Of a DNA stretch of 64,000 nt, positions 1 to 64,000 are shown one piece after another. The stretch covers positions 43,392-107,391 of the forward strand of contig DAOOOW010000001.1 in the NCBI GenBank assembly GCA_035387885.1, read 5' to 3'. This stretch comes from a bacterium (GTDB taxonomy: Bacteria > Patescibacteriota > Patescibacteriia > UBA2196). Positions within the stretch are counted from its first letter, which is position 1. Each line of letters opens with the position of its first letter. The notes beneath the pieces were generated by a model that did no database searches, was not told the DNA's origin, and saw nothing but the letters and a program-made list of their open reading frames with translations. Made by a program: the position numbers and the translations under genes.

Positions 1-380
1 CGCTTTTTACATTTTCATTAAAGTAATTTGAATCTTTATTCGGATTCATTCGAAAAAAATTCGTAATAATTCGGAATTTATAATAAAAGATTTTTAAAAG
101 GATATTAGATTTAGTCATATTAGTACGGTCTAGGCTCAATCCCTTACGGGACTTACACCGGACCGCCTATCAACCTCATAGTCTCTGAAGTGACTATAAA
201 TCCTAATCTTGGAGACGGCTTCACGCTTATATGCTTTCAGCGTTTATCCAACCCGAACTTGACTACCCGGCGCTGCCACTGGCGTGACAACCGGCTGATC
301 AGAGGTTCGTCCTTCCCGGTCCTCTCGTACTAGGGAATGAGCTCCTCAAGATTTAACGCTCACAGTAGATAGGAGACCAA

Positions 381-1137
381 CAACTTTGTTACTATTTCTT
401 TTTGAGAAACGGACAAATATTTCTATTTATCTCTCTAATTCGCATTAGAGTTCGGACTATATCTTCCGCGCCTCCTCGGCGGGTCTAGCGTATAGTCTCT
501 GAGGATTTTAAAGATATAAATCTTGTTTTTTCGTTTTACGATACTTACCATTAACATTCATTTTATAAGCCAAATTAATAATTTTTTTAATTCCTGCTCT
601 ATTTGAATGAGCCCCACTTTGCATTAAAAAAACTATTTGCTTAAAAATTGTAAATGACTTTTGTTTGTCAGAAATAAAATTATATTTTTCAAAAAAAGGT
701 ATAATTTTATCAATTAAATCATCTCTATTTCTAACAACAAAAACATATGTATCGTCTTTCTTATTTTTAACATGGTTTTGTTTTAAATATCCGCAATCAA
801 AATATTTCTTTATAGTTTCCAAAATTTCTAATCGTAAATAACTTTGATTAATATGAAATTCTGGAATTACTTTTATTCCCTGTTTCATTTGCGGATCCTT
901 ATAGAAAGCGACATGAAAAGTTCCTTCACCTTCAGTAAAACCAACAATATACCATGGATTTATATGCTTTAATCTTTCCTGCTGATTGTCTGCGCTCAAC
1001 ACATTGTCACTATGTTTTATATTTTTCATCTATTTATTATAACATAGTAGTGTGAGATACTTCAACTCCTGTTCCTAAAAGGAGTTGGCCAGATTTTCCA
1101 GCATTTAGCTAGATTTATAGACAGCATGGATACTCCT
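381..1137 (-). mobile_element. Group I intron interrupting 23S rRNA, encoding a LAGLIDADG homing endonuclease
   Basis: 23S collinearity breaks after ...GAGACAGT (1138) and resumes at TTGGTCTCC (380). The minus-strand base before the 3' exon is G, consistent with the terminal guanosine of group I introns. The insertion point is near the E. coli 2593 region. Confidence 0.7.
508..1029 (-). CDS. LAGLIDADG homing endonuclease (intron-encoded, single-motif)
   Basis: Contains a LAGLIDADG-type motif (WYIVGFTEGEGTF). The ORF lies wholly inside the 23S intron. Confidence 0.85.
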   Translation of the reverse strand: MKNIKHSDNVLSADNQQERLKHINPWYIVGFTEGEGTFHVAFYKDPQMKQGIKVIPEFHINQSYLRLEILETIKKYFDCGYLKQNHVKNKKDDTYVFVVRNRDDLIDKIIPFFEKYNFISDKQKSFTIFKQIVFLMQSGAHSNRAGIKKIINLAYKMNVNGKYRKTKKQDLYL

Positions 1138-1171
1138 ACTGTCTCACGACGTTTTGAACCCAGCTCGCGTA

Positions 1172-1205
<34 letters not shown>

Positions 1206-1212
1206 GCTTCTA

Positions 1213-1248
<36 letters not shown>

Positions 1249-1475
1249 GAACTCCGCCGTCGCTATGGACGCTTGGGCGGAACTAGCCTGTTATCCCCGG
1301 AGTAGCTTTTATTCAATGATCTTTCAGCCACCTATATGGCATGATCGGTTCACTAACTTATGCTTTCGCAACTGCTCGTCTTGTTGGACTTGCAGTAAAG
1401 CAGGCTTAAGGGTTTGCCCTATCAATCCCGTTTCCATCGGGATCTAGCCTACCTTTGTAAATGCCTCCGTTACTT

Positions 1476-1507
<32 letters not shown>

Positions 1508-2889
1508 ACCAGATAATGTCCCCCTATAGGGGTTAGACTTACTAAATAACAAGGGTGGTATCTCACTATTGTCCCGATTGCTCGGGGCTCCCACCTATGC
1601 TGAACATGTTAATCAATAAATCAATATCAAGTTGTAGTAAAGCTTCACGGGGTCTTTTCGTCTAACTGTGAGAAGCCAGCATCTTTACTGGCATTGCAAT
1701 TTCACCGAGTCCCTTTTTAAGACAGTTTTCAGACCGTTATGCCATTCGTGCAGGACGGAACTTACCCGTCAAGGAATTTCGCTACCTTAGGACGATTATA
1801 GTTATCGCCGGCGTTCATCCGCGCTTCGGATCAGAGCTAGTCTCGATAAATCGATTTTCACCCCTCACGTTAACGTTCGGACACTGGCCAGGCATCAGCC
1901 CCTATACGTAGTCTTGCGACTTAGCAGGGACCTGTGTTTTTGGTAAACAGTCGCCTGAAACACGTTGGTTGCACCCCACATTGCTGTGGGGAGAGCTTAT
2001 CCCGAAGTTACGCTCGTTTTTTTGCCGAGTTCCTTAAAAAAGGGTTCTCTCGTTCACCTTAGTATACTCAACCCGCCTACCTGTGTCGGTTTACGGTACG
2101 GTTACTTTAATTCATGACTCTTGGTTTTTCTTGGCATTCAATCACATGAATTCGATCCAGCCGGAGCTTTCACTTCTACCAGCCGCGCCTCGTTAGACTC
2201 GGGCGGAAATCTCAAATTCCAAATCCTAAATTCCAAATAAATATCAAATTTAAAAAATCAAATTATAAATTATTTTAAAATTTAAAAATTTAATCATTAA
2301 AAATTATTTGGAAATTGAAAATTGAAAATTGGAAATTCCGTGCCGAATGCAATGAGGCACGGCCGGAACGTCATAGCCATAGGACGCTCATTCACTTGAA
2401 TACGTCGCCAAAAAGATAAAATTAAAGTAGGACAGGAATATTAACCTGTTCTTCCATCTTGTGTGACCCTTGGGCCATACAATTAGGATCGCCTAACCCT
2501 GGGATGACAGTCATTGCCCAGGAAACCTGAGGCTTTCGGTGGGCAGGATTCTCACCTGCCTTTTTGTTACTCATGCCAACATTCTTACTTCTGCTTCCTC
2601 CACACTCCCTCGCGGGATATGCTTCGCAGGTTAACAGAATACTCCTCTACCACATCACTGCTACGCAGTGGAAATCCGAAATCACAAATTCTAAATCCGA
2701 AACAATATCTAAATTCAAAAAAATAAAATATTAAAATTTTAAATTTAAATTTTTTAAATTTGTTTCGAATTTCGATATTCGAATTTCGTGCTTCCATTGC
2801 GAAGCAATGACATCCTCATCTTCGGTATTATATTTAGCCCCGAACATTTTTGGCGCATCTTCTCTTGACCAGTGAGCTATTACGCTATC

Positions 2890-2921
<32 letters not shown>

Positions 2922-3505
2922 TGGTTGTATGAGAAAAAACACCACCTTTAACACTTAATATAAATTTAGGGACCTTAGATAGAGATCTGGGCTGTTTCCC
3001 TTTTGACAATGAAGCTTAGCCCCCACTGTCTGACTACTGGAAATTTTAACCGGTATTCGGAGTTTGGTTGGGGAGGATATCTTGCGACTCCAGCCCCATC
3101 CAGTGCTCTACCCCCGGTTAAATATTAACCAGCGCTAGCCCTGAAGCTATTTCGAGGAGAACCAGCTATTACCAGGTTCGATTGGAATTTCACCCCTAAC
3201 CACAGCTCATCCCCGCGTGTTGTACGGCGCGTGAGTTCGGACCTCCTCCCACATTTCTGAGGGACTCATCCTGGCCATGGCTAGATCACCTGGTTTCGGG
3301 TCATACACATGCTGCCTTAAACGCCCATTTAAGACTTGGTTTCCCTATGCCTTAATCCGATTAACGGACTTAGACAAGCAACATAAGTATACTCGTTGGC
3401 TCATTCTTCAATAGGCACACCATTGTCCCGATTACTCGAGACTTTGATTCTTTGAAAACGTATGGTTTCAGAAACTATTTCATCCCCCTCACCGGGGTGC
3501 TTTTA

Positions 3506-3536
<31 letters not shown>

Positions 3537-4710
3537 ATCTTCGAAAGTATTTAGCCTTGGGGCATAGTCGCCCCTGCTTCAAACAGGATTTCACGTGTCC
3601 TGCCCTACTTAAGGTTCGTCATAATGAGATCTTTTCTTTTTGTATACTGGACTATCACCATCTGTGGTATTAGCTTTCCAGCTAATTTCTACTAAGAAAA
3701 AATTTTGTAACTCATTTTTTGTGTTATAAGCCACAAAAACTGACGCCTTGCAACACCTTAAACAGCAACGGCTCATACCTTTAAATACCGCTGCTCCGCA
3801 TCGGCATGCTAATTAATACAAATTATTTACGAATTATACAAATATAAATATTCGTAATAATTCGCAATTTTAATTCGCAAAATTCGCAGTCCAATGCGAA
3901 GCATTGGTAAAACACTGTTTAGGTTTAGGCTTTTCCCGGTTCGTTCGCCACTACTACGGGAATCATTATTATTTTATTTTCCTCCGCTTACTGAGATGTT
4001 TCACTTCAGCGGGTAAGCATCCCTCACTAACTTTTTGCTCCTTTAAAATTTAATCTTAAACATTTTTTGTTCATAAATATTTTATTTTTTATTTACAAAC
4101 ATTTTTATAAAAAAGATAAAATAATAAGCAGAAAGTTAGTGAGGGATAACGCAGGTTTACTACGTTGAGTTTCCTCATTCGGAAATCTCCGGATCAAAGT
4201 TTGCTTGGGAACTCCCCGGAGCTTATCGCACCCTGCCACGTCCTTCATCGCCTTTCGAAGTCTAGGCATCCACCATACGCCATAGTTCTAATATCCTTTT
4301 AAAAATCTTTTATTTTAAAATTTGAAACGTATTTATTACGTGCCTGCCCCGCATTTGCGGGGTAAAAAGATCACGCTTGTCCCGCGACTGCGGGATAAAT
4401 TCGCTTCGTTTTTACTCGATGTACATCCAGCACTAACTTTTTGCCAGTTTAAATATTTATTCTTAAAAACATTATTTAAAAAAATAATTTCTATTTTCCA
4501 TTAAACAAGGTCAATTAAAAAATAAATAAGCAAAAAGTTAGTGCTGGATAAATTGCTTTTACTTTATATATTGATTTCTCCTTTAATAAATTTTTAAAGT
4601 CCTATCCTTATCAACTAATTTCCATCTATTATATATAAACAAAAATTAACTGATAAATTTTTTCAAAATATTCGCATTTAATTCGCAATTTCAATTCGCA
4701 CAATTCGCAT

Positions 4711-4743
4711 AAAATAAAATACCCGCTCTTTCTTAAGCGGGCA
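4711..4743 (-). terminator. Rho-independent terminator after rpsR
   Basis: Hairpin GCCCGCTTAAGAAAGAGCGGGT followed by ATTTTATTTT on the minus strand. Confidence 0.5.
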
Positions 4744-4887
4744 AAAAACAAAGGTACACAAAATTAACCGCTTAAAGAAAATAAGATTAGTTTTTTAGTA
4801 TACATAAATAAATATAGTTGTGGATAAGTAAATTTTTATCTTTACCTATTATAGGATATAAAAAAAAGCTTGTCAAATGTTTAAAAG

Positions 4888-5112
4888 CTATTTTTTAATA
4901 AATGGCAAAAGACCCATAATACGGGCTCTTTTTATGGCCGTAGCAACTTTTCTTTGATGTTTCGCGCAAAGTCCAGAACGACGTCGAGGAACTATTCTGG
5001 CATAATGGGAGACAAATCGTTGTAATTCTAAAACATCCTTGAAATCAACAGGAATATTTTTATTGACGCAATAATAGCAATTTTTTTGTTCAGTAGTATT
5101 GGTTGACATCAT
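4888..5112 (-). CDS. rpsR: 30S ribosomal protein S18
   Basis: CYYC...RIVPRRRSGLCAKHQRKVATAIKRARIMGLLPF matches the S18 family. Confidence 0.9.
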   Translation of the reverse strand: MMSTNTTEQKNCYYCVNKNIPVDFKDVLELQRFVSHYARIVPRRRSGLCAKHQRKVATAIKRARIMGLLPFIKK

Positions 5113-5188
5113 ATATATATTCTAAAATTATTTTCTATTTTATTTTCCGCGTAGTTCAGCGTTATGTCCGTTTTAATCAGCATTTTTT

Positions 5189-5707
5189 TTAAAAAGGAAC
5201 AGTTTCTGAAGAAATATTATCAAAATTGACTTCTTCTAAAGGATTGCCAAATTCATCTAAATTAATGGTTTCTATTTTTTCAGTCACAGATTCGCTTATG
5301 GGCATATTTGGACTACTGGCTGATGTAAAAGTATTTTGAGCTGGTCGAGCTTGATAGGAAGAACTACCGTCACTTGGAGTTGTTCTCGGACCGAGTTGAA
5401 TGCTTTCAGCGACAATTTCTGTTTTATATTTAGTTGTACCATCTGGTGCTTTCCAATTTCTGGTTTGTAATCTGCCTTCTACTAAAAGGATACTACCTTT
5501 CCTAGAATATTGATTGACAATTTCGGCCAATCTAGACCAAGCTACAATATTATGAAATTCAGTGGACTCTTGTTTTTGTTTGGCATCATTATACCAGACG
5601 CGATTAGTGGCTAAACTTATTTGGGCCACGGTTTGTCCGGTGGTAGTAGTTCGAATTTCCGGATCTTTAGTTAAGCGTCCGATAAGATAAACTTTATTAA
5701 GATTCAT
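5189..5707 (-). CDS. ssb: Single-stranded DNA-binding protein
   Basis: OB-fold SSB N-terminal domain (VYLIGRLTKDPEIRTT..G..VAQISLATNR). Acidic C-terminal tail ending in F. Confidence 0.9.
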   Translation of the reverse strand: MNLNKVYLIGRLTKDPEIRTTTTGQTVAQISLATNRVWYNDAKQKQESTEFHNIVAWSRLAEIVNQYSRKGSILLVEGRLQTRNWKAPDGTTKYKTEIVAESIQLGPRTTPSDGSSSYQARPAQNTFTSASSPNMPISESVTEKIETINLDEFGNPLEEVNFDNISSETVPF

Positions 5708-5869
5708 ACAATTAGATAATAATTAAACTCGTGGTATTGAGTGATGTTATCGATTACGTGAAGTTGTGTTAAATTTGTTTTTATCGCCACTTTACGCCAT
5801 ATATTACGCCACTTTACGCCATAAGTTAAATTTTCTTAATTGATAAAATTATTTTTTAGGTTAAAATAA

Positions 5870-6418
5870 TTAAACATTTTCATTACTTAAGATATCATCC
5901 AATTTTTGATCTAATTCCTCCATGCTAATTTTATTTTCTTTTTTATGATTCTTGATTTCCAAATCTGGCTCTGCGACTGTTGGTTCCATTACTTTCTCGA
6001 CCACCTCTGGTTCTTTCCTAACATTTTCTCTGCGTTCACTGTTATTATATTGATTATTGGCACCATAAGGGGCTCGAACATCTTCTTCTCTGTAAACCAA
6101 TTTTGGTAACTCTGTTTTTTGGTCAACAAATTTGGAAACTTCAAATCTTAAAATATCTGGCAATAAACGCAACTCACGCCATAGTTTGTCGGCATCTTCT
6201 TTAAGTACATTTTCTAAATCTAAAATAAAATTGGTATAAAAAGCATGACGGACTTTCTTTATAGGGAAAGCCAATTTCCTTTTACCAATTTTATCTTCAG
6301 CAACAACAAGCACGCCAAATTTTTGGAGTAATGCGCTAATATTCTTACTCATTTCCACTAATTGTTCTTCTGTATTATTGGGTAGTAAGACAAATAAATT
6401 ATATTTATTCATAGTCAT
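5870..6418 (-). CDS. rpsF: 30S ribosomal protein S6 (with C-terminal extension)
   Basis: N-terminal S6 fold motifs (YNLFVLL...KRKLAFPIKK..HAFY). Operon context rpsF-ssb-rpsR. Confidence 0.85.
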   Translation of the reverse strand: MTMNKYNLFVLLPNNTEEQLVEMSKNISALLQKFGVLVVAEDKIGKRKLAFPIKKVRHAFYTNFILDLENVLKEDADKLWRELRLLPDILRFEVSKFVDQKTELPKLVYREEDVRAPYGANNQYNNSERRENVRKEPEVVEKVMEPTVAEPDLEIKNHKKENKISMEELDQKLDDILSNENV

Positions 6419-6534
6419 ATTTATAATTATTTAAATATTCGCCTGCCTGCCGGCGAGGCAGGTAATAATTCGGGTAATTATTTTATTCGGATTAATTCGT
6501 AGGTAATATAGATTGACTATAATTTATCATAAGT

Positions 6535-9129
6535 TTATTTTTTTGGCAAGGGGTGCCTCAATCGCCAAATTAAAATAACTAAAATTAAAATAATTAACCA
6601 AGAAAAAACCAACAAATATGGCCACCAAGTACTCAATTTCTTTTCTTGGCCAGAAATTGTTGGATTTTTTGTTTCTTGCGAGTTGTTGGTGATAATAATA
6701 TCTTCTTGGCTTCTTGGCAAAATCCTTAAACCACTTTCGGTGGGCGAAAAAATACCACTTACTGCAACTCTGGCAGCTAAAGTTAAATTAAGTTCAGACA
6801 TATTTAAATTAGTGCCGGACTTTAAAGTTACTTTGATTTCACCGCTCCCATCATCTAACCAAAAATAATCTTTACCAATGTCTGTAATTTCGCCAATTAT
6901 TTTTATTAAAGAACCTTTCCAGGAGTCATCTTCTTTTAATTCAACAATCTCAATTTGTTCGGCTTGAGGCAAATCTGCCAGAGCTATTTTTGTAATGGCC
7001 GATTGATCTTTAATTTTAATTCTTCTTTCACCATAAGCTGTGCTTAATTCCCCAACAATTTGCAGGCGCTCGCCAAGTTGTAATTCTGGCCAATCTTTTT
7101 TAGAAGAATATATTTGTATACCTTCAGTCCCGACCACATAAAAAATGTTTACACCCAAAACTCCAGGCAAAACCGCCACCACTCCCTCGATTTGTACGTT
7201 GGTGCCATCTGCCAATTCTTTAATATCGGCCAAGGTTGTTTTTGTCAAACTTGTACCTAAAACTTTTGTAGTAGTTTTTTTAGTTGTCGCAGTTGTAGCT
7301 GCTTTAGGAGTAGTATTTTCTTCTTCTTGCCACCAAAATTTTTCTGCCACTTCTGATTTAATAATTTCAGTTTTTTCATCAAACAAATTTTCTGAATCAA
7401 TAACTTTTAAACCAATTTTTAAAGGCAATTTATCTAATTTAATAGTTAAAAGCGGGGAAGAGGTCGAAAATGTGCTGGTGGCATTATTTAAAATACTAAC
7501 TGGATAATTAAAATGCCATTCGTAAATTAAATCTTCACCTTCAGGATCACTTGATTCGCTAGCATCTAATAAAATTTCTTGGCCCGAATTTATTTCCCCA
7601 CTGACTTCAAAATAGGCATCAGGGGCTAAATTATTTCTAGTGTATAAATTAATGGCTAAAGGTGTGGCAGTTTTAGACCAATAATATTGTCCATCAGCAG
7701 CCAACATATAGACTTCGCCTTCTAAAACATTTTTAGAATATTTAAGAGTATCGACAATTTTACCTGTTGGATCAAGCAATTGGATTTCTTCACCGCCAGT
7801 ATTTTTTAAATTCAAATTAGTAATATATTTTGGCAAAAGAAAAAAATGTCCAGCTTCCAAATAAGGCCACTTAAAATCTGTTTCTTTAATAATGTATTCA
7901 CCAAGTTCAGTTTTAATTTTCCAATCAACCAAAGGAAACATTTCGCCTTCTAAACTTTTTATTTCTATCCACTCGCCTAAATTTTCTGAATTTATTTCTT
8001 TATTTAAAATTTTTTTCTGATCAAAAGGCTTGTCTAGCTTTAAATTGCCAAAATCTGAGCCAATTGGATTAGCCATAATTTCATTAAGCTTAAATCTTTG
8101 GGCATAAGTTTTTATATAAGATGCGCCCGAACCACCGCCAGCGGTTTCTTTTTGTATTTCCGTAATAATATTATCATTATTTTGTGTTTGGCTAGTACTC
8201 CAATACCAAACACTAAACTCGTCTCTAGCCCAAACAACTTCTTCGGGCGCGCTTTCAATGTAACTAATTTCACAAACTAAATTATTTTGCTCATCAAATA
8301 GACGCACTGTTTCTCCACCTGTATTATTTAAAGATAAACCAGTAATATTTTTGGGTAGCACAAAAAAACCATTGTCCAAAATTGTAGTTGTAGCAAAATC
8401 CGCAATTTTAATAACATAACTGGTGTTAGCCAAATCACTAATTTTCCAATTAATCAAATCAATCGTTGTAGTGCTTAAATTTTTTAATTCAATCCATTCA
8501 TTATCATCAACTCCAGCTGGATTAGGCAGCAACTCATTAATAACGATTTTATGGTCAGAAGTTTCTACGGCTGGCGCGACAACCCCAGAACTATTTTGGG
8601 CTTGGGGTGTACCATTGGCCAGGGCGCTGTTTTGCCAATTCAAATCAGTTTTTCTTTCCATGGTTAATTTATTATCTTTATCACCGGCCAACCAGGCACT
8701 GCTATTATCAACCAGGTCAATAACCTGGCCTTCGCTGTCAATTAACTGCAATATTTCTCCTGTATCTTCCAGAGCACCAGAATAAATTTGATTAGCCACA
8801 ATTTCTGGCACAGTATTATCGTCTGTGCGTTCTAATAGATAATATTCGCCGGCAGCTAAAGTACTAGAAGCTAAGTGGATTAAGGGTGAGCCATCTTCAG
8901 CTTTAAGAATCCAGCCTGTTAAATCAATGCTTTGTGAACTAATATTTTTTAATTCTAACCATTCCTTACTGGATGAATCGCTATTACCCATCCAAGCAAT
9001 TTCATTAATTAAAACATCTTGGAAATTAACTGCTTGCGCTGGTTTTAAAAATAAAAAAATCCCGCTAAATAGCGAGACACCAAAACAAGCAAATATTATA
9101 ATAAATTTTAGCAGTTTACTTTGCATAAG
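6535..9129 (-). CDS. Large secreted/anchored surface protein with three lamin-tail-domain (LTD) repeats, a PKD-like domain, a Thr/Lys-rich linker and a C-terminal TM anchor
   Basis: Start chosen at MQSKLL (signal peptide), because the longer ORF overlaps tRNA-Leu. Repeated NE(I/L)..NP.G.D..EWIELKN.S...IDL..W motifs typical of LTD. C-terminal hydrophobic helix. Confidence 0.7.
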   Translation of the reverse strand, partial: LMQSKLLKFIIIFACFGVSLFSGIFLFLKPAQAVNFQDVLINEIAWMGNSDSSSKEWLELKNISSQSIDLTGWILKAEDGSPLIHLASSTLAAGEYYLLERTDDNTVPEIVANQIYSGALEDTGEILQLIDSEGQVIDLVDNSSAWLAGDKDNKLTMERKTDLNWQNSALANGTPQAQNSSGVVAPAVETSDHKIVINELLPNPAGVDDNEWIELKNLSTTTIDLINWKISDLANTSYVIKIADFATTTILDNGFFVLPKNITGLSLNNTGGETVRLFDEQNNLVCEISYIESAPEEVVWARDEFSVWYWSTSQTQNNDNIITEIQKETAGGGSGASYIKTYAQRFKLNEIMANPIGSDFGNLKLDKPFDQKKILNKEINSENLGEWIEIKSLEGEMFPLVDWKIKTELGEYIIKETDFKWPYLEAGHFFLLPKYITNLNLKNTGGEEIQLLDPTGKIVDTLKYSKNVLEGEVYMLAADGQYYWSKTATPLAINLYTRNNLAPDAYFEVSGEINSGQEILLDASESSDPEGEDLIYEWHFNYPVSILNNATSTFSTSSPLLTIKLDKLPLKIGLKVIDSENLFDEKTEIIKSEVAEKFWWQEEENTTPKAATTATTKKTTTKVLGTSLTKTTLADIKELADGTNVQIEGVVAVLPGVLGVNIFYVVGTEGIQIYSSKKDWPELQLGERLQIVGELSTAYGERRIKIKDQSAITKIALADLPQAEQIEIVELKEDDSWKGSLIKIIGEITDIGKDYFWLDDGSGEIKVTLKSGTNLNMSELNLTLAARVAVSGIFSPTESGLRILPRSQEDIIITNNSQETKNPTISGQEKKLSTWWPYLLVFSWLIILILVILIWRLRHPLPKK

Positions 9130-9210
9130 ATCATTTTTATTATAACACTTTTTAAAAACCGCCAAAAGACTATAAATAAAATTTAAATTAGTATATAATA
9201 AAATCATTAT

Positions 9211-9292
9211 GCCGATGTGGTGCAATTGGTAGACACGCATGGTTTAGGACCATGTGGGGCAACCCATGAGAGTTCGAGTCTCTCCATCGGCA
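9211..9292 (+). tRNA. tRNA-Leu (anticodon TAG)
   Basis: Cloverleaf folded by hand. Anticodon loop TTTAGGA, long variable arm, T-loop TTCGAGT. Confidence 0.85.
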
Positions 9293-9312
9293 AATTTACT
9301 TTAATTCTATAA

Positions 9313-9922
9313 ATGAATGCCTCTAAAAAACACAATAAATTAATAGCGATTTTAGAAATTATTTTAATCTTTATCCTGCCTGTTTTGTTTTTGCGTTTGA
9401 GTATCATACCTAGAAATTTTTATTTACAAGTCTTGACAATTTGTACATTTTTAGTAATTGGATTAATTTTTATAGAAAAAATATCTTCAAAAAATCTAAA
9501 CATTAGAATTGACAATTTTAAAAAAACAATTTTTCCGCACTTTATTATTACTTTTGTGGGGGGGGGTAACTTTAATAGTTATGGCTATAATTCTTCATAA
9601 AGAAAAAATCAGTCTAAACCTCTGGTCGTTATTTTTTTTCTGGTCAATACCCATAAGTTTTATACAAGAATTTTTATACCGAGGCTTTTTAATATACAAA
9701 TTAAAAAAAATATTTAGTTCTAGTATCTTAATAATTCTAATTAATGCCAGTCTGTTTGCTTTTATGCATATTATATATGAACCTCTGGCCTTAATTTTAT
9801 TATTAACTTTTGTTCCTGGGCTTTTCTTATCCTGGTTATCTCTTAAATTCCCCAATCTGTGGCTACTTTCTTTAAGTCATGGCATTCTTAATTTTTTTGC
9901 TATTTGGTATGCTTTTTTTTAA
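9313..9922 (+). pseudogene. CPBP/CAAX-type intramembrane metalloprotease, split by a +1 frameshift in a G7 homopolymer (9558-9564)
   Basis: Two overlapping ORFs (9313-9600 in frame 1, 9509-9922 in frame 2). Deleting one G joins them into a protein of about 200 aa. CPBP motifs EFLYRGF and FAFMHI are present. Confidence 0.6.
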
Positions 9923-9934
9923 CCTTAAATTCTT

Positions 9935-10375
9935 ATGAGAGCATTTAAATATTACACTGTAAGTATCTTAACCTTTTTAGGAAATATTTTTTTGGCTTGG
10001 CTACTCGTATATTATGGGGGAATTCAATATATTATTGCCACGACGCTTGGTTTTTTATTTCAAACCTTGATGGCATTTTTTGTAAATAAAAAATGGACTT
10101 TCCATAAAGTAAAATTCCCGATATTTAAACCAGTTATTAAATTTTTAATTAGTAAAAAAATAATTCATCCGAAAAACAATCTCCCCAAAAGTATTTTAAT
10201 TACTACAATTGTTCAAATACTGGTCTTTCTCTTTGTTATTGCAGGTACAACAATTGGGATTAATACGTTTCAGTGGTCGTTTATTTTTTCTCGAATTTTA
10301 GCAGGAATAATTGCTGGTTTTCTGAGTTATTGCATGGACTCATATTTTACATTTAAAACAATACCATTTCGTTAA
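9935..10375 (+). CDS. GtrA-family membrane protein
   Basis: Four TM helices and a conserved KKWTF motif typical of GtrA-like proteins. Confidence 0.65.
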   Translation: MRAFKYYTVSILTFLGNIFLAWLLVYYGGIQYIIATTLGFLFQTLMAFFVNKKWTFHKVKFPIFKPVIKFLISKKIIHPKNNLPKSILITTIVQILVFLFVIAGTTIGINTFQWSFIFSRILAGIIAGFLSYCMDSYFTFKTIPFR

Positions 10376-10510
10376 ATAGTTAAAATTAATATATTATTCT
10401 TTTCCTTAAAAATCTGTTATAATAAATTCATCTTAAATATTTTCGCGTTCTTCCGCGATTTCTGTCAGCGTCCAGTCCGCGTCCAGTCCGCGTTAGTCCG
10501 CGTTTATTAT

Positions 10511-11923
10511 ATGAAATCCAAACTTCTCATTTTATTTTTTCTTTTAACCATTACTTTAAGCACTGGTTTTGGTTGCAAGGGTGGTGACAAGGTCGCTCAA
10601 AAAGCTATTCTTGACCCAGTGGAAATAAATTTCTGGGGAGTTTTTGATTCTTCAGATAATTTTGAAACAATAATTGCTGCTTATCAATTAACGCATCCCA
10701 ATGTAACTATCAAATACAAAAAGATGCGTTATGAAGATTATGAACAACAAATGTTAGAAAGTTGGGCCAATGGCACTGGTCCAGATATTTTTGCTATTAA
10801 TAATACCTGGGTTGGAAAATATCAAAACAAAATTCTGCCTTTGCCAGCAACTGTAAAAATTCCAGTCATCGAAACAACCTCTGGATTTTTGAAAAAAGAA
10901 ACTAAGGCTGTGATCAAAGAATACAATACTTTAAACATCAATCAATTAAAAAATATTTTTCCAGATGTTGTCTATAAAGATGTCACTCGTCAAGAACAGA
11001 TCTATGCTCTGCCTTTATCCATTGATACTTTGGCGCTTTATTATAATAAAGATCTTTTTAATGCCGCCGGTATTGTGCAAGCCCCAACCACTTGGCAAGA
11101 ATTTTCCGAAGATGTAACTAAATTAATTAGACTTAATGCCAAAGGCGAATTTGAGCGCTCGGCAGCTGCCATTGGTGGAGCAAATAATATCAATCGTTCT
11201 AATGATATTTTAAGTTTACTCATGATGCAAAATGGCGCCACTATGGTTGATGGTAAAGACAAAATTGCTTTTGCTAAAAATCTAAATTCTGATAGTGATG
11301 TCAGACCAGGCGAACAAGCTTTGCAATTTTATGCCAGTTTTGCTCAACCATCCAAAGATGTTTATACTTGGAATAATACTTTACCAGAATCATTAGATAT
11401 GTTTTCATCTGGTAAATTGGCCATGTTTTTTGGCTATAATTATCAATTGCCTTTAATTAAAGCTCAAGCGCCAAGAATTAATTTTGCCCTAGCCAATATG
11501 CCTCATCTAAAAAATGACACTACTGATGCTTTTGGTTTGCCCATAAATTTTGCCAATTATTGGCTCTACACTGTTTTTAAAAAATCTGCTCATACTGATG
11601 AAGCTTGGGATTTTCTAGTTTTTTTAACCACTAAACAATACCAAGATGCCAATGGTAAACCTAGATACTATGCTGAAGACTATTTAGATACGGCAGCCAA
11701 TCCACCAGCCTTAAAAAGTTTAATCCAAAATTATCAAAATAAATATCCAGAATTAGCACCTTTTGCCAGTCAAATTTTAACTGCCGATTCTTGGTATCGG
11801 GGTAAAAATCCAGATGAAGCTAATAAAATTTTAAAACAATTAATTAATACGGCCGTGCTTGGCAATGAAGAACTTTATCGCGCAATTTCTGCTGCTGCTT
11901 CGGCTATTCAGCAATCATATTAA
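10511..11923 (+). CDS. Extracellular solute-binding protein (ABC transporter, family 1 SBP), lipoprotein
   Basis: Signal peptide plus lipobox-like TGFGC. Length and motifs (GPDIF..NN.W) fit sugar-type SBPs. Confidence 0.75.
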   Translation: MKSKLLILFFLLTITLSTGFGCKGGDKVAQKAILDPVEINFWGVFDSSDNFETIIAAYQLTHPNVTIKYKKMRYEDYEQQMLESWANGTGPDIFAINNTWVGKYQNKILPLPATVKIPVIETTSGFLKKETKAVIKEYNTLNINQLKNIFPDVVYKDVTRQEQIYALPLSIDTLALYYNKDLFNAAGIVQAPTTWQEFSEDVTKLIRLNAKGEFERSAAAIGGANNINRSNDILSLLMMQNGATMVDGKDKIAFAKNLNSDSDVRPGEQALQFYASFAQPSKDVYTWNNTLPESLDMFSSGKLAMFFGYNYQLPLIKAQAPRINFALANMPHLKNDTTDAFGLPINFANYWLYTVFKKSAHTDEAWDFLVFLTTKQYQDANGKPRYYAEDYLDTAANPPALKSLIQNYQNKYPELAPFASQILTADSWYRGKNPDEANKILKQLINTAVLGNEELYRAISAAASAIQQSY

Positions 11924-11940
11924 TAATTCTAAAAAATATT

Positions 11941-12507
11941 ATGAAGAAAAAATATCTGCTCCTATTTTTTTCTTGTTTAATAATTCTAAATGGTATTTTG
12001 TTAAATTTTCCAATTGCTAAAGCCTCTTGTCTTTGCATTTGTCAAGATACAGCCAGAAACAGTACTTGTTTTTTTGACCAAAAAGATTCGGCGAGTATTT
12101 GTAAGGACACTTGCACAAACAACAACCTTGAATACCTAGATTGTGATAGTAGCAGACCAGATGAATCAGGATTTTATTGTACTACCCCAGGAACTCCAGA
12201 ACCAGCAGACGCCGCTAACGGTTCCAGCGGCAGCTCTGAGACAGCCAGTTTTGACAATCCAGTACCGATTTTTAATAAAAAATCTTTAGCTGATGTTGTT
12301 GGCTTAATTATTAAAGGCCTACTGGGTTTAATGGGAATAGCAGCTTTAGTTATTTTTATTTATGCCGGATTTTTGTGGATGTTTGCCAAAGGCAACAGCG
12401 CCCAAATTAAAAAATCAATTGATGTCATGAAATATTGTGTTTTGGGCATAGCTGTCATCTATTTATCTTATGCTATGTTAAAATTTGTTTTTGGGATTAT
12501 TAAATAA
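11941..12507 (+). CDS. Pilin-like secreted two-TM protein (VirB2/TrbC-like architecture) with a Cys-rich N-terminal variable region
   Basis: Signal peptide. C-terminal core GLIIKGLLGLMGIAALVIFIYAGFLWMFAKGNSAQIKKSIDVMKYCVLGIAVIYLSYA. Paralogous to 12761, 13126, 13789 and 32681. Confidence 0.55.
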   Translation: MKKKYLLLFFSCLIILNGILLNFPIAKASCLCICQDTARNSTCFFDQKDSASICKDTCTNNNLEYLDCDSSRPDESGFYCTTPGTPEPADAANGSSGSSETASFDNPVPIFNKKSLADVVGLIIKGLLGLMGIAALVIFIYAGFLWMFAKGNSAQIKKSIDVMKYCVLGIAVIYLSYAMLKFVFGIIK

Positions 12508-12760
12508 TTTTTTTTAGTTTATCCCTTTTTAGTTTATCCCGAGCGAATTTACCTTCAGGCAAATGCGCTGAGGGATCTCATTTCTATTCTTGTGTTTTTA
12601 TGTTTTAATGTTTTCATGTTATAATAATTGTGGATAATTATTAGCACCATTCGCAATTTAAAATATTCGTATTAATTCGCAATTTCAATTCGCACAATTC
12701 GCATTAAATAAAAAAGGTCGACTATATAAATTTTTTATTAATTATTTTCTATAAAAAACT

Positions 12761-13126
12761 ATGAACAAAAAAACCTTACAAAAGATTTTCTTTTCCTTGG
12801 CTTTAATTGTTTTAATTGCCCCTATCATGGTGGCTGCCGACGATTTTGGCATAGACAAATTAGATCCTCTTCATTTACCTAATCAAACAGCAGATCCAGA
12901 ATCAATCATCGGCAATGTGATTAACCTAATTCTAGGTTTTTTAGCTTTAATTGCTGTAATTATTATTTTAATAGCTGGTTTTGAATGGATGACTGCTGGT
13001 GGCAATGATAAAAGAGTAGAAACTGCTCAAAAAAGATTAAAATATGGTTTAATTGGTTTAATCATTATTTTCTTAGCCTACGGCATTGTTACCTTTGTTT
13101 TATCAACTCTTACCGATATTGTCTAA
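12761..13126 (+). CDS. Pilin-like secreted two-TM protein (VirB2/TrbC-like), minimal paralog
   Basis: Signal peptide, then LIAGFEWMTAGGNDKRVETAQKRLKYGLIGLIIIFLAYGIV core. Confidence 0.55.
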   Translation: MNKKTLQKIFFSLALIVLIAPIMVAADDFGIDKLDPLHLPNQTADPESIIGNVINLILGFLALIAVIIILIAGFEWMTAGGNDKRVETAQKRLKYGLIGLIIIFLAYGIVTFVLSTLTDIV

Positions 13127-13782
13127 TGAAACATTTAAATTTTAAAAATTTATTCAGCCTTAAAAGGCATCTAAATTTAATGGTTATTGCAATAACTATT
13201 GTTTTTTTATTTTCGTTTGTCTCCCCCGCATTTTGCGGGGGAGCGCAAGCAGCAGACACCGGACTGAAAGAAACAGCCGAAAAGGCTGGTTTACCAATTA
13301 CTGGCGATTTAACTGCTATTATTGGACAAATAATTTACACTATTCTGGGTTTCTTGGGTGTAGCTTTTGTAATTTTAGTTTTATATGGTGGGGCTAAACG
13401 CATGTTTGCCAAAGGAGATAGTAAACAAATCACAGATTCCAATGGCATTATCACTTCTGCTGTGGTGGGTGTGGCTATAATTTTATTATCTTATATTATT
13501 ACTGCTTTTGTTATCAGCCAAGTAAAAAGTAATATTGGAGCTGGAAGTGATACTACTTATCCAGTAAGTGGAGAGCCACGAGGCGCAGAATTACCAAGTT
13601 CTGGGTGTACACAGGACTCTGATTGTTCATGTAGTACAAGATTGCAACTGCCCAAATGTATTATAAGTTCTGGGATGTGTGATGTGTGTCAAAGTGTTCA
13701 ATGTATAGATGCTAGTGATTGTACTGGCGAAAGTCCAATAGGTTGGACTTGTGTAAATCATACATGCACGCAAGGTAACTAG
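13126..13782 (+). CDS. Pilin-like two-TM protein (VirB2/TrbC-like) with a Cys-rich C-terminal domain
   Basis: Core LYGGAKRMFAKGDSKQITDSNGIITSAVVGVAIILLSYII. C-terminal 60 aa with 12 Cys. Carries an in-frame CCCCCGCATTTTGCGGGGG palindrome. Confidence 0.55.
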   Translation: MKHLNFKNLFSLKRHLNLMVIAITIVFLFSFVSPAFCGGAQAADTGLKETAEKAGLPITGDLTAIIGQIIYTILGFLGVAFVILVLYGGAKRMFAKGDSKQITDSNGIITSAVVGVAIILLSYIITAFVISQVKSNIGAGSDTTYPVSGEPRGAELPSSGCTQDSDCSCSTRLQLPKCIISSGMCDVCQSVQCIDASDCTGESPIGWTCVNHTCTQGN

Positions 13783-13788
13783 TTTAAT

Positions 13789-14193
13789 ATGCTTTATTCT
13801 CTTTCTAAAAAACCATTGCTAATTATCTTATTTATTGCTTTGTTTTTTTATTGTTTTATTCCTGTGCCCTCACAGGCTTCTATTTTTGATGCTATCACCA
13901 CTAATTTAGGCATTTTTAATCAAGGCGCTGAATTGCCAACTAGCAATGTTGGCCTTGAAGGCATTGTGATTAATATTATTAATACCGCTCTTTCATTTTT
14001 GGGTTTAATATTTGTTTGTCTGGTGCTCTATGCTGGTTTTCTCTATATGACAGCCGCTGGTGAAACAAAAAAAGTAGAAAAAGCTAATAATATTTTAAGA
14101 GATTCGGTTATTGGTTTAGCTATTATTTTTGCTTCCTACGTTCTGGTCAATTATGTAATTACCGAAGTTATTAAACTTATTAAAACTGCTTAA
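13789..14193 (+). CDS. Pilin-like secreted two-TM protein (VirB2/TrbC-like)
   Basis: Signal peptide, then LYAGFLYMTAAGETKKVEKANNILRDSVIGLAIIFASYVLV core. Confidence 0.55.
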   Translation: MLYSLSKKPLLIILFIALFFYCFIPVPSQASIFDAITTNLGIFNQGAELPTSNVGLEGIVINIINTALSFLGLIFVCLVLYAGFLYMTAAGETKKVEKANNILRDSVIGLAIIFASYVLVNYVITEVIKLIKTA

Positions 14194-14415
14194 AAAAATA
14201 ATTATTTTTCTTAACTCCGACCACCCAGTCGGTTTTTTGTTTACCATAAAGTATATTTTATTAAATTAATTTTGTCTTACTACTATAACCACCCCGCCCG
14301 ACTCCGTCGAGGCACCCCTCCTTGAAAAGGAGGGGATAAATTTTATTCCTCTATTTTAATAGAAAAGAATATTAAAAAATAAAAAACGGCACTCATTGAG
14401 CGCCGTTTGTGTCTG

Positions 14416-14793
14416 TCATCTTCGCGACTTGGGGTTTCGAACTGCCCCAGCCGAGTTTATATCTTCCTCTGCTTGTCTTTGTCTCTGAGGAGTCAGCGAA
14501 CGAGAAGATTTTTTTTCATCTCCAGCAGATCTATGACCGTACTCTTGCTTATAAATTTTAACCTGTTTAGTCTGGCCAACAACCCCCACCGGGGTCTGTT
14601 CTGTAATTATCTCGGCCACAGTCCCGGTGATTGACTCTGCCTCTCCAGATTTAATTTTTTCAGAGACAGCTTCATTCATAGCACTCAGGCTATTGTTGTA
14701 ATTTGCTAGCGACTTGTGAATCGGGCTATAACATCCCGAGGCCACATACGCTACTAACAAAAAAACAACTGTCAAAACAAGTAGTTTTTTCAT
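14416..14793 (-). CDS. Putative lipoprotein (hypothetical)
   Basis: MKKLLVLTVVFLLVAYVASGC lipoprotein signal preceded by GGGAGG RBS. Lies in a region of elevated GC. Confidence 0.5.
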   Translation of the reverse strand: MKKLLVLTVVFLLVAYVASGCYSPIHKSLANYNNSLSAMNEAVSEKIKSGEAESITGTVAEIITEQTPVGVVGQTKQVKIYKQEYGHRSAGDEKKSSRSLTPQRQRQAEEDINSAGAVRNPKSRR

Positions 14794-14809
14794 CTCAACC
14801 TCCCAATAT

Positions 14810-15067
14810 TTAAAACCAACTTTCCACAAAATTCACCACTATTGGCCAGAGAACAGTGTTGGTAATTCCTTTAATCAGAAGAACCAATACTGCCGCCCAG
14901 CAAATGGAATGTAAGGTGGCAAAAAATATGGCCAATGTTTTGCTACCTTCATCTTTGCAATCATCTGCTTTTTCGACAAACCACAAACCGGCCAGAAAAA
15001 ACAATACAGCTACCAAAAAATGCGTAGCAAAACCTTGCGTCCAGTTTTGTTTAATAAGTTCCCACAT
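14810..15067 (-). CDS. Small integral membrane protein (hypothetical)
   Basis: Two or three predicted TM helices. Start uncertain. Same operon as 14416 and 15079. Confidence 0.4.
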   Translation of the reverse strand: MWELIKQNWTQGFATHFLVAVLFFLAGLWFVEKADDCKDEGSKTLAIFFATLHSICWAAVLVLLIKGITNTVLWPIVVNFVESWF

Positions 15068-15078
15068 AGTACCTCCTG

Positions 15079-15357
15079 TTATCTGGCTGGAGCGTTGAGC
15101 ATAATCCACCAGCTATACCAATCAATATCAAAATAATTAAAAAGAGTTAAAAACATAAACACAATGCCAGCAAAGGCAATAACACCTTCAATTACATCAA
15201 TTAAAAAAACAACTTTTTTTCCTATCTTCTTTTTCTTTTCAAAAAAAATACTAAGGCGATCTATGGAAAAATACAGAGCGGCACACAGACCAAGTGCAAC
15301 CAAGGTTGCCAATTGATCACGTATAAGATGCAACAGTGAACTTTCCGGAATCGGCAT
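15079..15357 (-). CDS. Small integral membrane protein (hypothetical)
   Basis: Two TM helices. First gene of the minus-strand operon. Confidence 0.45.
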   Translation of the reverse strand: MPIPESSLLHLIRDQLATLVALGLCAALYFSIDRLSIFFEKKKKIGKKVVFLIDVIEGVIAFAGIVFMFLTLFNYFDIDWYSWWIMLNAPAR

Positions 15358-15431
15358 AACAACCTCCTGCTATTAAATGACCTGATTTGAAATTACTATT
15401 TAATAAATCAGCATACTTTATTTGTATATTT

Positions 15432-15447
15432 TTGTCAACCTTGACAA
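15432..15447. promoter_or_regulatory. Perfect palindrome TTGTCAACCTTGACAA in the divergent promoter region. A second TTGACA..TATATT lies at about 15494-15515
   Basis: Read directly from the sequence. Sits between the divergent operons 15357(-) and 15539/15889(+). Confidence 0.4.
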
Positions 15448-15888
15448 AATTTTCAATCTATGCTAAGCTTGTATATTCTAATAAAAACAGCTCGTTGACA
15501 AATATTAATATATTAAGGAAGGAAAAAGGTGATTACTTGTGGCAAAAACCATAGCCACTTTTGTATATCAAACAAGTATCCCTACTAAGGATGAAAGGGG
15601 CCCATTCGTGGCTGTTCATTCTAAAATGATAACGGGGGTTCTTGTTAAGAAAACAGCGGGATGTATATGGATAAAACCGGCTGTTTTAAATGAGCGCGGA
15701 TCTGTTGTTTCTATTAATAGATCAATTGCGCAATTTTCAATCTCAAAAATATCTGGCCCGATAAACTTCAAGCAATCAAGCTAACGAGCCAGTATTTTAT
15801 ATTAATAAACAGACCGCGAAAAATTAATAGCTTTTCGTTGGTCATAGTGTTGTTTAATTTCTTAACTCCCATGGTGGAGGAGGAAAAA

Positions 15889-16812
15889 ATGAAAAAGAGC
15901 GAAACTTTTATTCCGGGCGCCAACCAAATCAGTATTGGGTATGTAGCACTGTTCCCCGGAAAACTGACCCAGCTGAGAGACGACATCCCATGGGTAAAAA
16001 CCCGTGTGCTCAACGGCAATTTGCCGGGGACGGAAAAGGACTCGGGGATAACCGTGGTGCCGTGTCATTTGGATCACGGCAAAATCACCTTACCCGAGGA
16101 CATTGCCAACCACGCGTGTATCCAAAGATGGGAACGCGATGGTGTGACCCATCAAGAGGGCGGTCCGCTTCAACCGGTTTATGCCCTCAAGTCTGTTGAA
16201 AGACGCGGAAAGGATGAAAATGGCAATGGATTCGTCATCCTGCCGTGTCTTACAGATGGCAGTGCCCCCTATGGGTCATTTGTACCCGCCCAAGACGGCC
16301 AAAAAGATTACATCGTCGCCTATGTCAACAACATTGTGGACGGCATAACGGTTATGCTGATGGTGGAAGCCATTGAAAACGGAGTCTATCACGCCCACAT
16401 CTCGGTCGCGAATTTTACAGTCAATAGTATGACCGGGGAAGTTTTGCGTGAGAACGCCATCAACAGAGCGTTTGTGGTCGAAGGACGTCCGGATACTCTG
16501 CCGAATTTTTCTTCAAGAGTCGGCGAAAAGTATCTCGAAGCCTTTAAGGCGGCTATGGCCATTTTCAAAAGTATGGCGAAAGGCGAACGCCAGTGCGCCA
16601 TGTGGGTCAAGGACATTACCCGTCCGATCACTGCCCCCGTCCCCGATGCACCGTCTCCGGTTGAAGAACCGGCATCGGCGCCCGCTCCGGAAGCGAAAAG
16701 CAAAGGTGGCAAAGGCAAAAAGGCTGCCAAACAGCCCACGGCCGATGTCACGACCAATGGTGGCAACGGCCACACCGACACTGTGCCAGCCCCCAACGAA
16801 GTTGTTGCCTAG
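15889..16812 (+). CDS. Hypothetical protein, strongly GC-rich (about 50% GC against about 30% background), Pro/Ala/Lys-rich C-terminal tail
   Basis: GGAGGAGG RBS before ATG 15889. No family recognised. Confidence 0.6.
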   Translation: MKKSETFIPGANQISIGYVALFPGKLTQLRDDIPWVKTRVLNGNLPGTEKDSGITVVPCHLDHGKITLPEDIANHACIQRWERDGVTHQEGGPLQPVYALKSVERRGKDENGNGFVILPCLTDGSAPYGSFVPAQDGQKDYIVAYVNNIVDGITVMLMVEAIENGVYHAHISVANFTVNSMTGEVLRENAINRAFVVEGRPDTLPNFSSRVGEKYLEAFKAAMAIFKSMAKGERQCAMWVKDITRPITAPVPDAPSPVEEPASAPAPEAKSKGGKGKKAAKQPTADVTTNGGNGHTDTVPAPNEVVA

Positions 16813-16831
16813 TCCATCAGGACAAGGCAGA

Positions 16832-16863
16832 AGCTCGTCTCTTAGGAGACGGGCTTTTTTATT
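16832..16863 (+). terminator. Rho-independent terminator
   Basis: AGCTCGTCTCTTAGGAGACGGGCT followed by TTTTTTATTTT. Confidence 0.6.
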
Positions 16864-16963
16864 TTTATTTTTTTAAAACTTTTATTTAATCCACAACTTG
16901 ACCGTTCATAATAATTCTGATAGCCTATTAAAATAAAATATAAAATATTTGGAGGAAAAAATA

Positions 16964-17458
16964 ATGCCCAAGCATACCGTAGCGTCTCTTAAAGAAATAC
17001 CTTATGAATTCCATCCTGATTTAGAAAAAATAATAATTGCCTCGCAAACAAACAGAGGCGAAGAAAGTGTGCAAAAAGTACTCATTTCTTTGGCGAGTCT
17101 TAAGGGTGTGGTAACCGTCATTCCCACCACCACTTATTCTAAAAGAGATCGCTATGGTATTGATATGCAAATTACAATTACTACACACACAAAACAAGAA
17201 AACCGGTTTGGCAAAATCGTTGCTAAAAAAGTGATCCTGACATTCCCTTTGCAAATCAAAAGTTCTGTGATAACAGCCCAAAATTTTATTACTAAATACC
17301 CAGAAAGAGAAATTCCTGTTCTGGTACATTTGCCAGGTGCAACCACAAAAGAAATTATTAATGCCTTTGGCAGATTATTAGACAAATATAAATCACCAAC
17401 GCAAAGGAAAAACGGCATCATTGAGATAGCCGGAGAATATTCAAAAGACTCACCATAA
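16964..17458 (+). CDS. Hypothetical protein
   Basis: GGAGGAAAAAATAATG RBS. No domain recognised. Confidence 0.5.
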   Translation: MPKHTVASLKEIPYEFHPDLEKIIIASQTNRGEESVQKVLISLASLKGVVTVIPTTTYSKRDRYGIDMQITITTHTKQENRFGKIVAKKVILTFPLQIKSSVITAQNFITKYPEREIPVLVHLPGATTKEIINAFGRLLDKYKSPTQRKNGIIEIAGEYSKDSP

Positions 17459-17540
17459 AGCCGAGATTAATTTAATTTTGGCTTTTCTTTTTTCTAAAAA
17501 TAAAGTACAATAAAAACAGTTATTGAAAATAAAAAAACAT

Positions 17541-17626
17541 GGAAGGGTCGCATAGTTGGTCTAGTGCGCACGCTTGGAAAGCGTGTGTGGGGCAACTCAC
17601 CGCGAGTTCGAATCTCGCCCCTTCCG
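17541..17626 (+). tRNA. tRNA-Ser (anticodon GGA)
   Basis: Anticodon stem-loop CACGC-TTGGAAA-GCGTG, long variable arm, T-loop TTCGAAT, discriminator G. Confidence 0.85.
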
Positions 17627-17765
17627 AATAGATGTCCTCAAGCAGACAAATGAACTGCTTCATTTGTCGGTGCGATTCGAACAGTTTTTCCTTATCCCGA
17701 AAACTCGGGATGGAAAAACATTGAGAATCCCTGCCTACCGGCAGACAGGTCGCCCCTTCCGAATT
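17627..17765 (+). repeat. tRNA-adjacent hairpin-rich element ending in a duplicate of the tRNA-Ser 3' end (GTCGCCCCTTCCGAAT)
   Basis: Direct repeat of the tRNA 3' terminus at 17611-17628 and 17749-17765. Internal hairpins, including ATCCCGAAAACTCGGGAT and CCTGCCTACCGGCAGACAGG. Confidence 0.5.
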
Positions 17766-17794
17766 CTATATTTTAAAAACTAAAACCCAAATAT

Positions 17795-18271
17795 ATGACC
17801 CCTGAACACAATCTTTTGTCTTGGAATTTTCTAGAATATCCCAATCACCAAAGACAAAAATCTTGGTACATTTTTGCTACCTTAATTTTTTTAGCTTTTT
17901 TAGCTTATGCGATTTTAACTGCCAATTTTCTGTTTGGTTTAATTATCATTATGGTAGCCATTATTATATTTATTAATCATAACAAAGAACCAAGAGAATT
18001 AACTTTTAGTATTGTACGCAATGGCATTTTAATAGAAAATAATCTTTATCGTTTTAAAGAGATTAAAAAATTTTGGTTGCTTTACGAACCACCACAAATA
18101 AAAAATATTTATTTTGAATTACAATCTGGTCTCATGCCAATTTTAACCATTCCCTTGGCTGAGCAAAATCCACTAACAGTTAGAAAAATTTTAAAAGACC
18201 ATTTGCAAGAAGATTTAACTAAAGAAAATGAATCAACTGCTGATGCTTTGGCTAGATATTTAAAACTTTGA
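17795..18271 (+). CDS. Hypothetical membrane protein (two TM helices)
   Basis: ORF with good coding texture. No domain recognised. Confidence 0.5.
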   Translation: MTPEHNLLSWNFLEYPNHQRQKSWYIFATLIFLAFLAYAILTANFLFGLIIIMVAIIIFINHNKEPRELTFSIVRNGILIENNLYRFKEIKKFWLLYEPPQIKNIYFELQSGLMPILTIPLAEQNPLTVRKILKDHLQEDLTKENESTADALARYLKL

Positions 18272-18319
18272 TTTTTTAAATAATCTATTTCGGAATTATT
18301 ATTTTGTATTATTATCTTT

Positions 18320-18391
18320 GCCCTTGTCGTTCAATGGATAGGACATGAGCTTGCGGAGCTCACAATGTAGGTCCGATTCCTACCGAGGGCA
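18320..18391 (+). tRNA. tRNA-Arg (anticodon read as GCG, with an unusual TCCGATT T-loop)
   Basis: Hand-folded cloverleaf: acceptor GCCCTTG/CGAGGGC, anticodon arm TGAGC-TTGCGGA-GCTCA. C at position 55 is atypical. Confidence 0.55.
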
Positions 18392-18552
18392 AAGATGATC
18401 ATAAAAAAATCTGCCAGTAAAAGTAAAGGTATTTTGTAGGTCCGTGGGTTTCGCGGTGTCCCTAAAGGGACACATCACTCAACCCGTTGTGGCTATAAAA
18501 ACTAAAGCAGTTTAGTTTTTATTTAACGCCACAACTCCTACCGAGGGCAAAG
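18392..18552 (+). repeat. tRNA-adjacent repeat element with a GCAG-loop hairpin, ending in a duplicate of the tRNA-Arg 3' end (CTCCTACCGAGGGCAAAG)
   Basis: Repeat of GTAGGTCCG and of the tRNA 3' end. Hairpin ATAAAAACTAAA-GCAG-TTTAGTTTTTAT is homologous to copies at 52565 and 26290. Confidence 0.5.
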
Positions 18553-18659
18553 ATAATTATAAAAAATAATAAAAATAATGATAAAAAGATAAAATTGACA
18601 AAAAATATTTTCTGAAGTATAATGGCTTTAGAGACAAAAATCAACCTTTTTACCTTTAA

Positions 18660-19007
18660 GTGGTTGATTTTTTTCTACTCAAATTAAAGGTCGTTCATGT
18701 TCTTTTACAAACTAAGTGGCAAAAAAGCAGCCTAAATGAGAAATATATGATATTATTTTTTATTGGCATTTTAGAAATGCTTATTGTCACTGCCTGGACA
18801 AAGGTAGTAACAAAAAACCAAATTATTGCCAGTGGAACTATCACCATCATTAATATCCTTATTTGGTATTATGTTTTAGAAACGGTTGTCAATGATATTA
18901 ATAATTGGCAATTAATTTTACTTTATGCTTTTGGTTGTGCCTTGGGCACAATTCTGAGTACTCTTTATTTTAAAAATAAAGAAACTAACCATGAATCAAA
19001 AGCCTAA
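18660..19007 (+). CDS. Small hypothetical membrane protein
   Basis: Three hydrophobic helices. The start may be the internal Met (MILFFIG). Confidence 0.4.
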   Translation: MVDFFLLKLKVVHVLLQTKWQKSSLNEKYMILFFIGILEMLIVTAWTKVVTKNQIIASGTITIINILIWYYVLETVVNDINNWQLILLYAFGCALGTILSTLYFKNKETNHESKA

Positions 19008-19053
19008 AAATGCTTTATGAGCAATCAAGCAGATGAGGCTGAACCTCAACCTT

Positions 19054-19097
19054 AAAACACCTCGATAAGATTGATTTTATCGAGGTGTTTTATTTTT
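19054..19097 (+). terminator. Rho-independent terminator
   Basis: AAAACACCTCGATAAGATTGATTTTATCGAGGTGTTTT followed by ATTTTTG. Confidence 0.6.
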
Positions 19098-19133
19098 GCC
19101 TACAAGCCTAAATATTGTTAAAATGTAATTATT

Positions 19134-21224
19134 ATGTCTTGGCAATTAAATACTGAACTTAAAACTTTAAATAAAATGGGGGCAGATCTGGCTCCCAAAT
19201 TTAAAAAACTGGGTCTTTTAACCATTGAAGACCTGTTGTTTTATTTTCCTTTTCGTTATGATGATTATTCTAATTTAATTAAAATTGAAAAATTGGTGCC
19301 CAATATTTTAACCACACTTAGAGTTAAAGTCGAATTAATTAGCAGCAGACGTTCTTTTAAAAAACACATGTTAATTACCGAAGCTGTGGTGGCCGACGAA
19401 ACTGGCCAAATTAAAATTATTTGGTTTAATCAAAATTTTATTGCTAAAATTTTAAATATTGGCGATGAAATTTATTTGTCAGGCAAACCCATAATCACCG
19501 ATCATAGTGCGGAATTCCATAACCCTGTATTTGAAAAAATCGGCAAGTTTGAAAAAGCCACTATGCACACCAATCGTTTGGTGCCAGTCTATTCCAGCAC
19601 TGAAAAACTTTCTCAAAAACAAATTAGATTTTTATTAAAACAAATCTTACCAGTTAGCGCGCAAATTCAAGAATGGTTACCCCAAGAAATCATGCTCCAA
19701 GAAAAATTTTTGGCCTTGCAACAAGCTATTTATCAAATTCATTTTCCCAAAGACCAAGCAACTTTGGAATTAGCCAAAAACAGATTGAAATTTGATGAAA
19801 TATTTTTATTACAAATTCATTCTGGTTTAATTAAAAAAGAATTGGCTCAGTTGCAAAGCCCCAAAATTAATTTTTTTGCCACAGAAACTAAAGAATTTGT
19901 GGACCAGCTACCTTTTAAATTAACCGACTCGCAAAAAAAAGCTGCTTGGGAAATTATTAAAAATTTAAATCACGGCAAACCCATGAACCGTTTGCTCGAA
20001 GGTGATGTGGGTTCTGGCAAAACCATTGCCGTAGCCTTGGCGATTTTTAATGTGCTCTTAAATAAATTGCAGGTGGCCTGCATGGAACCTACGGAAATTT
20101 TAGCCCAGCAACAGTTTAATGTTTTTAAAAAAAATTTTCAAAAATATAATTTTAACATTGCCCTTTTAACCAGTTCTTTAACCTATTTTAACAATGAACA
20201 TCTAAGTAAAAAAGAACTACTTAAAAAAATAAAAGACCGCACGGTCGATTTAGTTATTGGCACGCATGCTTTAATTCAAGAAAAAGTTATTTTTAATAAT
20301 TTGGCTCTAGTGGTTATCGATGAACAACACCGCTTTGGGGTAAGTCAAAGAAAAATGCTTAAAGAAAAATCTCAGAGCAACAAAAATATTCAAACCATGC
20401 CCCATTTATTGTCGATGACCGCGACTCCCATTCCTCGCTCTTTAAGTCTGACCCTTTATGGCGATTTGGATTTATCTATTATTGATGAAATGCCCTTGGC
20501 CCGCATGGCTATTCAAACAGAAATTATTGGTCCAGAAAAAAGAGCTCAAGTTTATAATTTTATCAAAGAACAAATCCAAGCCGGCCATCAAATTTTTATT
20601 GTTTGTCCTTTGATTGATCCTTCGGATAAACTGGGTGTTAAAGCCGTGGTTGAAGAGTTTGAAAAATTGGATAAAAAAATATTCCCGGAAATTTCCGTGG
20701 GTTTATTACACGGACGGCTTAAGGTCGAAGAAAAAGAAAAAATAATGCAAGATTTTAAAGCCCAAAAAATTAAAATCCTCGTAGCTACCGCGGTGATTGA
20801 AGTGGGTATCGATATACCTAATGCCACAGTCATGATGATCGAATCAGCAGAAAGATTTGGGCTTTCGCAATTGCATCAACTTCGCGGTCGGGTTGGCAGA
20901 AGTGAATACCAATCATATTGTTTTTTAATGACTGAATCTGAAAGTCCAGAAACTATGCGTCGTATGCATGCTATGCTCACAGCCAAAAATGGTTTTGAAC
21001 TAGCAGAAAAAGATTTAGAGTTTAGAGGTCCTGGAGAAATTTATGGCATTAAACAATCGGGTTTTAATGATCTTTTAAAAATTGCTAAACTCACCGATTG
21101 GTTATTGATTAAAAAAGCCAAACCTTGGGTTGATAAAATTTTACACATAGATCCAACTTTAAACAAATTTCCACTCATTAAAGAGAAAATCAAGAATTTT
21201 GAAATGAATTTACATTTTGAATAA
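19134..21224 (+). CDS. recG: ATP-dependent DNA helicase RecG
   Basis: Wedge domain plus SF2 helicase motifs (GDVGSGKT, DEQHRFGV, TATPIPRS, QLRGRVGR). Confidence 0.9.
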   Translation: MSWQLNTELKTLNKMGADLAPKFKKLGLLTIEDLLFYFPFRYDDYSNLIKIEKLVPNILTTLRVKVELISSRRSFKKHMLITEAVVADETGQIKIIWFNQNFIAKILNIGDEIYLSGKPIITDHSAEFHNPVFEKIGKFEKATMHTNRLVPVYSSTEKLSQKQIRFLLKQILPVSAQIQEWLPQEIMLQEKFLALQQAIYQIHFPKDQATLELAKNRLKFDEIFLLQIHSGLIKKELAQLQSPKINFFATETKEFVDQLPFKLTDSQKKAAWEIIKNLNHGKPMNRLLEGDVGSGKTIAVALAIFNVLLNKLQVACMEPTEILAQQQFNVFKKNFQKYNFNIALLTSSLTYFNNEHLSKKELLKKIKDRTVDLVIGTHALIQEKVIFNNLALVVIDEQHRFGVSQRKMLKEKSQSNKNIQTMPHLLSMTATPIPRSLSLTLYGDLDLSIIDEMPLARMAIQTEIIGPEKRAQVYNFIKEQIQAGHQIFIVCPLIDPSDKLGVKAVVEEFEKLDKKIFPEISVGLLHGRLKVEEKEKIMQDFKAQKIKILVATAVIEVGIDIPNATVMMIESAERFGLSQLHQLRGRVGRSEYQSYCFLMTESESPETMRRMHAMLTAKNGFELAEKDLEFRGPGEIYGIKQSGFNDLLKIAKLTDWLLIKKAKPWVDKILHIDPTLNKFPLIKEKIKNFEMNLHFE

Positions 21225-21317
21225 AGAAATAAACTTAGTAGCTTGCCTACTTTTTTAAAAAATGATACTCTAATACTACTGTTAACAATTAACCAGAGCT
21301 TTGCTCTTACAAATATT

Positions 21318-21575
21318 ATGCCTGAAACAAAAATTACTATTTATTCCACCCCCTATTGTGGATATTGCAAAATGGTCAAACAATATTTAGATGAACACAA
21401 AATTGGCTACACTGATATTGATGTCATGGTCGATGAAAAAGCAGCCCAATATATGGTTGAAAAAACCAAGCAACAAGGCGTACCGGTCACCATTATTGAA
21501 AAAGACGGCCAAGAAAATATTATCATTGGTTTTAATAAAGCAGAATTAGCTAAAATTTTAAATATTAATAATTAA
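21318..21575 (+). CDS. Glutaredoxin/NrdH-like redoxin
   Basis: CGYC active site in a thioredoxin fold (ITIYSTPYCGYCKMVKQYL). Confidence 0.7.
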   Translation: MPETKITIYSTPYCGYCKMVKQYLDEHKIGYTDIDVMVDEKAAQYMVEKTKQQGVPVTIIEKDGQENIIIGFNKAELAKILNINN

Positions 21576-21614
21576 CAACCAGTTGTTTTTTAACAATGGT
21601 CAAATATATTTTAT

Positions 21615-22343
21615 ATGTCAGAAACAAAAAATGAATCCAAAAAATTTATCACTGATTCCCCTAAAACAAATTTTTTTATTGGTCTTGTTTTGGGTGTTGC
21701 TATCATCTCCACAATCGGTTTTGTAGGACTTGGTATAACCAAAAAAGATTCTACTAAAAACACTGCCACTAATTCTGAGAACTCTGGGCAACAAGTAGCT
21801 GGTGAACAGGCTGAAGCGAAAGAACCTGTTGTTGATTTAAAAATTACTGACAGCGACCATGTCTGGGGTGATAAAAATGCTCCAGTAAAAATATTCGAAT
21901 TTTCAGATTTTCAATGCCCTTACTGTGCCAAACATCATGAAACACTAAAAAAAATAGTTGAAGATTATGATGGTCAGGTGGCTTGGGTTTTTAAACAATT
22001 TCCTATTCAATCACATCCTTTGGGTATGCCAGGAGCTTTGGCTTCTGAATGTGCCAATGAGCAAGGAAAATTTTGGGAAATGTCTGATATGATTTTTTCT
22101 AATCAAAGCACTTTAACTGCCGAAAGTTTTGCCAGTTTTGCTAAAGACTTAGGTTTAGACACAGAAAAATTTAATACTTGTGTTAAAGACGCCAAATACA
22201 CCGAAAGAATTACTGCTGATTATAATTTAGGTATTGATTCTGGAGTGCAAGGCACACCATCTAACTTCATCAACAACAAATTAGTTCCTGGCGCTTTGCC
22301 ATACGAAAATATAAAAAGCGTGATTGATGACTTGTTAAAATAA
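21615..22343 (+). CDS. DsbA-family thiol:disulfide oxidoreductase with an N-terminal TM anchor
   Basis: CPYC active site. DsbA-like length and motifs. Confidence 0.75.
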   Translation: MSETKNESKKFITDSPKTNFFIGLVLGVAIISTIGFVGLGITKKDSTKNTATNSENSGQQVAGEQAEAKEPVVDLKITDSDHVWGDKNAPVKIFEFSDFQCPYCAKHHETLKKIVEDYDGQVAWVFKQFPIQSHPLGMPGALASECANEQGKFWEMSDMIFSNQSTLTAESFASFAKDLGLDTEKFNTCVKDAKYTERITADYNLGIDSGVQGTPSNFINNKLVPGALPYENIKSVIDDLLK

Positions 22344-22429
22344 TCACTTGCTAATTAGAGCGAATTAATTGCTAATTTTACGAATATTTTAAAAGACCGT
22401 TATAAACGGTCTTTTAAAATTTTAAATTA

Positions 22430-23275
22430 TTATTTTACTTTAGACAGTTTAATTAAATTTTTAAAAAGATAAGCTACAGTTAATGGTCCAACCCCACCAG
22501 GCACAGGAGAAATATATTTTGTTTTAATTAAGCAACTTGGGTCAACGTCCCCAAATATTTTTTTGCCAACTCGATTTATACCTACATCAATTATGATAGC
22601 ATCTTTTTTTAGCATAGCTGGCTTTAAAAAATTTTTCTTACCAAGAGCGATAATAACAATACGGTAATTGGTAATTGGTAATTGGTAATTGGTAAATTGA
22701 CTTTTTGATTTTATAAAAACTTTAATTTTTTCTTTGGCTAATTCTTTTTTTAGAGATTCAGCAAATTCTTGACTATGACACAAGATGACGGCTTTTTTAT
22801 TAATTAATTTTTGTTTAGATAATTTAATCAAATGTAAAATACTCTGGATGGTTGGAGAAATTATCTCTGGTGACCTCTCCCCAACCCTCTCCTTATAAAG
22901 GAGAGGGGGATGCAGCCCGTCTACATCCTTTTTTTTGTCAATCAAAGAAATAATCTTATTAGTCTTAAATTTTTTAGGTAATGGTAGTTGCACCATTAGG
23001 CCAGTTATTTTTTTATCATTATTTAATTTTTTAATTAAGTTAACTATTTTTTGCTCGCTAACAGTTTCTGATAAATGATATTTAAAAAAATTAACACCAA
23101 TTTCTTTGGCGCGTTTTTCTTTGATAGCCACATAAATTTTTGAGGCCGGATCATGCCCAACTAAAATCACCGCCAAAGTTGGTTTAAATTTTAATTTCGC
23201 GATTTGTTTTTTCAAATCTAAAAATATTTTTTCTGCTTCTTTGGAACCATCAAGCAAAATTTGACTGTTGAGCAT
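22430..23275 (-). CDS. folD: Bifunctional methylenetetrahydrofolate dehydrogenase/cyclohydrolase FolD
   Basis: KDVDG.HP and GGVGP.T motifs. Carries an in-frame palindromic repeat (22885-22908) encoding PPLLYKERVGE. Confidence 0.85.
   Translation of the reverse strand: MLNSQILLDGSKEAEKIFLDLKKQIAKLKFKPTLAVILVGHDPASKIYVAIKEKRAKEIGVNFFKYHLSETVSEQKIVNLIKKLNNDKKITGLMVQLPLPKKFKTNKIISLIDKKKDVDGLHPPLLYKERVGERSPEIISPTIQSILHLIKLSKQKLINKKAVILCHSQEFAESLKKELAKEKIKVFIKSKSQFTNYQLPITNYRIVIIALGKKNFLKPAMLKKDAIIIDVGINRVGKKIFGDVDPSCLIKTKYISPVPGGVGPLTVAYLFKNLIKLSKVK
22885..22908. repeat. Palindromic element CCCTCTCC-TTATAAA-GGAGAGGG embedded in-frame in folD
   Basis: Identical 24-mer at the intergenic site 24575-24598. 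Half copy at 60826-60840. Related G/C variant at 24150-24174. Confidence 0.7.
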
Positions 23276-23836
23276 ATTTTTAGTAAGGTTAGGTTATTAA
23301 ATTAACCTTATTACTCGGAGGAAAAATGAACTTTTTTATCTTTTCAATACTCACCACAAGTGCTTTATTAATCATGGGTATATGGGTTGGTGTTTCTATT
23401 TTTCGTGGCACCACCAATGGAACATGGCGTTATTTGACAAAAAGCGTGTTTCACAGAATATTCACACGAAAGGAGTAAACTAATGTAATCATTAACAGGG
23501 GATTTTCTACCGGTTATCCACCATTGGAAAATTTCAGGAACTGCTTTTTTAATCAAATTATTAAAAGAAGCATATGACGCAGACCCTCTAATTATTCCAA
23601 TACATGTTTGTATGACTCGCAATCTATTTTTTGAAAAAAGAATCGCTACCCATGACTTCCGTCTTGGAAAATACTTGTTACGTCTGCCCATGTGGACAGG
23701 CAAAGAAGCACGGGAGGAGCTTGAGTGTAATCAAATGCTTCATTTTAAAATTACTGAAATTTCTCATCAAGAATAATAACAAAAAACGCAAAATACAATA
23801 TTTTCAACTACTCAGCAGCACTCCCAAGGAGGCACT

Positions 23837-24040
23837 ATGACATTCCAAGAGGTAGCCATAAGACGTTACTTCATCTGCAAAAAAAATGGTGTTTTATATT
23901 TCAAGACGTCAGAAACAAATGCGCGATATTGGATTATGCATAAAGCAACGTGGGGCGAGGTTACAAATGAGGATCTTCCAAAGCTGGGGGATGTTTTCAT
24001 ACCCAGTGCTGAGGAACTCACAGAAAGACTGGACATCTGA
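23837..24040 (+). CDS. Small hypothetical protein (67 aa)
   Basis: GGAGG RBS 7 nt before ATG. Followed by a strong terminator. Locally elevated GC. Confidence 0.45.
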   Translation: MTFQEVAIRRYFICKKNGVLYFKTSETNARYWIMHKATWGEVTNEDLPKLGDVFIPSAEELTERLDI

Positions 24041-24058
24041 AAATAATTGTCTCTCCAT

Positions 24059-24090
24059 CTGCCAGTTGCAAAACTGGCAGTTTTTATTTT
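24059..24090 (+). terminator. Rho-independent terminator
   Basis: CTGCCAGTTGCAAAACTGGCAG followed by TTTTTATTTTTT. Confidence 0.65.
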
Positions 24091-24178
24091 TTAAATTTTA
24101 AATTTATTTAGTCTTGCAATTGTGAGTAGTTTAAAAAATGTCTCACCTGGCCCCCTCCCCTTAATAGGGGGGGTAGTA

Positions 24179-24565
24179 TTATTTTTTATTATTTTTTATC
24201 TCTTCACCAGTAATCCATATTTTTTCCACAACCGAATCAATATTGTCAAAAATTTCTTTACTATTAAATCTTTCAACAATTATACCTATTGATTCTAAAT
24301 ATTTTTGTCTTCTATTATCATACTCCGCTTGATCATCATACTCATGGGTACGCCCATCAATTTCAATACATAATTTAAGAGTTGGTGCGTAAAAATCTAC
24401 TATGTAAGATCCAATACTGTATTGTCTTTTGAATTTATATCCCAATTGATTGGCTTTAAGTTTTGACCATAATAATCTTTCACCTTTAGGCATGGATTGT
24501 CTTAACAATCTTCTAACGCTTTTCTTCTCTTCTGTGTTATAGAGTGTGGTGAGCATAGAATACAC
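24179..24565 (-). CDS. DUF559 (Vsr/restriction-endonuclease-like fold) domain protein
   Basis: LLWSKLKANQLGYKFKRQYSIGSYIVDFY..KLCIEIDG.TH matches the DUF559 signature. Confidence 0.7.
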   Translation of the reverse strand: MYSMLTTLYNTEEKKSVRRLLRQSMPKGERLLWSKLKANQLGYKFKRQYSIGSYIVDFYAPTLKLCIEIDGRTHEYDDQAEYDNRRQKYLESIGIIVERFNSKEIFDNIDSVVEKIWITGEEIKNNKK

Positions 24566-24604
24566 CTCTCCCTACCCTCTCCTTATAAAGGAGAGGGGAA
24601 ATAA

Positions 24605-25837
24605 TTAAACTTTAAATCTCTTGGTTAATTGTCCAACTTCCCTTAAAATTTGTTCTGGATTTCTTTTTTCAATTAAATCCTCATAAATCCATTTGGCAAT
24701 CATTTTCATTTCTTTTTCTCGCATCCCGCGAGTGGTACAAGCTGGTGTGCCGAGACGAATGCCGGATGGTTTAAAAGGCGAACCTGTTTCATATGGAACA
24801 GCATTTTTATTGCAAACTATGCCTGCTTTGTCTAACAAAACAGCAGCGTCGTGGCCATTAATATTTTTATCACGTAAATCAATTAATAATAAATGTTTGT
24901 CTGTGCCACCAGAAATAATTCTAAAACCATATTTTTTTAGCTCACTGGCCAAAACTTTGGCATTTTTAAGCACTTGTCTGGCGTATTTTTTGAATTTCAA
25001 ACTTTCAACTTCTTGCAAGCATACACCAATAGCCGCAACTACACTATTAAATGGTCCACCTTGTAAACTAGGAAAAATTCCTCGATCAATTTTATCTTTT
25101 AATTCTTGTCTACAAATAATTATGGCGCCTCTTGGCCCTCTTAAAGTTTTTTGTGTGGACATGGTTACCACGTCAGCGTCTGGAAAAGGTGAGCCCAAAG
25201 CTTTACCAGCCACTAAGCCGGCTTCGTGGGCAATGTCAGCTAAATAATAAGCTCCAACTTTTTTAGCGATTTCTGACATTTTCTTGTAATTAATTTCTCG
25301 CGCATAAGCCGTGCCACCAGAAATAATTAAATTAGGTTTTTCTTTTTTAGCCAGTTTTAAAATTTTATTATAATCAAAAACTTCAGTGTTTTTTTCCACA
25401 CCATAATAAGCAACATTAAAAATTTTTGAAGATAAAGAAATGGGTTTGCCAGACGGTAGTTTCCAACCATGCGATAGATGCCCGCCGTCGGTTAAATTCA
25501 TGGCTAATATTTTTTGTCCGGGCTCTAACAAACCGCTGATTACAGCTAAGTTGGCAATCGAAGCCGAAACTGCTTTGCAATTTACATGCCAATTTTTTTC
25601 TTTTAAACCAAAAACTTTTAAAGCTCTTTTATTGGTTAGATTTTCAATTTCATCAATAATTTCATTGCCCTGATAATATCTTTTACCAGGTTCGCCTTCA
25701 GAATATTTATTAGCTAAAACAGAACTCAAAACTCCCCGAACATTTGGGGAGGCATAATTTTCCGAAGCAATCAAAGTAATTTTTTCTTGTTGTCTCTTTG
25801 CTTCTTTTTTAATTAAATTATTAATTTCTTGATCCAT
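24605..25837 (-). CDS. glyA: Serine hydroxymethyltransferase
   Basis: SHMT family: PLP site TTHKTLRGPRGA-like (STQKTLRGPRGA), length 410 aa. Confidence 0.9.
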   Translation of the reverse strand: MDQEINNLIKKEAKRQQEKITLIASENYASPNVRGVLSSVLANKYSEGEPGKRYYQGNEIIDEIENLTNKRALKVFGLKEKNWHVNCKAVSASIANLAVISGLLEPGQKILAMNLTDGGHLSHGWKLPSGKPISLSSKIFNVAYYGVEKNTEVFDYNKILKLAKKEKPNLIISGGTAYAREINYKKMSEIAKKVGAYYLADIAHEAGLVAGKALGSPFPDADVVTMSTQKTLRGPRGAIIICRQELKDKIDRGIFPSLQGGPFNSVVAAIGVCLQEVESLKFKKYARQVLKNAKVLASELKKYGFRIISGGTDKHLLLIDLRDKNINGHDAAVLLDKAGIVCNKNAVPYETGSPFKPSGIRLGTPACTTRGMREKEMKMIAKWIYEDLIEKRNPEQILREVGQLTKRFKV

Positions 25838-25861
25838 TTTTTAAATTATAAATATTTAAAT

Positions 25862-25990
25862 TTTATTTCCCATACCCTTAGTAGGAGTTGAAGCTTCAAT
25901 TGAAAAGTAAACTGCTTTACTTTTAATTAGCCAAAACTGGCGAAGCGTTATCCCGAACACTCGGGATCGCTGAGCCCTCGGACCTACAAA
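25862..25990. repeat. Copy of the tRNA-associated repeat family (CCCTNGTAGGAGTTG end motif, CTGC-loop hairpin)
   Basis: Sequence similarity to the 26100-26340 and 18392-18552 elements. Hairpin AAAAGTAAA-CTGC-TTTACTTTT. Confidence 0.4.
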
Positions 25991-26004
25991 AATTTTATTA
26001 ATCT

Positions 26005-26076
26005 TACCCCCGGTAGGAATCGGACCTACATAACCAGCTTAGAAGGCTGGTGTTCTATCCATTGAACTACAGGGGC
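26005..26076 (-). tRNA. tRNA-Arg (anticodon TCT)
   Basis: Hand-folded: acceptor GCCCCTG, anticodon arm CCAGC-CTTCTAA-GCTGG. Shares the TCCGATT T-loop with the 18320 tRNA. Confidence 0.6.
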
Positions 26077-26099
26077 ATAAGTAATAAAATTTATAAAAA

Positions 26100-26340
26100 T
26101 TATTTTTAACATTACCCTCGGTAGGAGTTGCGGCGTTAAACCCCGCAAAATGCGGGGTAGTCACAAAGGGTTGAGCTTTATGCCGACAGGCATAGCGAAA
26201 CCTTCGAACCTTTATAAATAGCTTAGAAGGCTACTGCACTTGGGTTTGTTGATTCCTTCGGCATAACAACAAACCCGTTCTCGCACCAAAGCACTTAAAG
26301 CAGTTTAAGTGCTTTGGTCAGCTCGAACTCCATTGTGCTA
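26100..26340. repeat. MITE-like repeat element with imperfect terminal inverted repeats and an internal GCAG-loop hairpin
   Basis: Left end CCCTCGGTAGGAGTTGCGGCGTT is the reverse complement of the AACGCCACAACTCCTACCGAGGG tRNA-3'-like motif. Contains a TCT anticodon-arm-like segment and a CCCCGCAAAATGCGGGG hairpin. Confidence 0.45.
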
Positions 26341-26526
26341 CAGGTCAGCAAGAAATAAAATTTATAAAAACCAGTTTTATTCTATCCTATTTCTCCTAAT
26401 CTTGCAAGATTTTAAAACTTATGTTAATATAAAAATATTATTTTATAATTATTATTAATGACGTTTTTCTTGGCTTAAGGTCAAGTCTAACACACCTAAA
26501 GCTCGGATAAACGCCAAATTAAAACT

Positions 26527-26868
26527 ATGTTAGACAAAAAAATAAAAGAAGCCCTTATCAAAAAATTTCGTATCCACGAAACAGATTCTGGTTCGACTGA
26601 AGTTCAAATTGCTATTTTAAGTGAAGAAATTAAAGAATTGGCTGATCATTTAAAATCTCATAAAAAAGATTTTTCTTCCAGAAGAGGTTTGCTTAGAAAA
26701 ATTGGCCAACGCAGAAAATTATTAAAATTTTTAGAAAAAGATAATCCTCAGAGTTTTGAAACTCTGGCTAAAAAGTTAAAATTAAAAAAGATTGAAGAAC
26801 CCGAAGAAGAAAAAATTGGCCTTGAAGATGACCTTATTAAAATCGATGAGGAAGAATCTTTGGCTTAA
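26527..26868 (+). CDS. rpsO: 30S ribosomal protein S15 (with C-terminal extension)
   Basis: HETDSGSTEVQIAILSEEI..HLK.HKKD..SRRGLL..IGQRRKLL matches S15. Confidence 0.85.
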   Translation: MLDKKIKEALIKKFRIHETDSGSTEVQIAILSEEIKELADHLKSHKKDFSSRRGLLRKIGQRRKLLKFLEKDNPQSFETLAKKLKLKKIEEPEEEKIGLEDDLIKIDEEESLA

Positions 26869-26880
26869 AAACAAAAAAAT

Positions 26881-27570
26881 ATGCAAGAAACAAATTTATT
26901 TGAAGAAATTTTAAAAATTAAATTCAATAATCAAGATCTTTTAAAACAAGCCCTCATCCATCGTTCCTATCTTAATGAGCATGCAGATTTTGCTTTAGGA
27001 CACAACGAAAGATTAGAATTTCTTGGTGATGCTGTTTTGGAATTAATTGTGACTGAAAATCTTTACCAAAATTACCCTAATCCCGAAGGCGAAATGACCA
27101 ACTGGCGGGCTTCTTTAGTTAATGCCAAAATGCTAGCTGAAATTGCCCATTCTTTAAATGTGGAAAAATTTCTTTTCCTGTCCAAGGGTGAGGCTAAAGA
27201 TAAAAATCCTAAAGCTAGAAACTATATTTTAGCCAATGCCATGGAAGCAGTAATTGGAGCTATCTATTTAGATCAAGGTTTTGAAGTTGTTAAAAAATTT
27301 ATTTTAGAAAATATTGTCATAAAATTACCAGCCATTTTGGCCAACAAATCTTATGTGGATGCTAAATCTAGATTTCAAGAAATGGCTCAGGAAGAAACCG
27401 GAGTCACCCCTTCTTATATTGTTTTAGAAGAATCTGGACCTGATCATAATAAAAAATTTATAATTGGAGTTTATTTGGAAGATGAATTGATTGCCAAAGG
27501 TGAAGGCACTTCCAAACAAGAAGCTCAAATGGCAGCGGCCGAAGAGGGTTTAAAAGTTAAAAATTGGTAA
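26881..27570 (+). CDS. rnc: Ribonuclease III
   Basis: ERLEFLGDAVLELIV catalytic signature plus C-terminal dsRBD. Confidence 0.9.
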   Translation: MQETNLFEEILKIKFNNQDLLKQALIHRSYLNEHADFALGHNERLEFLGDAVLELIVTENLYQNYPNPEGEMTNWRASLVNAKMLAEIAHSLNVEKFLFLSKGEAKDKNPKARNYILANAMEAVIGAIYLDQGFEVVKKFILENIVIKLPAILANKSYVDAKSRFQEMAQEETGVTPSYIVLEESGPDHNKKFIIGVYLEDELIAKGEGTSKQEAQMAAAEEGLKVKNW

Positions 27571-27838
27571 AACGAATTCACATATAATTAAATCTATTTT
27601 ACAACCTAAAAATGGAGGTTAAATGATTTTATTAAAAAAAATAAAAATATCAGCCATCATAAAATTAATTTTTCATTTCTTGAAATTAATTTTTGATTTT
27701 TTGTGGGTTCATATTTTTTTTGTTTGTTATGTTTTTTACAAAACACCAATTATTGTGTTTAAATATCACTATAAACAAAGGAGCATAATTAATGGCTGAG
27801 CCAAATACTGAAGAAATTGTTCTAAATAAAAAAAAATT

Positions 27839-28042
27839 TTGAATATGCTCCATCGGGTCATTGTTGAGCATGGCGATAAAAGCAGAGAAAAACCTGTTTT
27901 GTTTCGCTTAAATAATGGGGTGTGGCAATTTGTCTGCACCATGGCGCATTTGGGGCATATTGGAAATCTTGAGTATGTCAAAATTTGCAACAAAAAAATA
28001 GAACTTCTTGAAAGAGAAATCAGAAAAAAAATGAAAAAATAA
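27839..28042 (+). CDS. Small hypothetical protein
   Basis: ORF following a tiny RBS-preceded upstream ORF. Probable start is ATG 27845. Confidence 0.3.
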   Translation: MNMLHRVIVEHGDKSREKPVLFRLNNGVWQFVCTMAHLGHIGNLEYVKICNKKIELLEREIRKKMKK

Positions 28043-28055
28043 TAAGGAGGGCTAT

Positions 28056-28253
28056 ATGGAATTCGAAAAAAAAACACTGAAAAAAATTAGAGACATGAAA
28101 AAAGAATGGTCGAAACAAGGAATACCAGTAATTGATGTTGGAGAACCACAACAAGATTGCACCTGTAATCATCCGCGCGCTAATCGCACTTTTGGCAAAA
28201 GATCTGCTGAATCTCCTATGCTTTTTTTACACCACGAGGAGACAGCTTGCTAG
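28056..28253 (+). CDS. Small hypothetical protein (65 aa)
   Basis: AGGAGG RBS 6 nt upstream. Terminator at about 28280-28315. Confidence 0.45.
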   Translation: MEFEKKTLKKIRDMKKEWSKQGIPVIDVGEPQQDCTCNHPRANRTFGKRSAESPMLFLHHEETAC

Positions 28254-28376
28254 AAGCAAAGAGTACTCTTCAACTTATACCTTGGCCCTTTTGGGTCCAA
28301 GGTTTTTTATTTTCCCAACTTATTTATTACTATTACCCCTTATTAATCTTTACTTATTACTTATTACTTATTCATC

Positions 28377-28405
28377 TTGACCTCAGCTCAAATTAGCTGT
28401 ATAAT
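28377..28405 (+). promoter_or_regulatory. Sigma70-type promoter for uvrA (TTGACC-17-TATAAT)
   Basis: Hexamers read directly from the sequence with 17-nt spacing. Preceded by three TTACTTA tandem repeats. Confidence 0.55.
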
Positions 28406-28449
28406 TGTGTTAAATATAGACACTTCGTAATTATCTCTTTTACAAAAAT

Positions 28450-31326
28450 ATGGCGCTAAAAAACAATAAAATTTCTCTTCTTAAAAATGATAAAATAATT
28501 TTAAAAGGTGTGCGCGTTAATAATTTAAAAAATATTAACGTGGAAATTCCTAAAAATAAATTTGTGGTTATCACTGGGCTGTCTGGATCTGGCAAGTCTT
28601 CTTTGGCTTTTGACACTATTTTTGCCGAGGGCCAAAGATTGTATTTAGAAAGTTTGTCGACTTATGCCAGACAGTTCGCCAACATTCAATCAAAGCCGGA
28701 TTTTGATTTTATTAGTGGTCTCTCGCCAGCTATTGCCATTGATCAAAAAAATATTGCCAACAATCCCCGTTCCACTGTGGCCACTATGACAGAAATTTAT
28801 GATCATTTGCGTTTACTCTATGCCCGAATCGGAAAAATTTATTGCCCTCACTGCGGCTCATTAATTCAAAAACAATCTGCAGAAAAAATTATTGAAAAAG
28901 TGGCTATGCTTTATGCTGATCAAGACATATATTTATTAGCTCCGGTCATTAAAAATAAAATTGGTCTTAACAAAAAAATTCTTAACGAAATTGCTACGGC
29001 CGGTTTTAAAAAAATACGTCTTAATAATGAATTTATTTTTTTAACAGGTAATGACGATCTGCGTTTTAATGAACAAGAAAAAAATACTCTAGAAATTCTA
29101 GTTAGTGAACTTAGAGCGCCAAAAAAAATTAATTTAATCAGACAAAATTTAGCTCCACAAAAAAATAATTGGCAAGACGATAGTCTTAATAGCAACTTTA
29201 TCAAAAATGTTAAATTAAGTTTGGATCTGGGCAATGGTTTTATCAATATCTACAATCCTAAAAATAAAAAAGAAAATTTATTTTCTGAATTTTTAGCTTG
29301 TCCTAAATGCGATTTTACTTTAAGTGAAATTGAACCGCGTCTTTTTTCTTTTAATTCTCCATATGGTGCTTGCGAAAATTGCGCTGGCCTCGGAGTTAAA
29401 GAAGAATTTGATCCAAATTTAATCATTCCTAACAAAAAATTAACCTTGCTTCAAGGCGCCATCAGACCATTCGTCAGATCCTTGGCCAAGAATCAAAATA
29501 AGTTTATTGAAGAATTAAAAAAGGTGGCTGAAAAAAATAATTTTAACCTCAACACTCCTTTAACAAATTTTACTAAAAAACAATTAGAAATTTTATTATA
29601 TGGCAAAGAAGATTTTGAAGGCGTTATAAAAAATCTGCACAAAAAATATTTGGAAAGTGATTCTGATTATCTTAAGAGTGAATTTACTAAATATATGCGT
29701 GTTTTTACTTGCCCAACTTGCGCTGGTAAAAGACTTAACAAAACCGCTTTGGCTGTTAAAGTAGCAGGAAAATCCATTGCCGAAATTACGGCCCAAAACA
29801 TTGCCAATTCTTTAGAATTTTTTCAAAAACTACCCAAACTTTTAAGTGCAGAAGAAAATGTTATTGCCGAGCAAATTGTTAAAGAAATTAACAAGCGTTT
29901 AGAATTTTTGCAAGAAGTTGGTTTGGAATACTTAACTTTAAACCGATCAGCTCAAACTCTTTCTGGAGGTGAAGCCCAAAGAATAAAATTAGCCACCCAA
30001 ACCAGCGCTGGCTTAACTGGTATTATTTATATTCTGGACGAACCTTCTATTGGTTTACATCCCAAAGATAATGCCAAACTTATTCAAACACTTAAAGCCA
30101 TGCGCGATCTTGGTAATTCTATTCTAGTGGTCGAACATGACAAAGAAACCATGCTACTGGCTGACTATATTTTAGACATTGGGCCAGGCGCTGGTAAATA
30201 TGGTGGTGAAGTGGTGGCCGTGGGCACACCTGAAGAAATCAAAAAAAATAAAAATTCTTTAACTGGTGCGTACTTGGCCAATAAAAATATTATCTCTTTT
30301 AAGACTAGACCAATCTTAAAAAATAAAAAAGAAAAAATTTTAATCATAAAAAAAGCAGCTGAATTTAATTTAAAAAATATTGATGTTAAAATACCTTTAG
30401 GCCAACTGGTTTGTTTAACCGGGGTATCTGGTTCTGGAAAATCAACTTTGGTGACCGAAATTTTAAGCAAAGCTCTGGCTCATCATTTTTATCAAAGTAA
30501 AGATTTACCCGGCAAACATGAAAAAATAATTGGCTTAGAATATCTTGATAAAATAATTGCTGTCGATCAAGACCCAATTGGACGCACGCCACGCTCCAAT
30601 CCGGCCACCTATACTGGAGTTTTTACAGCCATCAGAGAAATTTTTGCCACAACTAACGAAGCTAAAATTAAAAGATTTGATGTGGGTAGTTTTTCTTTTA
30701 ATGTGGTTGGTGGCCGTTGTGAAACTTGCGGTGGTGATGGTTATAAAAAAATAGAAATGAATTTTTTGCCAGATGTTTTTGTAAAATGTGAAGACTGCGC
30801 TGGTAAAAGATTTCGTCAGGAAATTTTAGCTATTCATTATAAAAATAAAAATATTGCCGATGTTTTAGCCATGACAGTTAGTGAAGCTATGGATTTTTTT
30901 GCCGAAACACCGACTATTTACCAAAAATTAAAAGTACTTTTTGAAGTTGGTTTAGAATATTTAACTTTAGGCCAACCGGCCAATACTCTTTCTGGAGGTG
31001 AAGCCCAAAGAATAAAATTAGCCACCGAATTAATGCGTCGTTCCACTGGCAAAACTCTTTATATTTTGGACGAACCGACCACTGGTTTACATTTTGAAGA
31101 TATTAAAAAATTATTACATGTTTTATATAAATTAGTAGCCACTGGCAATACGGTTTTAGTAGTGGAACACAATTTGGATGTTATAAAAAATGCCGACTGG
31201 GTGATTGATTTAGGACCAGAAGGTGGTGACAAAGGTGGTTATATTGTGGCCGAAGGCACGCCTGAAGAAATTGCTAACAATAAAAAAAGTTGGACTGGAA
31301 AATATTTAAAAAAAGTATTGAAATAA
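28450..31326 (+). CDS. uvrA: Excinuclease ABC subunit A
   Basis: Two ABC ATPase modules ([20 protein letters not shown]; two LSGGE signatures) and zinc-finger Cys clusters. Confidence 0.95.
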
Positions 31327-31385
31327 AAAAAATAAAATAAATTTTAATTTGATTATTTTAAATTTTATGTTAAAATTTTATTAAT

Positions 31386-31459
31386 GCGCCCGTAGCTCAA
31401 CTGGATAGAGCGCTTGGCTTCGGACCAAGAGGTTGAGGGTTCGAATCCTTCCGAGCGCA
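31386..31459 (+). tRNA. tRNA-Arg (anticodon TCG)
   Basis: Anticodon arm CTTGG-CTTCGGA-CCAAG, T-loop TTCGAAT. One C-A mismatch in the acceptor stem. Confidence 0.7.
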
Positions 31460-31474
31460 TTTTAAAAAAATAAC

Positions 31475-31547
31475 GCCTCGTTAGCTCAGTTGGTAGAGCA
31501 AGTGCCTCTTAAGCACGTGGTCGTAGGTTCGAATCCTACACGGGGCA
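31475..31547 (+). tRNA. tRNA-Lys (anticodon CTT)
   Basis: Acceptor GCCTCGT/ACGGGGC, anticodon loop CTCTTAA, T-loop TTCGAAT. Confidence 0.75.
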
Positions 31548-31550
31548 ATT

Positions 31551-31585
31551 AAAAAATCCTATTTCTTTAATAGGATTTTTTATTT
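31551..31585. terminator. Bidirectional rho-independent terminator (tRNA operon / pilT)
   Basis: AAAAAATCCTATTTCTTTAATAGGATTTTTTATTTT. Confidence 0.6.
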
Positions 31586-31592
31586 TATTCTA

Positions 31593-32627
31593 TTATATTT
31601 TACCATCGGCCATATATAAATTAGCAACCTCTTTAGTAATTAAGCCTTCTTCCACTTTCTTTTCCAAATCTTGATCTAAAGACATCATTCCAACATCAGC
31701 CGAAGTTTGCATAACGGTTCTTAATTGATTAGTTTTACCTTCTCTGATTAAATTGGCAACAGCTGAATCATTAATTAAAATTTCTCTCACCGCTAAACGA
31801 TTGCCGCTTTTACCAATTATTAATTGTTGTGAAATAACCCCATTTAAAACCATAGCCAATTGGACTTTAATTTGATCTTGTTGATGTGGCGGGAAGACAT
31901 CAATAATACGATCTATGGATTGGGCCGCACTATTAGTGTGCAAAGTAGATAAAACTAAATGTCCTGTTTCAGCTAAAGTCAAAGTAGCCGCAATGCTTTC
32001 CAAATCGCGCATTTCCCCAACCATAATTACATTAGGGTCTTGGCGAACAACATGTTTTAAGCCTTCAGCAAAAGAAACAGTGTCTATTTCAACCTGACGT
32101 TGTTTAATAATGGATTTAATAGGTGTAAAAACAAATTCAATTGGATCTTCCAAAGTTACAATATGCGCTGATCTTTCTTTATTAATTAAATCAATCATAG
32201 CCGCTAAACTAGTTGATTTACCGCAACCAGTTGGACCAGTTAATAAAATTAAACCCTGTTTCCTGCGAGTTAATTCAAAAACAACTTCTGGTAAACCCAA
32301 CTCTTCCATAGAAGGAATTTGAGAAGGTATGATACGGGCTACTAATCCTAAATAGCCTTTTTCAAAATGACAATTAACCCTGAAACGGGTTTTATCCACT
32401 GTCTCTTCAGAAAAATCTAATTCTCTAATATTAATTAATCTTTCCTTTTGTACGGGCGTTAAAATTTCATAAATTAAATTTTCCACTGCTTTAGCATTTA
32501 ATTCTGGCACGCCTTTAACTGCTTTTAATTCACCATTAACACGAAAAATTGGCGGCTTGCCAACAATAATATGCACATCAGAGGCTCCTTTATTAGCTGC
32601 TTCTTGAAAAATTTCTTTAAGATTCAT
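31593..32627 (-). CDS. pilT: Type IV pilus retraction ATPase PilT (twitching motility)
   Basis: Walker A LLTGPTGCGKST. PilT-type motifs (VGEMRD, SIDRIIDVF). Length 344 aa. Confidence 0.85.
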   Translation of the reverse strand: MNLKEIFQEAANKGASDVHIIVGKPPIFRVNGELKAVKGVPELNAKAVENLIYEILTPVQKERLINIRELDFSEETVDKTRFRVNCHFEKGYLGLVARIIPSQIPSMEELGLPEVVFELTRRKQGLILLTGPTGCGKSTSLAAMIDLINKERSAHIVTLEDPIEFVFTPIKSIIKQRQVEIDTVSFAEGLKHVVRQDPNVIMVGEMRDLESIAATLTLAETGHLVLSTLHTNSAAQSIDRIIDVFPPHQQDQIKVQLAMVLNGVISQQLIIGKSGNRLAVREILINDSAVANLIREGKTNQLRTVMQTSADVGMMSLDQDLEKKVEEGLITKEVANLYMADGKI

Positions 32628-32680
32628 AATTTATTTTTTATTTTAATTTAAAATTTTTATTTTTATTATGGTAATTTCAC

Positions 32681-33670
32681 CTATTGCCCACCGCAATAGT
32701 CCGACACACTTGCATGATAATGTGGATTAACGTCTTTTCTGTTGGTTTCATCTCTAAAGGTACATCCTGCTTTTTCTACCAACTGTTTCAAAAGAGCGGC
32801 TTGATCTGCAGATTGAAAATATTGGCTCCTAATATCTACCGCATATGACTGTGGTGGTGTAGTTGGCGTAGAGCCACCATAGTGACATGAATTTTTAGCA
32901 TGTGCACATTTTGGATCAGTCCAAGCTGCACCACTACAATTTTCTATCCCAGCAGAATCACTAATAGAAGTGATATAAATATCTGAGGATTTTAAAACCA
33001 TACCACCGGCGCCAGCATCTAGAGTATCTTTCATACAGGTAAGCGCCCTTTGGAGTGCGGGAGAAACATCCTTTGCCTGATCATGCCTTCCGTTAGGAAA
33101 TGGATTAACACCTCCTGAATAATCTGTAACTGCTCTTGTGCACGAAGCTATGGCAGAAACAGGTAACAAAACTGCAGTACTCGTTTCCCACCCCCCGCCA
33201 TTACCAGAATTGGTAACTTCTACATCTCTCCAAATAATATCGCCTGCGGTTGGTTTTTTCTCACAAGTAAATGTTTGCCATGATTGTTTAAAAACGGTCG
33301 ACACACCTTTACCAGTTTGTTTGCCGTCTGTCAAAGTATAGATTAAATAATTCACTCCAGCCCAAGCAATATAGATAACAAACATGCCAATTACTGCATT
33401 AATCATAATTTTGGTGGCACTAGATATTTTAGCAGAATTACCTTTACTAGTAATTAAAGTCAAGCCAGCATATAAGAACATAAGCAAGGCGGCCACTCCA
33501 GAAAGACCAATAATATAATTGGCAATTTTGGTAACCAAATTTAAGGCATCACAAAAACCGCAATTACCTGTGGCATAACAGTCCATTACCAAACTGGCCC
33601 CTTGAGCTATAAAGGGAATTAACAAAATGCTTAAAGAAAAAATTAAAATTTTAGATTTATTTTTCAACAT
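32681..33670 (-). CDS. Large pilin-like protein: signal peptide, VirB2/TrbC-like two-TM core, and a Cys-containing C-terminal domain of about 200 aa
   Basis: Core LMFLYAGLTLITSKGNSAKISSATKIMINAVIGMFVIYIAWAG is paralogous to the 11.9-14.2 kb cluster. Adjacent to pilT. Confidence 0.55.
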   Translation of the reverse strand: MLKNKSKILIFSLSILLIPFIAQGASLVMDCYATGNCGFCDALNLVTKIANYIIGLSGVAALLMFLYAGLTLITSKGNSAKISSATKIMINAVIGMFVIYIAWAGVNYLIYTLTDGKQTGKGVSTVFKQSWQTFTCEKKPTAGDIIWRDVEVTNSGNGGGWETSTAVLLPVSAIASCTRAVTDYSGGVNPFPNGRHDQAKDVSPALQRALTCMKDTLDAGAGGMVLKSSDIYITSISDSAGIENCSGAAWTDPKCAHAKNSCHYGGSTPTTPPQSYAVDIRSQYFQSADQAALLKQLVEKAGCTFRDETNRKDVNPHYHASVSDYCGGQ

Positions 33671-33822
33671 AGATTAATTATAACAAAAAATAAAAATAAA
33701 AACAAAATTATTAACTAATTTAAAAAACCGCTTTGCAGCAAAACGGTCTTTGGTGTAGCAAAATTAAGAAAAATGTTCACGTTCTTAACATACCTAAAAA
33801 CTTTTTAAAAATAAAAAGAACC

Positions 33823-34581
33823 TTATTTAGTCCCCAAAACAGTTGCTTTGCAACGATTAATTATATAATCATCTTCTGGATAAGGCAAAGAGCAAATACT
33901 GACATCTTTTTTTACGAGCGCAAAAGCTGTATAACAATCAGACTTGTTATACATGCTATCAGTACTAACACTATCACAGATTTTTAAATCATTGTTTATA
34001 ATGGCTAATTTTGTGTAACAAGTTGTTTGATAATAGTAATTACCAGGGTAGATAAGCATATCACAGATGCTTAAGGAATTGTTTTTAATTGCCAGTTGTA
34101 GATAACAATCTGTATCACTTAAGCCAGCTTTGCTACAAAGTTTTGCATCATTATTTTTAATTGCCAACTTAAAATAACAATCATCTCTGTCGCCATTATT
34201 ATCAGTGGCCACCTGACAGACAGAACTACTCGGAAATATTTTAAAAACCATTAATGAATGTCTTAGAGTAAAAGGATAAATTAAAATTAATAATAATATA
34301 ATAACAATAAAACTAATAAATACTTTTTTGTTATTAGACAATATTTTTCTTTGCACTCTTGCTAATATTGAACCTATAAACCAATTTAATATAATTGTAA
34401 TTGGCCAAGCAAAGATTGCCGCAATTGGGGCCGTATAAAAAATAATAAAAGGAAAACTTATAAATCCGCCAGTATAGACAAGTGAAGATAAATAAACAAA
34501 AAACAAAGTTAAAATTATAATATAAATAAGCACTTCTTTAAAGGGCAGAAATAATTTTTTTAAGAAAATTTTAGAATTCAT
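33823..34581 (-). CDS. Membrane protein with four tandem Cys-containing repeats of about 28 aa (C[YF]xxLAIxNNDxx[LI]C)
   Basis: Four N-terminal TM helices. The C-terminal repeats were read from the translation. Confidence 0.5.
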   Translation of the reverse strand: MNSKIFLKKLFLPFKEVLIYIIILTLFFVYLSSLVYTGGFISFPFIIFYTAPIAAIFAWPITIILNWFIGSILARVQRKILSNNKKVFISFIVIILLLILIYPFTLRHSLMVFKIFPSSSVCQVATDNNGDRDDCYFKLAIKNNDAKLCSKAGLSDTDCYLQLAIKNNSLSICDMLIYPGNYYYQTTCYTKLAIINNDLKICDSVSTDSMYNKSDCYTAFALVKKDVSICSLPYPEDDYIINRCKATVLGTK

Positions 34582-34713
34582 ATACCAATATTATAACAAT
34601 TAGAAAAAGACTTGTCTAAAAAATAAAAATGTCTTTTAATAAAAAGCACCTCTCGTTTCTGAGAGATGTTTTTCCCTTTAGCCTCGAACTAAAAAGTTCA
34701 GCACTAAAGACTG

Positions 34714-34788
34714 GGTGAGTGATGGGACTTGAACCCACAACCGCTAGATCCACAATCTAGTGCTCTAACCAATTGAGCTACACTCACC
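34714..34788 (-). tRNA. tRNA-His (anticodon GTG) with encoded G-1
   Basis: G-1 plus acceptor GTGAGTG/CACTCAC, discriminator C, anticodon loop TTGTGGA, T-loop TTCAAGT. Confidence 0.85.
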
Positions 34789-34800
34789 ATAATAAATTAT

Positions 34801-35243
34801 TTAAATTATAATTCTCCTAGCATAACCAAAATCAATGCCTAACTTTTTGCCAATTTGTCTATAAGTTTTGCCTTTGTCTCTTAATTGTTTTGTTTTTTTG
34901 ATATTATTTTTTTTTCGCAATCTTTTTTCTTTTTGTTTCTTCACTAGTTCATATAACTCTGGCATTATCTTAATAGCTAAACTTTTTTTGACTATTAAAT
35001 AAGGTAAAACTTTTATTAAAAAAAATATGAACATCTTTTGGGCTGGCTATATAATAAACCCAACAATCTTTCCAGTGTGGTTTTCTTTTTGTAATTTCCA
35101 TAACACCCCCCCAATTGAATAAATTTTTTGATCTCTTCCAGCACTTCCTTGTTTGTTTGAACAATAGTAATTCTAAAACCACTACCATTTTTAGTGATGG
35201 AACCTTCACCGTCAAAAAATCCGGCTACATAATTCCATGTCAT
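34801..35243 (-). pseudogene. Degenerate LAGLIDADG homing endonuclease gene (at least two frameshifts) immediately upstream of tRNA-His
   Basis: The N-terminal fragment has VAGFFDGEGSI. The C-terminal fragment has an HTH-like TYRQIGKKLGIDFGYARRI. Three overlapping frames. C7 homopolymer at 35106-35112. Confidence 0.6.
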
Positions 35244-35258
35244 AAAGGGTATTTTTTA

Positions 35259-35495
35259 TTATTTTTTATCCCCACAACAACACTTTTCATCAGCGCAACA
35301 CTTACCATTGGTTACTAGCAAATAAATAATTTCTGGTAGGCCAAGCAAATTAACAATTAAAAAAATCACAAACCAACTTTTTTCACCTCTTTGAGAAGCT
35401 CGCCACAAAGCCAAACCTTTCCAAACTAAACTCCAAGCTAAAATTAATAATAAAAGTGGTTGATTGTTTAATAATTGAGTCATTGTTTGTTCCAT
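35259..35495 (-). CDS. Small two-TM membrane protein with a Cys-rich C-terminus (CCADEKCCCGDKK)
   Basis: ORF with hydrophobic helices. No family assigned. Confidence 0.45.
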   Translation of the reverse strand: MEQTMTQLLNNQPLLLLILAWSLVWKGLALWRASQRGEKSWFVIFLIVNLLGLPEIIYLLVTNGKCCADEKCCCGDKK

Positions 35496-35602
35496 AAAAT
35501 TTAAGATTAATATTTTTAAACTAAACTTATTCTATCATAACTATAAAATATTTCAAGTAAAAAGCCCCGCTAATTGCGAGGCTTAAATTTTGCCTTAAAT
35601 TG

Positions 35603-36091
35603 TTATTTTAAATACATTTCTTTGCATTTTTTAATAATCGGTGCCACATTGGGCGCGCAATCTTTTGGCAAATTATCAATATCAAACCAAGCCATGGCTT
35701 TAATTTCTTCTCCTTGAACTGGCTCTTGATCTATTTCAACATAATAGTGAATTAATAAAATTACCTGCGGTTTTTCTGCGCCAGACTCTGGAATTTCTTG
35801 CCATAAAACCACATCACCCAAAGGCCCAATAATTTTTACTTCCACACCAATTTCTTCTTTGGCTTCTCGCACAGCATTTTCTTCTAAACCAGAATTCTTA
35901 ATTAACTTTCCACCACAAAATTTCCATTTTAATTCGGCAACTGGTTTATCGCCATGTTTAACTAAAAGAGTTTTTAAAACTCCATCACGTTTTTGTACGA
36001 TCACTGGGCCAGAGGCAATCATGGTTTGGAAAACACCAATTTCACCAGCTTTAACTTCATTAATTGAATTTGTCTGTTTTTGGTCTGACAT
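35603..36091 (-). CDS. NUDIX hydrolase
   Basis: Nudix box GGKL..GE...AV.REAKEEIGVEV. Confidence 0.75.
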   Translation of the reverse strand: MSDQKQTNSINEVKAGEIGVFQTMIASGPVIVQKRDGVLKTLLVKHGDKPVAELKWKFCGGKLIKNSGLEENAVREAKEEIGVEVKIIGPLGDVVLWQEIPESGAEKPQVILLIHYYVEIDQEPVQGEEIKAMAWFDIDNLPKDCAPNVAPIIKKCKEMYLK

Positions 36092-36116
36092 AAATTTATT
36101 TCTCCTTTTTTAAATT

Positions 36117-37751
36117 TTATTTTAATTTTTTAATTAGATATGTTTGTCTTAATTCTGTGTAGCCAAGTTTTTTATAATATTCTCTGACACCAATGCCAGC
36201 AATGACAGCTATTTCTTGAAAACCATTTTTCTGGGCAATTTTTTCTGCCTCAATTAAAAGCTTTTTGCCCAAACCTTTGTGCTGACTTGATAATTTTATT
36301 TTACTACCAATGGGGGTCAGTTGTCCATAGGAATGCAGTTCACGAATAATAGCGATTTTATCCGCCTGCACTCCTAATGATCCATTTTTTGCTCCGGCGG
36401 ATAAATTTATACTTTTAGGCAAGCGTAATCTACAGAAGGCGTACAAAATTTTTCTATCTTCTGATTCCATACTCAAAAAATATTCTGTACCACCATTAGC
36501 GTTATATTTTTCTATAAACATTTTGGTTCCCATTTTTTGCCTTTTACCTTTTGCCTTTTGCCTTTCTATTTGGTGTCCTACCTCCCTACATCTTATACAT
36601 TTACATTCTACTTTCAATAAATGTCTGAGGTTAGTAATTTTGTTACCGGCCGCGATAGATTCTTCAGGAATATCGCGAATAACTCGAATAATGCGCACAT
36701 AATAAGGAATTATTTTTTTAATTTTTATCAAAAGCATGGTTAATTTCTTAGTAGTATAGGGTTTATATTGGCCTTTTTTCCACCAATTATATAATTCAGC
36801 ATATTCATTAACCACACAAGGATAAATTTTAATTTGATCTGGTTGAAAATTATAATCTGAAAAAAGTTTTTTAAACATTAAAAAATCTTTATCCGGATTA
36901 GAACCCGGCAAATTAAGCATTAAATGATAAGTAATTTTAAAACCTAAATCGCGTAGGATTTTAGTAGCTTTAATAGTTTCTTTCACACCATGCCCACGTT
37001 TATTTAATTTTAAAATCTGGTCATCAATATGTTGCACACCTAATTCCACCCGCGTGCAACCAAGTTCGCGCATGGCCCAAGCAGATTTTTCTGTAATATA
37101 ATCTGGCCGAGTTTCCAAAGTTAAACCCACAATTCGATGTTTAGCTGTTTCGTTTTTCTTTTGTTCTGTATATAAATCGTCCCAAGTTATTTTATTAACA
37201 AGTTTTGATATTTTATTTTTTTTATAATTATTAGCAGCCAAAAAACAATTATAAACAAAACATAAGCGATATTTTTCTGGCAAATAGTCCCAAGTACCGC
37301 CCATAATAATTAATTCTATTTTATCAGTCTCGTGGCCGTTATTTTCCAAAGCTCTAATTCTTAAGGCCACTTGTTTAAAAGGATCAAATTGACACAAAAC
37401 CGCGCGCATGACGGCTGGTTCATTGGAAAGATAACTTTTGGGCATGTTCTTTTCGGTTGGACAATACACACAATTGCCTGGACATTTATATGGTTTGATT
37501 AAAACTGCCACCGGCGCCACACCAGAAAGTGTGCGAATGTGACGTTTTTTAAAAAGTTCTTCCAAATTTTTATCTGATTTTATTTTTTTACTTTTTACTA
37601 ATCCACGATATGCTTTTAACAGTTCTGCATTGGTTAATAAATTGGTTTTATTTTGCTTGGCAAATTTTCTTTTGAGCACAGCTAATTCGGCCTCATTTTT
37701 CGGAAGTTTAGTAAATATTTTTTTGATATTTTTGTTATACTCTTGAAACAT
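36117..37751 (-). CDS. Elp3-like radical SAM / GNAT acetyltransferase (bacterial Elp3 homolog, probable tRNA wobble-uridine modification)
   Basis: Radical-SAM Cys cluster CPGNCVYCP. C-terminal GNAT acetyl-CoA motif (Q.KGLGKKLL.EAEKIA). Length 544 aa. Confidence 0.75.
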   Translation of the reverse strand: MFQEYNKNIKKIFTKLPKNEAELAVLKRKFAKQNKTNLLTNAELLKAYRGLVKSKKIKSDKNLEELFKKRHIRTLSGVAPVAVLIKPYKCPGNCVYCPTEKNMPKSYLSNEPAVMRAVLCQFDPFKQVALRIRALENNGHETDKIELIIMGGTWDYLPEKYRLCFVYNCFLAANNYKKNKISKLVNKITWDDLYTEQKKNETAKHRIVGLTLETRPDYITEKSAWAMRELGCTRVELGVQHIDDQILKLNKRGHGVKETIKATKILRDLGFKITYHLMLNLPGSNPDKDFLMFKKLFSDYNFQPDQIKIYPCVVNEYAELYNWWKKGQYKPYTTKKLTMLLIKIKKIIPYYVRIIRVIRDIPEESIAAGNKITNLRHLLKVECKCIRCREVGHQIERQKAKGKRQKMGTKMFIEKYNANGGTEYFLSMESEDRKILYAFCRLRLPKSINLSAGAKNGSLGVQADKIAIIRELHSYGQLTPIGSKIKLSSQHKGLGKKLLIEAEKIAQKNGFQEIAVIAGIGVREYYKKLGYTELRQTYLIKKLK

Positions 37752-38008
37752 AACCCATGTTTGTCATCCCGACCGCAGTCCCGAGGATACGGGACGTAGT
37801 GGAGGGATCTATATTTTTATTAATTTTAGATTCCCTGCCTACCGGACAGGCAGGCTCCATTCCTAACGACTAAAAAAGCCAGTCGGAATGACAAAAAAAT
37901 ATTTTTTAAAAAAACAGAGCGGAAATTTGTCTCCGCTCCAATATATTTCTCTATCACTTGAACCATATTTCTATTCCAATAAGGCCTAACAAAAATCTTT
38001 CTGATTTT

Positions 38009-38209
38009 TTATTTAAACGGAGGGCTTTGACGTATAGCTTCATCTACACCAATTTCAATTTTATGTTTTTGAGCCACGGCCTCATAAATACTTCTACACC
38101 GGCTACAATATTCTAAATGTTGTCTTAACTCTTTAAATTTAGAAGAAAATTTATTTCTAGATAAAACAAAAGACTCTATAAACCTTTTTGAATAGACCTC
38201 CCATTTCAT
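38009..38209 (-). CDS. Small hypothetical protein (CxxC...)
   Basis: AGGAGG-like RBS. Terminator hairpin GAGCGGAGACAAATTTCCGCTC downstream. Confidence 0.4.
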   Translation of the reverse strand: MKWEVYSKRFIESFVLSRNKFSSKFKELRQHLEYCSRCRSIYEAVAQKHKIEIGVDEAIRQSPPFK

Positions 38210-38316
38210 CAGGGCCTCCTATATCTAAAGTAAATTTTGTTTACTCTAAAAATATCATGAAATTGTTTTTTTATCAAGTCCTTTATATTTTCTAGCAAGT
38301 GTGTTAAATTTGTTTT

Positions 38317-39141
38317 ATGAACCAAACTACTGCAGAAAATTTAATGAAAATTACCCAAGAATCCTATCAAAAAATTGCGTCTAGTTTTTCTGAAACCAGA
38401 AATTTTTCTTGGGTAGAAATTGATTTAGCCATTGAAAAATATTTGAAAAATAATTGCAAAATTTTAGATTTAGGTTGCGGTAATGGACGTCTGTTATTAT
38501 CTCTAAAAAAATATTTAGAAAATTTTGATTATACTGGTGTGGATAGTTGCCTAGAGTTAATTAAAAAAGCACAATTATCTTTTGCTTCATCGCAATTATC
38601 ACCTTTGTCATTCCCGCGAAAGCGGGAATCCAGAAACATTGCTTTTGAGCGTGGTGATATTTTAAACTTAACTAACTTTGCAGATAATTCCTTTGATTGT
38701 GTCTTTATGATCGCTAGTTTTAACCATGTTGCCAGTGTTGAACTACGCGAAAAATTATTATTAGATGTTAAAAGAGTCTTAAAACCAAATGGATTTTTAA
38801 TTATGACCAACTGGAATTTGTGGAATGTGTATAACAAAAAATCAGTCTGGTCTTATATACTGTCATCCCGAGTGGAGTTCCAACGAAGTCTGGGCGGAAC
38901 CGAGGGATCTCATATTTTTTCTGGATTCCCGATTAGATCGGGAATGACAATAAAAGATGTTCTCACTTTCTGGCAAAATCAATCCCCTATTTATTATCAC
39001 GCCTTCACCTTACGAGAATTAAAAAAACTTTTGCCAAAAACAAATTTTAAAATTTTAGCCAATTATTATGTTAAGGACGGTCAAAAATCTTTTTGGTTTA
39101 ATGGTAAAAATATTTTAACTATTGGCCAAAAAATAATATAA
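38317..39141 (+). CDS. Class I SAM-dependent methyltransferase carrying two in-frame palindromic repeat insertions
   Basis: Motif I ILDLGCGNGRLL. Inserted segments at about 38601-38640 (GTCATTCCCGCGAAAGCGGGAATCC) and about 38864-38960 (GTCATCCCGAG...GGATTCCCGATTAGATCGGGAATGAC) are translated in-frame. Confidence 0.8.
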   Translation: MNQTTAENLMKITQESYQKIASSFSETRNFSWVEIDLAIEKYLKNNCKILDLGCGNGRLLLSLKKYLENFDYTGVDSCLELIKKAQLSFASSQLSPLSFPRKRESRNIAFERGDILNLTNFADNSFDCVFMIASFNHVASVELREKLLLDVKRVLKPNGFLIMTNWNLWNVYNKKSVWSYILSSRVEFQRSLGGTEGSHIFSGFPIRSGMTIKDVLTFWQNQSPIYYHAFTLRELKKLLPKTNFKILANYYVKDGQKSFWFNGKNILTIGQKII

Positions 39142-39204
39142 ACTAATTGATTTATTTTACTATAAATAAAAAACCCGCGGCGTAGTTCAACCGCGGGAAT
39201 TTTT

Positions 39205-39531
39205 CTACCAAAGACACTTCTCAGTGTCTTTGGAAGGAGGAACTGCTTCGAGAGGTATGACTACCTCTCGAATCTCTCTGGGGCCTTCAACCCCAGAGGA
39301 GAGTATGTGCAACGCAAGCGAAACGGTTGCGTTGCACATACTTAGTGGTTTAATTACCAAAACTTTTTTTTCTCCGTCACAACTGACGGAGAAAAAATTT
39401 TTTGTCTCCTCCTCTTCTGTCGCGAGGAGGAATATTACAACCTGGGCCACCCACTTGAGGCCCTCAGAGTAAGGGGGCTTGCCGCCCTCCTCTCTGAATC
39501 GAGCAACCATTTCGCGTGCTGCCTGAATCAT
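39205..39531 (-). ncRNA. GC-rich array of eight consecutive, unrelated perfect hairpins (stems 5-13 bp) ending in a terminator. Candidate structured RNA. The nominal 109-aa ORF is probably not a real protein
   Basis: About 52% GC against about 30% background. The hairpins are listed in findings. Preceded by the shared leader element and an RBS-ATG. Confidence 0.35.
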
Positions 39532-39565
39532 GCTATTTCTCCTTTTTTCTCCCACCAGCCCCATG

Positions 39566-39652
39566 CCAGTAGGCTACTGCCTTAAAGTTATCGAGCAAAT
39601 AAGACCAAAAGATTTTATCCGCTCTTAGTTTTTAAGGCATAAGTCTACTGGC
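39566..39652 (-). promoter_or_regulatory. Conserved structured leader/operator, copy 1 (CCAGTAGACTTATGCCTTAA ...45 nt... TTAAGGCAGTAGCCTACTGG)
   Basis: About 90 nt nearly identical to the inverted copy at 61317-61406. Related to 41275-41360. Confidence 0.6.
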
Positions 39653-39821
39653 AAATAAATTTTAAAGGTGCTCTTTTTATTTAAATTAATTATCAAAATT
39701 TTTACTGCTTTATCTAACACTATAATTATCACATTTTTATCAAAAAGTGTCATTTCTGTCGACAAAATTATTAACTTGCTATTTTATTTTGCTTATATTA
39801 TAATAAAAATGAATAAATTTT

Positions 39822-39840
39822 TTGTCGAAATTTTCGACAA
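39822..39840. promoter_or_regulatory. Perfect 19-bp palindrome TTGTCGAAATTTTCGACAA upstream of the TrmB-like gene. A second TGTCGACA lies at about 39757
   Basis: Read directly. Candidate operator. Confidence 0.4.
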
Positions 39841-39862
39841 AAAACCCTAAAAACTAAAATTT

Positions 39863-40606
39863 ATGTTAGATAAAAAACTTATCCACACCCTTATTAAAAT
39901 TGGTTTAAATGAAAAAGAAGCCGAAATCTATCTGTCCTCTTTAGCTTTAGGTCCTAGCACAGTCGCTAAAATTAGCCAATCCTCTCAAATAAAACGCACT
40001 ACTGTGTATTCAGTAATTGAATCTCTAAAAGAAAAAGGGCTAATGTCTATCCAATTAAAAGGTTTCAAACAATTCTATGTGGCTGAAAAACCAGATAAAT
40101 TAGCAGATTTTTTAGAAGAAAGAAAAAAAACCCTTAAAAACGCTCTACCACAATTCGAATCTCTATATCAAATGAAAGGCATAGAAAGCGTTATTAAGCA
40201 TTATGAAGGTCTAAACAACATTAAAAGCTTATACAACAGCGTTTTAGCTGATTTAAAATTTAAAGATGATTATTTAACCATCTCTGATACTAAACGTTGG
40301 CTAGCTCAAGATGAAGAATTTTTTAATGATTTTATTAAAAAAAGAGCTAAACACAGAGCCAGAGTTCGTTTGCTTTTACAAGACAATGAAGTGGCTCAAA
40401 ACTTTAAACAATTTCAAAGAAACTATGGTATTGAAGTCAAAATATTGCCTATGGACACAGAGTTAAACACTAATTTGCTGGTTGTTCCTAAACAACTAAT
40501 TATTCAGCAATTAACCATACCCTATGAAGCTGTGGCTATAGAAAATCAAAATATAATTAATATGGGCAAGCAACTGTTTGAAATTATTTGGTCAACCTGC
40601 AAATAA
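39863..40606 (+). CDS. TrmB-family transcriptional regulator
   Basis: N-terminal wHTH (LNEKEAEIYLSSLALGPSTVAKISQSSQIKRTTVYSVIESLKEKGL). Length 247 aa. Paralog of 41662. Confidence 0.75.
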   Translation: MLDKKLIHTLIKIGLNEKEAEIYLSSLALGPSTVAKISQSSQIKRTTVYSVIESLKEKGLMSIQLKGFKQFYVAEKPDKLADFLEERKKTLKNALPQFESLYQMKGIESVIKHYEGLNNIKSLYNSVLADLKFKDDYLTISDTKRWLAQDEEFFNDFIKKRAKHRARVRLLLQDNEVAQNFKQFQRNYGIEVKILPMDTELNTNLLVVPKQLIIQQLTIPYEAVAIENQNIINMGKQLFEIIWSTCK

Positions 40607-40653
40607 AAAAGCCGAGATGTTGCCACCTCGGCCGTACTGCTGACTCGTCATCA

Positions 40654-41235
40654 TTAGAATGTGTGTTTCAACGCTGCCATGAATAACGGCGTTTTTTTAT
40701 CTAGGTTATAGGTTGCCGACAAAATAATTTTTTCATTACCACAAGGCAAAGAATAATTTATCGTCGGCATATGCGCTGGTTTTTCATCCAGGTAGTGCAA
40801 CACAGAGAAACCTGCACCAAAATTACCAGCTACAACATCCACAGAATGATATGCAAAACAGAAATTCGCCTTCCAAGTCGGTTTCAATACTTCACCAGCC
40901 ATTACACCAAACCAGCTGGTGAACGTTACAAACTTGGCAAAGTTTGGGGTGTAACCGACAAATGGCCCAGCCCAGACCGTTTTATAATAGACCCCAAAGC
41001 TAGGACCTACTGAAATCCCTGAGGGCAGATTTTTTAAAAAAATAAATTGCCCCAAGGTGCTGTTGAACTCGGCCATTAAAAGTATACTTTTTGCCGAATC
41101 AAGAACAGTTACTGCTCCACCCAGGCCAGAGCTAAGAGCGCTTTGGCCAGATGAAACTTTTATGTCAGTGACTTTTTGGGCCATCACCATGGTGGCAACG
41201 GCCAATACCAGCATCGCGATCATCATCTTTTCCAT
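40654..41235 (-). CDS. Secreted beta-barrel-like protein (OmpW/OmpA-like outer-membrane-protein texture) ending in a C-terminal Phe
   Basis: Signal peptide MEKMMIAMLVLAVATMVMAQ. Alternating hydrophobic beta-strand pattern. C-terminal ...LKHTF. Elevated GC. Preceded by leader copy 3. Confidence 0.5.
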   Translation of the reverse strand: MEKMMIAMLVLAVATMVMAQKVTDIKVSSGQSALSSGLGGAVTVLDSAKSILLMAEFNSTLGQFIFLKNLPSGISVGPSFGVYYKTVWAGPFVGYTPNFAKFVTFTSWFGVMAGEVLKPTWKANFCFAYHSVDVVAGNFGAGFSVLHYLDEKPAHMPTINYSLPCGNEKIILSATYNLDKKTPLFMAALKHTF

Positions 41236-41274
41236 AACCACCTCGTATTTTAGTGAATACTCCTGCCGGACTTT

Positions 41275-41360
41275 CCAGCAGAATAGTGCCTTAATTATTG
41301 TCAAACGATCAAAAGCAATCATACTTTGGTCGTTCTTAGTTTTTAAGGCATAAGTCTGCT
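41275..41360 (-). promoter_or_regulatory. Conserved structured leader/operator, copy 3 (compensatory T-to-C change in both arms)
   Basis: Arms CCAGCAGACTTATGCCTTAA / TTAAGGCACTATTCTGCTGG, against CCAGTAG.../...CTACTGG in copies 1 and 2. Confidence 0.5.
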
Positions 41361-41615
41361 GGAAATAAATTTTTAAAGTGCTGTATATCTTTTTATTTGC
41401 CATTCAAAAACTCTTCCTTGTTGTGAGAAGAGTTGAGAGTTATAAATCTAATATCTGGTGCTTTTGAGGAAATTAATCCTCTTGGCACTTTTTCTCTCTT
41501 CTCATTCTCTATTACTAGAATAGCATTTTAAAGGTATTTGTCAATAATTATGCCACATTTAAAAATGTTCTAATGGCTTAAGTTAGGCAATAATACCTTA
41601 TTTAATAAGACATGT

Positions 41616-41632
41616 TGTCAGAATTATTGACA
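41616..41632. promoter_or_regulatory. Palindrome TGTCAGAATTATTGACA upstream of the second TrmB-like gene
   Basis: Read directly. A similar TGTCAATAATTA lies at about 41549. Confidence 0.35.
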
Positions 41633-41661
41633 CATTTAAGAAAATTTGCTATACTTTATAT

Positions 41662-42393
41662 ATGGAAATAGAAGAAAAATTATTAGTTGATTTGGGGCTT
41701 TCCCCAACCGAAAGCAGAGTGTACCTAGCTGTTTTAGAGTTAAATAGCAGTACAGTCTTAAACATTGCCAAAAAAGCAGGCATCAAAAGACCAACCTGCT
41801 ATTTAAATTTGGATAATTTAGTAATCAAAGGCTATGTCACGAGAATTGAAAAACACAGTACCACTTTGTATACAGCAGAAAAACCAAGTTTTATTTTAAA
41901 TAAATATAAGGAAAAAATAGAAAACTTTAAAGATTTACTGCCTTTTTATGAAGCGAAATTTAATCGCGGTCCCAAGCCAAAGATTAGATATTATGAGGGT
42001 AAAGAAGAAATTTGGAATATTTATACAAAAATCATTTTTCCCTCTGAAGAACTGTATTTTTTTGGCACCGACATACAAAAAATAGAGAAAAACTTTCCCA
42101 ACCTGCTTGATTATTGGTTAAAGAAATTTTCTTCTAAAAATAAAAAAATGATGGAAATTGTTTCTTTTAATGAAGCCGGCTTTAAATACATGACCAAATA
42201 TAAAAAAAATCACCTCATAAAAATTATGCCAGCCAATCTGCCGGTTTTTGCTGATTCGGTTATTACAGAAAATAAAATTTTTATTATTTCTCTGAAAAAT
42301 CTTTTTGGGGTTTTGATTGAATCAGAAGACTTGGCCAAGACTTATAAAAATTTTTTCTTACTGGCTTGGCAAGCGGCTAAAAAAATGAAATAA
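41662..42393 (+). CDS. TrmB-family transcriptional regulator (paralog)
   Basis: wHTH LGLSPTESRVYLAVLELNSSTVLNIAKKAGIKRPTCYLNLDNLVIKGYV. Length 243 aa. Confidence 0.75.
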   Translation: MEIEEKLLVDLGLSPTESRVYLAVLELNSSTVLNIAKKAGIKRPTCYLNLDNLVIKGYVTRIEKHSTTLYTAEKPSFILNKYKEKIENFKDLLPFYEAKFNRGPKPKIRYYEGKEEIWNIYTKIIFPSEELYFFGTDIQKIEKNFPNLLDYWLKKFSSKNKKMMEIVSFNEAGFKYMTKYKKNHLIKIMPANLPVFADSVITENKIFIISLKNLFGVLIESEDLAKTYKNFFLLAWQAAKKMK

Positions 42394-42399
42394 ATTTTT

Positions 42400-43060
42400 G
42401 TTCCATATAGAACATTTAAAATAAAGTTTTCCACCAAAAATCTCTATTTAAGGCACTTTTCCACAAATTGTCTACACTAGTGTAGACAATTTTTATTTTA
42501 GCAAAAATAAGCCTTTAAATGTTCCATGTAGAACATTTAAAATAAAGTTTTCCACCAAAATGGCTTTTTTTTACCACTTATACACATTTTGTCTACACAC
42601 GTCTAGACATTTTATTAATTTTCACTCAATCACAACCAGTTTTTACTCTTGTCAGCTAGTTCTTTTTTTTTAAGATAATATTATTTAAAAAAATAAAGTT
42701 TACCCATCGGGGTTTAATTTTATTGTTAAATAATTGCAGTATGATAAACATTTTGTTCCATGTAGAACAATTTTAATTATTTTGGCAGATATTTATTCTA
42801 AATTAGGCATTTTCATAAAAATTGAATTTTTATGAAAAAATGCCTTTTTTTAGTCTTTTTGTTTATTATTAGCCAAAATCACCATTTTTCCAAAAAAAAT
42901 TGAATTTTTATGAAAAAAGAGTGTTTTTTACTTAAATTAGCCATTTTAGTCATTTTTCCAAAAAAATCCATCGTTTGACAAAATTAAATAAATATTTTTT
43001 TATTTAAAAAATGTCTACACAGGTCTAGACATTTTATTTTTTAATATTTTTTATCTAAAA
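42400..43060. repeat. Non-coding cluster of three iteron-like repeat families
   Basis: TGTTCCATGTAGAACATTTAAAATAAAGTTTTCCACCAAAA at 42400, 42522, and partially at about 42753. Palindrome TGTCTACAC..GTCTAGACA at about 42468, 42588 and 43012. AAAATTGAATTTTTATGAAAAAA at 42818 and 42897. Confidence 0.55.
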
Positions 43061-43120
43061 TTTTTTAAACCACCAACAAGTGGTGGTTTAAAATAAAAAA
43101 TAATTATTTATAATCAACTT

Positions 43121-43194
43121 TGGTGGACTTAGGCAGAATTGAACTGCCGTCTCCGCAATGCGAATGCGATGTATTACCACTATACGATAAGCCC
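43121..43194 (-). tRNA. tRNA-Ala (anticodon CGC), CCA encoded
   Basis: Acceptor GGGCTTA, anticodon loop TTCGCAT, T-loop TTCAATT, 3' ACCA. Confidence 0.75.
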
Positions 43195-43232
43195 GGTTTA
43201 ATAAAATTGTTGGAAAATTAACTCTAAAAAAT

Positions 43233-43304
43233 TGTCCTCGGAGGGAATCGAACCCCCATCTGTCCCTTAGGACGGGATTATTCTATCCATTGAACTACAA
43301 GGAC
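43233..43304 (-). tRNA. tRNA-Arg (anticodon CCT)
   Basis: Acceptor GTCCTTG/CGAGGAC, anticodon loop GTCCTAA, T-loop TTCGATT. Confidence 0.65.
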
Positions 43305-43471
43305 ATACACAAATATTAAAAAATAATATTATTATATTATCATTTGCTTTACAAAAAATCAAAAAAAACATAAGATAAAATTGATTATTTATAATTTAAA
43401 AAATATTTTTTAACCTCTAAATATTAAAAATTTACTTTTAGTTCTTAAGTAAGAACTAAAACCATAAAATT

Positions 43472-43846
43472 ATGTCAAAAGAAAATTTTAAAGATGTGGA
43501 AACAATTATTGGTCCATCTGTTAAAGTAGAAGGCGATTTTAATGCTGATGGTAATGTAATTATTGAAGGACAAATGCTGGGCTCTTTTAAAACTCAAAAA
43601 TCTTTGCGCGTGGGTGAAGAAGCAATTATTAAAGCTGCTATAGAGGCAGAAAATGCTTGGGTGGGAGGACAAATTGAAGGCAACTTAATTATTAAAAACC
43701 ATTTGGAATTATCCAGTAAAGCCAGAATTAGGGGTGATATTCAAGCACAAATTTTAACCATGGAAACAGGCGCTCAAATTAATGGTCAAATAAAAATGAA
43801 TGGCGAAGATACTGTGTTTAAAACAATGAATGAGGAAGAAGAGTAG
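43472..43846 (+). CDS. Bactofilin family cytoskeletal protein
   Basis: Beta-helical G-rich repeats (V.G.F.ADGNVIIEG...G..I.G.L.I) typical of bactofilin/DUF583. Confidence 0.7.
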   Translation: MSKENFKDVETIIGPSVKVEGDFNADGNVIIEGQMLGSFKTQKSLRVGEEAIIKAAIEAENAWVGGQIEGNLIIKNHLELSSKARIRGDIQAQILTMETGAQINGQIKMNGEDTVFKTMNEEEE

Positions 43847-43897
43847 TTACAAATGCTAAATATCAAATTTCCAACTACCAATTAAAAAAATATTTTT

Positions 43898-44728
43898 TTG
43901 AAATTTGTCATTTGGATTTTGACGTTTATTTCTATGTATTATTATATCTACGATCAATTTTTAAGCCAAAAAAAATACGATAAAATTTTGACTCAAATAG
44001 AAAGTAAAATTACAGACTTGGGTATTAAAGACAGAATAATTAAAATGTCCATTTTAAAAAGCGTTAAAGAACTAGTGACAGATGCCATTAGAAAAGGAGC
44101 TAAAAATATTATCGCTGTGGGCAATGATCAAACCATCAACCAAGTGGTTAATTTAGTTGCCAATCAAGAGGTTATAGTAGGCATAATTCCTATTGATAAA
44201 ATCAATAATCGTATTGCCAATTTTTTGGGTATTGATGATCCGCTAGAGGCCTGTGAAATTATCGCCGCCAGAAAAGTTGAGACTATTAATTTGGGCGAGG
44301 TTAATAATGATTATTTTATTAATTCCATTAAAATCCATGACAATAATTTAACTTTAAACTGCGACGAAAAATTCAAACTTTCTTTAACCAATAAAAATAA
44401 TTTAATTAGTATTTATAATTTTTCACCGGAATTTAATACTAATTTAAATGACCAAAATTTTTTTAACCCCAAGGATGTTTTTTTAGAAGTAATTGTGGAG
44501 CGTAAACCCAATGCTTCTTTGGATAAATTTTTTCAATCTTTATTAAAAACAGAAAAAAAACAACTCCCGGAAAGTATTTTTAGAGTTAAAAAAATAAATA
44601 TTAAAAATCCACTTAATAAAAGTGGATCCGTCTTGGTTGATAATTTTAAAATTCTTAAAACACCCTTAGATATTAAAATATCGACTAAAAAACTTAAAAT
44701 AATTGTGGGGAAAAAAAGAAAATTCTAA
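43898..44728 (+). CDS. Diacylglycerol-kinase catalytic-domain (YegS/DgkA-like) lipid kinase, divergent
   Basis: NIIAVGNDQTINQVVN...GIIPIDKINN resembles the DAGK_cat GGDGT..G..PLG motifs. Confidence 0.5.
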   Translation: MKFVIWILTFISMYYYIYDQFLSQKKYDKILTQIESKITDLGIKDRIIKMSILKSVKELVTDAIRKGAKNIIAVGNDQTINQVVNLVANQEVIVGIIPIDKINNRIANFLGIDDPLEACEIIAARKVETINLGEVNNDYFINSIKIHDNNLTLNCDEKFKLSLTNKNNLISIYNFSPEFNTNLNDQNFFNPKDVFLEVIVERKPNASLDKFFQSLLKTEKKQLPESIFRVKKINIKNPLNKSGSVLVDNFKILKTPLDIKISTKKLKIIVGKKRKF

Positions 44729-44786
44729 CTATTGTTTAATCTGCTCAACTCACCTTCGCCTGTTATTAAAAATTTTTTATTAAAAT

Positions 44787-45095
44787 TTATTTTTTCTTCA
44801 TTAAAGCCCCGGCCACAGCTTTTTTCTTAAGAGGATTTTTAATCCTCTCTTTTATTTCCTCGGTAAGACTATTATCATCAACAATCATTTTTTCTAAACT
44901 AATATCTACCACCTGTCCTCGACTAATTATTAATTCTTCAGTAATTAAACCCCTAATTAAACCTTCTGGTTTAATAGTATATTCCACAACGCTTTGTGAA
45001 TCTATTTGAATATTAAAACTTTGAATAGTGCCTAATTTTTGGCCACTTTGTGTTTCCACTTTAAGTCCAATCAATTGTTTATTAGTAATTTTCAT
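44787..45095 (-). CDS. PRC-barrel domain protein
   Basis: Size about 100 aa. L.G..V....G..LG.I..... pattern. Confidence 0.45.
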   Translation of the reverse strand: MKITNKQLIGLKVETQSGQKLGTIQSFNIQIDSQSVVEYTIKPEGLIRGLITEELIISRGQVVDISLEKMIVDDNSLTEEIKERIKNPLKKKAVAGALMKKK

Positions 45096-45098
45096 ATT

Positions 45099-45836
45099 TT
45101 ATTTTTTATCAATAATTTCTAGCGTTACTTTTTTCTTAAACAGATATAGTTGTTGGATACCCGTCAAAAGTGTACTCACAAACCAATAAAGGGTTAAACC
45201 AGCTGGTAAGGAAAAACCAATAAAAATAGTCATTAGAGGCATAAAATAAAGCATTTGTTTATTCATTTTGGCTGCCATATCTTCATCTTTAGCTGTGGCT
45301 ACAGCGGGTTGTTTTTTAGTAATCAACATTTTAGACACCCAATATTGAGCCAAGCCAGCCAAGACCGCCAAAATTATATTAGCTTTAGCCAGATCAATTA
45401 AACCAATAAACCAGGTGTTAATTTGACCAGGATTTTGGACAAAACTATATAAAATATCTAAATTTTGATTATTAGTTAAACCTTTACGAAAAACACTGTA
45501 GACAGCAACAAAAAACGGTAATTGGATAATTAAAGGCAAACACGAAGAAAAAGGAGAAATTTTCTCTTGTTTATATAAAGCCATGGTGGCCTTGGTCATT
45601 TCTTGGGGATTATCTTTAAACTTTTGGCGAATTTCTTCCATTTTTGGTTGAAGTTCTTGTAAAGCTTTTTGGGCTTTAATACTTTTAACTGAAAATGGAT
45701 AAAGGACTATTTTAATAACAATAGTAATTAAAATAATAGCAATACCAATATCATGCAAGGGAATAATATTGTAAAACCAAACCAAAAGATTAAAAATTGG
45801 TTGGTAAAGTATGGTATGATAAAGTTGGGTGAACAT
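45099..45836 (-). CDS. yidC: Membrane protein insertase YidC (short form)
   Basis: Five TM helices and conserved YidC/Oxa1 core. Operon rpmH-rnpA-yidD-yidC. Confidence 0.85.
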   Translation of the reverse strand: MFTQLYHTILYQPIFNLLVWFYNIIPLHDIGIAIILITIVIKIVLYPFSVKSIKAQKALQELQPKMEEIRQKFKDNPQEMTKATMALYKQEKISPFSSCLPLIIQLPFFVAVYSVFRKGLTNNQNLDILYSFVQNPGQINTWFIGLIDLAKANIILAVLAGLAQYWVSKMLITKKQPAVATAKDEDMAAKMNKQMLYFMPLMTIFIGFSLPAGLTLYWFVSTLLTGIQQLYLFKKKVTLEIIDKK

Positions 45837-45900
45837 ATAGAATTTATTATAACATTATTTATTTCTTTAAACAATTATTTGCTAATATTAGCTGTCTAAA

Positions 45901-46134
45901 TTACTTAATTGGATCATAACCACCTTTAGAAAAGGGGTGGCAGCGCAAAATTCTTTTAATCCCTTTAATACCACCCAATATAACACCATATTTGTCAATA
46001 GCTAAATACATATATTCAGAGCAAGTTGGCCTAAATTTACAAAATCCATAAGGTTTAAGAAATTTTAAAAATCCATGATCTAAAGACAAGGTTGTTTGAT
46101 ACAGAAGAATTAGTTTAAGAATGACGTATTTCAC
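45901..46134 (-). CDS. yidD: Membrane protein insertion efficiency factor YidD
   Basis: CKF.PTCSEY...A...G...G.......[15 protein letters not shown] signature. Confidence 0.85.
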
Positions 46135-46294
46135 AAAAAAATTTAATTTTAAATTTTAAAAAATTTATTCTAATTTTAGCCAAATAATAATCAAAATCGC
46201 CTATCAACGATTAATTAACCGCCCTCTCCGAGCCCGTAAGCTATCGGGCTCTAGATGCCCCGCCTTCAAAAGTCGGGAATTAAAAAAAGCCAAA

Positions 46295-46624
46295 TTATAG
46301 CCACAAATTGGATTTTTTATATAAAAAATCTATTTTTTGTGCTATTTCTTGAAAATTAAGTTTTTTAAGACTTTCTTTAGTTAAAAACATTAAATCATAG
46401 CCTTGTTTAATTTTTTGCTCATTTTTTTGAATAATATTTTTAATTTGTCTTCTTAATTTGTTTCTAACCACAGCTTTTTTATCTACTTGCAAAGATATAA
46501 CTATACCATAGCGATTTTTTCCAAGATTATTTTTAATTAGTTTAAAGCCAAATTCGCTCACAAAAAAGGGTTGGCCAAATTTTGCCACCCTTTCAAAATC
46601 ATTTTTTTTTCTTAAAGTAAGCAT
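46295..46624 (-). CDS. rnpA: Ribonuclease P protein component
   Basis: RNR motif region (KAVVRNKLRRQIKN). Position between rpmH and yidD. Confidence 0.8.
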   Translation of the reverse strand: MLTLRKKNDFERVAKFGQPFFVSEFGFKLIKNNLGKNRYGIVISLQVDKKAVVRNKLRRQIKNIIQKNEQKIKQGYDLMFLTKESLKKLNFQEIAQKIDFLYKKSNLWL

Positions 46625-46639
46625 AATATTATAGCTAAA

Positions 46640-46780
46640 CTATTGGACAGCCAATCTTTTTCTGCCTTTAGCTCGACGACGATTAATAACATTACGCCCG
46701 TTTTTAGTGGACATTCTTTCTAAAAATCCATGTTCTCTTTGACGTTTAATTTTTGAAGGTTGATAGGTTCTTTTAGACAT
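46640..46780 (-). CDS. rpmH: 50S ribosomal protein L34
   Basis: Translation [46 protein letters not shown], done by hand. ORF below the size cut-off of the supplied track. Confidence 0.9.
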
Positions 46781-46988
46781 ATTTTTTTTAGTTTAAATAT
46801 TTTAAATATTAATTATAATAACATGTTTTAATCTTTTATGTCAATTAATTTTAAAAATCTTGTTTTATACACACTCCTTCCACAAGCTGTTAACTTTTAG
46901 GCATATTGCGCCTATTATCTATTACTGATAAAATATAAGTAACAAAATAAATTTTATTTATTTACTCTGCTTAAGCGGAATTAATTTT

Positions 46989-48359
46989 ATGAATAATGAG
47001 CAACTTTGGCAAGCTATTTTAGGAGAACTAGAAGTTTCTATTTCTAAAGCTAACTTTACTACTTGGTTTAAAAATACTTTTGTTTTAGAACAAGAAGATA
47101 ATAAGCTTATTGTAGCCGTACCCAACACATTTACCAAAACTTGGCTAGAAAATAAATACAATAAAGCTATTATTTCGGCTCTTAAAAAAATAACCCAAAA
47201 CAAACTCAATGAAATATATTATAAAGTTTCTTTGGTGCCTGAAAAAACCACTAATTCCGTGCATAATTTAAAAAATATTATTAAAAATGATTTAGAATTA
47301 AAAAATACCGAAAACCTTAAAACCGATAATCATGGATTAAATCCTAAATATGTGTTTGAAACTTTTATTGTAGGTAAAAGCAACGAACTAGCCTTTGCAG
47401 CTGCTCAAGCAGTGGCTAAAAACCCAGGCAAATCCTATAATCCACTCTACATTTATGGCGGTGTGGGTTTAGGTAAAACTCATTTATTACAAGCTATTGG
47501 TCATGAAATAGTTAAAAAAAATCCGCAAGCCAAACTTTTATATGCAACCAGTGAATATTTTACCAATCAATTCGTTTTTGCTATTCGTTCTAATAAAACC
47601 AAGGAATTTCAAAACAAATTTAGAGATATTGATGTTTTAATTATTGATGATATTCAATTTATTTCCGGCAAAGAACAAACTCAGGAACAATTATTTCATA
47701 CTTTTAACGATTTACATCAAAATAATAAACAAATAATTTTTTCCTCTGATAGAATTCCTAAGGCTATTGCTGGTTTAGAATCAAGATTAGAATCACGTTT
47801 TGAATGGGGTATGATTGTCGATATTGCTGAACCAGACACAGAAACTAAAATTGCTATTATTGAGGCTAAATTAATTGAAAAAGGCTTTTCTTTAGATAAA
47901 AACATTGTTTTATTTTTGGCTACCAATTCCGGTCGCAATGTTAGAGAAATAGAAGGTATTATTAATCGTATTATAGCCCATTGTGATTTAATTAGTCATG
48001 ACAAAGAAGTCACTCTGGAAGACGTTAAAAATATTTTACAGACCATTAATCAACATTTACCTCAAAGTGCTATTACAATCAAAAAAATTATTAAAATTGT
48101 AGCAGAATTTTATGATGTATCATTGGATGATATTCTTAGTGAATCTAGAAAAAAAGAATTAGTTGAACCAAGACAAATTACCATGTATTTAATTAGAGAA
48201 GAAATTGGTTCATCATTTCCCAATATTGGTCAAGAACTTGGCGGTAGAGACCACACCACTGCCATGCACGCTTATGAAAAAGTTAAAAAGTTAGTTTTAG
48301 AAAATGATAAAATTAAACAGGATATTTTTTTACTCAAACAAAAACTTTATAATGATTAA
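46989..48359 (+). CDS. dnaA: Chromosomal replication initiator DnaA
   Basis: AAA+ Walker A GGVGLGKTHL. C-terminal DNA-binding domain (MYLIREE...LGGRDHTT). Confidence 0.95.
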   Translation: MNNEQLWQAILGELEVSISKANFTTWFKNTFVLEQEDNKLIVAVPNTFTKTWLENKYNKAIISALKKITQNKLNEIYYKVSLVPEKTTNSVHNLKNIIKNDLELKNTENLKTDNHGLNPKYVFETFIVGKSNELAFAAAQAVAKNPGKSYNPLYIYGGVGLGKTHLLQAIGHEIVKKNPQAKLLYATSEYFTNQFVFAIRSNKTKEFQNKFRDIDVLIIDDIQFISGKEQTQEQLFHTFNDLHQNNKQIIFSSDRIPKAIAGLESRLESRFEWGMIVDIAEPDTETKIAIIEAKLIEKGFSLDKNIVLFLATNSGRNVREIEGIINRIIAHCDLISHDKEVTLEDVKNILQTINQHLPQSAITIKKIIKIVAEFYDVSLDDILSESRKKELVEPRQITMYLIREEIGSSFPNIGQELGGRDHTTAMHAYEKVKKLVLENDKIKQDIFLLKQKLYND

Positions 48360-48611
48360 AAATTGTGTACAAATATGTTGATAAAATTATAAATAACGTG
48401 CTTAAAAATATTATTTTATTTTACAACATATTTTATTAACATAATTTTATTTTTTTTACACTTATTTGTTAATATTTTATCAACAAGTCTAAAATTCAAA
48501 TTTAAGACAATTAAAAAGTTTATACAGCATATTTTAAAAAAAATTATTGGTTATCCACTGGGCTTATTATTATCATTAAATTATATTTAAATATTAATTA
48601 ATAATAACAAT
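48360..48611. promoter_or_regulatory. Candidate oriC / DnaA-box region in the dnaA-dnaN spacer
   Basis: AT-rich, with TTATCCACT (48551-48559) and degenerate boxes. rpmH-dnaA-dnaN synteny. Confidence 0.4.
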
Positions 48612-49724
48612 ATGAAATTTACTTGTGTAAAAGAAAATTTAATTAAAGGCATCAATACTGTGGCTAGGATTTCTGGAAAAAATATTAGTTTGCCAATTTT
48701 AAATAATATTTTAATTGCTACTGCGGATGATGGAGTGGAATTTGTGGGTACTAACTTAGAAATTGGCATTAAAAATAAAATTAGAGCCAAAATTGAAGAC
48801 AAAGGCAAAATAACTGTCCCAGCCAAAACATTGGCTAGTTTTGTAAATTTTTTACCAGATGAAAAAGTAAGCTTTGAGTTAATAAAAAATAGCAACGAAA
48901 TACAAATAAAATCTGGTACTTGGGAAACAAAAATTAAAACTCAATCAGCAGAAGATTATCCATTAATTCCGGAAGTAGAAAGAAAAAATGGTTTTAAAAT
49001 TAAAGCTAAAAAATTTAAAGAAGCACTAGAACAAGTGATTTTTGCAGCGCTTTCCAATGAGGCCAGGCCAGAATTATCTGGTGGGTATATTTCATTTAAT
49101 GAAAAACAACTTACAATTGTGGCTACAGATAGTTATCGTTTAGCTGAAAAACATATAGAGTTAAGTGAAAGCATTAAAAAAGCTGGTAGTTTTATTGTGC
49201 CTATAAAAACTTTACAGGAAATTGAAAAAATAATTAGTGAAAATGATAATAACGAAGATTTGGAAATTTATTTTGAAGAAAATCAAATTATATTTTTAAT
49301 TGCTGGGGTGGAAATTAATTCCAGACTAATTAATGGACAGTATCCAGATTATAAACAAATAATTCCTACTAAAAGCAATACTCAAATTATAATTAATAAA
49401 AATGAAATTTTAAATGCAGTTAAAGCAGCTAGTGTTTTTACCAAAATTGGCATCAATGATGTTATGTTTGAATTTAAAAAACCGGCCAGTGTAATAATTA
49501 AAGCTGTTAATAATCAATTGGGTGAAAATCAAGCTGTTATTAATGGGGAGATTAATGGTGATGATAATAATATTACTTTTAATTATCATTATATTTTGGA
49601 AGGCCTAGCTAATTTAAAAGAAGAAAAATTTGTTTTAGAAATTTCTAATGCTAACAATCCTGCAATTCTTAAACCTTTAGAAAAAAAAGATTATTTGTAT
49701 TTAATAATGCCCATTCGTCAATAA
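48612..49724 (+). CDS. dnaN: DNA polymerase III beta sliding clamp
   Basis: Three-domain beta clamp, 370 aa. N-terminal MKF.C.K..L. Confidence 0.9.
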   Translation: MKFTCVKENLIKGINTVARISGKNISLPILNNILIATADDGVEFVGTNLEIGIKNKIRAKIEDKGKITVPAKTLASFVNFLPDEKVSFELIKNSNEIQIKSGTWETKIKTQSAEDYPLIPEVERKNGFKIKAKKFKEALEQVIFAALSNEARPELSGGYISFNEKQLTIVATDSYRLAEKHIELSESIKKAGSFIVPIKTLQEIEKIISENDNNEDLEIYFEENQIIFLIAGVEINSRLINGQYPDYKQIIPTKSNTQIIINKNEILNAVKAASVFTKIGINDVMFEFKKPASVIIKAVNNQLGENQAVINGEINGDDNNITFNYHYILEGLANLKEEKFVLEISNANNPAILKPLEKKDYLYLIMPIRQ

Positions 49725-49769
49725 AACATTTTAATATATTAACATTTAAACATATTAACATTTAAAAAA

Positions 49770-50300
49770 ATGCAAATTGAATTTAAAAAATATATTCGCG
49801 AAATACAAAATTGGCCAAAGACAGGAGTAAATTTTAAAGATATTACTACAGCGTTGGAAAATAAAGAAATTTTTCAGGAAATTATTAATCAATTGTGTGA
49901 GCCTTATAATGATAAAAAAATAGATAAAATTGTGGGTATTGATGCTAGAGGATTTTTATTAGCTGGGGCTATGGCTTATAAATTAAATACAGGATTGTCT
50001 GTGGTGAGAAAAAAAGGTAAATTGCCATATAAAACCAAATTCAAAGAATATAATTTGGAATATGCCTCGGCCATAATTGAAATGCACGAAGATACAATTA
50101 AACCTCAAGAAAAAGTGATTATAGTTGATGATTTGATAGCTACTGGCGGCACAATTTTGGCTACTATAGATTTAGTAAAAGAATTTGCTGGAGAAATTGT
50201 GGGGGTGAGTGTGGTAATTGATTTACCTTTTTTGGGCGGATCAGAAAAAATAAAAAATAAATATAATTTTAATTATTTAATTAGCTATGATTGTGAATAA
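49770..50300 (+). CDS. apt: Adenine phosphoribosyltransferase
   Basis: PRPP-binding motif VIIVDDLIATGGT. Confidence 0.85.
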   Translation: MQIEFKKYIREIQNWPKTGVNFKDITTALENKEIFQEIINQLCEPYNDKKIDKIVGIDARGFLLAGAMAYKLNTGLSVVRKKGKLPYKTKFKEYNLEYASAIIEMHEDTIKPQEKVIIVDDLIATGGTILATIDLVKEFAGEIVGVSVVIDLPFLGGSEKIKNKYNFNYLISYDCE

Positions 50301-50342
50301 AAAATAAAAATATTAATAAATATTTAATCGTGCTTAATAAAA

Positions 50343-51206
50343 ATGTTAGATACTAGCGACGCTAATAATCAAGAAATAAAGATAGGAATTTTTGGCGGTT
50401 CTGGATTTTATAATTTAATGGATAATATGCAAGAAATTGAAATGGAAACACCTTTTGGTAAACCGTCAGACAAAATTATGATAGGAAAAATTGTGGGTAA
50501 AAAAGTGGCTTTTTTACCGAGACATGGAAAAAATCATCAATTTCCTCCACATAAAATTCCCTACAAGGCTAATTTGTGGGCCATGAAAAGTTTGGGAGTA
50601 CAAAAAATAATTTCACCTATAGCTGTGGGAAGTTTACAAGCTAATATAAAACCAGGAGATTTTGTAGTTTGTGATCAATACATAAATTGGACTGGTAACA
50701 GAGGGTTAAATCAAAGAGATGATACATATTATCATGGTGAGTTGATTGACGGAATTCATAAATCAGAGAGGGTAGCCCATTTTACTAATGCTTTACCTTA
50801 TTGTGAAGAGACAAGAAAAATAATAAACAATATTTTGGATGAAGAAAACATAAGTTACCACAAAACTGGCACAGTAGTGGTTATAGAAGGCCCAAGGTTT
50901 TCAACCCAAGCAGAATCAAAATTTTTTAGCAATCAAGGTTGGCATATTATTAACATGACAGCTTATCCAGAAATACCTTTAGCAAGAGAATTGGGTATGT
51001 GTTATGTTAATATTGGTTTAGTCACAGATTATGATGCGGGTTTAGAAAATGATCCCTCTATCCAGCCAGTTACCTCAGAGGAAATTATAAAAGTTTTTAA
51101 TAATAATAATCAAAAAATAAAAGAATTAATATTTAAAATTATTGAACGCATACCTCAAGAAATAAAATGTAATTGTGAAAAACATATTGAAAGTGCAATA
51201 ATATAA
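50343..51206 (+). CDS. Purine nucleoside / 5'-methylthioadenosine phosphorylase (PNP/MTAP family)
   Basis: GIFGGSGFY N-terminal motif and PNP-UDP fold length. Confidence 0.75.
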   Translation: MLDTSDANNQEIKIGIFGGSGFYNLMDNMQEIEMETPFGKPSDKIMIGKIVGKKVAFLPRHGKNHQFPPHKIPYKANLWAMKSLGVQKIISPIAVGSLQANIKPGDFVVCDQYINWTGNRGLNQRDDTYYHGELIDGIHKSERVAHFTNALPYCEETRKIINNILDEENISYHKTGTVVVIEGPRFSTQAESKFFSNQGWHIINMTAYPEIPLARELGMCYVNIGLVTDYDAGLENDPSIQPVTSEEIIKVFNNNNQKIKELIFKIIERIPQEIKCNCEKHIESAII

Positions 51207-51365
51207 AAGTAACAAGTAAATAATTTTAAAAATCAAATTTTAAAATTCAAAATAAATCAAAAATTAAAATTTTAAAACTTAAACTAAAAGGCTTAATATT
51301 TTAAAAATTAAATATTTAAAATTATTTTAAAATTTGATTTTTAAAATTTAAAATTTATTTATGTT

Positions 51366-51923
51366 ATGTCTACACTAACAGATATAAAAAAGGGTGTCAT
51401 ATTAAAATTTAACGGTGAGCCATGCATGGTGCAGGAAGCTAATTTTTTAAGAATGCAACAAAGAAAACCAGTTATGCAAACTAAAATGAAAAATATAAAA
51501 ACTGGTCAAGTGGTGGAATATAGTTTTAAGCAAGGAGAATCGATTGAATTAGCAGATATGGGGCGTAAGAAAGCTAGCTTTTTATATAAAGAAAAAGATA
51601 AATATTGTTTTATGGACGATGATTATGAACAAATTGCTTTAGCCGAAGATTTAATAGGTGAGGCAGTAAAATTTTTAAAAGAAACTCAAGAAGTGGATTT
51701 GGTTTTATATGAAGAATCTATTATTGGAGTGCGATTACCACCCAAAGTCGATTTAAAAGTCGTCCAAGCCCCTCCTGGGGTTAAAGGAGACACTGCCACG
51801 GGCGGTAAGAAGCCAGTCACGCTCGAAACTGGCGCCGTTATTAATGTACCTTTGTTTATTAACGAAGGTGAAATAATTAGAGTTAATACAGAAACAGAGG
51901 AGTATGTGGAAAGAGTGAGTTGA
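51366..51923 (+). CDS. efp: Elongation factor P
   Basis: KGV.L.F.GEP..V.E..F...QQRKP motif. Three-domain EF-P, 185 aa. Confidence 0.9.
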   Translation: MSTLTDIKKGVILKFNGEPCMVQEANFLRMQQRKPVMQTKMKNIKTGQVVEYSFKQGESIELADMGRKKASFLYKEKDKYCFMDDDYEQIALAEDLIGEAVKFLKETQEVDLVLYEESIIGVRLPPKVDLKVVQAPPGVKGDTATGGKKPVTLETGAVINVPLFINEGEIIRVNTETEEYVERVS

Positions 51924-51969
51924 GGAAAACAGCAAAAGGTAAAAGTAAAATATATATAAAATAAATTAT

Positions 51970-52242
51970 ATGTTTAATCCAGACCGAGAACCAAAACAAG
52001 AAAATAGATTAGAGAAAATTGAACTTACTGAGGAAGAAAAATTTTTAATAACTTTAATTAAAGCAAGGGGTATTGAAGATCTAGAAATTAATAAAATGTT
52101 CATAGATTGGTATAATAAGCAACAAACAATAATTGATAAATCAGAAAATTTTAATTTAGCAAATATTAATTTTTTAAGACGCAAAGCATATATATTTTTA
52201 GAGGTTGGATATTTTGATGAAATGGAGGATGAATTTGAGTAA
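51970..52242 (+). CDS. Hypothetical acidic protein
   Basis: ORF with coding texture. No family assigned. Confidence 0.4.
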   Translation: MFNPDREPKQENRLEKIELTEEEKFLITLIKARGIEDLEINKMFIDWYNKQQTIIDKSENFNLANINFLRRKAYIFLEVGYFDEMEDEFE

Positions 52243-52539
52243 GCAATTAATTTAGCGAAGAATCTTGGTTGGGATGATTTAAAAAATGAGATTAGAGGCG
52301 AAGTAGATGGTATGATTAATAGATGGACAATAAAAAATAAAGAATAAAATTTATAAAAAATAAACCCCCTGAGAATATCAAGGGGTTTTACAATTAAAGT
52401 AGGGGCACAAAATTTTGTGCCCCTACAAAAAATACTCCGCAGCTACAAGCGTGGGGTTAATTTTAACTTCGTTCACTGTTAGTTAAAAAACTAGATCCCT
52501 CCGCTCGTTCTTACAGTGGGTTTCACAATGCCTGTCGAC

Positions 52540-52760
52540 ATAATGCTTCACCCATTGTGGCTATAAAAATTAAAGCAGTTTAATTTTTATTTAACGCCAC
52601 AACTGGTCGAGATAAACTGCAGGAAAAAATAATGAGCTACCCCGCATCTAAAAGTGCGGGGTTAATTTTAACTTTGTTCGCGGGTGGTTTTGCCGTCATT
52701 CCATTCGGCAAAACCTGGCTCACTTCGTTAAAATTAAAAAGCCCCGAGCAGGCGGAGCTA
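52540..52760. repeat. Cluster of repeat-family copies (GCAG-loop hairpin, CCCCGCA..TGCGGGG hairpin, GTCATTCC element)
   Basis: CTATAAAAATTAAA-GCAG-TTTAATTTTTAT with compensatory changes relative to 18495. GGGGTTAATTTTAACTT occurs twice. Confidence 0.5.
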
Positions 52761-52946
52761 AATACAAGAATTAAGAATAATGAATAAAGAATTATGAATA
52801 AAAAATGAATTAATTTTTTCTACTCGGCTTTAGCCGAGGTTGGTGGTACTTTAGTACAACATTAAAAAGAAAATTATTTATAGTTTAGTGGTAAACTAAA
52901 GTTTACCAAACCCCCACTAAAGTGGGGTAGAAAAAATAAATTAACT

Positions 52947-53963
52947 TTATTTTTCTTTTTCCTTAATAAAATTCCAGATTTCTTTTTTAATTTCTTGGGT
53001 TAATTTTTTATCTTCTTTTAAAGTTTTTTTAGCATTTTCGCGACCAACACCAAGTTTAATGTCTTTGCAAGAAAAAGTGGTGCCAGATTTTTTGACTAGA
53101 CCATAGGTCATACCCAAATCAATAATATCTCCAGAAAGCGAGATGCCTTCATTATACATAATATCAAATTCCGCAGTTTTAAAAGGGGCGGCCACTTTAT
53201 TTTTAACTATTTTGGCTTTTACCCGATTGCCCACAATTTCTTCCCCCATTTTAATTTGAGCGGCACGGCGTAATTCAATACGCACAGAAGAATAAAATTT
53301 TAAAGCCAAGCCACCGGGAGTAGTTTCTGGATTACCAAAGAAAACCCCAATTTTATGTCTAATTTGATTGATAAAAATAACACAGGTTTTAGTTTTGGAA
53401 ACAATAGCAGTGAGTTTTCTTAGAGCTTGACTCATTAATCTGGCTTGCAGAGCCATATGAGTATCACCCATCTCACCCTCAATTTCCGCTTTGGGAGTCA
53501 GGGCAGCCACGGAGTCCACAATAATTACATCAACACTATTTGATCTAACCAAAGTTTCTACAATGTCCAAAGCTTGTTCGCCAGAATCTGGTTGGGAAAA
53601 TAATAACTCATTAATATTAACACCTATTTTTTTAGCATATTCAGGATCTAGGGCGTGTTCAGCATCAACGAAAGCTACAAGGCCACCCATTTTTTGAGTT
53701 TCAGCAGCAATGTGTTGGGCAATGGTGGTTTTACCAGAGGCTTCTGCTCCATAAATTTCAATAATTCTGCCACGAGGCACACCACCAACAACAAGAGCAA
53801 TATCTAAAGACAAACAACCCGTAGGAATTACAGAAACTTCCATGGCTTTAGCTTCACCAAATTTCATAATAGCCCCCTCGCCAAACTTTTCCTTAATTTG
53901 ATCAATGGCTGATTGAGTATTTTCTTGTTTAGTTTCCTTTTCGGTTTTTTGTTCTTCTTTCAT
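52947..53963 (-). CDS. recA: Recombinase RecA
   Basis: Walker [10 protein letters not shown]. RecA L1/L2 regions. Length 338 aa. Confidence 0.95.
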
Positions 53964-54071
53964 GTGGTTAGAAGTGTTTAAAGGCGAATAATATTAGACG
54001 CGCATAAACGCTAAATAGTGTGTGGATAACTATCATTATCTTAGCAAATGCTTGGGGAGTGTCAAATAATT

Positions 54072-54731
54072 TTATGGTGCTGGTTCAAAAATTATTTTTC
54101 TTTCAATTGTTCTGGTTTTAGAATATTTTGTTTTACCTTCAATAAGTAAATTGTTAATACCAGGAATTAAATTAATAACTTGAGCAAAAGAATTGTCTGG
54201 TAGAAGTATTACATCTTCTTGATTAATTTTAATTTTAACTTCAGAGTTGGCTTTGCCAGAAACTGTAATAACGTTATTATTAGAGATTAGATTTGTTTGC
54301 GGATAAAAAATTTCAATTATTGGCGGCGCAGTTATTTGATTTATTTGCCAGACAATATAGACCAAAAAAATAAGGGTGAAAAAAATAAAAAAAGAAAGTT
54401 TAATTGTTTTAGGGAGATTAAATAAATCGGAAAGTTTAATTTTTTGAGTAAATATTTTTTTATGATAATTTTCTTCAGAGACCATATAAAATTTAATATT
54501 TTTAATGTCTGGTATTTTTATTTTTAAAAAATTACAATAGTCTTTTAAAAAATTTTTAGCATAAATTTCTCCTGGTAATTTAGACCAATCATTTTTTTCC
54601 AAAGCTTCTAAAAATTTATAATTAATGTGAATATGTTTGCTAATTATTTTTAAAGAAAGCCCAGTACGATAACGGGCTTCTTTAAGAATTTGACCAATAT
54701 TTTGTTGTTGAAATTTTTTAGTAAAAAACAT
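54072..54731 (-). CDS. RodZ-like protein (N-terminal XRE HTH, a TM helix and a C-terminal domain)
   Basis: HTH GQILKEARYRTGLSLKIISKHIHINYKFLEALE followed by one TM helix. Confidence 0.55.
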   Translation of the reverse strand: MFFTKKFQQQNIGQILKEARYRTGLSLKIISKHIHINYKFLEALEKNDWSKLPGEIYAKNFLKDYCNFLKIKIPDIKNIKFYMVSEENYHKKIFTQKIKLSDLFNLPKTIKLSFFIFFTLIFLVYIVWQINQITAPPIIEIFYPQTNLISNNNVITVSGKANSEVKIKINQEDVILLPDNSFAQVINLIPGINNLLIEGKTKYSKTRTIERKIIFEPAP

Positions 54732-54772
54732 ATTGTTGATATCTGGTAACTAGTAAAAGGTAATAGAAAAAA

Positions 54773-56977
54773 TTAAAAATTTTCAAAAGTGTCATTAGAA
54801 TTTTCTGTAGGTAAAATTTCTTCTAATTCTTCGTGAGCTTTTTCTAATTCGTGCAAGGCTTCATCTTGTTTAAAATCTTCATGGCCAACTAAAACTTCTC
54901 TAGGTTTTGCACCATTAGCATGGCCAACAATTCCCATGCTTTCCAGAGTGTCTAAAATTCTGGCCGCTCTAGCATAACCAATACTTAGGCGTCTTTGTAA
55001 ATATGAAGCAGAAGCTTTGCCAGATTTAATCACAATTTCTTTGGCTTCCTCAAGCATAGTATCATCTTCATCAATTTTTAAAGGTGCACCATCAACTCCC
55101 AAAATTTCTGTTTTTTTAGTTATTTCTTCGTTATAATCTGGTTCGCCAAAATTAGTTTTTAAGTAACTAACTACATTATCTATTTCTTTATCAGACAAAT
55201 AGGCGCCTTGAATTCTTTTGGGTTTTGATAAATCAGCAGAGATAAAAAGCATATCTCCTCTACCAAGTAATTTATCAGCTCCAGAATGATCTAAAATTGT
55301 TCTAGAATCTCCAGAAGAAGCCACAGAGAAAGCAATTCTTGAAGTAATATTAGCTTTAATTAAACCAGTGATTACATTAACCGAGGGTCTTTGAGTGGCT
55401 ACAATTAAATGAATGCCAACAGCTCTGGCTTTTTGGGCCAAGCGGATAATAGCTGGTTCTATATCAATTGCCGCTAAAGACATTAAATCTGCCAATTCAT
55501 CAACGACAATAATTAAATAAGGCATAGGTTCTTGGGCAGTTTCATTGTAATTATCAATATTTCTTTTATGAGCGACTGATAAAATCTTAAACCTGTCTTC
55601 CATTTCTTTGACAGCCCACTTAAGTGCTTGGACAGTTTCTTTAATACTGGTAATTACCGGACAACTTAAATGAGGAATATCATTGTATTGAGTCATTTCC
55701 ACTTGTTTTGGGTCGATTAAAATAAATTTTAAACGATCTGGTTGATTTTGATATAAAAGAGAAATAATTAAAGTATTAAGACAAACGGTTTTGCCAGAAT
55801 TAGTCGCGCCGGCCACTAGTAAATGGGGCATTTTTTCTAAATTAGCTAATTGAGGTTTACCTGCTACATCCTTGCCTAGGGCAATCATTAAATTGCCATT
55901 TCTTTTTCTAAATTCTTCAGTATTAAGAATTTCTTTTAAGCCAACTAAAGCAATTTTAGTGTTAGGAACTTCTACACCAATTAATGATTTGCCAGGGATT
56001 GGCGCTTCTAGGCGAATTGGATGAGCTGCTAGGGCTAAGGCTAAATCATTAGATAGAGCGGTAATTTGGGCCACTTTAACTCCAGCCATGGGCTTAAAAG
56101 TATATTGAGTAACTGTAGGACCAACAGCAACTTCACCCATTTCAACATCAATGTTAAAATGACTTAAAGTTTTTTTAATGATTTCTTGATTGGCTTTGAT
56201 ATCGCCAGCTGAAGGTTTGGAAGATTTATCTTCCAAAAGATCAAACGGAACATCAATTTTAGGATAATGTTTTTTATTTTTTTTAGGTGTATTTAATAAT
56301 TCTTCATCGTTTGATATTAATCCTCCTGTGTCGGAAATTTCTTTAGGTGCGAAATTAATTTCTTTTTGTTCAAAACCAATTTCTTCAGCTGTAAGCTCCT
56401 CAAGAGCAGCAGTTGATTGTTTTTGTTCTAATTTATTTTTAATTTTATTGAATAAAACAAATTCCGGCCAATGTAATTTTAAAATTAAATTTTTAATGGA
56501 TGTTTCAAAGTAAAATAATAAACCAATTAAAAATAAAGCAATTAAAATTATTAAGGCTCCAGCAAAATTAGCTACTTTTTCTAAGGGGTTAGTTAAAAAA
56601 AAGCCTAAAATTCCGCCACCCGTGCCTTGGTTATAAAAAGTAAAAGATTTATCATGGGCAAATAATTGTAAAAGTCCTAAAAAACTTAGAGTCATAATAA
56701 TTAACCCTAAAGATTTAAGTGTAGAAGATTCGTATTTTTCTTTATTGATAATTAGATAGCCACTAATTATTAGAATTATAGGGGCTAGCCAATTGGCCCA
56801 ACCAAAAGAAAACAGCCAAAATGAATTAATGGCTTGACCAGCCTTGCCTGCCAAATCAAAATTTCCCAATAAACTTAAAAAAGCAATGGCAAAAATAACA
56901 ATCACTAAAACGTCTTTTTTAGTGTCAGAAGAGATATTTATTGAAGCTAACAAAGATGATTTTTTTGTCTTTTTCAT
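54773..56977 (-). CDS. ftsK: DNA translocase FtsK/SpoIIIE
   Basis: N-terminal TM domain. Motor domain Walker A GATNSGKT. C-terminal gamma wHTH. Confidence 0.9.
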   Translation of the reverse strand: MKKTKKSSLLASINISSDTKKDVLVIVIFAIAFLSLLGNFDLAGKAGQAINSFWLFSFGWANWLAPIILIISGYLIINKEKYESSTLKSLGLIIMTLSFLGLLQLFAHDKSFTFYNQGTGGGILGFFLTNPLEKVANFAGALIILIALFLIGLLFYFETSIKNLILKLHWPEFVLFNKIKNKLEQKQSTAALEELTAEEIGFEQKEINFAPKEISDTGGLISNDEELLNTPKKNKKHYPKIDVPFDLLEDKSSKPSAGDIKANQEIIKKTLSHFNIDVEMGEVAVGPTVTQYTFKPMAGVKVAQITALSNDLALALAAHPIRLEAPIPGKSLIGVEVPNTKIALVGLKEILNTEEFRKRNGNLMIALGKDVAGKPQLANLEKMPHLLVAGATNSGKTVCLNTLIISLLYQNQPDRLKFILIDPKQVEMTQYNDIPHLSCPVITSIKETVQALKWAVKEMEDRFKILSVAHKRNIDNYNETAQEPMPYLIIVVDELADLMSLAAIDIEPAIIRLAQKARAVGIHLIVATQRPSVNVITGLIKANITSRIAFSVASSGDSRTILDHSGADKLLGRGDMLFISADLSKPKRIQGAYLSDKEIDNVVSYLKTNFGEPDYNEEITKKTEILGVDGAPLKIDEDDTMLEEAKEIVIKSGKASASYLQRRLSIGYARAARILDTLESMGIVGHANGAKPREVLVGHEDFKQDEALHELEKAHEELEEILPTENSNDTFENF

Positions 56978-57069
56978 ATTGATATTTTAACACTATTATC
57001 AAACCTTGCCAAGAAATAAATTGTATCCTATAATATAAACATTATTAAAAATAAATTAAGATCAATCGT

Positions 57070-57267
57070 ATGGCATTACAATCAAAAGGACATTCCAAAA
57101 CAGCTAAAAGAACTAGACGTGGCGCTATTAAACTTAAAAAAATTTCTTTAACATCTTGTCCTAAATGTAAAGAACCTGTTAAACCGCACACAGTTTGCCA
57201 TAAATGCGGTAGTTATAAAGGTAAAGAGGTGGTAAAGATTAGGATTAAGAAGGCAAAGAAGAAATAA
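57070..57267 (+). CDS. rpmF: 50S ribosomal protein L32
   Basis: N-terminal MA.Q.K.SK..RRG. Zinc-ribbon CPKC...VCHKCGSYKG. Confidence 0.75.
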   Translation: MALQSKGHSKTAKRTRRGAIKLKKISLTSCPKCKEPVKPHTVCHKCGSYKGKEVVKIRIKKAKKK

Positions 57268-57390
57268 AAAAATTACAAATTCAAAATTACAAATACCAAA
57301 TAAATTCCAAATTACAATTTTTAAAATTTTAAATTTTGTTTTTAATTTTGGTATTGGTGCTTGTTTGGAATTTGATTAAAGTTTGCCGTT

Positions 57391-57882
57391 GTGGCAAACA
57401 TTAATTTGGAACTTGGAATTTTAAATTTTATGTCTAATAGACATTTATCAAGAACTATTGCCATGCAAACGCTCTATGAGTGGGATTTTAATCATCGCTC
57501 ACAAAAATTGGATAAACTAATTACTGATAATATAGGTCAATATGCCCAAGGATTAGAAGATACGGAATTTATCATTAGATTGGTTAAAGGCGTGGTTAAA
57601 CATATTGCAGAAATTGATGAAAAAATTATTAAATATGCGCCCGAATGGCCTTTAGATAAGATTACTATTTTAGATCGCAATGTTTTGCGTTTGGGAATTT
57701 ATGAATTGACTTTAGAAAAAAATGAAGTGCCACCCAAAGTAATTATTAATGAAGCCATTGAAATGGCCAAAACTTTTAGTGGGATGACTTCGGGGAAATT
57801 TGTGAATGGAGTACTTGGAACCGTGTACACAGAATTAGAGAATAGAAATGTTAAAGAAGTTTCTGTAGTTGATTCTTTATAA
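57391..57882 (+). CDS. nusB: Transcription antitermination factor NusB
   Basis: SRTIAMQTLYEWDF...ILRLGIYEL......PPKVIINEAIEMAK.F....FVNGVL. Confidence 0.8.
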   Translation: MANINLELGILNFMSNRHLSRTIAMQTLYEWDFNHRSQKLDKLITDNIGQYAQGLEDTEFIIRLVKGVVKHIAEIDEKIIKYAPEWPLDKITILDRNVLRLGIYELTLEKNEVPPKVIINEAIEMAKTFSGMTSGKFVNGVLGTVYTELENRNVKEVSVVDSL

Positions 57883-58102
57883 TATGAAAATTACAAATTC
57901 AAAATTACAAATATCAAATAAATTTCAAATAACAAAAAATCTAATTGAATAATGAATTATGGTTTTGAATTTTAATTTTGGTGCTTATTTGGGATTTGGT
58001 GCTTTGAATTTGGAATTTAAAATTAACTTAACTTTCTTGGCCGTTAGACAGCCAGACAATAAAAAGTCTGTAGTGTAATGGTCAAGATACAAAAGGAATA
58101 AT

Positions 58103-60355
58103 ATGAAACATGAAAAACAAGTTTTTTCCGCGGAAATTGGCGGAAAAAGTTTAATTATTGAAACAGGAAAATTGGCCCAACAAACTAATGCCTCTTGCAC
58201 CATCCAATATGGTGACACAGTGGTTTTGGCCACTGCCTGTATGTCAAAAAAAATCCGTGAAGGCATGGATTTTTTTCCTTTATTGGTAGATTTTGATGAA
58301 AAACTTTACGCCGCAGGAAAAATTAAAGGTTCGAGATTTATTAAAAGAGAAGGCAAGGCATCTGATGAAGCAATTTTATCCGGTCGTTTAGTAGATCGTT
58401 CTATCAGACCACTTTTTTCTGAAACAATGAGAAATGATGTGCAAGTGGTTTTAAGCGTTTTGTCTTTTGACTCTGAAAATGATCCAGATGTTATAGGATT
58501 AAATGCCGCATCCATGGCTTTATTTATGTCAGATATTCCTTGGGCTGGACCAGTGGCAGCTGTTAGAGTCGGGATGATTGAATCTTCAACAGAGGCTGGA
58601 AAATATGAAATGGTTTTAAATCCTAGTTATGAAGCTAGAAAAAAATCGGTTTTAGATTTGGTGGTAGCTGGTACAAAAGATGAAATTGTCATGCTCGAAG
58701 CTGGAGCTAATATTATTTCCGATACTCAGATGCAAGAAGCAATAGAATTTGGACATAAACATTTGAAAAAAATAATTGATTTAATGGAGAGTATCAGAGC
58801 TAAAATTGGTTTAGCTAAAATAAATTTAGAATTAGAAATAGAAAAAACTGCTGAAGAATTAGCTTCAATCGCTAAATTAGAAGAGAAAGTTAGCGCTTTG
58901 GTAAAAGCTAAAATTGAAGAAATTTTTAGTTCTAAATCCAAAGATGAATATCATAATAATATTGATAAATTATATTTGCATACAGAAGAAACTTTAAAGG
59001 CAGATAATGATGTTTCTAAAGAAGAAAAAATAGTTGGTTTAAAAATGATTGAAAAGTTTTTAGATATTCACGCCAGAAAATTAGTTTTAGAAAAAAATAT
59101 TCGTGTTGATGGCCGAGCCATTGATGAAATTAGACCTTTAACTGCGGAAGTTGGAGTCTTACCACGAATTCATGGTTCTGGTTTATTTCAAAGAGGTGAA
59201 ACACAGGTTTTATCAGTTGTTACTCTTGGCGCGCCATCTGATGAACAGACGTTGGATACTATGGAAGAATCTAGTAAGAAACGCTATATGCATCATTATA
59301 ATTTTCCTAATTTTTCAGTAGGTGAAATTGGCCCAATGAGAGGGCCAGGTAGAAGAGAAATTGGACATGGGGCACTCGCAGAAAAAGCTTTAGTGCCGGT
59401 GATTCCAGAAAAAGAAGTTTTTCCATACACCATTCGAGTTGTTTCAGAAGTTTTAGGATCAAATGGCTCATCTTCCCAAGCTTCCATTTGCGGTTCTTCT
59501 TTGTCCTTAATGGATGCTGGGGTGCCAATTAAAGATACGGTAGCGGGTATTGCTATGGGCATGATGAGTGATTATAATAATAAAAATAATTATAAAATTT
59601 TAACAGATATTCAAGGAGTGGAAGATCATTCAGGGGACATGGATTTTAAAATTGCTGGCACAAAAGATGGAATTACCGCTTTGCAATTAGATATTAAACT
59701 TGGGGGTATTGGCTTAAATATTGTTAAAGAAACTTTGGCTAGAGCTTACGAAGCCAGATTAAAAATTTTAGAAGTTATGAAGAGCGCCATTGCCGAACCA
59801 AGAGCAGATTTATCTCCTTACGCGCCAAGAATTTATACTTTACAAATTAATCCAGATAAAATTCGTGATGTGATTGGCCCAGGTGGTAAAGTGATTAACG
59901 AAATTATTGATACCACTGGCGTAGCCATTGATATTGAAGATTCTGGTTTGGTGTTTATTACTGCGCCTAATGGCGCCTCAGCTGAAAGAGCTATGGAATG
60001 GGTGAAAAATTTAACTCGCGAAGTGCAACCGGGTGAATTCTTCACTGGTAAAGTTACTAGGCTGATGACTTTTGGAGCTTTTGTAGAAGTTTTACCAAAA
60101 CAAGAAGGTTTGGTGCATATTTCTGAAATGGCTCCATTTAGAGTTGACCGAGTTGAAGATGTGGTTAATGTGGGTGATTCAATTCCAGTTATTGTTAAAG
60201 AAATTGATGATCAAGGCCGAATAAATTTAACTATGATTGGCACAGATTTTGATTTTTCTAAGATTAAACAGTCAGCTCCGTCAGATCCACACCATGGAGG
60301 ATTTAATAGAGGGGGAAGAAGAGATGATCGAAGGGGTGGTGGATTTAGAAGGTAA
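58103..60355 (+). CDS. pnp: Polyribonucleotide nucleotidyltransferase (PNPase)
   Basis: Two RNase PH domains, KH (VIGPGGKVINEI) and S1 domains. Gly/Arg-rich C-terminal tail. Confidence 0.95.
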   Translation: MKHEKQVFSAEIGGKSLIIETGKLAQQTNASCTIQYGDTVVLATACMSKKIREGMDFFPLLVDFDEKLYAAGKIKGSRFIKREGKASDEAILSGRLVDRSIRPLFSETMRNDVQVVLSVLSFDSENDPDVIGLNAASMALFMSDIPWAGPVAAVRVGMIESSTEAGKYEMVLNPSYEARKKSVLDLVVAGTKDEIVMLEAGANIISDTQMQEAIEFGHKHLKKIIDLMESIRAKIGLAKINLELEIEKTAEELASIAKLEEKVSALVKAKIEEIFSSKSKDEYHNNIDKLYLHTEETLKADNDVSKEEKIVGLKMIEKFLDIHARKLVLEKNIRVDGRAIDEIRPLTAEVGVLPRIHGSGLFQRGETQVLSVVTLGAPSDEQTLDTMEESSKKRYMHHYNFPNFSVGEIGPMRGPGRREIGHGALAEKALVPVIPEKEVFPYTIRVVSEVLGSNGSSSQASICGSSLSLMDAGVPIKDTVAGIAMGMMSDYNNKNNYKILTDIQGVEDHSGDMDFKIAGTKDGITALQLDIKLGGIGLNIVKETLARAYEARLKILEVMKSAIAEPRADLSPYAPRIYTLQINPDKIRDVIGPGGKVINEIIDTTGVAIDIEDSGLVFITAPNGASAERAMEWVKNLTREVQPGEFFTGKVTRLMTFGAFVEVLPKQEGLVHISEMAPFRVDRVEDVVNVGDSIPVIVKEIDDQGRINLTMIGTDFDFSKIKQSAPSDPHHGGFNRGGRRDDRRGGGFRR

Positions 60356-60564
60356 AATTAAAATGTCTAATGTCTAATTAATAATGTCTAATGAATGATA
60401 AAATGTAACTCTGGCCTTTAGACCGGAATTACTGTAGGGGCGGGTTTTAAACCCGCCAATAAAAACCAGTCTGAAAGGGCTGGTTTTTGGTTGGGATTGA
60501 TTTTTTAATAAAGAGTGGTATAATAGAAACATAATTAAGGCATTAACTATTTAGCAAAAAAAAT

Positions 60565-60759
60565 ATGAAAAATTTAAACTATAATATTATTTTAAAACCA
60601 GAAAAGCAAGGCGGTTTTACTGTGGTTGTGCCATCTTTACCTGGTTGTGTAACATATGGCAGAGATTTAGCAGAAGCCAAGAAAATGGCTAAAGATGCTA
60701 TTAAAGTTTATGTGGCAAGTTTGGTTAAACACAAAGAATGCGCTTTCTGTAAAATTTAA
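60565..60759 (+). CDS. HicB-family antitoxin-like protein (UPF0150), apparently orphan
   Basis: ILKPEKQGGFTVVVPSLPGCVTYGRDLAEAKKMAKDAIKVY matches the HicB N-terminal domain. TATAAT at about 60521. No hicA seen. Confidence 0.65.
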   Translation: MKNLNYNIILKPEKQGGFTVVVPSLPGCVTYGRDLAEAKKMAKDAIKVYVASLVKHKECAFCKI

Positions 60760-61007
60760 TTAAATAGGATTTTATTCGTAGGGACAGGTTTGAAACCTGT
60801 CCTTTTGGTTTGGTTGGGTTTTTATCCTCTCCTTATAAAACAGGTACCTATTTTTGTTGGCTCCAATCTCCTGATTGGAGCCTTAGTGCTTCATTAGTGT
60901 AATTAAAATATAAAAAATATAATAAAGAGGCATTGTGTCTCCAGTCAGGAGACTGGAGACAACCAACAACGGCAAACTTTAATTTGAAAAGGCGGGGACT
61001 AATTACT

Positions 61008-61039
61008 TGTGGATAAAATTTATTAATGGTTGTGGATAA
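61008..61039. promoter_or_regulatory. Two consensus DnaA boxes (TGTGGATAA) in direct orientation
   Basis: Exact 9-mers at 61008-61016 and 61031-61039. Confidence 0.45.
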
Positions 61040-61138
61040 AACCTTACTTTTGTTATAAAACTATAACTTTAAATATGATTAATTTTGGCTTAATTTAGCA
61101 TAAAATAGCATTAAAAAAGCTAATTTTGATATAAATAC

Positions 61139-61167
61139 TTGACAAATATTTTAATCTGTGCTATAAT
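61139..61167 (+). promoter_or_regulatory. Perfect consensus sigma70 promoter (TTGACA-17-TATAAT)
   Basis: Read directly. Followed by a transcript of about 100 nt ending at terminator CCCCTGCTCTTCTCTAAGAACGCGGGGTTTTT (61243-61275). Confidence 0.6.
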
Positions 61168-61316
61168 GACTGCAGAGAATGAGAGGAGAAAAAAGTCTAG
61201 AAAGAATTAATTCTTTTAAGGCGTTGAAATTAGTTTTTAATTCCCCTGCTCTTCTCTAAGAACGCGGGGTTTTTAAATCGAAAAATATAAAAATAGTACT
61301 TTGATAATAAAAATAT

Positions 61317-61406
61317 TGCCAGTAGACTTATGCCTTAAAAACTAAGAGCGGATAAAATCTTTTGGTCTTATTTGCTCGATAACTTTAAGGCAGTAGCCTA
61401 CTGGCA
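61317..61406 (+). promoter_or_regulatory. Conserved structured leader/operator, copy 2 (inverted duplicate of 39566-39652)
   Basis: About 90 nt near-identical to the reverse complement of copy 1. Precedes the receiver-like ORF. Confidence 0.6.
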
Positions 61407-61449
61407 ATGAGGCTGGTTGGAAAAAAATAAAAAAAGAAAAGAGGAAACA

Positions 61450-62004
61450 ATGAAGGTTTTGATCGTTGAAGACCAGCTTAGGCTGGGTGGAAGAGGTGGC
61501 CGCTGGTTGGAATCAGAGGAGTTTTGCTCTCTACTCGAGCAAGCTACGGGTTATGAAATTTTTCACTGCCAGGATGTATTTTCGGCAGTGGAAATTTTAA
61601 GGAAGGAAAAAATTGATTTTGTGGTAACAGATATGGGGTTGCCACAAAAGGCAGGAGAAGAGCCTTCTCCTGTTGCGGGACTGCAGATAGTAGAAATCCT
61701 TAAGAGTGAAAAAATTCCTTTTAAGGTTTTTACAAGTGTCACTCACTGCGCACATGCTTTAACTGCTGCAGCAGAGGCTGGTCTGATAACAGCAGAATGG
61801 GCCATGTGGGTGCAAGATCACCATGTGGAAATGGAATACGCGGCTTCGGCCGAGGACGACCCACGGTTTCCTCCCAAGTTAGATAGAATCGGGGAATGGA
61901 AACACGGCGGGATGGTGATCTTCGGATGTTTCGTTGTTGGAGGAAAAAGACCTGTTTTTTTGGAGGATTTTATAAAAAAATGGGTCAAAGTAATATCAAT
62001 GTAG
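61450..62004 (+). CDS. Receiver-domain-like (CheY-like) protein with a C-terminal extension, GC-rich
   Basis: MKVLIVEDQ...GYEI....DVFSAVEIL...KIDFVVTDMGLP...GLQIVEIL......KVFTSV. Phosphoacceptor-like Asp in VVTDMGLP. About 50% GC. Confidence 0.55.
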   Translation: MKVLIVEDQLRLGGRGGRWLESEEFCSLLEQATGYEIFHCQDVFSAVEILRKEKIDFVVTDMGLPQKAGEEPSPVAGLQIVEILKSEKIPFKVFTSVTHCAHALTAAAEAGLITAEWAMWVQDHHVEMEYAASAEDDPRFPPKLDRIGEWKHGGMVIFGCFVVGGKRPVFLEDFIKKWVKVISM

Positions 62005-62360
62005 AAATCTCCCTCACTTACGCAAAGCACCGTGTAAGTGAGGGACTACTGCCCTTGCCGCAAAACAGCGCGGCAAGGGCTTTTTATTTTTTTAAAAAAT
62101 ATGTTATGCTTAAGGTATAAAATTGTTAAAATTGATTTTTAGTGATAAAATATAGCTGTAAGAAACTTAATTAAATCATTAACTTCAGCGCATCTATTTT
62201 TTTAAAAGGAAATTCAATAAAGGCTTCTGTGGTAATTAGAAAAAGCAGGGGCTTTTTATTTTTTTTAAATTTGCTATAATTAATTTGAATTATTCTATAA
62301 TCTATGATACATTAAAGTTATCAATTTTGTTAACTTTCGTGTATTATTAATTTTTAGCCT

Positions 62361-63053
62361 ATGACTCCAGAATATCTGTTAGAATTAAAAAAGAGCTTAA
62401 AAATTTCAGTTGACCAGATTTTGCGCGAGGAGGCAGAAATGATTTTTTTAGAGGCTTTAGCTAAAGACCAGCTTGGTGCCAAAGTCATTTTTTATGGCGG
62501 AACTTCCCTGCGGCTGGTGTATGGTTCACCAAGATTTTCTGAAGATATTGATTTGATTAAGATTAAACCATTTAGCTTGGCTGAATTTAAAAAATTTGCT
62601 AATAAAGTAGCCAAAAATAATTCTTGGGAATTAAGAGACCTTAGGGGTAAAAGGCAGACTTTATTTGCTTTATATTTTATTAAAGATGAAAAATTAAAAC
62701 ATCCATTTTCTATAAAAATTGAAATTCATACACCCAAAAAAAAGCCCATGATTGATGAAAAAATAGCTTTAATTAAAAGCCCAGTTTCTGTTTTAGAACC
62801 ACTACTCTTGGTGCCAAGCTTAACAAAATTAAAAGAATTAAAAATAGCGGCTTTATTAGATAGAAAAAAAGCCAGAGATATTTTTGATTTATGGTATATT
62901 GCTCAAACGCTAAGAGAAGAGTTTGTCTTGCCAAAAAAAATAACCCCATATAACAAAAGAGAGTTTAAGAATGAATTACAAGTTTTTTTGCCAACTAAAT
63001 ATTATTCAATTATTGAACAATTATATGAACAAGTTGCTAATTCAAATAAATAA
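62361..63053 (+). CDS. Nucleotidyltransferase toxin, AbiEii/AbiGii (DUF1814) family
   Basis: FYGGTSLRLVYGSPRFSEDIDL matches the AbiEii GGTAL..YG..R.SEDLD signature. Confidence 0.75.
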   Translation: MTPEYLLELKKSLKISVDQILREEAEMIFLEALAKDQLGAKVIFYGGTSLRLVYGSPRFSEDIDLIKIKPFSLAEFKKFANKVAKNNSWELRDLRGKRQTLFALYFIKDEKLKHPFSIKIEIHTPKKKPMIDEKIALIKSPVSVLEPLLLVPSLTKLKELKIAALLDRKKARDIFDLWYIAQTLREEFVLPKKITPYNKREFKNELQVFLPTKYYSIIEQLYEQVANSNK

Positions 63054-63597
63054 AATTCCTAAAAAATATTATTCATTGACTGATCTTAAAAAAGTAAGTC
63101 AGTTGGGTGGAGAGAGTTTAAAAGTAGCACTTAGCCGTTTGATAAAAAATAATTTACTTTTTAAACTAGCGCCCGCGATGTTTACTGTTGATCCATCTTT
63201 GGTTGACTGGGAAAAATTTGCCTTAGAGGCCTATGGACCGAGTTATTTATCTTGCGAGTGGATATTGGCCAAAAATGGTATTTTAAGTCAAAAAACTTAT
63301 AGTCCAACCATGGTGACATCTAAAAGAAGTAGGGTTATAAAAAATGAAAATATGGTTTTAATTTACCATCACCTCAAACCAGAATTGTTTTTTGGATATA
63401 CACTTGAGCAGGGGTTATTAGAAGCTGAACAAGAAAAAGCTTTTTTGGATTTATTGTATTTGTCTCTTCGTGGTTATGCTAAATTTGACCAAGAAGAAAT
63501 GAATTTGGATTTGCTGGATAAGATTAAATTAAAGAAATATTTAAAGAGGTTTGAAAATAAAAAAATGGAAAACATGGTGGCAAAAATTTTTAAATAA
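63025..63597 (+). CDS. AbiEi-like antitoxin/transcriptional regulator (putative)
   Basis: N-terminal wHTH-like segment YSLTDLKKVSQLGGESLKVALSRLIKNNLLFKLAPAMFTV. Overlaps the end of the AbiEii gene. Gene order is atypical (toxin first). Confidence 0.45.
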   Translation: MNKLLIQINKIPKKYYSLTDLKKVSQLGGESLKVALSRLIKNNLLFKLAPAMFTVDPSLVDWEKFALEAYGPSYLSCEWILAKNGILSQKTYSPTMVTSKRSRVIKNENMVLIYHHLKPELFFGYTLEQGLLEAEQEKAFLDLLYLSLRGYAKFDQEEMNLDLLDKIKLKKYLKRFENKKMENMVAKIFK

Positions 63598-63610
63598 GTA
63601 AATTAAACAT

Positions 63611-64000
63611 ATGCATACTGGAGAATTTTTTAAGAGAAAAAAGTTAGAACCAGAAGAAAGAGGCGAGCCTAATGAGCAGACAGAATTTTTAGATTTGTTA
63701 TCAAACAAAGAAAAAGAAGAATTATTAAGACAGCTCCAAGAAAGAGGTTTAAAAAGTATATTGAAAATCAAAACCGAAGATATAAAAATTGAATCAGTAA
63801 ATAAAAAATCCCCAGAAAAACAAGATGTCTTATACAATGAGAGTATTTTAGAAATAAATGGGACAATTAAATTAGATAATTTTTTGTTAACCGAAGGAGC
63901 GGAGGAATTTAATTGGCAGACGGTGGTTAATTGGGCAAACGCAGATCATACTGGACTTAATAAAATAGCTTTTCTTAATAAAATACATAATATTGATTTT
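63611..64000 (+). CDS. Hypothetical protein, 5' portion (runs off the window)
   Basis: Open frame from ATG 63611 to the window end. Confidence 0.35.
   Translation, partial: MHTGEFFKRKKLEPEERGEPNEQTEFLDLLSNKEKEELLRQLQERGLKSILKIKTEDIKIESVNKKSPEKQDVLYNESILEINGTIKLDNFLLTEGAEEFNWQTVVNWANADHTGLNKIAFLNKIHNIDF

Follow-up and report, generated by a model that had tools for sequence, protein, structure and literature searches.

An origin-proximal intergenic region of an uncultivated Patescibacteria bacterium combines putative parS palindromes, candidate DnaA-box pairs and a second palindrome

The 727-bp gene-free spacer at positions 42394–43120 of the 64-kb stretch of DNA analysed here (hereafter, the window) is a conserved control region of an uncultivated, ultra-small Patescibacteria bacterium and lies about 5 kb from the chromosome replication origin. 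We consider it fairly probable that this region represents an origin-proximal cluster of parS sites that has merged with a DnaA-box cluster and with sites for another protein, the whole being chromosomal and vertically inherited. From the motifs, their rigid spacing, their conservation, the synteny and the position relative to the GC skew, we infer which proteins would bind here and to what effect. ParB would load at three diverged parS palindromes, build a partition complex and recruit SMC beside the origin, while two rigid 83-bp modules, each with a pair of DnaA boxes on one strand at a distance of some three helical turns, would titrate or position DnaA. A dimeric protein might bind a further palindrome (palB) 3 bp past the box pair and either help or block DnaA at the adjoining box, and a third layer would consist of two promoter-like units, arranged in tandem on the minus strand of an AT-rich tract. 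Our confidence in this combined reading is held down mainly by the fact that no ParB gene was found in the sequence inspected.

The spacer is bordered by a TrmB-family gene (TrmB2) on the left and by a tRNA-Ala/tRNA-Arg pair on the right (Table 1). With 25% GC, compared with ~32% for the window, and with no open reading frame of 40 amino acids or more between 42394 and 43120, it is indeed the AT-rich, ORF-free stretch that a first-pass annotation of this DNA had described. An Rfam search of the stretch returned only chance-level hits, both at the gathering score and at E-values up to 5. To the right of the tRNAs follow the genes for bactofilin, a DAGK-like protein and a PRC-barrel protein, and then yidC, yidD, rnpA, rpmH, dnaA (46989–48359, ~4.2 kb from the palA palindromes introduced below) and dnaN. 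The neighbouring genes have their homologues in Patescibacteria assemblies. The TrmB locus had been suspected to be foreign, a view that did not hold up, as TrmB2 has more than 60 orthologues in Patescibacteria at 51–80% identity and the local GC content does not depart from the genome average.

Three interleaved repeat families had been reported for this spacer, and our scans recovered all of them in place and far above chance expectation. The head of family 1, TGTTCCATRTAGAACA, is found without mismatches at 42399, 42520 and 42754; when up to 3 mismatches are allowed on both strands, there are 8 matches (1.2 expected), a number that was reached in 0 of 100 shuffles. In addition, a third head in a decayed state is present at 42690–42704. 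The family 2 palindrome, TGTCTACACnnGTnTAGACA, is present three times, as had been noted (42469, 42590 and 43012; 6 strand matches versus 0.08 expected). Family 3 comprises AAAAATTGAATTTTTATGAAAAAA at 42817 and 42895, together with TTTTTCCAAAAAAA units at 42852–42898 and 42920–42966. Families 1 and 2 are parts of a single 121-bp unit that occurs twice in tandem, with copies 1 and 2 of family 1 heading the duplication (80% identity over 94 nt). Instead of short (17–22 bp), regularly spaced iterons, the repeats constitute a composite 121-bp module in two copies.

Table 1. Sequence features of the spacer, its flanks and related sites in the window.
Feature	Position	Strand	Basis or remark
Lone parS-like site TGTTTCATATGGAACA within the serine hydroxymethyltransferase gene	24785–24800		May be a chance match
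TrmB2, TrmB-family winged-helix regulator gene	41662–42393	+	Pfam PF01978, E=7.7e-15; stops 5 bp before palA-1
palA-1, parS-derived 16-bp palindrome TGTTCCATATAGAACA	42399–42414		Homologous position in relatives is TGTTCCATATGGAACA or TGTTCCACGTGGAACA
DnaA box 1a, TTTTCCACC within conserved TTWTCCACCAAAA	42427–42435	+	TCCACC core unchanged throughout the 10 module copies (6 genomes)
DnaA box 2a, TTTTCCACA	42457–42465	+	1 mismatch to TTATCCACA
palB-1, 20 bp, TGTCTACA-CTAG-TGTAGACA	42469–42488		3 bp past box 2a, with a T run behind it; flagged as terminator-like (plus strand)
palA-2, TGTTCCATGTAGAACA, reverse complement of P. aeruginosa parS5 (TGTTCTACATGGAACA)	42520–42535		Table 1 of PMC4368675
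DnaA box 1b, TTTTCCACC	42548–42556	+	Box scan; module alignment
DnaA box 2b, TTATACACA	42578–42586	+	Box scan; module alignment
palB-2, TGTCTACA-CACG-TCTAGACA	42590–42609		Family 2 scan
Decayed head of a third module, AAAATAAAGTTTACC	42690–42704	+	Repeat family D6
palA-3, TGTTCCATGTAGAACA	42754–42769		TGTTCCATRTAGAACA scan, 0 mismatches; parS5 of P. aeruginosa in reverse complement
AT-rich inverted repeat GGCATTTTCATAAAAATT / AATTTTTATGAAAAAATGCC, then T7	42806–42852		Inverted repeats I11, I23
Promoter-like unit 1: T run, TTGGAA, 16 nt, TAATAA	42866–42899	-	Twice on the minus strand also in L048, L039, L008
Promoter-like unit 2: T run, TTGGAA, 16 nt, TAATTT	42934–42966	-	Conserved pair
Conserved CCATCGTTTGACAAAA motif, closes module 2	42968–42983	+	Present in window, L048, L039, L008, L007
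palB-3, TGTCTACA-CAGG-TCTAGACA	43012–43031		A run and T run on the flanks; away from DnaA boxes, near the tRNA terminator
Intrinsic terminator hairpin, 3' of the tRNA pair	43063–43093	-	13 pairs, then T-rich tail
tRNA-Ala(cgc) and tRNA-Arg(cct)	43121–43305	-	tRNA-Arg(cct) is the locus anchor throughout the clade
Bactofilin gene	43472–43846	+	Pfam PF04519, E=3.1e-24; neighbours parS sites clade-wide (synteny)
dnaA-dnaN spacer	48360–48611	+	TTATCCACT (48551–48559), GGGC, then TTATTATTATCATTA

To follow the region through evolution, relatives were gathered from contigs carrying TrmB orthologues, from a scan of a genome collection (bactofilin alignment) and from a metagenome scan (DnaA). The gene order tRNA-Arg(cct), bactofilin, DAGK, yidC, rnpA, rpmH, dnaA is maintained clade-wide. 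Upstream of tRNA-Arg(cct)-bactofilin, the succession of motifs recurs in at least seven genomes (L005, L006/L039, L007, L008, L009/L046, L010 and L048) whose DnaA proteins share only 57–71% identity with that of the window, and the distance between the region and dnaA is conserved at 3.5–4.6 kb. This conservation of the layout argues that the region is functional and vertically inherited.

The first-pass annotation had likened the repeats to a plasmid or phage replication origin. That the region is the remnant of such an iteron origin, or a MITE beside tRNA genes, now seems extremely improbable to us, even though it adjoins tRNA genes, where integration is common, and combines direct and inverted repeats in AT-rich DNA. 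No Rep, integrase or transposase gene is found near the spacer, whose neighbours are TrmB, tRNAs and bactofilin; BLAST revealed no similarity to 72,556 plasmids and a single phage hit of 59 nt in AT-rich, low-complexity sequence; and a pattern scan of viral contigs with the module signature gave no match. Besides, the many further copies that would be expected of a dispersed repeat are absent, apart from the parS-like site at 24785, from the window and its ~25 kb of flanking sequence (~90 kb of the genome in all), and position and layout are fixed across genera. What remains of the original proposal is a dense, replication-linked array of putative protein-binding repeats, with DnaA boxes and a location ~5 kb from the GC-skew minimum, and the alternative description as a dense regulator-binding region fits as well.

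The palA palindromes that head family 1 are likely diverged parS centromere sites, descended from a canonical parS that is still present in relatives. By sequence, parS was defined as a 16-bp palindrome matching TGTTNCACGTGAAACA or TGTTCCACGTGGAACA. Compared with TGTTTCACGTGAAACA, the palA copies of the window have 4–5 mismatches; the outer TGTTC/GAACA is retained, the central CG is lost, and the core reads CATATA or CATGTA. Close relatives carry TGTTCCATATGGAACA in 3–5 copies each, and TGTTCCACGTGGAACA itself occupies the syntenic tRNA-Arg(cct)/bactofilin locus of at least nine more distant ones (L013, L024, L029 with 4 copies, L069, L070, L072, L073, L101 and L103). Graded intermediate cores (CACATG, CATGTG and CATATG) are found in the closer relatives, and the central CG of palA appears to have drifted to TA via transitions in AT-rich genomes. 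Inside the 121-bp duplication, the stretch separating the two DnaA boxes has diverged but palA differs at its central base only, which argues for constraint on palA. On the other hand, one relative (L048) has kept modules 1 and 2 and lost palA, so that the parS layer seems dispensable for the remainder of the region.

TGTTCCACGTGGAACA is identical to parS2 and parS3 of Pseudomonas aeruginosa (PMC4368675); it is also the P. putida consensus and lies one base off the Myxococcus xanthus consensus TGTTCCACGTGGAACG (PMC7022226). As in P. aeruginosa, where four parS sites are those nearest to oriC, the 16-bp palindromes of the window are clustered within a few kb of the origin (three copies inside 370 bp, ~5 kb from the GC-skew minimum), and the second and third window copies are identical to parS5 when the opposite strand is read. 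For binding in that species it matters that the CACGTG core is intact, and parS5 is bound, yet as the weakest of ten sites (PMC4368675). In contrast to the Pseudomonas sites, the centre reads not CACGTG but CATATG in close relatives and CATRTA in the window, DnaA boxes and a second palindrome are interspersed among the sites, L048 has lost the sites, and no ParB gene was located. The latter statement covers the 64-kb window (regular-expression scan for the GERR motif; Pfam on 30 ORFs), the gene tables for 10 kb past each window end, hence ~85–90 kb of the organism overall, and 1.24 Mb of dnaA-centred sequence from relatives (phmmer on all ORFs of 126 loci, with an approximate Spo0J sequence as query). 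A literature search found no paper treating parS or ParB in Patescibacteria (CPR).

Where the chromosome is opened can be judged from the GC skew, the check that had been suggested along with the plasmid or phage origin. Cumulative GC skew drops along the window, reaches its lowest value at 47,746, outside the repeat region, and then climbs steadily; the best two-segment breakpoints fall at 47.6–48.7 kb. Since this minimum is found ~5 kb to the right of the spacer, the latter is origin-proximal. The minimum coincides with the surroundings of the dnaA-dnaN spacer, in which a DnaA box, a short spacer and a (TTA)n tract follow one another, a layout that recurs in L047/L048, L051 and L052. In the strand orientation that we assign to it, this layout would match the basal unwinding system, with its DnaA-box pair, DnaA-trios and AT-rich element (PMC8287927). 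Taking as DnaA-trios three or more NAN triplets no more than 16 bp from a DnaA box, the feature is present at 48551–48578. Together, the skew minimum and the box/trio layout place the unwinding site at ~48.5 kb, and the unwinding origin is therefore probably in the dnaA-dnaN spacer and not in the 42.4–43.1 kb region.

The second layer of the region consists of DnaA-box modules. Following palA, the rest of family 1 and family 2 together form module 1, a rigid 83-bp unit with two same-strand DnaA boxes 30 bp apart (consensus TTWTCCACC for box 1 and TTWTNCACA for box 2) and a 20-bp palindrome that begins 3 bp past box 2. Its elements are arranged in the order TTWTCCACCAAAA, T tract, TTWTNCACA (30 bp downstream of box 1), WTT and TGTCYASA-N4-TSTRGACA. 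Ten copies from six genomes could be aligned over 83 columns with zero gaps; the TCCACC and T.CA.A columns are invariant and the spacer is variable. The distance between palA and box 1 ranges from about 2 to 30 nt. Box 2 varies at positions 3 and 5 across the ten copies, and these are the degenerate sites in the relaxed DnaA-box consensus TTWTNCACA. In the window, four plus-strand matches to TTWTNCACM, and none on the minus strand, fall inside 160 bp, which makes this the window's densest cluster (background, 0.45 per kb), albeit one in which half of the boxes (TTTTCCACC) deviate from TTATCCACA at two positions. On these grounds, we regard the modules as a candidate DnaA-box cluster outside the unwinding origin. 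The idea that such a cluster had been relocated here from the rpmH-dnaA spacer was dropped, as box counts in the dnaA-flanking spacers of ~70 relatives were low and variable and showed no anticorrelation.

Could the region instead be where chromosome replication starts, or that half of a split origin on which DnaA assembles, oligomerising on the boxes and opening the AT-rich tract? The density and uniform orientation of the boxes would suit this role, as would the 25% GC content, the promoter-like units and the position kept 3.5–4.6 kb from dnaA. In L048, the modules hold four boxes with at most one mismatch from the consensus, including one perfect TTATCCACA, compared with three in the dnaA-dnaN spacer and one in the rpmH-dnaA spacer. 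Nevertheless, the skew is still falling beyond the region, from -1027 at 43.0 kb to -1075 at 48.5 kb, and turns only at 47.7–48.6 kb, and it is the dnaA-dnaN spacer that fits the basal unwinding system, in the window as well as in L047/L048, L051 and L052 (PMC8287927). In no frame is a DnaA box at 42.4–43.1 kb followed by a run of three NAN triplets; box 2 leads via WTT into palB. While the spacer thus resembles an oriC with a basal unwinding system in having direct-orientation DnaA-box pairs beside very AT-rich DNA near dnaA, it differs in that its boxes are followed by neither DnaA-trios nor a GC spacer and in that the GC-skew switch is 5 kb off. We therefore hold it to be unlikely that replication starts here, a split or displaced origin being nonetheless the strongest of the alternatives.

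Under our preferred reading of the modules as a DnaA-box cluster distinct from the unwinding site, the closest parallels are the DBCs of Bacillus subtilis and datA of Escherichia coli, likewise intergenic DnaA-box clusters near but outside the unwinding origin. In B. subtilis, DBCs restrain initiation, which comes early when they are deleted, and their deletion shows a genetic interaction with spo0J (ParB) (PMC3245932). Unlike in these clusters, the boxes of the window form fixed pairs 30 bp apart, each pair abutting a 20-bp palindrome, and are interleaved with putative parS sites.

The 20-bp palindrome, palB, has the consensus TGTCYASA-N4-TSTRGACA; to our knowledge, no described site matches it. 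All 22 copies share the outer TGTC/GACA, and the half-sites vary semi-independently. Among the inner mismatches, 8 are G.T, 8 are A.C and 12 are of other kinds, with strand bias being absent, and the palB hairpin, although the sole structure predicted for module 1, lacks covariation support (RNAalifold covariation term, +0.29). Mismatches that are unbiased by strand, together with the missing covariation, fit a site for a protein on double-stranded DNA, and we consider palB a putative site of this kind. Regulator sites that abut or overlap DnaA boxes are familiar from replication origins, examples being the Spo0A boxes in B. subtilis oriC and the CtrA sites in the Caulobacter origin. palB is similar to these in being a second specific site close to a DnaA box (3 bp), the geometry expected for modulating DnaA, and dissimilar in that it also occurs away from DnaA boxes, beside the tRNA terminator.

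As to the protein that might bind palB, the neighbouring TrmB-family regulator comes to mind. A TrmB-family gene lies no more than 4 kb upstream in all six palB genomes with enough flank visible, as opposed to 1 of ~40 relatives without palB, and TrmB1 has a TGTC...GACA palindrome of its own upstream (TTGTCGAAATTTTCGACAA, 39822–39840). One could thus picture the whole region as an array of TrmB-family operators, with palB, and possibly palA, controlling local transcription and having no link to replication or segregation. We deem this improbable. The TrmB genes beside palB belong to at least four paralogue groups with 22–38% identity that do not track the palB variant, which makes the TrmB family a lead for the palB binder rather than the answer. 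Given that the six genomes are one clade, the association may come from a single ancestral event. Moreover, L004 encodes a TrmB2 orthologue at 80% identity and lacks both palindromes over 13 kb, palA can be traced to canonical parS, and the conserved DnaA boxes would be left unexplained.

The third layer, family 3, corresponds to two tandem minus-strand promoter-like units. Such a pair (T run, TTGGNN, 16–17 nt, TAATAT) is kept in the window, L048, L039 and L008. Its TAATAT sits in GCTAATATTAGC, a palindrome that is seen again ahead of yidC, rnpA and tRNA-Arg throughout the clade and looks like the local -10 element. A 30-amino-acid ORF on the minus strand (42879–42971) was considered and rejected as a conserved ORF, because L039 has no ATG at the corresponding position.

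The promoter-like units also invite the view that small transcription units are clustered here, each repeat comprising a promoter and a short RNA ended by a hairpin (palB or one of the AT-rich hairpins) and a T run, and the conserved sequence acting as RNA. palB-1 is terminator-like, and the region contains five such sites compared with 0.3 expected in shuffles; both conserved sigma-70-like minus-strand promoters are followed by a T run after 45–60 nt, and in L039 and L008 this T run comes after a CCTGT...ACAGG hairpin located behind the promoter-like units. However, the stem of this module 2 hairpin is not conserved between L039 and the window, Rfam offers no match, and the only structure of module 1, palB, is unsupported by covariation and has mismatches that are not G.U-biased. 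In addition, no conserved promoter precedes module 1, where the gap between palA and box 1 varies as described above. Overall, we find it very unlikely that the repeats serve as small RNA genes.

Returning to the combined cluster of parS sites, DnaA boxes and palB, a stronger version of this reading would be that the fixed succession of parS, DnaA-box pair, 3 bp and palB is a dedicated coupling element, on which ParB, DnaA and a lineage-specific palindrome binder form one phased nucleoprotein complex that joins initiation to origin segregation. We put this forward as a speculation that is doubtful at present. The palindrome binder may be a member of the TrmB family, which is expanded locally, and the complex could possibly be anchored by the neighbouring bactofilin. 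There is precedent for the latter in M. xanthus, in which a bactofilin/PadC scaffold positions ParB-parS complexes (PMC5703909). The bactofilin gene is likewise a conserved neighbour of the parS sites here and the parS consensus of M. xanthus, TGTTCCACGTGGAACG, is nearly the same; still, the likeness to that scaffold consists in gene adjacency alone, with PadC and ParB not found in the inspected sequence.

parS clusters and DnaA-box clusters are in themselves known kinds of elements; what differs here is their interleaving in a fixed geometry, the drifted parS core and the palindrome 3 bp from a DnaA box. Next to nothing has been learned so far about replication and segregation of the small chromosomes of Patescibacteria (CPR), and the locus provides a conserved set of cis-elements for this group, namely a parS lineage leading from CACGTG to CATATG, fixed DnaA-box pairs and a 20-bp palindrome. 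They could serve as anchors for origin regions where metagenome-assembled genomes are fragmented and as a means to test how ParB specificity co-evolves with its site, and palB could be used as bait for its binding protein. If the elements act together, they would present a compact case in which the control of initiation is physically coupled to segregation; the dedicated coupling element, if true, would be an origin-region organiser of a kind undescribed in model bacteria, and this in bacteria with reduced genomes.

Elsewhere in the window, the GC-rich stretch at 16–17 kb had no Rfam hit, and the 23S rRNA gene contains ~320 extra bases.

The spacer between dnaA and dnaN (48360-48611) is the likely replication origin. 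Within it, the DnaA box TTATCCACT is followed by GGGC, then by TTATTATTATCATTA, and finally by AT-rich DNA that extends as far as dnaN, an order of elements that is the textbook unwinding layout. A further DnaA box, TGTTGATAA, lies directly past the dnaA stop codon and is kept in two loci of relatives (L005 and L024). Coordinates of these and other features are listed in the table.

Besides, the bactofilin gene (43472-43846) is followed by a DAGK-like gene. Next to tRNA-Arg(cct) and the parS sites, this pair is conserved in dozens of relatives (among loci L007-L125). In M. xanthus, bactofilins serve as a scaffold for ParB-parS complexes; here, the parS sites have a bactofilin gene as neighbour. 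A lone parS-like palindrome, TGTTTCATATGGAACA, lies 18 kb from the main cluster. It may be an additional parS site or may match by chance; at up to 3 mismatches, chance alone is expected to give about 1.2 matches. In the relative's locus L029 (3001-3050), one canonical parS is centred in a 50-bp perfect inverted repeat, gcacattgcttatcaattGTTCCACGTGGAACaattgataagcaatgtgc, and the flank TTTATAGCACTTTAGC is common to three other parS copies.

Positions of features in the window and in loci of relatives (L-numbers)
Feature	Position	Remark
DnaA box TTATCCACT	48551-48559	in dnaA-dnaN spacer
DnaA box TGTTGATAA	48376	
Lone parS-like palindrome TGTTTCATATGGAACA	24785-24800	within serine hydroxymethyltransferase gene
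ORF of 249 aa between TrmB paralogues	40654-41403	minus strand
Palindrome GCTAATATTAGC	45881-45892	
Palindrome GCTAATATTAGC, relatives	L038 6138; L019 6314, 6580; L025 2450	
Palindrome GCTAATATTAGC, further relatives	L018 2407; L032 1767, 2438	
ORFs of 50% GC stretch	15838-16812; 16949-17458	
Toxin-antitoxin-type genes	62361-63053; L040 6944-7138	
Pilin-like genes	11941-12507; 32681-33670	T4SS_pilin/TrbC type

Left of the cluster (39863-42393), two TrmB paralogues with a mutual identity of 24% stand either side of a 249-aa ORF. The first-pass annotation had described a TrmB/OMP locus, yet this ORF is not recognisable as an outer-membrane protein; it belongs to no Pfam family, tblastn matched it in none of the relatives' loci, and it is a species-specific gene. 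TrmB1 is preceded, 22 bp ahead of its start, by a perfect palindrome, TTGTCGAAATTTTCGACAA (39822-39840), which is a candidate autoregulatory operator of this paralogue; the similar GTGTCGAATATTTCCGAC adjoins the TrmB-like gene of L009. Another palindrome, GCTAATATTAGC, recurs throughout the clade upstream of yidC, rnpA and tRNA-Arg, being preceded by GTGTCGTAAAA at the latter, and has the appearance of a -10 promoter element typical of this lineage, or else of a site for a global regulator.

In the stretch 508-4296, the 23S rRNA gene carries inserts, since its match spans 3244 nt against the 2925 positions of the model. Together with an adjacent 173-aa ORF (508-1029, minus strand), whose counterpart in the matching contigs L043 and L044 is annotated LAGLIDADG_1, this suggests a homing-endonuclease intron. 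Such introns are common in rRNA genes of Patescibacteria.

Elsewhere, the stretch at 16000-17000 has 50% GC against 32% for the genome; its two ORFs lack a Pfam family, and Rfam matched nothing in it, even with E allowed up to 0.1. Some ∼13-15 kb right of dnaA are genes of toxin-antitoxin type, encoding an AbiEii nucleotidyltransferase and a HicB-like antitoxin.

Follow-up and report, generated by a model that had tools for sequence, protein, structure and literature searches.

The gene at the center of this analysis encodes a receiver-like protein and belongs to a small variable island that follows pnp and comprises a HicB-like gene, the receiver-like gene, and AbiEii/AbiEi (Table 1). This island is situated at 61 kb of the 64-kb stretch of DNA that was analyzed as a whole (in the following, the window), which has a G+C content of 33%. 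The window also contains rnpA-rpmH, followed by dnaA and dnaN, and its cumulative GC skew reaches a minimum at 46–48 kb. Together, dnaA, dnaN, and the skew minimum place oriC on the left side of the 61-kb site, at a distance of about 12.5 kb. The organism is present in digester-type samples; data sets in which it occurs include JGI 3300009782, 3300009771, and 3300010429, ENA ERZ27257431, and SRR11845627. A 117-nt inverted repeat was observed 40 nt upstream of the two DnaA boxes of the island.

Transcription toward the receiver-like gene is predicted to start near position 61174. The responsible promoter had been described in the initial annotation as a perfect TTGACA-17-TATAAT sequence; this 12/12 match was confirmed, its 17-nt spacer falls within the 16–18 nt typical of sigma-70 promoters, and the promoter additionally possesses an extended −10 element (TGnTATAAT). 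Only three promoters in the window match at all 12 positions, another of them being the 23S rRNA promoter. Between promoter and gene lie a short RNA module and, farther downstream, a long imperfect hairpin with a folding energy of −46.7 kcal/mol (z = −6.4). This leader hairpin occurs three times in the window (copy A at the 61-kb site, copies B and C elsewhere), with six covarying pairs among the copies, and in each case a protein-coding gene follows, to which we refer as the cargo.

The cargo genes themselves provide few clues. Cargo A is present downstream of the leader as initially annotated, but its likeness to receiver proteins is weak: the match to the Pfam Response_reg model reaches 25.8 bits and thus falls short of the 30.2-bit cutoff, receiver domains in the PDB are matched at E-values of 0.007–0.02, and a single homolog was found (96% identical). 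Cargo C yielded no match in Pfam or the PDB, even when a profile of 30 sequences was used, and for neither of these two proteins did the searches provide a functional lead. An interpretation of the leader hairpins as integron attC-like elements was rejected, because the units are neither arrayed nor co-oriented and each has its own promoter.

Table 1. Positions of the features discussed in the text, given in window coordinates.
Feature	Position	Strand	Basis and remarks
dnaA	46989–48359	+	Pfam
dnaN	48612–49724	+	Pfam; oriC-type spacer with boxes lies between dnaA and dnaN
DnaA box 1 (TTGTGGATAAAA)	61007–61018; 9-mer core 61008–61016	+	Exact consensus; family D1 direct repeat
DnaA box 2 (TTGTGGATAAAA)	61030–61041; 9-mer core 61031–61039	+	Exact consensus; family D1 direct repeat
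Sigma-70-type promoter	61139–61167	+	TTGACA 61139–61144, 17-nt spacer ending TGc, TATAAT 61162–61167
Short RNA module (first domain of the 5′ leader)	61174–61274	+	Folds, RNAalifold, covariance model
P1, 5′ strand	61175–61189	+	
P1, 3′ strand	61242–61256	+	
P2 hairpin	61195–61222	+	
P3 (weak)	61223–61241	+	
Conditional intrinsic terminator (predicted)	61244–61274	+	Hairpin 61244–61269, then T5 61270–61274
26-codon ORF (MRGEKSLERINSFKALKLVFNSPALL)	61179–61259	+	Judged non-coding
Second leader domain, copy A	61314–61409	+	Long imperfect hairpin, invariant core AGACTTATGCCTTAAAAACTAAGA
Cargo gene A	61450–62004	+	184-aa stand-alone receiver-like protein; Shine-Dalgarno GAGG 61441–61444
Copy C promoter and short RNA module	41544–41401	−	Covariance model, 138.9 bits
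Copy C parts	TTGACA 41544–41539; TGc-TATTCT 41522–41517; RNA 41513–41401	−	
Copy C leader hairpin	41272–41365	−	Followed by cargo gene C
Cargo gene C	41235–40654	−	Signal peptide, beta-rich
Copy B leader hairpin	39564–39653	−	No short RNA module upstream
Cargo gene B	39531–39205	−	Follows copy B hairpin

DnaA boxes upstream of the promoter

The two copies of TGTGGATAA that had been reported upstream of the promoter were both found in direct orientation on the forward strand, and each agrees perfectly with the 9-mer consensus (TTATCCACA/TGTGGATAA). The true repeat unit, however, is the 12-mer TTGTGGATAAAA, which occurs twice with a start-to-start distance of 23 bp. It had been cautioned that such boxes would be a compositional artefact if they were similarly dense everywhere. 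In the window, six perfect 9-mer boxes were observed against 0.65 expected, an approximately ninefold enrichment that none of 100 shuffled sequences reached. Five of these six boxes are intergenic, with non-coding DNA making up about 20% of the window (p about 0.002), and 61007–61041 is the sole spot with two perfect boxes close together. The 11-mer TGTKGATAAAA is likewise over-represented (four observed, 0.34 expected); two of its occurrences are located in the dnaA–dnaN spacer and the other two at 61007–61041, and thus the boxes at this locus resemble the organism's own origin boxes. Most likely, then, the two TTGTGGATAAAA repeats represent genuine DnaA-binding sites in the origin-proximal region. 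A second replication origin or unwinding site was also considered here and rejected, because the boxes are not followed by a trio array, unlike the region at 48548–48575.

The boxes could modulate the adjoining promoter or simply bind or titrate DnaA. Both roles have been described for origin-proximal DnaA boxes in Bacillus (PMC3245932, PMC4447404). That the promoter is controlled by DnaA, one of the options raised in the initial annotation, is plausible in view of the non-random occurrence of the boxes, the presence of a dnaA gene in the genome, and the 12.5-kb distance to oriC. The chance that the boxes are instead unrelated to the promoter is nearly even. In that case they might form an origin-proximal binding or titration site, be the relic of a 23-bp duplication, or be part of the neighboring inverted repeat, whose proximity is consistent with the last of these possibilities. 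A separation of 100–130 bp between the boxes and the −35 element also points in this direction, as does natural variation: exactly one 23-bp unit is absent from the metagenome contig L026, which consequently retains a single DnaA box, and the paralogous module of copy C has no box at all, but just TGTGGcATAA beside its −35 element. Origin-proximal location, as expected of a titration locus, is given at about 12.5 kb, and origin-proximal clusters in Bacillus do titrate DnaA (PMC3245932). On the other hand, titration loci of the datA type contain several high-affinity boxes, five in datA itself (PMC3245932), and the two boxes found here are far below the number in datA or the Bacillus clusters. 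No further box with at most one mismatch occurs within about 800 bp, the nearest being located at 60160 inside pnp.

A second argument against boxes without regulatory function comes from the remaining perfect boxes of the window, all of which are found at promoters. The box at 4819 lies at about +22 of the 23S rRNA promoter, the box at 12629 directly follows the −10 element (TATAAT) upstream of a pilin-like gene, and the box at 54021 is located 58 nt upstream of recA. The box at 39879 precedes the promoter of leader copy B by ~55 nt, is oriented like the boxes of copy A, and falls within the initial codons of a gene of the TrmB family. This distribution favors real DnaA binding and possibly a role of DnaA as transcription factor. 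Such a role has been described for sda, ywlC, and yydA in B. subtilis (PMC3245932, PMC4447404) and for gidA in P. aeruginosa (PMC13438810).

Recurrence and conservation of the short RNA module

The module consisting of promoter, short RNA, and terminator recurs as a unit in copy C and in a related contig, L004, which was reached via homologs of cargo C. The L004 module is an ortholog, and the low identity of the associated cargo protein (71%) indicates that L004 derives from a different species. In copy C, the promoter reads TTGACAAATA ... TGCTATTCT and is followed by the conserved sequence AGAGAAUGAGArGAGA at the 5′ end of the RNA, by a hairpin and the pyrimidine tract CUCUUCUC, and finally by a U5-ended terminator; TTGACAAATA and TGCTAT are kept in both copy C and L004. 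In copies A and C and in L004, the module is always found on the same strand as, and directly upstream of, the leader hairpin and its gene. No credible promoter was identified between terminator and gene in copy C and L004, and expression of these genes should therefore need read-through of the terminator. Copy A differs in having a 9/12 promoter-like site (61301–61328) past the terminator that might drive the gene independently. Copy B lacks the module and has its own promoters, which indicates that the module is dispensable for such genes.

Comparison of copy C with L004 revealed the short RNA module (95.6% identity) and the leader hairpin (97.9%) to be better conserved than the remaining intergenic DNA (87–89%) and than the coding sequences of TrmB (89.9%) and of the cargo (71.5%). 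The divergence of the module (4.4%) is significantly lower than that at the four-fold degenerate sites of the neighboring gene (23.4%; Fisher p = 3e-4) and that of other non-coding DNA (12.2%; p = 0.03). All five substitutions in the L004 module either lie in loops or keep or add pairs, for example by changing an A-U to a G-U pair in the terminator and by creating a new G-C pair in P2. By this measure, the module is under purifying selection.

Copies A and C are more distant from each other and reveal which features are kept as structures. Their terminator stems are unrelated in sequence (CCCCUGC/GCGGGG in A, CUCUUCU/GGAAGAG in C), and both end in U5. Similarly, the pairing of P2 is kept with different sequences (GUCU...AGGC vs. 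GUGC...GCAC, and GAAAGAA/UUCUUUU vs. GAGGA/UCCUC). The two strands of P1, in contrast, are conserved in sequence and show no covariation. The low divergence between copy C and L004 and the placement of the substitutions identify the module as a selected RNA (or DNA) element, in which promoter and terminator do not merely co-occur by chance. Since two of the three distinct module versions are near-identical, the covariation rests on a single comparison between paralogs.

Searches beyond these three versions indicated a narrow distribution. A covariance model of the module recovered copies A and C as its sole matches within the window and detected nothing additional there or in L002, L004, or L005. 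The leader 21-mer had one chance match among genome contigs, inside a Pedobacter coding sequence. Among metagenome contigs, a degenerate leader pattern had no match and the short-RNA pattern had eight, all in unrelated coding or low-complexity sequence; pattern scans of viral contigs yielded no match either. The comparison with Rfam proposed for this segment gave a negative result, as no Rfam 15 family matched the module at gathering thresholds in a search of the whole window. At E-values of up to 10, nothing credible was obtained for positions 60900–61500, where the best match was the PyrR family with 20.8 bits compared to a gathering score of 54. A PyrR leader was also rejected because the sole phosphoribosyltransferase of the window (at 49770) is Apt. 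As far as exact-pattern scans and the covariance model reach, the element thus appears restricted to this lineage. Such a restriction limits the comparative evidence, and it implies that the element has not been described before.

The 26-codon ORF within the module was considered as an alternative explanation for its conservation. The initial annotation had listed it as lacking a clear ribosome-binding site, and indeed the ORF exists and has no Shine-Dalgarno sequence; its coding nature could not be substantiated. Its AUG follows the predicted start of transcription by only ~5 nt, and owing to a 1-nt indel the same AUG opens just 10 codons in copy C and L004 (MRREKKCQED and MRREKRCQED). As the length is not conserved and no ribosome-binding site is present, the ORF was rejected as a coding sequence. 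A leader peptide whose translation controls termination would agree with the retention of the AUG in all three versions, with the alike first five codons (MRGEK, MRREK), and with the position of the copy A stop codon within the terminator loop. However, the ribosome would halt within the P2 loop of copy C but within the terminator of copy A, with opposite predicted effects, and taken together with the different lengths and the missing Shine-Dalgarno sequence this makes a small protein or leader peptide extremely improbable.

Alternative folds of the leader

A strong intrinsic terminator had been proposed about 100 nt downstream of the promoter. A G+C-rich hairpin followed by a T5 tract is indeed found there, as required for intrinsic termination, but its strength is moderate: the hairpin consists of 10 bp with one 2-nt bulge and has a folding energy of −11.0 kcal/mol, and a strict scan for consensus terminators left it unlisted. 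Moreover, it is predicted not to prevail over the alternative fold of the full transcript. In the minimum-energy folds of copies A, C, and L004, the purine tract AGAGAAUGAGAGGAG at the 5′ end of the RNA pairs with the pyrimidine tract CCCCUGCUCUUCUC to form P1, a helix of 13 pairs that encloses P2 and a weak third element, and the RNAalifold consensus of the three sequences likewise consists of P1 and P2 and not of the terminator. The 3′ strand of P1 and the 5′ arm of the terminator have 7–8 nt in common (eight in copy A), and thus the predicted folds of all three versions contain mutually exclusive helices that share nucleotides. Both structures are kept in the relatives of copy A (copy C and L004), a comparison of three sequences. 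The P1 state (−26.6, −25.7, and −30.7 kcal/mol in A, C, and L004) is more stable than the best state containing the terminator (−21.6, −21.9, and −24.8 kcal/mol, respectively) by 4–6 kcal/mol. At equilibrium, which does not capture the kinetics of co-transcriptional folding, the pair probabilities amount to 0.79–0.92 for P1 and 0.008–0.21 for the terminator in the three versions, with values of 0.92 and 0.008 in copy A. The full-length leader of about 275–300 nt folds into two independent domains in all three versions.

We consider it somewhat more likely than not that positions 61174–61274 constitute a terminator/antiterminator attenuator in the leader of the receiver-like gene. This reading fits best because the 5′ arm of the terminator doubles as the 3′ strand of P1 and because a convincing promoter for the gene itself is lacking in copy C and L004. 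Our confidence is moderate, as the copy A module has an unexceptional folding energy (z = −1.5) and the comparison is limited to three distinct sequences. According to this model, the promoter would drive one long mRNA for the receiver-like gene, whose leader would consist of the attenuator followed by the hairpin domain. When P1 has formed, RNA polymerase would read through into the second domain and the gene; with the purine tract kept out of P1, the terminator would form and an RNA of ~100 nt would be released. With the purine–pyrimidine helix favored in all three versions, read-through is the predicted default. The withholding agent could be a protein binding the three GAG triplets at 61175–61187, which are spaced by 3 and 2 nt (GAG-AAU-GAG-AG-GAG), a ligand-dependent rearrangement, or another RNA. 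We infer that termination is regulated; a protein or RNA partner for P1 appears plausible given the sequence conservation of both P1 strands and the presence of the GAG triplets. The short terminated transcript postulated in the initial annotation hence most likely makes up the 5′ half of an extended, structured mRNA leader, and of the options offered there an attenuated transcription unit is best supported, while a separate small RNA gene is less likely.

An independent sRNA gene would produce an abundant trans-acting RNA of ~100 nt, and the downstream gene would be transcribed separately or by leakage. Its attractions are a 12/12 promoter that on paper equals the rRNA promoter, a hairpin with U5 about 100 nt downstream, purifying selection on the module, and P1 strands that are conserved like a seed region; in copy A, the promoter-like site past the terminator could even serve the gene. 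Furthermore, trans-acting RNAs can arise from terminated riboswitch leaders, as exemplified by SreA and SreB of Listeria. Nevertheless, we regard an sRNA gene as unlikely. P1 is predicted to outcompete the terminator in all three versions, copy C and L004 offer no second credible promoter for the gene, the module invariably precedes hairpin and gene on the same strand, and neither further copies nor targets were found. Pairing between module and leader was also evaluated: copy A contains a perfect complementarity of 11 nt, but this is interrupted in both copy C and L004. As the duplex energies also do not improve on those of shuffled sequences, this interaction was rejected. A small RNA would be at most a by-product of premature termination.

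Alternatively, the module could be a constitutive, unregulated element, either a leaky terminator that sets the expression level or a 5′ structure that protects the mRNA end. In agreement with this, no ligand or protein effector and no Rfam match were identified, and the stable fold is closed by the 5′ end of the RNA, as in 5′-terminal stabilizer hairpins. It is, however, hard to see without a switching role why the unrelated terminator stems of copies A and C overlap the same conserved pyrimidine tract, and the conservation of the P1 strands exceeds the needs of pairing. We therefore judge a constitutive element to be quite improbable and retain the attenuator as the preferred model.

Significance and comparison with known systems

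The element is best interpreted as a new, lineage-restricted terminator/antiterminator leader that follows an established regulatory principle. If this is correct, it represents a new family of cis-regulatory RNAs in a poorly known, uncultivated lineage. At their loci, the two leader domains exceed all other sequences in conservation, and the genes that they would control vary sharply between near-identical strains. Such a pattern points to a control system devoted to variable genes, whose functions probably concern the surface or signaling. It is conceivable, although doubtful, that a new conditional-termination RNA class (a riboswitch or the target of a GAG-binding protein) together with the invariant hairpin forms a constant, highly expressed cassette in front of strain-hypervariable cargo in a bacterium with a small genome, with the copy A promoter being coupled to replication via DnaA as well. 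The occurrence of boxes at rRNA, recA, pilin, and leader units suggests that DnaA may be a transcription factor of general importance in this organism, whose genome encodes few regulators. With the DnaA-regulated loci of Bacillus and Pseudomonas, the 61-kb locus shares intergenic consensus boxes near oriC and upstream of a promoter, and perfect boxes elsewhere in the window are likewise found at promoters. It differs in that there are two boxes only, far from the −35 element, one of which is dispensable in a natural variant.

Among known RNA elements, the closest architecture is that of the pbuE (ydhL) adenine riboswitch. In this "ON" platform, P1 closes an aptamer-like domain, the 3′ strand of P1 doubles as the 5′ arm of the terminator, and formation of P1 leads to read-through. 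The same overlap is predicted here, within a junction-like shape in which P1 encloses P2 and a weak P3 in ~80 nt. However, no Rfam riboswitch, the purine riboswitch included, is matched in sequence or structure; P1, with 13 pairs, is unusually long and needs no ligand for its stability; and the downstream genes are not metabolic.

Protein-dependent attenuators are known from the trp and pyr leaders of Bacillus, which are controlled by TRAP and PyrR, respectively. As in these systems, a purine-rich 5′ strand of the antiterminator, here with GAG triplets, competes with a downstream terminator. TRAP targets contain 9–11 (G/U)AG triplets with a spacing of 2–3 nt, in contrast to the three consecutive triplets of the module, and a TRAP-binding leader was rejected on these grounds. 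PyrR was the best, albeit weak, Rfam match, but it remained below the gathering score, and the only phosphoribosyltransferase encoded in the window is Apt instead of PyrR. The genes regulated here are, moreover, orphans.

Listeria SreA and SreB resemble the module in that a strong promoter, with a terminator ~100 nt downstream, precedes a co-oriented gene. With this arrangement, a short RNA would be made whenever termination occurs, but unlike for SreA and SreB, no trans target was found for the module RNA. Finally, type III toxin–antitoxin systems such as ToxIN show the same order of promoter, short RNA, terminator, and protein gene. They differ in that the proteins encoded here are receiver-like or secreted and beta-rich, and not ToxN-like nucleases; and since positions 61174–61274 contain neither tandem nor direct repeats, an assignment of the short RNA to this type was rejected.

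A conserved leader in front of variable genes

Three orphan genes, mutually unrelated, are each preceded at a distance of about 40 nt by a long leader hairpin, and the three hairpins (copies A, B, and C; see table) have an invariant 24-nt core in common (AGACTTATGCCTTAAAAACTAAGA). The hairpin is predicted to fold with about -46 kcal/mol (z about -6), is supported by six covarying pairs and, with a between-species identity of 97.9%, is the most conserved of any segment at the locus; a comparison with Rfam yielded no family matches. The genes behind these constant leaders vary sharply among strains that are otherwise near-identical, as is evident from two related contigs, L005 and L002. Compared to L005, the gene behind copy C (40654–41235, minus strand) has a nucleotide identity of 80.4%, its 5' region of 99.8%, and the next gene of 100%. 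In the comparison of window 61770–62360 with L002, the gene behind copy A is diverged in its 3' half, and L002 has two additional genes, encoding 164 and 222 aa, that are located between terminator hairpins occurring as repeats. The protein encoded behind copy C is beta-rich, possesses a signal peptide and a C-terminal end ...KHTF, and in this resembles an outer-membrane protein. Its family comprises about 83 clusters at 50% identity and has no match in Pfam or PDB.

Copies B and C each lie beside a divergently transcribed regulator of the TrmB family, and the two regulators share an identity of only 24%. The promoter of copy B is overlapped at its -35 element by a perfect palindrome of 27 nt (TTTTTTGTCGAAAATTTCGACAAAAAA), which probably serves as an operator.

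Coordinates of the leader hairpins and neighboring features
Feature	Position	Strand	Detail
Leader hairpin, copy A	61314–61409
Leader hairpin, copy B	39564–39653	-
Leader hairpin, copy C	41272–41365	-
TrmB-family regulator, copy B	39863–40606
TrmB-family regulator, copy C	41662–42393
Segment located between leader and TrmB-family gene, copy B	39815–39847
Segment located between leader and TrmB-family gene, copy C	41590–41625
Near-perfect inverted repeat, 117 nt	~60854–60969		arms 60853–60904 and 60915–60966

The short RNA and the region upstream of copy A

The short RNA that precedes the copy-A hairpin contains 11 nt (61230–61240, UUAGUUUUUAA) with perfect complementarity to a part of the hairpin's invariant core (61335–61345, UUAAAAACUAA). 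This complementarity is broken into 3+3+4 bp in copy C and in its ortholog from another species (L004), and the energies of the duplexes between short RNA and hairpin were not better than those of shuffles. Contig L022 (Logan ERR7570002) agrees with the window as far as 61186, a position within the short RNA. Its final 27 nt (GCGAATTCACCCCCGAAATGCAATTTTA), equivalent to 61187 onward, diverge, and they stem either from a chimeric assembly or from an alternative junction. Of the other metagenome contigs, several (L023–L027) terminate within the leader region, as would be expected for a repeat.

One of these, L026 (JGI 3300009771, Ga0116155_10084868), is a natural variant that lacks exactly one 23-bp unit, equivalent to window 61007–61029, and therefore has one DnaA box instead of two. 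The A+T-rich stretch separating the boxes from the copy-A promoter contains an 11-nt unit (TAGCATTAAAA) repeated 2.4 times (61096–61120). The first box is located 40 nt downstream of the 117-nt inverted repeat, which occurs once within the 64-kb window and as RNA would fold with -52.9 kcal/mol (z = -9.6). Each arm contains a 20-nt palindrome, CTCCAATCAGGAGATTGGAG and CTCCAGTCAGGAGACTGGAG, differing from each other by one compensatory pair. The repeat may be a miniature mobile element, a structured RNA, or an insulator.

DnaA boxes at the 23S rRNA gene and between dnaA and dnaN

The 23S rRNA promoter (4819–4876, minus strand) matches the consensus at 12 of 12 positions, with TTGACA at 4876 and TATAAT ending near 4848, and a perfect DnaA box (TTATCCACA) follows about 22–30 nt downstream of the -10 element. 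The 23S rRNA (508–4296, minus-strand region) has insertions exceeding 100 nt. Directly 3' of it lies an ORF for a LAGLIDADG endonuclease (508–1029); neither 16S nor 5S rRNA genes were found within the 64-kb window.

The dnaA-dnaN spacer (48360–48611) contains TGTTGATAAAA at 48376 and 48475, with both strands represented, and TTATCCACT-GGGC-TTATTATTATCATTA at 48548–48575. At the latter site, a box is combined with a GC cluster and with repeated trinucleotides in an order like that of the Bacillus unwinding region; this is probably where the origin opens.
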